Source: Trichoplax adhaerens (Eukaryota > Animalia > Placozoa). Taken from it: 64,000 nucleotides of DNA. Below are positions 1 to 64,000 of the stretch, piece after piece (the stretch's first letter is position 1; each line of letters begins with the position of its first letter). The notes below the pieces were generated by a model. It ran no database searches. It worked only from the letters and a program-made list of their open reading frames with translations, and was not told the DNA's origin. A program made the translations under genes and the position numbers. The stretch spans positions 620,001 through 684,000 of the forward strand of contig NW_002060948.1 of NCBI RefSeq assembly GCF_000150275.1. Reading direction: 5' to 3'.

Positions 1-7910
<7,910 letters not shown>

Positions 7911-8605
7911 TTTTGTTTTAACTGTATATTACGTTTTACGGAAGTGAATTAGGACCAATTTGTATTATAGTTGTCTATATTGATATTATACAGAACTATT
8001 TACATTACTTAGCCGCTGATAATTATTTAATTATGGAATTATAAAGCATTCTTTCTATGTATTTATATGGTTAGCAATATATTGAAAAATTGTTAAAATT
8101 TGAATTACTGCAAATGAAATCTTCTGCGAGACGTGATATTTTGATATATGATTTGTTACATAATATTAACAGAACATATCATCCAGAGATCAGAGTATTC
8201 ATATTTTTTATTATTGATGCTTGATTGCTTGTACATTAAAATTATAATGGCAATATGCACACGTTATTTATTATGAAATCAACATTCTACTTGTAACAGG
8301 AGTAATGTATATTATGCCTTCATCTGAAGATGCTACCATAACTTTAACTTTATCAAGTGTAACGTACGGCTATAGTAAATATTGTAATATTAATGCTTTG
8401 TTATGCAATTATATAGATACTACATCCGGTTTCTAGATACTAACTGCCATTGTATTTTCAATTATGATGCTAACGATGCATTCGATTTATCAATTATACT
8501 CTTGATGCCGTATATCGATAACATTAGTTATCAATCAATATTAAGTAATATTAAAAGATGAAACAGAAATGATATTTGACATGTCAAGCTAATGGTTGAT
8601 AGTAT

Positions 8606-11600
8606 TTAGCGTACACCGAGAATTCCACAATCAATTAATTTTTGGAGTTTAGAGGCAATGTTTGGATTTTTCAAATGTCTAAAATATAGTTGATAAATGA
8701 TTGAAACAAAAATTAAATTTTAACCTGTAAAGTAGAAATTAGAATCTAGAAAAAAAAAAAGAAATACTTACTCTCCAGCTGCATGGGGATCATTCTGCAT
8801 TTGTTCAAGAATAAGCCTCATCGCAGGGTCGCTTAATATATCCTACCAAAATAAGATAGAAGTGTTAGTTCATCCCTGATTTAGATCTAGAAAGATATTA
8901 CTGTACATGTAACATTCATCTTTTGTGATTTAGGCAAGTAACACGCGTAGACGTATAGGTTTATCAATTTCATACCCTAACTTCTGGATCTTGCATTGCT
9001 GCTTCTGCACGTTTCTTAGGATCAGCTTCAGTTACACTGGAGCTACGATAGTACCCCTCTTTAGCTTCCTGTGTTACGAGTATGTGTAATTATGAAAGTG
9101 TAAGTAGGGTCGGCAACATTATGTGCATAGCATAATGTAGGATAAGAGTGATATTTTTAATGCACATTCACGTTATACCGCATTGTTAGGATCTAATTCT
9201 AATGCTTTAGTAAAACAAGCTGCTGCTTTTGAATTTTCTTTTAGAGCCAAAAGAATGTTGCCTTTTCGCAAGTGACCCTTAACTGAAATACAAACAGTGA
9301 CGTTAAATCTAATACTGAAGTTATACAATCATATCAATCTTTAATATGCAAAACATATACGCACTAAAATTTGGATCTAATCGGATGCATTCATCGCAGT
9401 CCTAAAGGTGAATAACAAATTTAAGAGCAAATTACGATAAGGTCATCGACGACAAGTATCAACTGTCAATGTAACGAATCACGATAAAGTACTACTGAAG
9501 CACTATTTATACATTATAATTATTGTATTACCTTTAAGCCAAGGTTAAATTCTGCTAATTTCACATAACATGCGGCACGATTACTGTACAATTTTCCGTC
9601 ATCAGGATTCCTTTTGATAGCTTCTGAATAGTGCTTTACTGCTTCTGGATACTTGCCTATTTATATGAAATTGATCCAATAGTTGGCAAATATTGTTAAG
9701 TTTTAATCAAAATCATTCTCATCAAACTAGATAAACAACATCGTATTACCTTTCTGAAAATACTCGTTTCCTTTCGCTTTCTCTTCCAGTGACAATTCAG
9801 GGTTGATATAGGCTTTTCTTTCCATTTCTTGCATAGTTTTTTTCACCTTTCAATAATTTAACGTTATAAGACAGACTGTACAAAATCGTTTTATTTATTG
9901 CATTGATTTAGCTACAAGTGGAAAACCTGATTGTATTTCTTTAATACGTCTTGAGCTCGGTGCTCTGATAGAGACTTCTCAAAATTCGTAATAGCATCTT
10001 CATATTTCTCCATTTTAACATAGGCATTAGCAATCCGTGCGAACGCTCTATCAAAATTAAAGAGGTATTTAAGTCCTTGTGATACATCATAATTATACAC
10101 GTGAACATCACTAAACATCCGTTAAGATTTTTTGCAATGTGTAACAGTTACAGGTCTTGTAATTAGCAAATTAATCTTACTTTGCAATTAGTTTAAAATC
10201 TGCTCTGTGTTCTCGTCCAATTTCTATGCCTTTACGGCAATCTTCAATGCAGTTATCCAAGTCTCCTTTCTCAAAATGGACAGCTATTTATGAAAGTTAA
10301 TCTACCTTCAGCCAGATAATACTAACTTTAGTTTGTTACATTGTCATAAAATGATACCTTACCAGCTCTATTGGTATAAAATGTTAAATTTTTCGGATCA
10401 TATTCCATAGCTTTTGTATAGTGTGCAATAGCGACATCAAAATCTTTGTTCTTATATGCTGCATTGCCTAACTCTTTTTCTTTAATAGCCTTAATAACAG
10501 CATAAGATAAAACAGACATTAATTCAATATGTATACCATAGCATATACAGATCAAGTAAAAACTCTTTACTTTTCTTTGTTCATCGTTTAAATCGGGAGT
10601 ATCTGCTGTCATTTTCTTTTCTTGTGTTTTCTCCTTATTACTACTACTACTATTAGTAGCTGATGATCGCTCATGACTTGTGGTAGTGGTAGTGTTCGAC
10701 TCTGATTGTGGCTCTGTAATTAGTCACAGTAAAATCAGCTAATTTACAGTAGAATAATGAAAAGGCCGTAAAAATTAATACAATACCTGGATTAAATGAA
10801 GCATCAGCACTGAGATTTATACCAAGTAATACACCAAGGGCACTTACAAAACGTGGATCGTTCATAAATCTATGAAAGAAGTAATAATAAATTAGACGTA
10901 ATAAAGTAATAGCAATTTGATTAAACAGGTCGTACAGTAGCCACTTTACTTCCCGCACAGTAAGAATAACAAATAATAATAAAGTTTACTAACTGCGTCA
11001 TAAGTTCTCGACTCGACTTAGCTACATTAAACATCGCCATAAAATCTGGCTGGTTTAAGTAAGCACTTGTTGTAGGATTGGCCCGCAATTTGTCTAGGGC
11101 GCCTGGATCAGCAAAGGGATTCGGCATAGACTTTTGGCTAGCTGCAATGATAGTGCCAACAATTAAAAGTTAAATATAATTAATTTGATTAGAGATTCGC
11201 ATTGCATCTTCTTAATAATATACATAAATTTTTTAAATAATTATATAACATTAAACGTTACTAAATTTTTAGTTAATCAAATGAGATCAACATATTGAAT
11301 AGCACGATAAATGAATGTCCATATTCGTACTACATTATATATGTATAAATACAAGCGAAAATTATCTATTTGCATTTATGTGACGACCATTACGTATGTG
11401 AAATTTAATAAATTTTATTCTAATACAAAAATAATATTATAGCTACAGGCTAATCGTTCATTCAGCATAATTGTACAATGTATACATAGGTCGTCGAATC
11501 GCATTTTTGATAAAATACGTTAAAATTTAGGCTCATTGCCTAAAAAGGTGCAAACTAATGTATGAATTGTTATATCTAACTTTTTAAGTTAAAAAGTACA

Positions 11601-14074
11601 CTAAATGTGCGCATGTACTATGAGCATTCTATATGCTTAATAAAGATACCGTCTAGGTAAAAAGTTCACATGTCGTGAATGTTTTAGTATTTTATTGGAG
11701 GAATTAAAAAATAACCATTCAATTTGAAAGTTGTACAAAAATACCTGAAATTTCTTTTTCAACCTCTTTCAGCCCGTTTACCAATTGATCATTATTCGGA
11801 TTTAACTTTAACCCATCTTGATAAGTTGTAACAGCTTCTTCATATCGTTTTAAAAATGTTAAAGCAGCACCAACACGAGAATAACCCTATAGCGAAAAAA
11901 TAAGCTATATTAACTCCCATAGTGTAAAGGATTTACTAATATCAACGCACTAAAAACCTTCAATTGTTAACGAATCGTTCCAATGAGGATAGTCAGTATG
12001 ACGTAGGTAGTTAATTAGTATTACAATAATTACTCCTTACCTTGGGCCAATCAGGTTTAAGTTGTACCGTTTTGTTGGCATCATCAAGAGCCTTCTCATA
12101 CTGGCCTAAACTGGCATAGGCTGCAGATCGATTACTATAGAAGATGTGATTATTAGGATTTAATTGGATTGCTTCAGTATAGCACTTGATGGCTTCTTGA
12201 AAGTTCTTCTCTTGAAGTGCGAGGTTGCCTTTACTTTTCCACTCATTTGCCTTCATTAAAACAGAGTGAAGTAGAGGTAGAAATATATAAGTATTAGTTC
12301 GCGTATAAGCTCTACATACTACACAATCAATTTTGTTGTAGCAAAGCCTCGATACGTTTACTGCTGGAATAAAGAAGTGACACACATGTACAGCAGCAGG
12401 CCGATATCAGTGCTATGTCATATTTTCATTATACTGCGATATACGAATAAACGTTTATGTAACGTCACTTTAAAAGTAGATGGTAAGCCTAAATACACTC
12501 GCATTTATAGTCATATCCATGATATCGTGAGGATTGATTAGGCTTGGGTATAATTTTTTGAAAATGTGATCAACTCAATACAAGTTAATGAAATTTTACT
12601 GATAATATGGATTGATTAGAATAAGAAAGGTATTGAAAATCTGTTAATTTAGCATGATGCAAATTAATTAGTTTGATACAACTAATATCTCCATTTGTCA
12701 TAGGTTAGTTTTTGTAGATAGCTTGAAATTTTAATTTAGTAGAATTTTAAAATTCTCTGGACGTTACAGTACGAATGAGTTACAATATTGTAAGCAGATT
12801 GATTGAGACTGTTGCAATTTATAACCGTGTAGCAGTCTTGTACAGCAATTCATTGATTATTACAGTACTGCAAACTATAACCGTACGTTGCTCTATAGCT
12901 CAATAATCCGATAGGTCCGCAGAGCGGTAACTATCTGCACTATGCACCGTAGAGGATGCAAAACATTAGAAACATTAGCATACAGAATAAGTGTTTTTGT
13001 CGGCTTTCAATTGAATAGGAATACATCTCAATTGCATTATGTATGTAATTTACTATTATGCAATTTGCAAATTCTGCCGTACTCGCATAGTGGTAATATA
13101 TCGATTTTGTGCTGTCAAGCGATACATGTCTCCATAGCTACTGGAAATACGATTCAAGAATCTACAGGATATGACTCATGTAGCGATTTACTGCTATTAC
13201 ATTTGTAGTAGACTGAGAGCAATTTCTATCTATGATCATTCATGATATCATACTACTTATATAATTAATTGATATACAATACACTATTGAATAGGATATT
13301 TTATTGCAAATGGAAATACAGTACTGCAGCTTGTACTCTATTCTGTCAGTACCTATTGTACAGCATCGCCAATTTTAGAGCCACCCATTGCAGTATAGCT
13401 ATAGATGAACTACTCTAGCTATTTTAATGCCATGACTGGAGGTTGTAGAGTAGTGATATAGGAACTACTAGGATGAAATGTATTTCAAAGTTCTTCTTTG
13501 GTAGGGCTAGAGATTTAGCATGTCCCAAATTCTACATGTTTCTACCCCAATATGACAACACGAAACAGCACCAACATAACCAACATTACCTCAATATACG
13601 ATATTAATTAATTCATCAACAAGACCAGTGTGCTCAATGTAACGTCGATGAGTTTGTGCTCATTTTGACTGGTTATTGCATCAGAAAAATGGAGAATGCA
13701 TGGATATATGCAGCATTTGAACTGACATGCTATTTACTTGTAACCAAGTAAAGAAAGACTAGAAAAATTATACGAGTAAAACTATGGCAATAGAATATTT
13801 CATAGATCCCAAAAAGAGGAAAGTTGGGGGCCACTGAAGCTATTCACTGCTGTCGATCATTGAGCTGGGTCGAAAAAGCTCATTTCAACGCATGGACATA
13901 GAATGAGATTATTATTGCATCCTACTCGGGACTTTGCTACACAGTTAAGAGGAATTCTTATTCATTTCACTATTGGCAAGTTCATGGATGATTCAGTTGA
14001 ATTTTAATAGAAATAAATGCCTCCAAACTGGAGAGCAGGACAAGACTTCAAGAACTTACCTGATCTGCAGCCAT
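8606..14074 (-). CDS. STIP1: Stress-induced phosphoprotein 1 (Hop/Sti1), TPR co-chaperone of Hsp70/Hsp90, about 16 exons
   Basis: Exon 1 14074-14060 is ATG GCT GCA GAT CAG|gtaagt (MAADQ), spliced to 12250 [13 protein letters not shown]...[11 protein letters not shown] (TPR1). Also DP1 (PNPFADP), TPR2[19 protein letters not shown]2[20 protein letters not shown]2 [15 protein letters not shown]. Ends [16 protein letters not shown] at 8608-8606. Confidence 0.95.
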
Positions 14075-14081
14075 GACGAGA

Positions 14082-14096
14082 CTTCTAGAAGTTTCT
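14082..14096. promoter_or_regulatory. Heat shock element (three nGAAn units) just upstream of the STIP1 ATG
   Basis: cTTCtaGAAgtTTCt is a perfect alternating HSE 7 bp from the start codon of a known heat-inducible co-chaperone. A weaker cTTCaaGAActTACc at 14046-14060 overlaps the exon 1 donor. Confidence 0.75.
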
Positions 14097-14137
14097 GAGA
14101 TAGCAAAGGCTTGCAATGAAAGATTACCATGAGGATA

Positions 14138-14385
14138 CTACAGTACACGATACCATACAGTACTGTGCACTGTATCCTGTTCACACACAGGTACAGTACT
14201 GTACAGTACACTACACTACACTAGCAGGAATCAAAGGCAGAGAGATCTGTATGATACTGGACTGTATCATCAGGAAGCTAAGCAACAACGTATCGTCGTA
14301 ACTGCATTGTGCAAGCACACTAGTACGTACTGTACACTGTACGGTATCGTACGGTACTGTACTGGACAGTGTTGACGGTACCGTT
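14138..14385. repeat. TACAG/CTGTA pentamer-rich low-complexity tract upstream of STIP1
   Basis: Repeated tacagtac, tactgtac and gtacagtactgtacagtac motifs. Confidence 0.7.
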
Positions 14386-14577
14386 ACTCGTTACCAGTAG
14401 TCCTCCTTGGTCCATCGTCACGTCGTCACATACGTCCGTAACATTACCACTGGTTTGTTTCACATTCATACTCTACAACTATTTTATCATCATCATCATA
14501 TTCTACAGTTTATCCTCCTACTGTCGATAGAAACTTTACATAGAATTATTAGCAAATTATTACTTTAATGATTCACC

Positions 14578-14820
14578 CCGATTTTGCTGTCGCAATGAAT
14601 CCTACTGTACATACTTTAGCACCGGAACCGGTGTTTCTATGCTGTTTATGGCCCAATTTTGCTCTCGAAATTAATCCTACTGTACTGTACTGTACAGTAC
14701 TTACTTTAGCACCGGAACCGGTGTTTCTATGCTGTTTATAGCCCGATTTTGCTCTCCAAATTAATCCTACTGTACTGTACATACTTTAACACCGGAATCG
14801 GTGTTTCTATGCTGTTTATG
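14578..14820. repeat. Minisatellite, 3 units of about 75-90 bp with a variable internal pentamer tract
   Basis: Unit gccc(g/a)attttgctctc..aattaatccta(ctgta)n..tactttagcaccggaaccggtgtttctatgctgtttat at ~14578, 14651 and 14741. Confidence 0.9.
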
Positions 14821-15357
14821 GAGTGCATTACAGAATGATTGTAACCAACAATGATCAATTAGTTAGTCATACTGGACAGTGTTTTACAACTTCCTTCTTA
14901 TTCAATCAGGTGCATAAAACCGCTAGTATACAGTATACTGTACTGTACATTGTACAATCTACATGGTATCACGTCAGGTTTAGAATCTCTTCTCTGTGTA
15001 GCGGTATACAGTATCTCTCTCTTTCTACTTCCTACTCGACTGACTTTGGGCAATCAAGTTCTCTTTTCTAAAATAGCTCTTTCTTTCTCGTCTACAGTTT
15101 AAAACTAGAAAGTCATATTATCCCACAGTACTGCACTGTACTGTACAAGTATCATGGTTACCAGCTATCTTTTGGATAAAGTGTTCAATCTTAGACCAAA
15201 CATTTCTTGTTTTCTCCTTCTACTCTACAGTAGAGTATTGACTGTAAACTGTAGATGGACTACTGTACACTCAGTGTACAGTACAGTACTAGAAATTATC
15301 ACTGTTGTAATTTCGAGTAGTCCATGACTGCTCAAAGTGCTCATTAGACCTAACCAC

Positions 15358-15715
15358 TTTTGAAACTTATAAATTCGAAAGTGACTAAGTGTAATGCTCA
15401 TTTTGATACTGCACGTTAGATACTTTTTGTCAGTGACTTTTTTCTCTTTTTGAAATTTATAAATTCGAAAGTGACTAAGTGCAATACTCATTTTGATACT
15501 GCCGTTAGATACTTTTTGTCAGTGACTTTTTTCTCTTTTTGAAATTTATAAATTCGAAAGTGACTAAGTGTAATACTCATTTTGATACTGCACGTTCGAT
15601 ACTTTTTGTCAAGGACTTCTTTCTCTTTGAAATTTATAAATTCGAAAGTGACTAAGTGTAATAGTCATTTTGATATTGCACTTTAGATAGTTTTTGTCAG
15701 TGACTTCTTTCTCTT
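15358..15715. repeat. Minisatellite, 4 units of about 90 bp upstream of the serpin
   Basis: Unit tttgaaatttataaattcgaaagtgactaagtgtaatactcattttgatactgcacgttagatactttttgtcagtgacttttttctct at ~15358, 15448, 15538 and 15626. Confidence 0.92.
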
Positions 15716-16112
15716 CAGGCCCAGTCAGGGGTTTCTTTGAGGTAAAACTGACTGTAGACCGACAGTGTACAGTACTGTAGAGACCCTTGGCGTACAGTAC
15801 TGTCCAGTGTCCATTACAGTCATGACGGTATACACCGTATACTATACAGAGCAGACCATACCCCCCATAACGGAACGATCCCTCAACTGGATATCGTACT
15901 GTACAGTATTTCCACGTCATCATTACAGTACCAACTACTGCAACTACAGTATAGCAACTGTGGAATGAATTTTCATTGTTAGCTGTAATGAAGCGAATTA
16001 ATAAATTATTGCAGCAAAAATAATTAATTAAACCATTATCAACGACCAAAGCTTTTCTTTCTATCCTGAGAAGACCATTTTATTGTCGTCCTGTCAAATC
16101 TCTGCCATAAAA

Positions 16113-17351
16113 ATGAGGATGAATAAAATCGTCAAACCAAACAATCCCTCTAAAAATAGTGTTGTACTGGCAATACTCGTTCTCGCCATCGCCATTGCTT
16201 GCATACAATGCCAAGATGATGCTGTATTACCTGTTTCAAAGGCTAGCAATCGACTTGCTATGGAGCTCTACCGCGAGATAGGTCATGAAGATCAAAACAG
16301 TATCTTTTCTTCTTATAGTTTGATCGTAGCCATGTCGATGGTTTTAGCTGGATGCAGAGGAAATACTGCAAAACAAGTGGTGCAGGCGCTACATTTCGAT
16401 CACTTGGAGGTATTAGATATTCATACGTCCATGAGGCTTTTATCACATCAAGTGCAACAACACGCTAACAACGTTACGTGTCAGTTCAATGATGCCAATT
16501 GTATCTTTACCCAAAAAGGATTCCCAATCTTGCCGTTCTATCTTAAACTTGTGCGTGATTTCTATCACTCCGATGTGAAAGAGGTCGACTTTAGTGATAG
16601 CCAGTCTACTACTAATCTAATTAACCAATGGATTGACAAAATGACAAATCATAAAATTAGCCAATTATTCGATCCTGCTGATATTACCCCGATGACAAAA
16701 TTAGTTTTAGCGAATGCCATTTATTTCAAAGGAAAATGGAAGCTACCCTTCGATAAATTAAAGGTGACAGAGAAACCATTTCATTATACTTCTAATGAAG
16801 ATGTTATTGTTAAAATGATGTCACGAAAAATGAAAGTAAATTATATGCAGGACCATAGCAGTGGCATACAAATGATTGAGTTGCCGTACGAATGTAGCAA
16901 AACTTCCATGATTATTGTCCTGCCTCAATCGGTCTCTATGTTCTCTGATCTTAAGCAGATACTACTTATGGAGGGAAAGTTAGACCAGTGGATAAATTCG
17001 ATGAGAAAGATGGAGGTTAACGTTCAAATACCGAAATTTTCTATCAAACAAAGGATGAATCTAAATGGTGTACTTAAAAAGCTGGGCATGACTGATTTAT
17101 TTGATAGTTCTCGTGCAGATCTTACTGGAATATCCCAAGCGGAAAATTTATTTGTTGGAAAGGTCATTCAAGAAGCACGTTTGGATGTCAATGAAGAAGG
17201 AAGTGAAGCTGCTGCGGCTACTGGAGTAATTGTTCTAGCAAAAATGATGCTGGTAACACCTGAATTTATAGCTGATCGGCCATTTATCTATTTAATCAGA
17301 GACGTAGAAAGCAATACAATCCTATTTATGGGACATGTTAGAAAACCGTAG
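16113..17351 (+). CDS. Secreted inhibitory-type serpin, single coding exon
   Basis: Uninterrupted ORF with ATG at 16113 (or 16119), hydrophobic signal peptide VVLAILVLAIAIACIQC, LVLANAIYFKGKW, IPKFSI, hinge EEGSEAAAATG and serpin signature FIADRPFIYLIRD...ILFMGHVRKP. Confidence 0.95.
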   Translation: MRMNKIVKPNNPSKNSVVLAILVLAIAIACIQCQDDAVLPVSKASNRLAMELYREIGHEDQNSIFSSYSLIVAMSMVLAGCRGNTAKQVVQALHFDHLEVLDIHTSMRLLSHQVQQHANNVTCQFNDANCIFTQKGFPILPFYLKLVRDFYHSDVKEVDFSDSQSTTNLINQWIDKMTNHKISQLFDPADITPMTKLVLANAIYFKGKWKLPFDKLKVTEKPFHYTSNEDVIVKMMSRKMKVNYMQDHSSGIQMIELPYECSKTSMIIVLPQSVSMFSDLKQILLMEGKLDQWINSMRKMEVNVQIPKFSIKQRMNLNGVLKKLGMTDLFDSSRADLTGISQAENLFVGKVIQEARLDVNEEGSEAAAATGVIVLAKMMLVTPEFIADRPFIYLIRDVESNTILFMGHVRKP

Positions 17352-19082
17352 TACGGTCATGAACGTAAGCTCGTACTGTGGTGGAATCTTTGCTGCACCA
17401 CTAAATTTTTAAAATAGTTTGAACTATAATATACTCGAAATAAACTAAACTATACATTATAAGTACAAATATGAGACAGAAATATAGCATACAGCACCGT
17501 CTACTCTAACTTGTTCTAATTATTCTATGAATGATATTGTAATAATTTCTTAAGCCAATTTAATGATCTCTAATTTATTGCATTACAATGATATACGTGT
17601 ATATACGTATCTATCAGCTATAAAGATGTAATAATCTTGAGAGAGAAAAAAATAGACTCCTACGCTACGTCATGTTGCTCTTGCTCATCAGAGACATTAT
17701 CCATATATAAATACTTGCAGATTGCAGTACATACTGTACTGTAAAATTTTAAATTGCTTGTTGTATTCACCATGTGAAAAGACTTTCACATACTGTATGC
17801 ATACTTTATTACAAATTAAAAGCATTTCTGTTGGCATTACAGTATGCCATTAATATTATTATTATATCGATCGATAGTTAACCGTTGTACGAGTATACTC
17901 GAGCTAATCAATGATAATGTGGCTAATTGCAGTATAAGCTGGATAAGACAATGTATGACCAGTATGCTATTTAATGAAGTATCATAGTCTTTATTATAAA
18001 ATATTATTAACAAAGTACTTTTACAGTTTATTATTTGCTTATAGTTCAATTAATATATCTGTTTAAATAGCACTTTTAAGTGACGCATCTGTTTGTTACG
18101 AATGATCTTCAAGATGTAAAAGCGCTATCAATAGAAGGATTCACGATACTACGGAAACTGCGGCAAATTCACTACTGGTTGTTCTCTGTGAATAATATCA
18201 TTGTCATTAGTAATCTTGAATTTTTGATCATTTGCACATTCGACAGTTCCAATAAAATGATTAGGATTGGCAAGCTATTCTATGTACACTAAATTACTAG
18301 CTACTCTGTAGCTGTTATTGACTGGAAATATTTCTAAGTTAACAACTTGAATTACATGTCAATGGTTAAGTACATACTAATGTCATGAGTACCAGGGCAT
18401 GGACTACTAGAAATTTTTACCTTCTAGTAGTAGTTCATAGTCTCCTCTAAATACGTACTACTCGCTTTTACCATCTGATAAAACTCATTCCGGCAAGACA
18501 CATAAATTATGACGCTCCCTTAGCAATTCATTACTCCGGATAACATTTCCTACTTACAAGGAGATATTGTATTCAGAATTGTTTAAGAATACCTACTTTG
18601 CAGCACGCTACAGTGAACATCCCTACGGCTGCAACTTGCTTGATATACTGTATTATGAGGCATGCTAAGTTCATCTTTCAATCGACCTGCGTACCCAAGC
18701 TTATTAAAAAGACTTCAATCGATCAGTGGGTATAGAGATCCTTAGTCATGATATGTATGATTTGACTTCAGCACAAGTCATCGATTACAATTATTTCATA
18801 CATTATCCTTGACTTATTTATTATCCATACTAACTATCAGCCGACTCAGTTTCAAGTTTGTTACGTACGGGTATCTAAGAATCTGTAATTACTTGTCTTA
18901 GCTGGATTAGATTATATCGATGACATGCTGCTCTTTAAAAAAGACAATCTGAAGATTAGTTTAAACAAAGATTTTTATTTGTAATCTTTTAGTAGGATTC
19001 CATCCAAGAATTGAATGCGCTTAAGCGTCTGCGATGGTAACTTCAACCTCTACGCCAGGCTCGATACCAATGGAAGTCTAGA

Positions 19083-19344
19083 TAGTGTACTACTACGCAT
19101 GTTCTATGCTAGGCAATCGATAATATAGCAACTGAAACATGAAACATGACCTAGTGTACTACGCATGCTCTATGCTAGACAATCGATAATACAGCAACTG
19201 AAACATGAAACATGACCTAGTGTACTACGCATGCTCTATGCTAGACAATCGATAATATAGCAACTGAAACATGCAACATGACCTAGTGTACTACTACGCA
19301 TGTTCCATGCCAGACAATCGATAATATAGCAACTGAAACATGAC
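19083..19344. repeat. Minisatellite, 4 units of 66-69 bp in the YY1 upstream region
   Basis: Unit tagtgtact(act)acgcatg(t/c)tctatgctagacaatcgataatatagcaactgaaacatgaaacatgacc at 19083, 19152, 19218 and 19284. Confidence 0.93.
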
Positions 19345-19529
19345 TGAGCCCAAGATGGTCCAGTAGGACGGTGCACAGCGTAGGAGATGTCATATGACAC
19401 ATTCACGTCACTGAATCAATGGCCAATAAAAATGCAGTTGACTTCTGGCTTTTAAAGTTGGAGGCTGCCTATCAGCCCCATATGCCTTTGCGCGTATCAT
19501 ATAATACGAGTCGTAAAAAATAATTCAAG

Positions 19530-23462
<3,933 letters not shown>

Positions 23463-25519
23463 ATTATTGGAAAAGATTTACTATGCCTGAAATTGGTAAA
23501 AGTGATTAATGTTTATACTTGATTTCACGCCTGTTCAGTACATGTTTCTCATTTACTGTATTCTAATCAACTCAGGATTTTTTTGTGATAACTGTAAGCG
23601 ATCTCGCTGGCATTATAGGCATGTTTAATTTCTGATAATAACATTCTTAAAAAAAGCTAAAAATTGTCATAAAGACGACACTTAGATATTTCTTTAAAGG
23701 CTCTCAGAGTATTTTTTCTAAATTATTACCCGAAGAGATGACTGCCAAGTTGAACAAATCTCTAACCAATAGTTTTTTCTTATTGCTTCTATCGGTATAA
23801 CCATCTTGAAAAACTTACTTAAGATACCTTGTATCGAGGTCATTATAACAGAGATCTCTCACCGTAATTCGATTTATCTCCTAGATTTACATGATATGAA
23901 AGATTAATATTCTGTTTACAATGCTTTTTCGTCTAAAGATGAGCATATTGCGGTATTTGATGCTTAATTACTTTTGAGTACAGGCCTCATACTACTGAGA
24001 GCAAAACTACTACACTGATTATATCACGAAATTTATAGATATATCCTGTACAGGTTGTTGCATTTAAGTACATTGAATAGCTTTTTATGATTGATACAAA
24101 GGCATTCGTTTTATCTAGCGATTGTCTTAATGTAAATCAAGATTTAGTGTACAGAAATTGTTATAATAATGTAATACCCATCCGTTGTCTCCCTTATGAA
24201 TGTAACATGAATAACAGAGTACTGTAATACCATTGAAATGAACTGTACTGTATAACTTTTCTTATTGTTTGACATCGTGATAATATATAAAATGAAAATT
24301 TCTTTTTGCCCTGTACGAATGTTTCAAATTAATAATTATTACTGCTTGCCCTGTACGTATTCTTAGAGATTGTACATTGTCGTTAATTTTTAAATTTTAT
24401 GTTCTAATCTTGCATGACTGGTTAATTGCGATGGAAGTTTTTACTGAATTATTGCTACATTACAGCAGACGATATATGCGTACATGACACACGTATTGCA
24501 AATAGGAACAGCTGGTGCGTGTGCTATTTTATGAATCATGATATATAGTAAAGTGAGTTTCTAATTAATAAGCATGAGTAGGACTGAATTTGAGTCAGCA
24601 TAGCAATATGTGTATGATGTATCTATACATATGTAGCAAGTATAGTTAAAATTCTGTATTTTAGTGCATTAATGACTTTTCCATGTTAGATGATGTAGGT
24701 TGCTAACTACCGTACAGTGCTGCAAAGTTAGCCAGGATCAATAATTATATAATTGACATGCTATTTAAATACATAATTGTTTTATATTAAGAAATCAAAG
24801 TACTTTATCTAGTATGTACAGCAACTTAAAAAAAAAATAATATCATTCGCAATACAGAGTGGCTACGAACTGAGACTAAATAAAAGAAAACAGAACTACA
24901 GGAAATTACAAACAAAAGCTGCCCGCTTGGGTTCTAAGTATCGGAACATCCACTTATACAGTTATACTTGTACTGTATAATGCACAGTACGTGTACAAGC
25001 AATTAAATAATGTCAAGTATACACTGTTGATTTATTTCCAATTGTCACAAATTCCTGGAGAAAAAGCCCAAAATTACATATCATACAATTTGTTTGCTTC
25101 TGATTCATTAATTAATCGATGGAAGGCCTAAGCTGCGAACTAATTTACTGTAATCGTAGCATAGTTGTGGTTATGCGCTGTTTTCGGGATGACGACTGAT
25201 CTGCTGCATACAACCGCCATCATCTACAAATATACATACGTATACGTATTTCTATATGCATGGTATCGAGGATTCATTACGCCATTGTTTTGCACATTTT
25301 AATATGTAAGTTTTATCCCTTTGTAGAACGGATATAAAGTGTTGGTTATATAACAAGTTTGTAGGTGTATTAATCTAAAATCAATGTTTATCTGAAACAA
25401 TACCACTATATACAGTACCATCTATGATTAATTATCATCCAGATTAGCTGCTTGTTCGGTTTTATATTGACAGCAGAGAGCGGAATTTCGGATTACTGAC
25501 AGCAACATGTAAAGCTTAA

Positions 25520-26080
25520 ACGGTACCCGATGCATTATGTGCGTTATTTGCAGAAATTATTTAATTAATAAAAGCGCATTTAAATTAAATTAATTAACCG
25601 CCATTTCTGGCATATTTAATGAGCTTTCATAGTACTTTTAATACTTTTAATAAATCAACAAAACGTGATTTATCAAGAACGTCTCTCTGCAAAATTCGGT
25701 ACAGTAAACTGCTGTACCGAATTTTCAATAGAATTTTAACATAGAAATTGATTTTTTTTCCATTTTTTATTATGATATTTCAATTTTAATACACCTAAGC
25801 TATCAATTGATAGCAAATATGTGTCATAAAGTTTTCAAATTATAATTTCATCTAATTTCAATCTGTAGGAAAGGCTTGTAGGAGACCCCTTCAGTCCATA
25901 CAGTACCGTGTACAACAGTAAGTAGATGTACTGACACAGTACCAAACCTTCGACAGGGATAGACACTATACTGTACTGTACTACGGTGGCCCAGAAGGCT
26001 CTGATGGGCCACCGTACTATACAGTACAGTACTGTACTGTACAGTGTACAAGTGTACAGTAAGTACTGTAGATCTGTTCA
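25520..26080. mobile_element. Hairpin-rich element, possible non-autonomous DNA transposon (MITE-like) relic
   Basis: Perfect 14-bp inverted repeat 25691-25725, perfect 16-bp palindrome gctatcaattgatagc 25799-25814, and 12-bp inverted repeat 25982-26016 flanked by complementary pentamer tracts. No TIR/TSD could be defined. Confidence 0.35.
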
Positions 26081-26138
26081 TGGTTTGCTTTTAAGATGAT
26101 TCAGTATAGAGCGATCTGAACAATACATCGAAGTAAGA

Positions 26139-26190
26139 TCATTGGTTCAACTGAACAATAGCAGTTAAAATCATTGGTTCAACTGAACAA
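26139..26190. repeat. Short direct duplication
   Basis: atcattggttcaactgaacaa at 26139 and 26170. Confidence 0.8.
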
Positions 26191-28176
26191 AGCAATTTCG
26201 AGAAGAATTTACAGTATAATACTGTACTGTACTGTATTGTAAATAAATACTGTACGGTACAGTACCGTACAGTACTGGTAGCAGCGCAGAAAAGAACTCC
26301 AATAATAATTTATCAAAATAATCAAATTTGCCTTCTGTTTCTTTGGGTGGAATTCCTCTGTTGCAGTTTTCCAGAGCTACGTGTATAAAATCCTTCCAAA
26401 CTCGGCTGTCTTTCACTTTTAAGGCTTTACAACTGAAAAAAGATAGTTATCGGTAAGATCTCATAGTTGTACTTTTATGAACGTTGTTAATCAACGTATG
26501 GTAACATCAGATATTGCCGTAGCGTTGAAGAGATCCATTTTAATAGCCAACTCATGATCACTGCTAGCACAGTTTTTTTCTCCCATTGCAATATCTACAG
26601 TAGTACAGCACTCTGATATTCATAATATTCACCATCTATTTTGAAGTGATTCATTGATAATTGACCAAAATACTTCATTTACAGCTATGGATGCTATTGC
26701 ATTACCTATGTACGTTCAAGATTCAACGATCTTATATGGAGTACACCTTTTATCTTGTTATGTGTAGCCATTTTATTGCAGTTCTTAGCCTCCGTTATTT
26801 TTTACAGAGGAAACTTCTCTTGTATTCCCTTACTAATATTAATCAAGGCATACAAGTAAACCCACATGCAGTAGTTCTACTTGACTCCTCTTGTCAATAA
26901 CCTATTAGACTGATCCTATAGCACAAGTAGTAACAGTAGTATTTATAAGTCTGAAATAATTTAAATTGATTTTAAGAATTATTATTACAACGTCTCACTA
27001 TAATCGGATACTTTATCGACTCTATCGGTTGGTATTGACTGTCTGGAACATGCCCAATAACCCACACAGGCAAAGCTTTTGTTTTACCTCCACAGGGCTA
27101 TGGTACAACGCAGAATGTTTCCATAGATTTTCCCGTTCTGATTAATTATAGTATAATTATACTTCGTAATTGGACTGCCAATAGCTGAAAGATGACTACT
27201 GCACATGGAATCCGATTCAGTTCTACTCTACTGTGCTGTGGACAATAATAGTACATTAATACGATATCAATACTGCAGTTATTATTTTGGGGAGGGGGGA
27301 TAGAGTACTGGAAATGATTGATTTATGCTCTTGGAGATTGATAGCCATTTCTCGAAGTTTTCTACAGTCTACAGCATTTATTATGAGTATCTGTCAATAA
27401 CGTCTTGGAGGAATGTAGTGTAAATAGTATCATATCTATCTAAATTTTATGACAGTACAAAATCCTAAAGAATGTGTTAACCACCGTTATTGTACGAGCG
27501 TATGTCGGATACAATGTTACTACGATGGACTGTTTATTGTATTGTAGTGACAGTAACATATAATTAAATTACTGTATTCACAAGCATGTATCATTAACGC
27601 CCTATAATTTAGTTATGTGATCCCTGTACAATAACTGTATAGTTGCTGTCTGCGTATTCTAATTAGAGTACGTACAGACTCATTTCTGGCATTATTGATA
27701 ACAACAATTGGAGCACTCCAGTATTTCACACTTTCCTTAGAAAACAGTCAAAATCATGCTTGCGGTCACTATTGGACTACGTATTTTGACTGAAGTATGG
27801 TCATATAATGTAGATAGCGTGTAGATGTTGTATACTTTAATTTACTGAGCCTAAATGGTGAGAGTGCTGACTAGATCGCTGAAAATGTAGTCAGTACTAT
27901 ACGTATTCTATTGCTTATCGAACTTTAATTAAGGTGACTCTAGAGATCAATCGAGGTTACGATCAATATACTTCAATGTACCTGGATACTTATTACTGTA
28001 TATGTATAGTCTAGTAAGAAGTAATTATTGTCGATAAACGTTATTAGCTATCGTAAAATATGAATCGAAAATCAATATAGTACCCGATCTAACATAAATA
28101 CGATAATAAGATAATACTGTACACCTGGCATTAGCCAGTATAATCTTAATCTATTTTATAGGATTAGTGAAGTAAA

Positions 28177-31100
28177 ATGTCGTATCCACCACCAGGAAGC
28201 TATCCAGGATATCCCCCATCTAATACTGGTTATCCACCATCTAATACGGGTTATCCACCAGCTGGTAATCCAGCATACCCGCCTGCTCAAAATCCTGGTT
28301 ATCCACCGGCTGCTCCTGCAGCTTATCCACCAACTCAGACTCCCGGATATCCACCAGCTAATGTACCTGGTTATCCGCCATCTAGCACTCCTGGTTATCC
28401 GCCATCAAACACTCCTGGTTATCCGCCATCAAACACTCCTGGTTATCCGCCATCAAACACTCCTGGTTATCCGCCATCGAACACTGCAGGGTATCCACCA
28501 GCAAACACTACTGGCTATCCACAATCTGGTTACCCAGCGAATCCGCCAGCTGGTTCACAGCCATATCCATCTAATCCTAGTTATGCTGCAGGCTCTGTAA
28601 GTAAAATCGGACTGCTTATATATATAATTATTTGATTGCTATTGGATAGAATTCTTTTGCTACTATGGCTACAGTATAAGTCACTTGGCTACTAAGAGCA
28701 ATTAAAGATTACTGATATTATTTATAGACCTTCACATACATATAGTAGTACATTTTAAAGACCCTTAACTAACTTTCGTAACTATTGTAGTTTAATAATA
28801 TAATTAATTTCTACTATGAAATGGACGTATAGTTCATATGAATGCTTCGGAATTCGGAATATTGTAAAGTATAATAGCGGTACCTGCCCTAATATAGAAC
28901 TATCCTTTGCAGGGTTATCCAGCAACTGGTCAGAGTTACCCAGCTGCAGGTACAGCTTATCCTGGTATGACTCAACCACCAACTTCTACAACATCTTCAT
29001 ACAATTCATATCAAGCAGCTCCACCATCTGGATCTGCAGCTATGCCCGTCCCGTATCCTACAGGGACAGCAGCACCGCCAACGCAGCAACAGTTGTACAG
29101 CACTCCAAATATGCCTGCTCAGCAGCCAACAGTCCCACAACCAGCTCAACAAAGTTACGGTGCACCTCCGGTTGCAGCTCCTCAAGCAACGGCTCCGCAG
29201 CTAGGTAGCGCAAAATACACCTCAATACTAAATTTTTACGAATTGCTTTAAATTTATATCTATATGATTCTACAATTCTTAAATGTATTTCCCTTCCTTA
29301 TCATTCTGTCACCTTTACCGGATTTTAAACCTTAAATAAAGGTTCTCCAATCCAAGTATGTCACCAAACTTCTATAACGGTGATACTTTATCGGCTATGT
29401 TATGCTAAATGTAAAATATCTACTTAAGGCATCAAACGTGATTCCTCCAACAGCTGCAATGGCCACAATGAATATAAAATCAGTGACAGCTGTAAGTATG
29501 ATTTCTACACCTGCTATTATTTGACAATGTTTGATAATACTTAAGGAAGAATATAATGGAATTTTGATATCCTACTTCTGATTTAAACAGAAAGGTACTG
29601 TTGTACCAGCCAAAACATTTAACCCTGAATCTGATTGTGAAATTTTAAAAAAAGCCATGAAAGGTTTCGGTACGTTTATATGTTTGCCTACTTGACTCCT
29701 TTAAATGCTTTAAAAATTGTGTGTAATGTTACATCGCGTGATGTGAACTAGTCGAAGCTAAGGCTTAGTATGACTTAAAAACTGGACACTCCAGCTTTAT
29801 GTAGATATCATGATCTATAACTTGTAATTGTAACTGCCGCAGGTACCGATGAGAAAGCCATCATTGATATACTAGCCAATCGATCTAATGCTCAGCGCTT
29901 GAAAATCTCTTCCATGTATAAAACTATGTTTGGACAGGTGATACCAAACCAACCTTTCATATAGATACCTCATTATTATTAGCAATGCAACTAGTTATTT
30001 TCGTATAAAAGTTATATACTAGTATTGGCGACTTAGACAAGCATAGCCATTCATTTACAAGCTATAATCATATAGTACTCTATAAAGTTATTTGGTATGA
30101 CCGTACATGTAGGATCTTATAGGAAAACTCAAGTCTGAACTATCTGGTAACTTTGAGAAAGCTATCTTAGCACTAATGAATCCCCCAGCTGTACAAGATG
30201 CGAAGTGGTTACGTGCAGCAATGAAAGTAATTCAAATTTTTTAAGCTTTTATTTATTATAGTCAATTTATCTTTTAAAATTTTAACGAGAGCACAATTTT
30301 TTATTAGGGGTTAGGCACAGACGAAGAGATACTTATTGAAATCTTATGCACTCGTACTAATGCGGTAAATATTACTGTTCATTCAATACTCGTATGTAAT
30401 TAGATGTTACTGTAATGATCATTTAGGATGCTGTTTAAAGCGTCTCCGACATTTTTTATATAACGAGAGATTCGTAGAAGTATTGATAATTGAATAGATA
30501 GAATCCTGACCAATATGTGCTAATGTAGTATCATAGCATATAATATTGATGTAAGGTAATGAAATATCTCACAGAAATGCGGCTTTCAATCTTAAATTTC
30601 ATAGGAAATACTTGCAATCAAGGAAGCTTACAAGAAAAGTTAGAATTGTGATAAACTATTAGATTCGAAGTTGGTAGTGTATTAATGATTTCTGTTACTT
30701 ACAGCGTACTTTTATGTTCACCATTTCTATAGACATAAATAGGGATCTTGAAAAGGATTGCGTGAGCGAAACAAGTGGGTACTTTAAGAGGTTGTTGGTC
30801 TCAATGTGTCAAGTATGTCAATAAGTTGATATGATAAAAACTACAATACTACTTTAATAAGAACACGGTAGCAGAAATTTGTAGATTTCAGTATTATACT
30901 TATTTAATAATAGGCTAATAGATCTGAAGCCACTTCCGTTGACATGGCAAGTGCTAAAAAGGATGCTGCGGATTTGTTTCAGGTAAGCTGTAATTATAAA
31001 TTTATAGGATATTGTAAAGATTCATAAGATATATAACCAATTTATTAATAAAACTTTGTTAAGGCTGGTGAAAAAAGATGGGGAACTGATGAATCTCGTT

Positions 31101-31870
31101 TTAATGTAATCTTATCTTCACGAAGTTTTCCGCAGTTGAGAGCAGTCTTTGATGAATATACTAAGGTTATTTATTATTAACATTCTCTATCGTCGAATAA
31201 AGTTAGGATTTAAATTAGCATTAAAATGAAATGCTTACGATAAATTACCATATTTTGATCTAAATAGATTTCACAGCGAGATATCTTAAACTCTATAGAC
31301 CGAGAGATGTCCGGTGATCTAAAACGAGGATTTAAAACTATAGGTATCGTCTCACCCAAAATATAGCTAGTTATACTTTATTATCATTCGTTACAAAGCA
31401 TATAAAATTGATCTCTGACTATCTCCAGAATCCATAATATATTATCTAATGAAATATTTTACAGTAAAGTGTGCACGTAATGCACCTAAATTCTTTGCCG
31501 ACCGGCTACATCATGCAATGAAAGGTGTCGGCTCAGATGATGATACATTAATTAGGATCATTATGTCAAGAAGCGAGGTGAGTTTAATTACTTTCCAAGC
31601 AGTTGTCATGTATTGTATTAAGGCTTATTCGAAGATGATTTACTCAAGTGTCTTATAGCAAAACTGTGTGTGCCTTTTAGTAAAGCAATTATTCAAAATG
31701 GTACATCGTTTGTACATTGAACTAGCCTATTTTTCTTATTATAGATTGACCTTGCTAGTATCAAAGCAGAGTATCGGAATGCTCATCACAAAAGTCTTGG
31801 TAAAGCAATTGAAGGGGAAACTAATGGTGATTTTAAACGAATACTCCTAGCAATTGTTAAAATGGACTAA
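28177..31870 (+). CDS. Annexin with long GYPP-rich N-terminal tail (annexin A7/A11-like)
   Basis: [14 protein letters not shown]... tail, then four annexin repeats: [74 protein letters not shown]. Ends [17 protein letters not shown] at 31868-31870. Confidence 0.95.
28366..28500 (+). repeat. Coding 24-bp tandem repeat (PGYPPSNT)n in the annexin tail
   Basis: cctggttatccgccatc(a/t)a(a/g)cact repeated about 5 times, with three near-identical copies. Confidence 0.9.
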
Positions 31871-32764
31871 CAATATTCTGCATGATAATATTTTTACTTT
31901 TAACATGAGCTCCATGCCAAAGTAAGACTGCAGCCACTGAAGTATGAGTTTGGATGAGATTTAAGTCAACTGCTCTCTTGTTTAATTAATTATAGCCAAA
32001 ACTGCAGACAGACTTTTAGAACGTTTAAAGAAATTTCTGAGCACTTTTAATATTTAGGATATTATTTCTACGGAAGCAATATATAATATTACGGAAACGT
32101 TGATCACATTAAAGATTAACTCTATTGTCGATCCTAATGTTATTTCGAGATAGCAATAAATGTACTACAAAATCGGAAAATAAAGTTAAATTCCAGTTTA
32201 TGCTTGTGTTACTGTTGATCCGCTGTAACTCAATCTACTGTGGATCCCTGTACCAAAATACATTGTTTGAGATTGTGCCTTATCAGTACCTGATTGAATT
32301 AAAAAAATAGAAAAAGGAAGGATTACGGACCTGATTGCGATGGGAATAGAGACCAAACCATTAAAAAATACCCTAATTGAGATTACTACACCTCCATGAT
32401 CACTATAAGTTGTAATCTGCCAGATAAACATTTTAGCTATTCAACTTGTGGAACTGACGAAAACTATAATTGATATAATATAAATATACAGATTTTTCGA
32501 CTGAGTAAAGCTAATAAAGAAGGCACAGAACAGTATATAAATTACAAATTATGAATTAATCAGCTGAATACAATGATAACAATAACTGACAACTTCCAGA
32601 CGTCAGTTTCTATATTTTTACCTGCAGACTGCATAGTAGGTCTCAAAGACGTGCTATCTTTAGTTTGAAGGCGCAACCATAGTCTCCATAGGTGTAAAAG
32701 AAAGCCTGGTTTTCTTTTGTCCCTATGAGCTAAGTCAAGCTGCGCCTTTAGTGATGTTCTGGTA

Positions 32765-33545
32765 GTATATTATCATCAATGATTAGCCTACATTAAAACG
32801 GTATAACAATTATTAATAAAGTAAATCTGGTAAATATTAATTAAACAATGATGATATAGCATTCGAAAAGAATTAGCTCAAATTAATGATGGAAGAATAA
32901 TATGATGACTACTTTGGACAATAATTCCTATATGCAATTGTATTGATCATTTTCATGGCCTACTGTATATCATCATGAGTGAGTAGTCTACGTTCTCACT
33001 GATGATGATATAGGCCATGAAAATGATCCATATAAATGTATATAGCTTATAGGGGTATAATAATAAGGCACGCCTTAAATCTAGCAAATTGTAAAGGATT
33101 ACAGTCATGGACTCTAATTCCTATATACGAGCATATTTCTGTTGATCATTTTTCATGTCCTATATTATCATCAATGAATAGCCTACATTAAAACGGTATA
33201 ACAATTATTAATAAAGCAAATCTGGCAAATCTGGTAAATATTAATTATATCATCATCAATGAGTGGCCTACATTAAAACGGTATAATAATTAATTAATTA
33301 TAATAATAAGGCAAATCCGGCAAATCTTATAAGGGTTATAGTCATGAAATATAATTCATATATACATTTATGTTGATCATTTTTATGTTCTATATCATCA
33401 TCAATAGGTAACCGACATTAAAACGGTATAAAATGAGGTAAATCCGACATTAAAACAGTATAAAATGAGGTAAATCCGACATTAAAACAGTATAAAATGA
33501 GGCAAATCCGGTAAATTTTAAAAGGGTTACAGTCATGGACTATTA
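32765..33545. repeat. Complex degenerate tandem repeat upstream of NVL
   Basis: atcatcaatga.tagcctacattaaaacggtataacaattattaataaag recurs at ~32773, 33168, 33250 and 33397; 32-bp gacattaaaac(g/a)gtataaaatgaggtaaatcc x3 at ~33414-33509; one partial unit is inverted (33002-33028). Confidence 0.85.
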
Positions 33546-33814
33546 CTAGATGTATACCTGGCAGATACTTGTAGAGTAGTGTAGTGTATCATTTAGTCGT
33601 TTCTGGTTACAGGTTACAGTATCAGGCCTGGACCATACACTAGAGTACTATACTGTAAGGTATAGTACTGTATATCTAATTGCCTATACAAGGGCCCATA
33701 TCTAACTGCAACTTCCTCTCCAGCCCATTTTGTATACAGAACGAGTTAAAATTCACATTTGATTCATTCTGCCATTTTCGCATCGATTGGCTTTTAAAGA
33801 GAAATAGCTTGAGG

Positions 33815-39891
<6,077 letters not shown>

Positions 39892-40518
39892 GACTTATTC
39901 ATAGTCTTTTAGCGAGAGAGTGAAATATGTATATGCATGTATTGTATAAAACAATCATTCAAACATATGCCTGTATTAGCACCTGAATATGCGATATTGT
40001 TAGAAAGCTATGGCACAGTTGGAATAATACCAATTTTTATACTATAATCTGGTGATAGCGTACGCAGTGCGCAATAACGATTCTCATCAAATAAAAATCT
40101 GCACAGATAATTAATAAATGATTCTGTCCGAAACTGTGTTATCAACCGGTGAAAAGCACAGTACGGCAAGAAGCATCAACAATGCAGTGTCCGTTTTTAG
40201 AACAATGTATCAAAAACAAGATAAGGTCTAATCAAAAATATTGATTTATAAATTTAGCATAATATATAATTTATATTATTATGCATATATATTAGACTTT
40301 GTATCTTCTCTTATTAAGTGATAGCGATATATTGTGTATATTTCGCACTATACACAGCAGAGAAAAAATAAAACGCATGGCATAGAAGAATGAATATGAT
40401 ACACAGCCAGAGGGCATTGTCGCTAATAGTAGTAAAAATCATGATTATTGTTGAGCAATAGATCTCTGAACGATACTTTTTTAAGAAAGTAATCCAATAT
40501 TAATTGCATACTTTAAAT

Positions 40519-43500
40519 TTAATACTCTTCGTCGTCTTCTTCAGTACTACCAATAATTCTATAAAATAGCTCTACAGCTGTAAAAGTGGCAGCATTCACT
40601 GGAAACGCTCTTAAAAGAGCACTATTCAAGCCACGAGTAAGGAAGTATAGACCTTCATTTTTATAACTTTTTAAAAAACAATCCCTTAGGCCGGAATATT
40701 CCATGACACCAGTATGCAAACCATCAGCTTGTATGCGTGTTTTAAGTACATCAATAGGATATGTTACTAACCACGATATAACACCAGTCATACCGCCCGC
40801 AAACAACATTTTAGAAACGGTTAAGTATAAAGGATCAATTTGTTCATTTAAAACCGCTTTACAGATGGCATCGTAAGATGAGAAGTATGTGCCACAACCG
40901 ATAGCTTCACGTAAGACAGTTAAATTCATTCCACGATAGCAACCTTTTAGACCATAAGTCTTGTATACGTGATGCAAACAGTGAAAAGAACTTCGAAATT
41001 TTACACTTGCATTCTTTTTTCCGTTAGCTAACTTATTAGTATCATTCTCACTTTGTAATTGCATCCATGTTTTAACTAACTGCAAGCAGCAGCAATACAA
41101 AAAAAGAGTGATTATAAGCAATGTGATAAAAAATTATTCATCTTAAAATCTTTCAATATTATGTAGAACATATTTACGTTTTATGCAAGAAATTATTTGC
41201 ATATATCACAAGCGAATAAAATACAGTAAACCAATTTAAAATTAGCAACAGATTACATCAGAGTGTAAAAAGTATTATATCGACTTATCGCAATAGATAC
41301 TGAAACTTCTTTTATTAAATGTATTAATTATATTAGTTTCTAGACTTAGTCTGAAGGAATATCGATGTTATTTTCTAACATACAGTATCTGTGATATGTT
41401 GTTATGATAAGACTTTATATAATTAAGCTTACTAATTTACCTCCATTGGACAGGCAACTCCAGATTGGAAGGTACCAGCTATAGATCCTGCAATAAATCG
41501 ACTACGACTATTGTCGTCAGGTAATCGCCTTAGGATGTTGCCATATGTGCCGAAGATAATAGCATTAATGAAAGTTACTCCTACCAGAGGTGATTGCATT
41601 CCTTTATATAAACCTAAAAACTACAATTAATTTATCTTATTTTAAACATTGTTAGTTAAAATCGAGGCCAACAATCATCTATTATACAAAACACTTAATC
41701 TTCTTCAATATCACTTAAACGCTAACAAACAGTATATTGATAAAGCATTGTAACTGGATACAATTCATCACTGGAATTAAAATCACCGGGTAATGATAGC
41801 CGTAATATATGTTATACTTTTTTATCTATTCCTCCAATTTCTTGTTCGATAACACAATATAAGATCATTAAGTACAATATCTCAAATATATTCCTTAGAT
41901 AGGTTGGATAGTATGAATTAGTATAGTAGAATCGCTACACATATATCGAGATTTCGGGTAGTAGCGTGTACGATAAATAACTTTTGATACGTATATAATG
42001 TAGTTCAGTTGCAAATTGAGAATATTTACAATACTACATAAAGATAAATTCACAAACCTGGGTGATTGTTGTGTTTCATGGTATATATGGTATATACAAT
42101 CATGAGTTGTGACTACTATAGTAATTGAATTACCAATAACAATAAATAACAAAAAGTTATTGCATATTACGTGATATATGCAACATGAACTGCGACTTTT
42201 TTATATTAGCAATTGTATTACATACAATATTGTACCTCATTTGCATCGTAAAATAAACTTGATCAGCTTACTCGCAACTAGGTAGTAAGTACAATCGAGA
42301 TGGCTGCCACCTTAAAATTGTAGCTTTTTATTATCAGACGCATTTCATTATACGATGATTAATGTGGTACTTTACATCCAAAGACGTAAGATATCAGGTA
42401 ACGTTAGGCATGATCTTGTGATGTGCATAAAGTAGAGGTAAGGTGTGATTTTTTTGAATACTATGCAGTATATGCACCATCTTACGTCTATCGAAACCGG
42501 CATTATATAGTATCTGTATAGATTATGAATTTATGACACTAAAGATATGTCATGAAAATAGGAGTACGCCTTACGTAGCTATAAATTCAAATATCTTGTA
42601 TATACTGAACACTGTACACAAAATTTTTCAGTTATAACAATTTACGAATATCTGTGACTACGATAATAATACGGTAATAATTTCGAATCTCAACTTCAAA
42701 AATATTAGTATCTCATCTAATTTGACTTTGACTCCATCTACGTACAGGGTAAATATTCTATTTATTTACTGTACATATACGCGTATGTATCACAATATGG
42801 TAAGAACCTACCGATTCTTTACGTATGGTTGATGAGAAGCAGTGGATAGTACCTCTATATTGAGGATTATTTATATTTTGAGCTTGTAAGCGGACCTGCA
42901 GAGACAACATTTATGCAGGTTAACATTGAGAATCATTTTATTACAGTAATAACATAATATTTTAGAAATACACAAAGTGAGATAAATGTTTAACTAGATA
43001 TTTAATAAAATAATGTATAGTAGGATACAAAACTTGGGTGAATTTATATTTCTGTTACTTATTACAGACAGTCCAGCGTAGGAAATCAATCACCTATGGT
43101 ATCCATAAAATTTTATACTTTATATTCAAAAATGGAATTGTTACCGATGACCAACAGTTATTAAATCCGAGTAATTCTTATATTACTTATTATACTGTAT
43201 CCCTTAGCATTGTTGACAATGCCAATGGTATACCTTGACAGTCACTCTCGACATTTTATCAGTATCGTAAATATTCTCGGTAGATAACCCGATGTAGTTG
43301 ATTACAAATCAATATGATGTATCATAATATTTACCATATCCGGAATGATATTAACTTAAAAAAATAATAGTATACATAGGTTAGTACCTTGACCGTATCG
43401 AAAGGATGGCCAACTAGGATGCCAGCTAAACCTATCAACGAGAGAATGCAACTTATCAATCTATGGAAAAACCAAACTACAGTTATTATGATTAATTATT

Positions 43501-45740
43501 AACAGTTTTATTTACTAACCGTACCGTATTTTATATCGTATTGACGATAGTAACATAATACATTACTTGATAGCTATAACAATACAAATGATACATTTAT
43601 AGTAAGAAGGATTATGCAGATTATAATTATACAAATATACGATCGAAAAATCACTACAAGACTCAAAATATCACAAATCATGATATAATTCACGCGTAAA
43701 ATAGTAGTATACAACATTTGGAATACATGTCTGCCAAGATGTGCATTATCCATGGTGACTGAGGTAATATCCGTAATATATACAGTCTCCTAAGGATGTA
43801 AGATAACGAACATGGCGAGAGCCGACAAAAGTAATTACTGTCGATACTCGACGTACAGTAGTGAGCACTAATTACTGTAGAGTAAATGTTTGCACTGACA
43901 ACGCTTTCAATTGATTACTGTAAAAGTATGATTTGACTGCATGTGAACTGATATTTGATATTATAGAATCCATTGTATTGTATAAAGTGAAATATAATCC
44001 ACTCTCTTTATGCTTCGGTAGTATGAAGGACAGTATTGCGCAAGGAAGAGATACCATTTCTCCTTGTGCCATAGTAGTGCACTCTTAAAGCTATACTTTA
44101 ACCGAACATCCACTACTATTGGATACTATTATACTATAGAAGTAACTGTACAGTGTATAATCTATCACGAAGCATAATCAATTCTCCCTTTGCTTGAGCA
44201 TAGTAGGATAAAGCCCTAGTTTACGCGTATTTATTTTTCAATCCAACACTCATCCATTCAAATAATTATCATCATAATTTTAATCAAAAATTGCAGCTAA
44301 TGTGCTATGTTGCATTGCTGCAACGCCATAATTGCTCTATAGGATATCCAAGGACTTTTACAAGCTTAGTGGCTAATTAAGGATAACTGTATCATCATTA
44401 ATTCAGTATACAAATTATCGATAGATCAGTAACATTGAGTAGTAAATGAAACATTGTTTTTGTTGCAATATTATCCATTATACTGTATGATATATTATTC
44501 TATGCAAAGTAACTTCAATCTTAGAAAAGCATCATTATCTTACACTATCGGACTCCCCAAAATGGAGATTGTCAAAAATGCCAAGGCTAACTGCTTTGCT
44601 GGTCATTTACTCTGCCGGAAAAGTGGAGCCGTACGGTACAGTATACCGTTTGGAGCTTACCGTGAACTAGCGTTACTACAACTGACCATTACCGATGCAC
44701 AATTTAGTTTAAATAACCAGCAAACTAGTTCGCCTGCCCATTCTTGGCAACGAACACTTGGTCGTTGCCTCTCTCTTTTAGTGATGAATGAATAGATTCA
44801 AAGCATTTTTATGATCGACATTGATCCAGTACGTGCTGGAATATGTCCATTACTGGTAGTACAGTATCACGAGTGGCAATGATCTTCAATATTATCATGA
44901 TCGATGTTGCAGTTAGAATTTAGAATGATTATTAAAAGGGATTAATTTTCTATTTAACTAGCGTTACTACAACTGACCATTACCGATGCATAGTTTAGTT
45001 TAAACAACTAGCAAACTAGTTCGCCTGCCCATTCTTGGCAACGAACACTTGGTCGTTGCCAAGCTCTTTTAGTGATGAATGAATAGATTCAAAGCATTTT
45101 TACGATCGACATTGATCCAGTACGTGCAGGAATATGTCCATTACTGGTAGTACAGTATCACGAGTGGCAATAATCTTCAATATTATCATGATCGATGTTG
45201 CAGTTAGAATTTAGAATGATTATTACAAGGGATTACTTTTCTATTTTGGGGGGGACAGTTGATTAACATGATTGAATTTCTTTATTATTATTATGGTAAT
45301 ACAGGAATAATATGATAATAATAATTAATTATTATTATTATTATTCAAAGTCTGCAAGCGTCTACAGTGTACAGTATTGTACTGTACAGTACATACTGTA
45401 CGTCACTGAGGCATACAAGACATTTTTGTATAGCGCTGTTGTACTGTACTGTATAGTAAGGTAAGGGCCAATCCCACGCCAAACCTACTGTAGTGAAATA
45501 ACAGTTGCGATATACAGTACTGTACTGTACATTACTGTATACTCCAGCAACATGGCATGGTGGCGTTTGGACAATAGAATCCAAAAATAAAATAATACGA
45601 GTATTCCAAATTGCAATGGCAAAGTATCCAGTACATGGGGAATATTAAAAAGGAACTAATAAGCAGCAATAATGCATGCACACTTGCACAGCAAATTATA
45701 ATTTACCTCCAAAGCAACCGGCTACGAAATCTAAGGCCAT
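40519..45740 (-). CDS. SLC25A29: Mitochondrial basic amino acid carrier (SLC25A29-like)
   Basis: Exon 1 45740-45707 MALDFVAGCFG|G; 43431-43388 LAGILVGHPFDTVK; ~42895-42812 VRLQAQ...YRGTIHCF; ~41621-41441 GLYKGMQSPLVGVTFINAIIFG...CPME; 41080-40519 ...TYPIDVLKTRIQADG...LLRAFPVNAATF. Three Px[D/E]xxK carrier motifs. Confidence 0.9.
44665..45246. repeat. Recent 291-bp tandem duplication in SLC25A29 intron 1
   Basis: 44665-44955 and 44956-45246 are near-identical (aactagcgttactacaactgaccattaccgatgca...ctattt) with few substitutions. Confidence 0.93.
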
Positions 45741-48245
45741 TTAGCAATAGGCGGATAGAATTCAATTCAATTTTCTTGATTCAATTTGATTTCGACCTTT
45801 CCTCTGGGCATTACCGTAGACTGATTGCATCGATAAGCTACATCACTATTTAACTTGATGACGCTGGCTAATTTCACTCAATTTCATGCATTGATAGTAG
45901 GATCCACTGATTCTACGTTTGCTTGAATCGCTAGTACTAGAAAGGAGCAATCTTTCAGGTTCAATTTAGGAGGATTACTGCTTATCCAATTCTACGACAT
46001 GCCATCCAGGAGTCTAAGGCTACGGTGCTGTTACGCATTCATATGTCACTTCCAATTACGGTAGGGTACTATACAGTGTACAGTACACTTCAATATTGTA
46101 CATTGTACTGTAAAGTGTACAGTAAATACTGTGCTGTACTGTACGAGTGGTGTACTGTACAATGTTGAGTGTACAGTATGTATGGAAATTGGGAATCGAC
46201 GCGTTCTTTACAAATGGTCGTTGATGACAGTCTGCTCTACATAATTGGTGTACGGTACCGGGTACCACATGCTGACTACTGTACAGTACTGTACTATATT
46301 GTGCTGTGGAAGGTGCAAGTCTGCAACCATTAGCTGTATCCAGTCATAATTGGTCACGTGGTTCGGCCACCCTTTGGGGGGGTATCACAGCACTCCATGC
46401 ATTCTTTTCTTTCTCTTACAGTATGATATGAAATAGCTATTTAAGACTAGTTAGGGAAGAATGAGGACTTCAAGTACAGTATGCTATATAATCTATCTAT
46501 CTATCTTCTAGAATCTACCGTCGAGGGTAAAAAGTGAGAGTTTTTAATAACGGAGGAACTGTTGAGGATTTTACTAGTACAGTACAGTCGCAGTACGGTT
46601 ACTGTAGATCCCTCGATCGGACTTTACTCCAACTTTTGACTCTGTACAATGGATCACTGACTCACTGAATCCATACAGTAGAGTAGACAGTCAACGAAGT
46701 CACATTAATCCAATTTTATGACGTAGTCATGGAGCGACGGAAGATTGCATACTGTAGGTTGATCATGAATTTGCGATGGTCTACTCAGAATCTACTGTGC
46801 ACTGTGCTGTGTGTTCATTTGTACTTTTAGTATCCAGAGACATGCACTAATGACTACTTTATTCCATATTGTCACCTTCTCTTTTATCGGGCATGAGCAT
46901 CTACTAGTGTGCAGTACTGTATAGACGAAGTGCACTGTGATATGGCTTTTTTTAGACACCGGACATGGTCAGAGCTAATTAAAGGGACTTCTGACACTTT
47001 ACCATGTAATCATTCCTAGTCACTCGTTCATAACAGTGTACGTAGTACTGTACGGGAAAGACTCCATCGTTGTTCATGCACATTTCGAAGAGGAATTTTC
47101 TCGACAAGTCCGTGTACAGTGTACAGTCCATTCGTTCTCTCTGGACTGATTGATTGAGTAAGCACGATCAACGCCGACACTATACAGTAGACAAGGACTA
47201 CAGACTACAGTGACGACATTCAACTGCATTGCACCGTCATGCACGTGTGTTGCGAGTTCACAAAAAGCTAAGAAAAATCTCTGATAATTCATTTATGAAT
47301 TCTACATGTTATCTATAGTGATCTATATCTATATAATCATTCAATATCGTTCATAAGCGTCTAGAATTTCTTCAAGAAGTTCATGAAAAAGCTGTAGTAG
47401 TGACAGTACACAGTGATAGTATGACTCAAGTCTCAAGAGATCATCGAGTACTGTAGTGAAAAATTGAACAGCTGCTACATTAATGGATCGATGGACTATC
47501 GGTACAGTACCAGAGATTTTTGATTACCTCCATAACCAGTCAGACTCCATGCTTTACAGTACTATACAGTACAGTACTGTGCAATATACTGTACACTGTA
47601 GAGTACTGGACTGTACAGGCTGTTTCATAACATTTTGTCACTTTCGGGCCATATTTTTCTTTAAAAATACAGTAAAACTATAATAGAATGATATATGAGG
47701 TTGATGGAGAGATTCTGAAATATCTGAATCTGGTAAAGTTAGAAAGTTAAACTTGCTCTTAAGTCCATAAATGATGAAAGTATCACTGACCGTTATACTG
47801 TACAGTACTGTAGACGTTTTTTCTTTTCTTTTTGTTTTATTACACAGTACTGTAGAAGATAACTGACTATCAAGCCTGTGCCGCGCAAGTGGATGCTGAT
47901 TGAGAGTAGTACGAACCTTCAATACTGTACAGTATGGTTGTTGTACTGTACAGTATTAACGCTTGATACAGTAGTAATACTGTACACTGTACATTGTAGT
48001 CTACAGTACTGTACTGTAGAGCGTAGACGTTTTTTCTTTTCTTTTTGTTTTATTACGAAGTGGATACTGATTGAGAGTAGTACCTGTACAGTACAGTACG
48101 AACCTTCAATACGGTCGTTGGTATTTACCGTCGATAGTAACCCTGTACTGTACAGTACAGTGCAATATACTGTACAGTACTGTACGATACACTGTGCACT
48201 GTAGACTGTAGACCAGTGCAGACGTTTTTTCTTTTCCTTTTTGTT
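45360..48245. repeat. TACAG/CTGTA pentamer-rich tracts plus a ~200-bp degenerate triplication in the SLC25A29/ITPK1 divergent region
   Basis: Dense tacagtactgta motifs at 45360-45540, 46060-46300, 47550-47620 and 47790-48210; gacgttttttctttt(c)ttttgtttta at ~47813, 48026 and 48221; aagtggat.ctgattgagagtagtac at ~47887 and 48058. Confidence 0.8.
46352..46361. promoter_or_regulatory. E-box (USF/MiT-TFE type GGTCACGTGG) about 600 bp upstream of SLC25A29
   Basis: Motif match in a locally GC-rich patch of the divergent intergenic region; function untested. Confidence 0.3.
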
Positions 48246-48663
48246 TTAGCCAGTTGAAGTTTCGGTCCGTATACGGTTCCAACCGAACCTCTGCCAGGTC
48301 GTGACGTCTAGTTGAACATGACTGACGATCAAGCCTGCGCAAATTGCAGGGTTGCAAGGCGGCGCTGGGCATACCTCGTACAGTAGGAGTATATGGCCAT
48401 TAGGATAAACTAACTCGTGCCACTATCTAATTTAGCTTGGGCTCGTGATTGGAAATGGGGTGTACCTGATTTTTTGGGGTAGTGTTGTTATATAATCTTG
48501 GGCTTGGTTGGAGAAAATTGTTCTTCGCTGTTCGCTCATAAGCTTACTGTGTGTAGTAGCTAAGGTAGTTTCTAGTGGCGAGTCATTTCCATCCATCTGG
48601 TCGCGTTATTCGTTTTCTATTACCAAGGTAGGCCAAGGGTCGACTACTCCAAGATAGAGAGGC

Positions 48664-51600
48664 ATGAGATTAGACGAAAAGATAATACAAAGATTAAAAG
48701 GCAAACGAATTGGATATTCAATTGGCGAAAGGAAGAAAAGAAAACTTAATTTCGACTTACTAGCCGAATTATGCAGGTTAGTAGGAGAAGACAACACCAT
48801 CATTTCACAAACGAGCTGACTCGTTGTTGATGTTTCACGCTCAATCTTGCCTATTGATTAATTATACCCATTAATATTTCCTACTATACCTTTCCCATTC
48901 TACGCTGATAACACCACAGTCCATCATTTCCATCGTATTTATATTCTATTAGTATACAATCCATACTTCATACAGACGTACTCCTCGATCATACTATTCA
49001 ACATCTTTCAAGACAAAAAATACTCAAACCATATTGGTTAATTATTCATACTTGACTATGTTCCCAATAGTGAGATTGGAAAATCGCTTGTGGGTGTTAT
49101 TAAATTGATTTACGATGGAGTCATTGGCTAATCTTGTAAAGGATGTATACTGTTATTGTTGTATCCTATCCTTTCTTTCTTCACCCTCAAGTATGAAAGT
49201 GAATTCGCCACCATTGGCGTAATGCAATGTACTTTCTGATGAGTCTGCCTGCTAGCAGCGATCAATCGATTGTCATACTCTCCACAAATAATTTTAAAAA
49301 TTGGCCATACTCTACCCCTACCAACAAGCCTAATACCATGCTATACAAAACATCCAAATAAGTGTGCACAAGTTGAGCGATCCCCTGACATGGAGATGGC
49401 TTGCGTACGATCGATTTAAGTTTCCATTCTTTGATGACAATTAATTCATGCAAATATTCACCAGAAACCGGATACGATGAATAACAGTTGGCAAAAATAG
49501 CTACTGCCAATTTTGCTACAACCTTAGTACCATATTGTATTCTACTCTACATATGGACACAGTCCACACTAAGAGTGTTTGTGTTGTAGTACTGCATGCC
49601 TGTCAGTCCTTTACAAAGCCATACAACAGAGTTTTGGGGACTAGTCTCCATCATCGACTGGTTATACCTGCCAATGCTTACTACGCTACTGTAGGCAAAA
49701 GCAACATCTTCTTCTACAGTTGCCTTCCAACTTTCTCTCCCTTAATTCATGGACTCATAGTGTGCCTCAAAGAATACAACGTATTGTTCAATACTTCAAT
49801 GCCACTCGACAGGAAGCACATGCCGCAACAACTTGCTCACTCTTGCCACTGTTAGCGTTTTATTGCATCCATTTCTCACTCTACATTCGCTCTTTCAAGC
49901 TGAAGCTAGTAGCCATGAGAGGATTGATGTAGATTCACCAATAGCTCCATGTTTTACTTTATACTAGAACTAAATACAAGTATCAACAAGTTGATCATTA
50001 AGAAGCGTCATTGCATCTCGATACTGTAATGTCCTTTTAAAAAATAAATACTGCAGGCTGCTAAAATGATCATCTTTTGAAAAAAAAAGTATTTCAGAAT
50101 GGAGAGTGTCATATCGTGCGAACTTGATAATTGTCAGTAAATCAGATTACGTGCTCGCTGTAGTCGAAAGCCTTGACAACATCATTATTTAGCCCTTGAA
50201 GTAATACAACCACACCCGTACAAATTGGTTATATTGGCATAAGTTAAATGCCAACAAGTGCACGTAGATTGATCGAAAATTTCAATCTCGTGCAACATTC
50301 GACACTAAAACTAACCTTAGACAATCGATACTGTATAGGAGAGCATAGAATTGATTCTATTTCCCTTTTCATTCACAACGAAATGGAAATAATATCAATC
50401 CTAAATTATTGCTTACGACACATGGACTATTCGAAAAAAGATCATCATCATGTTTTAGTGGTGCACGATGCCGTTTATTCCTTGCTGAAAGGAACGCGTA
50501 CGATTTTGTTCTAAATACGATGCCATTTTTTAAGCAATCGACCTTCCCCTACGCATGCTAACCCCTAAATTTGAACAACAAAAGCGCTACGGTGCAGTAA
50601 ACGATTCATGAACTAAGTCAAAGTTCTAGCATCAGCCATAAAAATAAAAGACTCCGTATGATCACGTTTAAACCTCCAGTGATAGCCGTTGATCGTTGTC
50701 ATAACGGCGATCATCAGCTTTGATTGCCGTTTCAATTTACAGTACTATACTACTCATCACCGAGAAAGTAGTCAACACTGTTGTATCCAGACTACAATCT
50801 TCCATTCTAACAGTTTTTATACATGCAATAGACTCCAATTTAGACTATCCTATACTGTTCAACGCTACTAATATTATTAAATGAAGTAAACAGTGCAACC
50901 CAAGCCTTAAAACTGAACAGTACTGTGCATACCAACCAATATTAAATTGTGCTTGTACAACGCATTTAGCGGATCGAAAGGAACGCCTTGTCGCTTCCAT
51001 ATTTACCTTAATTAATTTCCACTTATCCAGAATGATCATGCACAGCAATGGAGGAGCTATGGCATATGTTCTTTGGCTTTAATTAACCAACATACAATTA
51101 CGGCACGGAAAGACTTTTTTGCTTTATACTGTAATTAGCTACAGCGTAGCATCGAATCATTGCCTTGTACGCTGGTGATACCATATTAGTTTGATTTTAG
51201 TTTTGCTTAGTACACAATAACTGCAGATAGAAATAAAAATTTCAAATCTGGCAATACTGCTGATTGTACATACTTATCACATGCGAATCTCTTCAACTAG
51301 CTCATTTTTGGGGCTAGTAAAACAGTGGCCAATAACGTCAGATTGTTGTGACAAGTCATTTACACAAAACCTATTCCTTGCCAATATCATTTTAGTCACA
51401 AACGGATTATTCCAGTAAATTTATATCATATGCTATAGCCTATTTATTCATAATTACCCGTGTTATGTTGCCATTGTGAGCCGTGCAATACAGGCATTAA
51501 AATATTCTATATAAATCAAATTCATTTAATTTAAACTCATAAAAATCACAGCATACTGTTATTACAGTATGGATTACTGTATTTAGCCGTAGGTAAACAT

Positions 51601-54600
51601 TGCTTAATGCTAGACTAAAAATAATATCTAATATCAAGGACTACTAAGAAAAGTACAATTATTACTCTAGATAGGGGTAATCACATGAGACTAGGTGAAG
51701 ATGGGACATAAAGGCAGTAGGGCGAGTTATTAGTCTGCTAATCCTAATCAAAAATCGTTAACACATTAGAAAATTCTCGATTACGATATTCCATTAGGGC
51801 GTGTTGATTGACAGTACACTATATATGACATATACATATACATATGTAGTACATACTGTCCTAGGTCTTGGTGATCTTGTCTTATAAACAGTTATGGTTG
51901 GCTTGTATAGCAGGAGTAATCGAATGAAATTGTACATCTTAACTGTCTTATTTCCTGAATGAGTCTACGCGAACTTAATCTCAGCTACATAGGAAACCTT
52001 AGAGTTAATACTTGCGCGATCTTTACATGATCAAAGTATTAAGAATGTCTACTCTCTTATTGCAAAACGATAACGTTAATAATTAATTCATGTATTTACC
52101 TTTTCATAAATTGTTATGATTTCAATGGCTAACAATCTTGTCATTTATTTATTTTATTTTCAATTATGCAGAAGCCATGGATTTGAATTTATAGAGGTAA
52201 GCTGTAAAAGAATCAAGATTGATTCCTAAATTTTGTTAAAACACACGCTTTCATATTCTGCACCGCTAGTTTAATCTGACTTTTATTACTTCTAAATGTA
52301 GTACGTATATAACATTCGTTTCTATAATATCGTCTATCGCACACCATATGCATATCCTAAAGATCAATTACACACATTATTTAAATTTCTCAACACGTTA
52401 ACATCTATCGATACTTGTCATAAACTTTGTTAGTCTATCTATTATGATGTAGATTGTAGAAGTATAAATTTATCTCGATAACACGAACATGAATCAACTA
52501 AACGTACAGTATACTGTGTAGTGTACCTGTAGGTCTATCGTTAGAAAAAAGTATTTCATCTTCATTGGCAAGGTTGTTTTTCTTTGCTCAATGAAAGAGC
52601 GCTAGACATACAATACGATAGCGGCTAATCGAATAATAAACGCTCTACCTTTATCCTAATGCTATAGGTACAATAGGCATTAGCTCAAATATCCAATACT
52701 TACATAAATATATGAACACTTTTATTATGATAGATTGATTTAAACATGGATTTAGAACAGCAAGGACCATTTGATGTGGTTATCCATAAATGGAGTGATT
52801 TACTTGCGGCGCCTTCCGATGTGTCTAACTTAATCTACGATTTACAGGTACGATAAATCTACAAGTGATAATATACGTATAATTGATATTGTACACTGTG
52901 TAGCACGCGTTTATTATAGAGGGAAATACTACCCAATCATAAGTTATCTAAGTGACTGTAATTGACTGCATCCATTTTACTGCGGATATTACGAAGCTAC
53001 AGTACTGTAATTTATATTATATCCTTATCGTAGCTGGATACTTTGCTTTACCTCTATTATCTCATCGATCATAACGTGTGTAAATTTTCTCTAATTAGTT
53101 GCTTTATGAAGTATTGGGAATTAACTTCTCCGTTATATTGTACAGGACCTTTTTAGCAAAATTAAAAATTTCACTAGTATGCTATTTGAAAGAAATATCA
53201 TATGTAAATACCTGATATCTATTTTTTGTTAAATAACCTAAATTACTTCAAAATTGAAATGTAAGAATATTACGAAACATCCCAAAAGAACGCAGTATTA
53301 TTCAGCCTGTTGCGTAGTTAAAAGTAATAGAAATATTACGAGCCCTACCAATTGACAATTTTTATACTGTCATAATGTTAATATGTTATAACTACAACAT
53401 CTCTACGCTGCCCTCACCCCTGGTGTTGTTACTCTGATTGCGATGTGATATAATCAATTTGATAATCGCCCACGAAACATTTTTATAAACCAGAGCTCAT
53501 ATATGAGATTATTTTCGTAACTTTTTACACTGTATCATATCTTCTAAGACTTGATCGGCTTCATTGTAACAGCTATAATGTATTGAAATGTTTTTATTGT
53601 AATTGTGTAGAACTATTTCAGCAATCATCCGGAGACTATCATGTTGGACCCTATAGCAAGTGTCTGTACATTGGTCGACCGTAGTCGGACTTATGCTGCC
53701 GTCAGTGAATACAGCAAAGAACCAAGTAAGATATTTTTGTGTAGCTGTAGGATTATTTTAGGTAAACTATCATAAATTTCTTATAGAAACGTAACTACTT
53801 AGAAATATCTCCAATTTATGCTGTACCTTACTACGTAATAGGAAATATATAGCCTATACTGAATTGCAGCACATATTGATTTAGTATGGGATCGGTATTG
53901 AATTTATCATGAATTCAAATTATGATGCTTGAATCGTTGCCTATTTACGGAACGTCGTGTAAAGTTTGCGTTATAGTACTTATACTTTATAATAATGTTC
54001 GTTTAATAGTTGCGATAGATGGTTAACAACACATTATTTGTATTTCGCTGCAAACTCACCGAGTAGTGATTAAATTTCTATATTCTTTGTAAGATCACAG
54101 TTGATATCAAGTTTAATTTTTTAAATTATCGATGTAACTCTTTTTATGTGAATTAGATTCCTGTCTACATATCCCTAACTTCGTCACTATACCCGAAAAT
54201 ACGGACAAACATCCAATTCTGACATTGCTAAAGAATGCTAAAATTCGATTTCCTATTGGTAAGATGTCATAACATTACCTAACTTCTACCATTGCTACAC
54301 TCAGATCAATACTATGATAATCTCCTATCAGGCTTGTCTTGTAAATTTTTAATCTAGCTTCGCACGACTGCAAATTTTAATTTACCTAATTGATTGCGAA
54401 TTATAGAGAACTGATAAATGGATAGAATTGTATATAGTTTATTACGTTACAGAAGGGCATAACTGACTTTTCTTATTTGTGCAGTACTAATTAATCTGCT
54501 TTATTTGTAATTCTAGTTTGTAAGCCTATTGTTGCTCATGGATCATCTCTTTCTCATACGGTATTTATATCATTTTACAAATCGTCTAAAAACAATACGC

Positions 54601-55983
54601 TATGCATTGACGTATTATATGTAAATGCAACATGATACCAGTTTTCACATTCACAAGCATTATTGGCATTAAGTATGATAGTAATCTATCCATGCATATT
54701 TTAATCATTATGATAGATGTGCATAATATTTAATGAAGCTGGTCTGAAAGATTTAAAATCTCCATGTGTTGCACAGCAGTTCATAAATCATAACGCAGAA
54801 TTGTTTAAGGTAAATAGTTTCCTATTTTACTTTACTGAAATTATTTTGACATGTGATAGTGAATTTTGTGTGATTATGTACCTTTCGTATTAAACAAATA
54901 TTCTCGAACTAAATTTCTTTCACGGTGATAGATTTTTGTGATTGGGAATGAATACCATTGTGTAAGAAGGCCATCCATTAAAAATTTTCAAGCATCTGGC
55001 AAGTAGCTGTAGTAGGCTACAATATTTAATTATTATTATTGCCTATTAAAATTTTAACTGTCCTATTTATTTTATTAATTGAAAGTAATTCGTAGAATCA
55101 TTATCACTAAGTTTATAATTAATTGATAGCATTTACTTTATATTAACGGACTACTTATTTTCGTCTTTGAAAATTTTTTCTAATGTACACTCCTTTATTC
55201 CGATACTAATCAGCCGTTATTGTTCATTGGTACATATATAGATAGAGATACTATCACATTCAACAGTCATGAAGTATCTAAAGCCAGATCCTCGTCATTT
55301 TTAAATGAAGTAAATGCGAACTCGAGTAGTTGTATTTGATCAATATGAATAACGACCAAATTTCTAACGCTCTTTTGATTGATAGTGTGATGAAAAGAGA
55401 CCCGTTAATGCCATGCCTGACGACGCGATTATTTCAAGCATTGTTAGAAAACTTAGAACATCTTTAGTACGTTATAATCGTAGATTATTTTTGCGCTATA
55501 TGAATAAAATAAATGAAGATAAATTAATTTACTAAATCAACATAGTAATTACTATTCTAATGTCTATAATTACAATAGGACTTGAAATTGTTTGGTGTGG
55601 ATGTCATTATTGATAATATAACCGGGCTTCACTACGTAATAGATGTTAACTTCTTTCCGGGTGAGTGAGATCTTGAAAGCGTATTTGTTTCTATAGTTGT
55701 ATGCTTACGCGCATACACTGAAAATAGTAATGCTTTGCTTATATCAATTAATATCATCATCTATTAGAAATGTAGTGATAACAATCTACTTTCTTGGCTC
55801 TTGATTCTAGGATACGATGGATTTCCGAATTTTTTTGCATCGTTATTTAAGCTTTTCTATCAAGTTATAGAGGGAAAAAGGGGCGATTGCTTCGAAGAGA
55901 TCAACGGTAACCATCAAAATGGTATCACTAGAAATGGCATTAGCCATAATGGAGTGGCTAGTCAATCTTCTGGACAAAAATAA
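48664..55983 (+). CDS. ITPK1: Inositol-tetrakisphosphate 1-kinase
   Basis: Exon 1 48664-48776 MRLDEKIIQRLKGKRIGYSIGERKKRKLNFDLLAELC; 52172-52196; ~52735 DLEQQGPFDVVIHKW; 53611 HPETIMLDPI...DRSRTY; CKPIVAHGS; PCVAQQFINHNAELFKIFVIG...RRPSIKNF; FNSHEVSK; LFGVDVIIDNITGLHYVIDVNFFPGYDG; stop at 55981-55983. Confidence 0.95.
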
Positions 55984-57344
55984 TAGATCAATTACATTAG
56001 GCTTCGATCGTTACTGAAGCTCAAACTATATTTTAGTTGCAAGCAACCTAAAGATTTTATCGAGACATGGTAGCGATCGTAAAATGTGCATACTTTCGCT
56101 TACTTCAGTTGAAGCCCGACAAGAAAATTTATATAGTTATTTAATTATTTTGAAAAAAAAGCTGCAATAGTTATTTAATTCCGCATTGACGATCGATTAT
56201 AACCCATTCATAAAGAAATTATATACGACGCCTTTTCCGGATCATGCCGCAATGTATACATAGGGTTATATAGTTAAATTTGCAATCGTAGATGTAGTCA
56301 GTATTTATCACCTATATTATAATTTTAAACTACAGAACTTAATGCAGATATATGGTTAGGTAGTTTTATTTTATTGTGTGTACATAGACTAGATCAAACA
56401 TGATAATCTTCGATAATTTAAGGGAATTTTGTATTATAAGACTTCAGTTAAAAGATTGCGGTATTTAATTTTATATGATTTTGATTGCAATATTAAGAAA
56501 TTTGAACAGGCTTAATGTACCAAACCTTCATATTCATGATAGCTGTTGTGATTAGTTTTTTAAGAAAAACGCTTATAATCACCGAGACTAATACAACCTT
56601 TTGCTAGAATTTTTTACGTATCGATTTTGTACGTGTTAAAACTTACATTTATATGATAAAGTCTGCTTATGCGTACGAGAGTACTTTTTGAAGTCGACTC
56701 AACGACTACATCTGAAGAATTATTGCTGCAATGTGACATAGTTTACCATTACAGCATTTCTACAATACTGCCCAAGTTTTATTTGTCTGGCTGGTGCTAC
56801 ACATAAGAAACAGTTGATCATACATAGTTTAACAGCACTCTGTTGACATCACTTAAACAATAACAGCTTTTTTGCAGTGTTAACCTTGGCACAAAATCCT
56901 AACGGAGCCGTTCTTTTAAAGCATATTTTATGTTCTATGATATGACATAATAAATAAGACAATATTCTGTCCCTTTTATACAATATCTTATTTTTTTCAC
57001 GTATTGGTTTGATATCATTTAAAGAAAAGTTTTTCTTTACCATACAGCAAAATAAATAATAATAATGAGCATATATCCTAGCTAGATACTTGTGCTATTA
57101 TTGTCATCACAAGTTATTAAGAAATAATATTAATAGTTGAAATTAATTACGAGTTTGTCTATAGTTAAGGTGATATTTCGAAACAAAGAATCTTGTCGAT
57201 TTTAAAGTACTATTTGCATGCTAGTTGATTACTAATAGTTGAGTAAAATCATGATACACTCTTGTATCAGCTCATTACCTTTACAAGGTTAAGTATAGCT
57301 AGACAAAATAAGTATTTGATTTAAGAATATCAAAGTTCAAATAA

Positions 57345-58751
57345 CTATGATCGCAATGTTTTACAAAATTGTTCTATCATTGGAACAACTTGAGAAGTTT
57401 TGATTTTATCGGAATAATTACATATAAGTACCCCATACGGTAAATTACATGCTATAAGATATGATGGACGATGCTTTGTCGATGAAGTCAGGTAGACGCT
57501 ACAGTAACATTAATCAAACATGAAATTAGCAATATTTAATCGTGGAGAAGCAATAACAGATTACAACGGTATAACTGCTGAGCGTTGGTAAGTATTGATA
57601 GAAAATTAATTTACCCTCAATGAGAGCGAATATCACTATTTAATGTTATAATTCCAGACAATTTAGTAAATACTATGGCAACGAATACATTATTTGTCAC
57701 GAAATGTAGTTCACAATTGAGGATATTAAACTAGGCAGAAGATAACGGTATACAGATATATCAAAAATCCAAACGAAGGCTACCTCCAATATGTCCTCTT
57801 GAAAGTAATAAATCTAATACATTGTCCATTCGTGAATATCAGTTCGAAAGTATTCTGAGGTTGTTCTTCGTCCACTAAAATCAAGCAAATTTTTATAAAT
57901 TGAATATAATACTCTATAACCAAGGCAAAGTTATTAGCTTGTTTGTAGTAGTAAAGAATATAAGTATCGTAGGATTTCTTTTATAAAAATTAATGATTCG
58001 TACATTCTATGAATCTATTTCGTATGATCCAAATATTTGAAGCGATCCATCAACCTAGCTTATTACTTTGTATAGTTATAACCTAATCCTAAGCTTAATG
58101 CCAGCTAATAAGACACACGATATATCTGGTAGTGCATTTTAAAGTATTTTACTACTATGCAAAACTACTGCTTGCATAAAACTGTACAGCTATGACACAG
58201 CATAAACAGTATGACGTTAGCCTTCAAGATTAGAATAGCAATACTGAAGTGCAACGGAAAATAACTTGCACCAAATCGAAACTATCTCTTTATGAAATTT
58301 TAAGGTATTAAAAATGATATTACCGTCAACGGAACAAACTCGCTGGAAGGCAGCAATAAATTTAGCTAGTGAATCCTAATAAATTAAGAACAAATTAAGA
58401 ATATTTGTATTTATTATCCATCTCTCTAAAGAATTTCACATCTTTCGCTGTATGAAAAGCACTAATACCCTATATAATATTTTGTTTATGTCATAGTTCT
58501 ATCTACTAGAGGTCGCTACAGATACGCATATTGGTAAAATTAAGAAATTCTATTTCTATAAATGCTACATTAGTAATATACGAGTACGTATTTATTTAAA
58601 AATATACAATATTAATACTGTGCATTCTACGTTTACGTCGTTTTCAGTTATACTTGTGTGACTGCCTCCAAGGTACCGGCTGCTGTAATAGTATTACCAG
58701 ATTTACTTAATAATACACATCCGTCAATCAATCCTCTTGATAGCAAGTTAT
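57345..58751 (-). CDS. Divergent profilin-like protein, four phase-consistent exons (first coding exon uncertain, candidate 60746-60737)
   Basis: Exons 58751-58654, 58375-58324, 57874-57784 and 57498-57345 with AG/GT borders splice into one frame: (D)NLLSRGLIDGCVLLSKSGNTITAAGTLEAVTQDSLAKFIAAFQRVCSVDVDEEQPQNTFELIFTNGQCIRFITFKRTYWSVYLTSSTKHRPSYLIACNLPYGVLICNYSDKIKTSQVVPMIEQFCKTLRS-TAG. Size and pattern resemble the profilin fold. Confidence 0.7.
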
Positions 58752-59184
58752 CTAAAAATGAATTTAATTTTAGCCTTGCATTTTTATGACATTAACTATC
58801 GCACCAATGTACTATTTTGTATATGATATTAATACTATATGGAAAATAACATGCCATTGCAAAAATATATTGACAGCTAGGATCAACTGTAGTGTAAAAC
58901 CAAGATAAGTCAATTCCACAAAAATCGATGCTATAGACGAGAAAGCGATAAGTTCTTTCTATATGTCATATTCACATGATTGCAAGTATTGAGAATTCTC
59001 ATGGCAAAGTACAGTCAAAAATCGACAATTGATCATTCATAATAACAGTAGAATGTACTATGGATTTTTAGTCATGTAGATTGGCAGTTATTTTTCAGCT
59101 ATTCTGTCGTAAAATTATACTATTATTCAGTTTGGGTAAGAAGCAAATACTGAAAAGTTGTTAGCGTACATTACGTAAATCATT

Positions 59185-60245
59185 AGTTATTATCTAGTTT
59201 ATATCTACAGTCAAAGATCGGATTACAAATTAATCATGTCAAATCTTAGAAATTTGATGATCATCATGAAATATTAGATAGAAAAGCTTACTGCAGAACA
59301 GTAAAACGATATCATTCACATTGCCTTAATTAACGCGTACAGTATACATCAAGCAGTATATTGCGATGAGCACCATTGCTTCTGAGCTAATTGCATAAAG
59401 TACTGTATACGTACAGTCTCGTAGTCAATTAAAGGAAAATTGGATGGCTGTCATGAAATAATTAGACAGAAAACTTACTGCAGAATAACAGAATCATGTC
59501 AATAATATTGCATAGTATTATACCATGGTACTGTGTGCAACAATTGCAGCTATATCTCTCTTGTGGCAGTCGTTGCTTCTGAATCAATTTACAGCATTCT
59601 TTGCAGAAAAGTAAATATTATATGCGTCTACGCGTATAATTATTAAACGTTATCTAGCTCGAATCTCAAGATTAGATTATAAATTGATCCTATCGAATTC
59701 TTAAAACGTAAGGGAAAAATTAGATGATTGTCATGACATTCATCGAATAGAAAAGCTTACTGTAGAACAGCAGAACGATGCCAATAATATTGCTAAGCGT
59801 TAACTTATAACGCAGTGTGCAATAATTCCAACTTTCACTTGTCATATAATAATTACTGTCCGCGTATAATTGAGAATGGATGTGATGAGTATCATGATTT
59901 CTGAATGAGTCAATTGATAGCACATCTCGCATCAAAAGTACACCTAAAACACTCATTATTATCTAGCTCTCATCTACAATCAGAGATTAGATTACATATT
60001 GCTGATATCAAATCTTTAGAACTGCAAGAAAGAAATTGCTAATTGTCATTGAGGATAGAAACAGTCGATAGAAAAACCGACTACAAAACAACCGAGCGAT
60101 CAATATCTAGCTTACTACTGTACTATACCATCATGACAATTATCTCTTATTACTTCCTAATCCGTATAGATAGACAGTAAGTAATATGTTGCGATGATTA
60201 TCACTGTTTCCGAGTCAATTTATAGCATACCTTGTATAAAAGTAT
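59185..60245. repeat. Old degenerate tandem repeat (3-4 units, about 200-300 bp)
   Basis: ttatctag...gattag.atta.a.att at ~59190, 59650 and 59960; tcatga..ta..gatagaaaagcttactg.agaa at ~59265, 59452, 59731 and 60065; gcttctga.tcaattt..agcat..ttg...aaaagta at ~59379, 59575, 59900 and 60206. Confidence 0.7.
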
Positions 60246-60968
60246 CCCAAACCGCCATTGAAATGCGCTCGTTGCATGTCTTTATTTCTTGCTAAACTGT
60301 GATCAGAAGCAGGCACAGTACTGTACTATAGAAGGCACAATGTGCAAAATTAGCTGTCATCTCATTATAGTCTCTTGGTGATAATAATACGTCTATCTGT
60401 CTAGCTAGTAGTGATGACAAAACACGGTCAAAAGGGTGACGATTATTTTACACATTGCCATTGTATTCTAATTTCAGGCAGAGTAGAAAGCCTTTTCCTT
60501 AAAGGACTTTTAATAGTCCTTATTGTAGAGAAAAGTAGTACAAATAACAACAAATGATGATAGCATTCCCCTTTCAAGTTGCTTGCAAATGAAAAATGGA
60601 TAGTCATAGTCATTTTCAGTCTATTTCAGTGGCAGTATAACGTACCATACCATATTATGTTATACTATTGGTGCACTACATGTTGGCCGTATGTTTGCTA
60701 CTATATACTACGGTAGAGTGTTGGTGTAGCCGCTACCTGCGATCATTGCACCACTACTCACATCCAATGGGAAGGTTCAAATTTGGCCAAAAGCAATTAT
60801 TTCCACCTCAAATGCAATTTATTTATTCCATACTATGAATTGCTAGCAATGTTATAGTTGCAATTATGAGTGATACAAGAGCTTTTACGGTTTTGCTAGT
60901 CTTTAATCTGCTGTGTTGTCATGATTTGAAGATAGATGTGTATTGACTGTAATAAATGATTGCTAAAA

Positions 60969-61331
60969 ATGAATTTTCGTCAACGATTGGCTTGGATTTT
61001 AACCTTAATTTATTTAACATGCGGTTGCTATACAATTTATTATACATTCGATAGGAAAAGTGGTTACGGAGAAGTTATTATGCAAAATGGCGATGCTGCA
61101 CCCAATCGATATCCCTCAAGTGTTCAATGGATTGCTAGAGTTTATGATGTCATTCCTAGCCATGTCTGGTTTATCTCTGGAGTAATACTTTATCTAATTT
61201 TCTTTATCGTATTACTGACTCTCACTGCTGCCAATCCAGTCGAATTATTCAATCATTTTATTGGTACCATCAACATTTTTAAACAATCTAAGCCACATCT
61301 ACAGCCAGTTAATGGTATTAGAATGACGTGA
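60969..61331 (+). CDS. LYSET: Lysosomal enzyme trafficking factor LYSET (TMEM251), two-TM Golgi protein
   Basis: Starts MNFRQRLAWILTLIYL..YTIYYTFD (human MMNFRQRMGWIGVGLYL..FYYVFE); second TM IPSHVWFISGVILYLIFFIVLLTLTAANP (human LPFWVW...YLQMFLFLYSCTRADP); 120 aa, single exon. Confidence 0.85.
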   Translation: MNFRQRLAWILTLIYLTCGCYTIYYTFDRKSGYGEVIMQNGDAAPNRYPSSVQWIARVYDVIPSHVWFISGVILYLIFFIVLLTLTAANPVELFNHFIGTINIFKQSKPHLQPVNGIRMT

Positions 61332-63489
61332 ATATCATTTCCCATAGAGACTTTGATTGAAAGAGACATCATTGGAGTAGATGTAGATAGAAACACTCCA
61401 CTGCTTTATCCTACTGTAAGCATGGACTAACCACTAAACTTGCTAGGCTCGAGTATTGGACAGTGGGATGCAGTAAACTAAAATTTCATTTTACAGACTG
61501 TGAATGATTGATTGATTTAATGACGAAAAGTTAAAACGTAGAATGCAAATACAAGTATTAATGTCAATCATGATGAACATACTATTTTTTATAGATAACT
61601 GTTATTGTATCAAATCAAATTTATACCCATGCTTCATCGAAATGAAAGTACTTTCGATACTATGATAATCAATTATTATGTTCCAGCGTTTACACAATAA
61701 TTTTCATGTTTTTTTCTACATTTTAGTCTTAATATTGATTGAATAACTTGATCCTCTAAATTTAACTGTACACAAATGAAAGATTTCTGTTCGTATAATT
61801 CTTAACTAATCGTATACAAAATAGGAATTAATAACGCATCATATACTAAACATATTTATTCTCTATAATATTAATATCGCTAGTCATTTGCAATGAACTT
61901 AAATTTCTTATCCATATTATAAAGATTGATATACGAATCAAGCATCTAGTATCATAGCGAGACATTGTATTATTACTTCTACCCAATATGTACAGCTTAG
62001 TGTATCCTGTAATGCATTGGACTGCAGCACCATAAAATCGTAAAAATGAATTTTGTTAATTGCAGACTTTATACTGTCTATTTCCAATGAATGACATGAT
62101 TATTTACTCTACGTCATCGCTGCTTGCTTAATCGTATGTTATCATGAATGGCTCTTCGATTAACGTCGGAAAAATTTATTGGATGGACCATCATAAAAAT
62201 ATAATTTATAGCGTAAAATCCGCTAGCAATTGTATTTCTTAATGTTTAACCTTGCAAGCATTGGCATTTCCTAAATTGATTAGGAAACGAAATATTACAC
62301 TATTATTGTACTTAGTTATACTGCATTTTGATATTAGATTTAGTTTCTTGCTGAATTACTATATATTTTTACGTGATTGAGATTTACTGCACTGTACATG
62401 ATATAGGATTATCATCATTAAAATTCAACACTAGTATTTTACAAAACAGGTATATTTCGATTTGTCTGTCCTCCATTTTCTGACATCTCATTATAAATTC
62501 CAATATAGATAGAGGAAATAAATTCAACTATGGATATCCGGTCATATTTGGAATACTTGATATTTGTAATGTATCTAGTTAGATGGTGCAATAGCAAAGA
62601 ATAATTAATTACTATATTCTATAACTTCGCTTGTATGACTCTAAAACGTACAATTTGCCTAAATTGGGCACTATAGAACAACTCTACTCCATCATCCATA
62701 GTGATGGCGGAGTATATCATGACTCGTACTTGCGATCAAAAGTTACATATTTATTATTGACCAAGTCAGACCAACCAACCTTAGTAATGAGCAATCAAAT
62801 GTGTTAATATTATTTTTGGGTAAAAATTAATATATAAAATGCAAATTAATACTTGAATCAGATATCTTTGTGACGATAGTGCAATAATAATATGTCATTT
62901 AGAATATCTTTAAAGAAATAGAAGCTGTCATAGACAGTGTCAATTACTAAAGTCTTAAGCCTTGTCAAATATATACAGTACATTACTATAATAAAAATTT
63001 CAGCAAATAGTAAATGTATACATAGCTGTTAGAAATTTGACTTGCGAAGACAACACTGTACTGTACATGCTGGTTGCTACCAATTTTTTTTAAACTATAG
63101 TAATAAGACAACAATAGCGGAAAATACAGGTACAAAAAGAAAAGCAACGATACTATCATCTACTACGTTATAACGCTATGCATTATCTGTAGTAGCAGCT
63201 TAACTTAATCATTAATAAGGAACACATAAGCGGTTATTTGTGTACTAATTTAATAGTCGTTTAAGTATATGAGCATAGTTGTATAATAATAATAATTAAT
63301 TAATTATATATTATTACTATGTAATATATCGTGTGGGTATTGAGGTAGGGTCTTTTAACTTTTAAGAAATATCACATTATTATCATGTGCATCGATTGAT
63401 ACACAGATTTTAAATATAGAACATAGTAACATACAGTATTAATGCAATACGTCTGATAATCATTAATGTATAATAATATATTAGACAGA

Positions 63490-63932
63490 CTATGAACTGC
63501 TTTGCTTCATTTTATACAAGTTATTAGCAACAGCTTCTCGTAATAATTCAGCTTCATAAGCATCTGCAGAGATCTCCATATCAGTGTTATTGATACCAAT
63601 ACAATTGCTGTTTCCATTATAAAGTACTATCTCATCGTCTGATGACATAAATTCCATGGGTAATCCATTCTCCATTGAACGGCTGATATTGTGCAAGACG
63701 CAACAGGCATGGACAATGGTGCGAACACTTCGAATATCTTTCCGACGAATTAACTTTAATCGTTGGAAACGCCCAATCAACAATCGAAAAGCAGACTTGA
63801 TGTAACTTGTAGCGCAATTATGAACTTCGTTGTAAGACACTTTCCAATGGTAATCATCTCCAGTGATTTGTTTATAAGGTGTAAGTAGCCAAGGTCTTAG
63901 AGGATAACTTTCATCTCCGAGTACGGATACAC
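63490..63932 (-). CDS. PIF/Harbinger transposase-derived (HARBI1/ALP1-like, DDE_Tnp_4) protein, terminal exon; 5' part outside the window
   Basis: Acceptor ttcttag| at 63932, then VLGDESYPLRPWLLTPY...YNEVH...IKSAFRLLIGRFQRL...IVHACCVLHNI, an acidic linker and terminal LREAVANNL, all typical of the family. Confidence 0.85.
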
Positions 63933-64000
63933 CTAAGAAGTAGAGGTAATAGTTGATTTTTTTGCTTAGCACTTGCAAACGTTGAAAGAAAGTAGTAGAA

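Follow-up and report, generated by a model that had tools for sequence, protein, structure and literature searches.

The window is the whole stretch of 64,000 nucleotides of Trichoplax adhaerens DNA that was analysed. On its minus strand lies a gene of five exons, in which all introns are GT-AG and the coding sequence of 423 nt, including the stop, gives a protein of 140 residues. A genome search shows the gene to be single-copy. Its neighbour on the plus strand, in head-to-head orientation, is a homologue of LYSET. The features of the locus are the following:

60969..61331, plus strand: LYSET/TMEM251 homologue, an ORF of 120 aa and the head-to-head neighbour (PF15190, E 2.3e-11, 44.4 bits against a cut-off of 27)
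60737..60746, minus strand: first exon as originally predicted, 10 nt, not supported as coding
60259..60968, 710 bp: intergenic region separating the start codons of the divergent pair, an inferred candidate bidirectional promoter
59268..60340, minus strand: four decayed tandem units of 187-321 nt each
60231..60258, minus strand: exon 1 (coding), ATG at 60258, 28 nt, MAVWDTFIQ plus 1 nt
60230-60229, minus strand: GT donor of exon 1, G/gtatgc
58654..58751, minus strand: exon 2, 98 nt, phase 1 in and 0 out, D/NLLSRGL...EAVTQ, the beta-1/beta-2 hairpin of the profilin fold
58324..58375, minus strand: exon 3, 52 nt, phase 0 in and 1 out, DSLAKFIAAFQRVCSVD, the central helix
57784..57874, minus strand: exon 4, 91 nt, phase 1 in and 2 out, V/DEEQ...KRTYW, beta-3/beta-4
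57345..57498, minus strand: exon 5, 154 nt including the TAG stop at 57347-57345, beta-5 to beta-7 and the C-terminal helix

Exon 5 encodes a hairpin with the invariant motif CNLPYG, and the C-terminal helix bears E132, C135 and R139. Exons 2 to 5 had been proposed from the DNA letters alone, and this part of the original prediction holds: the acceptors are AG, the donors GT, the incoming phases 1, 0, 1 and 2, and there are no stops. The peptides that it listed (CVLLSKSG, SLAKFIAAF, WSVYL, GVLICNY and IEQFCKTLR) are each found in the translated exons. The product is stop-free as claimed, but its length is 140 aa and not about 130. Further, the gene had been described as invisible in the ORF track; this is correct at the default setting, where no ORF of at least 60 aa lies over any exon, and only exon 4 is inside an ORF, one of 47 aa. 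For annotation this means that genes with such short exons escape views that are based on ORFs.

The gene had also been called hidden, which it is not: the public annotation of the sister strain Trichoplax sp. H2 already has a model for it, with a profilin domain match. This protein, RDD44829.1 ("hypothetical protein" TrispH2_002461), has the same start and is identical in 139 of 140 residues, the sole difference being T137 here and I137 in H2. Among the proteins of 77-245 aa that were searched there is no equivalent model for the present assembly, and only that of H2 was found. All tests of the whole protein (Pfam, PDB and fold) were run on RDD44829.1 and thus on a sequence one residue off the model in the window. 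Between the strain of the window (H1) and H2, 2 of 423 exon bases and 38 of 2504 intron bases differ, a divergence too shallow to show selection.

Orthologues are found in an octocoral, bivalves, an annelid and a hemichordate. They are 137-144 aa long, show 31-36% identity and are all unnamed; among them are Mercenaria mercenaria LOC123531390, Dreissena polymorpha LOC127875299 and proteins of Owenia fusiformis, Ptychodera flava and Paramuricea clavata. The profile of this clade was built from 9 sequences, and a third search with the 9-sequence profile gave no new members and no protein with the name PFN4; a word-index search with RDD44829.1 alone returned just itself. Invariant columns in the clade are Y92, C107-G112 (CNLPYG), E132 and R139. 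The Trichoplax protein has all the traits of the clade, namely the CNLPYG hairpin, the S.Y strand, the E..FC..R C-helix and a length of 137-144 aa, but its residue at the position equivalent to W31 is Ile, in contrast to the Tyr or Phe of most orthologues. Introns 1-4 are all at matching position and phase in the octocoral contig, and the bivalve contig matches in the same way at introns 1 and 4. No literature was found on the CNLPYG motif or on a profilin clade of this kind.

The profilin profile of Pfam, PF00235, matches RDD44829.1 with 33.3 bits (gathering cut-off 25) and an E-value of 5.9e-8 over profile positions 3-124 of 127, and it matches nine of nine clade members. Pfam scans exon by exon gave no match, and PDB sequence searches with the exons were uninformative, the exons being too short. 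A profile search of PDB returned seven profilins at E-values of 5e-4 to 1e-2, together with one unrelated protein at a non-significant E of 0.4. The AlphaFold (AF2) model of RDD44829.1, made from an alignment of only 9 sequences, has a pLDDT of 85.6 and a pTM of 0.82. Its predicted topology is H-EE-H-EEEEE-H, with a helix at residues 2-13, the central helix at 42-57 and the C-terminal helix at 124-139. In both structure searches with this model, profilins come first. In Foldseek the top 26 matches listed are all profilins, with TM up to 0.76, and in VIA-align yeast profilin (1ypr) reaches a Z of 15.3 at an rmsd of 2.1 Å over 119 aligned residues. The original assignment to a non-canonical member of the profilin family is thus supported by a Pfam score above the cut-off, by the PDB matches and by a predicted fold that is nearest to profilins.

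The start of the gene is not the one first proposed. There, ATGATCGCAG at 60746-60737 had been taken as the first exon, giving a protein without the N-terminal W/Y start of the helix and a promoter of about 220 bp in common with LYSET. This exon has an ATG, the correct phase 1 and a GT donor, but the exon at 60258-60231 has the right phase and a donor too; further, the 10 nt are identical in H2, though nearly all nearby sequence is as well. The exon at 60258-60231 is the start used by the independent public H2 model, which begins MAVWDTFIQ, and the H2 gene range of 2927 nt fits the distance from the ATG at 60258 to the stop. This start aligns with the N-termini of all orthologues, where the motif [FW][ED]xF[IV] is found throughout, and in the octocoral and bivalve contigs an intron follows right after this motif at the identical codon and phase. 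In the fold model the N-terminal helix is formed by residues 2-13. A coding start at 60746-60737 is therefore very unlikely, while the 10 nt may be a non-coding 5' exon. The claimed removal of the N-terminal W/Y residues falls with it, since the true exon 1 encodes W4 and F7 where canonical profilins have W3 and Y6. This comes close to the very observation that the prediction had named as speaking against it, another first exon that restores a canonical N-terminus. A further ATG, at 60277, was rejected as start: it is out of frame, and its phase meets a stop in exon 2.

Two other readings would take the gene, or the fold, away altogether. A decaying pseudogene or a chance chain of exons might be suspected from the short exons, the single exons without Pfam match and the absence from the default ORF list, but 140 codons are open with canonical splice pairs throughout, the orthologues in four other phyla all have profilin matches and share intron positions, and H2 differs at just 2 exon bases; we regard this as extremely improbable. 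That the protein belongs to the roadblock/LC7, longin or LAMTOR type instead of the profilins has a probability close to nil. MglB, Roadblock3 and LAMTOR chains do occur in Foldseek, with TM 0.48-0.61 when normalised by the query and up to 0.71 when normalised by the target, and a roadblock-type protein reaches a Z of 12.8 in VIA-align. However, these structural matches rank under dozens of profilins (45 profilin entries stand above the first roadblock protein in VIA-align), and what the Pfam and PDB sequence searches give is profilin, with nothing of the roadblock type.

Profilins have a central part in the regulation of actin. Their aromatic poly-L-proline patch consists of W3, Y6, W31, H133 and Y139 in human, with Y5 in S. 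pombe, and the human numbering of aligned positions used here was partly mapped by hand onto the PFN1 sequence. By alignment W4 and F7 are kept, while I31 aligns with the canonical W30 (the W31-equivalent), T137 aligns with the Y of ADYL (the H133/Tyr position) and there is no terminal NSGY; of the five aromatic poly-proline contacts just two are left. The original prediction was thus right that the C-terminal aromatics are missing, and they are absent in every clade member. The residue aligned with S. pombe K81 and human R88 is T94, and it is Thr or Met in the clade, while the basic Lys/Arg of the beta6-beta7 hairpin are replaced by CNLPYG. At the position of human R74 we find K85, mostly basic in the clade, and at that of human R135 the invariant R139; other actin contacts are not reliably mappable at 17-24% identity. 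In S. pombe profilin, K81E has no affinity for actin, and in Y5D the affinity for poly-proline is reduced about 100-fold (PMC2172974).

Canonical profilins (1f2k/2acg Acanthamoeba profilin II, 1ypr yeast, 3d9y S. pombe) have the same length, fold and strand order as the Trichoplax protein, and are also alike in the N-terminal W..F/Y helix, the S-V/I-Y strand, the helix-strand layout and a Leu-Arg near the C-terminus. However, they are just 17-24% identical to it, and they have W31, the C-helix Tyr, the C-terminal tail and the basic beta6-beta7 turn, all of which it lacks. The Trichoplax genome has two canonical profilin loci, in tandem on contig C1414, whose second exon alone scores 97 and 63 bits in Pfam. 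Each consists of two match blocks, consistent with two coding exons, whereas the CNLPYG gene has four introns.

A further profilin locus in the same genome, C1410:6084069-6084727, has three exons and is detected by Pfam exon by exon; a cluster lookup with an exon of it gave generic profilin clusters only. Its peptides presumably resemble human PFN4 far more than those of the CNLPYG gene do, and CNLPYG is absent from it. To our knowledge, PFN4 is the only well-known profilin without actin or poly-proline binding. It has the profilin fold, binds neither actin nor poly-L-proline, and binds phosphoinositides (PMC2694148; PMC8387879); R74 and R135 are conserved in all human profilins, PFN4 included (PMC2694148). 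A likeness to PFN4 can be hypothesized from the profilin fold, the lost classical ligand residues and the basic residues kept at the R74 and R135 positions. There are also differences: in PFN4 the poly-proline site is reportedly lost as a whole, while the Trichoplax protein keeps the N-terminal Trp/Phe, and the Trichoplax protein has 140 aa, while PFN4 falls about 10 aa short of PFN1 in length.

The missing C-terminal aromatics, W31-equivalent and basic actin-contact residue suggest a non-classical ligand binding, as in PFN4, a functional reading that depends on a small number of positions, aligned at 17-24% identity. Could the protein instead still function as a classical profilin, with actin monomers, poly-proline and PIP2 as its ligands, and have diverged only in sequence? 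This would fit the complete predicted fold, W4 and F7, and the positions of R74 and R135, the first of them basic and the second an invariant Arg. However, the genome already has two canonical genes with far stronger Pfam scores, the C-helix aromatics and the last residues are absent in the whole clade, the K81/R88-equivalent is Thr or Met, and the strongest conservation sits in a motif foreign to canonical profilins, so we consider it unlikely. Quite improbable is also that the gene is the placozoan orthologue of vertebrate PFN4, with no separate clade. As the most divergent profilin of its genome, with the classical ligand residues missing, it does resemble PFN4 as described (PMC2694148), but no orthologue was named profilin-4 in the clade-profile searches of NCBI and UniRef names, and the other locus, without CNLPYG, is presumably the more PFN4-like of the two. 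Given this separate, putatively PFN4-like locus in the same genome, mammalian PFN4 is probably not an orthologue, and together with the two canonical loci the putative PFN4-like locus indicates that the CNLPYG gene represents a further clade.

In our preferred reading, the gene encodes a non-classical profilin. With two of five aromatics left, K81/R88 lost and the beta6-beta7 basics replaced by CNLPYG, a non-classical action is most likely. The protein would be a small cytosolic adaptor with a profilin fold, similar in this to mammalian PFN4, and would bind neither G-actin nor poly-proline at normal affinity. The conserved CNLPYG hairpin and C-helix surface might be used for another partner, or possibly for lipid. 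Since W4 and F7 are still there and the W31 position is Tyr or Phe in most orthologues, poly-proline may be bound weakly, and the K/R that takes the place of R74 could yet contribute to a contact with actin.

The gene is real and modestly novel, a member of an unnamed conserved profilin clade that is already deposited as a hypothetical protein. We hold with good confidence that it is an intact, single-copy, five-exon gene of the profilin family in a conserved unnamed metazoan clade, with a non-classical, PFN4-comparable action as the most likely one. More tentatively, and with the odds somewhat against it, this may be an ancient undescribed metazoan profilin clade, apart from both the canonical profilins and PFN4, that has given up the classical actin and poly-proline surfaces in favour of a new CNLPYG/C-helix surface for a different partner and was lost in vertebrates and ecdysozoans. 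If this is true, it would be a second divergent clade, ranging from placozoans to hemichordates, and the profilin fold would have been repurposed more than once early in animal evolution. Partners could be searched for directly by way of CNLPYG, the sharply conserved motif of the surface.

LYSET as head-to-head neighbour was correctly predicted, as its PF15190 match shows, but a promoter in common with start codons about 220 bp apart was not, the distance from ATG to ATG being 711 bp. The H2 record has the same 711-bp spacing and annotates the neighbour as a 120-aa TMEM251 protein. Transcription would be divergent from LYSET across the 710-bp spacer, and co-regulation of the two genes is possible. 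Within flanks of 3-5 kb, LYSET was not found beside the orthologues of other species. No further copy of the tandem unit was found elsewhere in the genome. Unit 1 holds exon 1, and units 2-4 sit in intron 1; units 2 and 3 retain an exon-1-like 3' end, in which the donor is dead.

The gene is real, and so is its profilin nature. We read the minus strand from 57200 to 61300 and translated the exons singly. The four exons originally predicted are all present, with AG acceptors and GT donors throughout and phases in 1, 0, 1 and 2. The window is AT-rich (G+C 30-40%), and the introns are short and GT-AG. Two short upstream exons, the last two entries below, are compatible with phase 1.

Exons and candidate first exons of the divergent profilin gene
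58751-58654, minus strand: exon 2, 98 nt
58375-58324, minus strand: exon 3, 52 nt
57874-57784, minus strand: exon 4, 91 nt
57498-57345, minus strand: exon 5, 154 nt, TAG counted in
60746-60737, minus strand: first exon of the original prediction, ATGATCGCAG, fits phase 1
60258-60231, minus strand: exon 1, 28 nt, MAVWDTFIQ then G|gtatgc

The original prediction had chosen 60746-60737 as the first exon, but 60258-60231 is favoured on four grounds. The gene model of the sister strain, Trichoplax sp. H2, begins MAVWDTFIQ, and its gene range of 2927 nt fits the 2914 nt in the window from ATG 60258 to the stop. In the alignment every orthologue carries [FW][ED]xF[IV]..L[LI] at the exon-1 position. 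In the octocoral contig L002 exon 1 closes with ...F V Q G|gtaatt and the following exon opens with ag|AT AAC, the same codon and phase as in the window gene, and the bivalve contig L001 has a phase-1 intron at the codon of intron 1. Further, residues 2-13 form the N-terminal helix of the predicted structure. The exon at 60746-60737 may be a non-coding leader at most.

ATG 60277 was also considered as a start, but it is out of frame, and reading on from it hits a stop where exon 2 starts. This ATG (60275-60277, minus strand) precedes the start codon at 60258 by 19 nt. Should it be transcribed, it would call for leaky scanning or serve as a short upstream ORF with an overlap.

Four tandem units, all decayed and 187-321 nt long, lie within 59268-60340 on the minus strand, in intron 1 and exon 1; unit 1 holds exon 1. 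In units 2 and 3 the 3' end of exon 1 and the intron start are still recognisable, while the donor is destroyed, AAGGTATG having become GAGATGTG or AAAGAATG. The repeat is local, no further copy being present elsewhere in the genome, and it may be the relic of a tandem first-exon duplication. The gene itself is single-copy in the Trichoplax genome (105.6 Mb, 1414 contigs).

We searched the gene exon by exon. Single exons gave no match in a Pfam scan and nothing meaningful in a PDB sequence search. The language-model features of exon 5, however, pointed to profilin clusters (score 0.89, 198 shared features), and an exhaustive HMMER search with this exon reached a public protein of 140 aa, with 98% identity over residues 91-140. 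This protein, P0001 (RDD44829.1), is 'hypothetical protein TrispH2_002461' of Trichoplax sp. H2. The five exon translations, joined through three split codons, reproduce it except for T137I (139 of 140 residues identical), and it served as a one-residue-different proxy in all whole-protein tests. The original description of the gene as hidden is thus not supported: the sister strain's deposit already carries the protein, with a profilin domain match on record. A word-index search covering proteins of 77-245 aa found no equivalent model for the T. adhaerens assembly. Between the strains 2 of 423 exon bases and 1.5% of intron positions differ, so few that selection is not measurable.

Against Pfam Profilin (PF00235), P0001 scores 33.3 bits (E 5.9e-8; profile positions 3-124 of 127), above the gathering score of 25. 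Against PDB, phmmer returns only profilins, weakly (E 0.16-0.5). A nine-member profile of the clade defined below gives a full-length best match at E 5e-4; seven of its eight matches are profilins, the eighth being trichosurin (E 0.4). The AlphaFold2 model from the nine-sequence alignment (pLDDT 85.6, pTM 0.82) has the element order of a profilin. In Foldseek all rows to rank 26 are profilins (E down to 4e-6, TM up to 0.76), and the Roadblock, MglB and LAMTOR chains rank lower (TM 0.48-0.61 normalised by query, at most 0.71 by target). VIA-align agrees: yeast profilin superposes with Z 15.3 and rmsd 2.1 Å over 119 residues, and 45 profilin entries precede the first MglB chain (Z 12.8). The curated Pfam threshold and the fold match together place the protein in the profilin family, as originally predicted, and the fold searches set profilins ahead of roadblock-type chains.

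A search with profile A1, built from P0001 and three last-exon fragments, recovered full-length proteins that are 137-144 aa long and 31-36% identical. They come from the bivalves Mactra, Mercenaria, Dreissena and Mya (Pinctada as a fragment), the annelid Owenia, the hemichordate Ptychodera and the octocoral Paramuricea. Every one bears the label 'uncharacterized' or 'hypothetical' and has a PF00235 match. The alignment is invariant at L12, G20, G35, F52, S90, Y92, C107-N-L-P-Y-G112, L114, E132 and R139. The octocoral contig has all four Trichoplax introns at identical position and phase, and introns 1 and 4, those checked in the bivalve contig, agree as well; these shared positions point to orthologous genes in Placozoa, Cnidaria and Bilateria. 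In a limited literature search we found no mention of the CNLPYG motif or of such a profilin clade. The clade is unnamed and uncharacterised.

Animal genes also occur on contigs deposited in metagenome assemblies. L001 (ENA metagenome assembly ERZ13706889) holds an animal gene matching a Mercenaria-like bivalve member of the clade, and the metagenome-assembly contigs L002 and L003 (ERZ25071788, ERZ25073769) match a Paramuricea-like octocoral gene. On these assemblies, gene calling of the prokaryotic kind gave the last exon only, as 'proteins' of 48-66 aa.

The Pfam profilin model finds three further loci in the Trichoplax genome.

Further profilin loci
C1414:1582152-1584885 and 1593433-1595613 (pieces L005-L008): two canonical tandem profilins, about 11 kb apart, two Pfam-model blocks each
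C1410:6084069-6084727 (pieces L009-L011): third further locus, three exons

Canonical exon translations at C1414 read MSWQTYI..., W30 and ...ADYLRNSGY. The second copy is far more divergent (second block 63 vs 97 bits) and has Glu-Glu-Leu for Asp-Tyr-Leu in the C-helix. Peptides of the C1410 locus (...LLSTKHV..., ...KYKVVRADKQSVYAK..., ...SSICVEATEKLG...) appear to resemble vertebrate/human PFN4, and the locus is likely the PFN4 orthologue of Trichoplax. If this likeness holds, the window gene belongs to a fourth, separate clade and is not a PFN4 orthologue.

Ligand residues were mapped by alignment to Trichoplax canonical, Acanthamoeba and S. pombe profilins. The N-terminal aromatics had been predicted to be lost; instead, W4 and F7 appear to stand where canonical profilins have W3 and Y6. 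At position W30/31 the window protein seems to have Ile, and the orthologues Tyr or Phe. The predicted absence of C-terminal aromatics stands: the C-helix Tyr (ADYL; human H133 position) is apparently replaced by Thr, and the last three or four residues, terminal Tyr included, appear to be missing clade-wide. T94 probably aligns with S. pombe K81. In that yeast K81E has no actin affinity, and Y5D lowers poly-proline affinity about 100-fold (PMC2172974). The clade-invariant R139 would correspond to human R135, and K85 to R74. CNLPYG presumably sits at the beta6-beta7 turn, as mapped by hand. In PFN2a this turn has basic phosphoinositide determinants at 104 and 107; R74 and R135 are reported to be conserved in all human profilins, PFN4 included (PMC2694148).

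From these positions we infer that the protein could be a profilin-fold adaptor, with classical actin and poly-proline binding reduced or absent, whose working site would be the clade-specific hairpin and the C-helix surface. PFN4, which binds phosphoinositides and neither actin nor poly-proline (PMC2694148; PMC8387879), would be the analogue for this mode of action.

The neighbour is indeed LYSET/TMEM251, on the plus strand with its ATG at 60969 (PF15190, E 2.3e-11). However, the start codons are 711 bp apart, in the window and in H2, and not the 220 bp proposed for the promoter. A putative bidirectional promoter common to both genes is plausible. In the flanks examined for other species, LYSET did not turn up beside the gene. 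Gene order is that of H2: a Harbinger-type DDE_Tnp_4 gene, TMEM251, the profilin gene and an inositol-trisphosphate kinase-like gene. The LYSET/TMEM251 homologue (60969-61331, plus strand) is a single 120-aa ORF whose Pfam match spans only model positions 1-97 out of 131; it is a short form, and is annotated likewise in H2. A 162-aa ORF at 63490-63978, minus strand, heads towards the window edge. The H2 record carries an annotated 370-aa DDE_Tnp_4 (Harbinger-type) transposase gene adjoining LYSET, which indicates that this gene is common to both strains at the same place.
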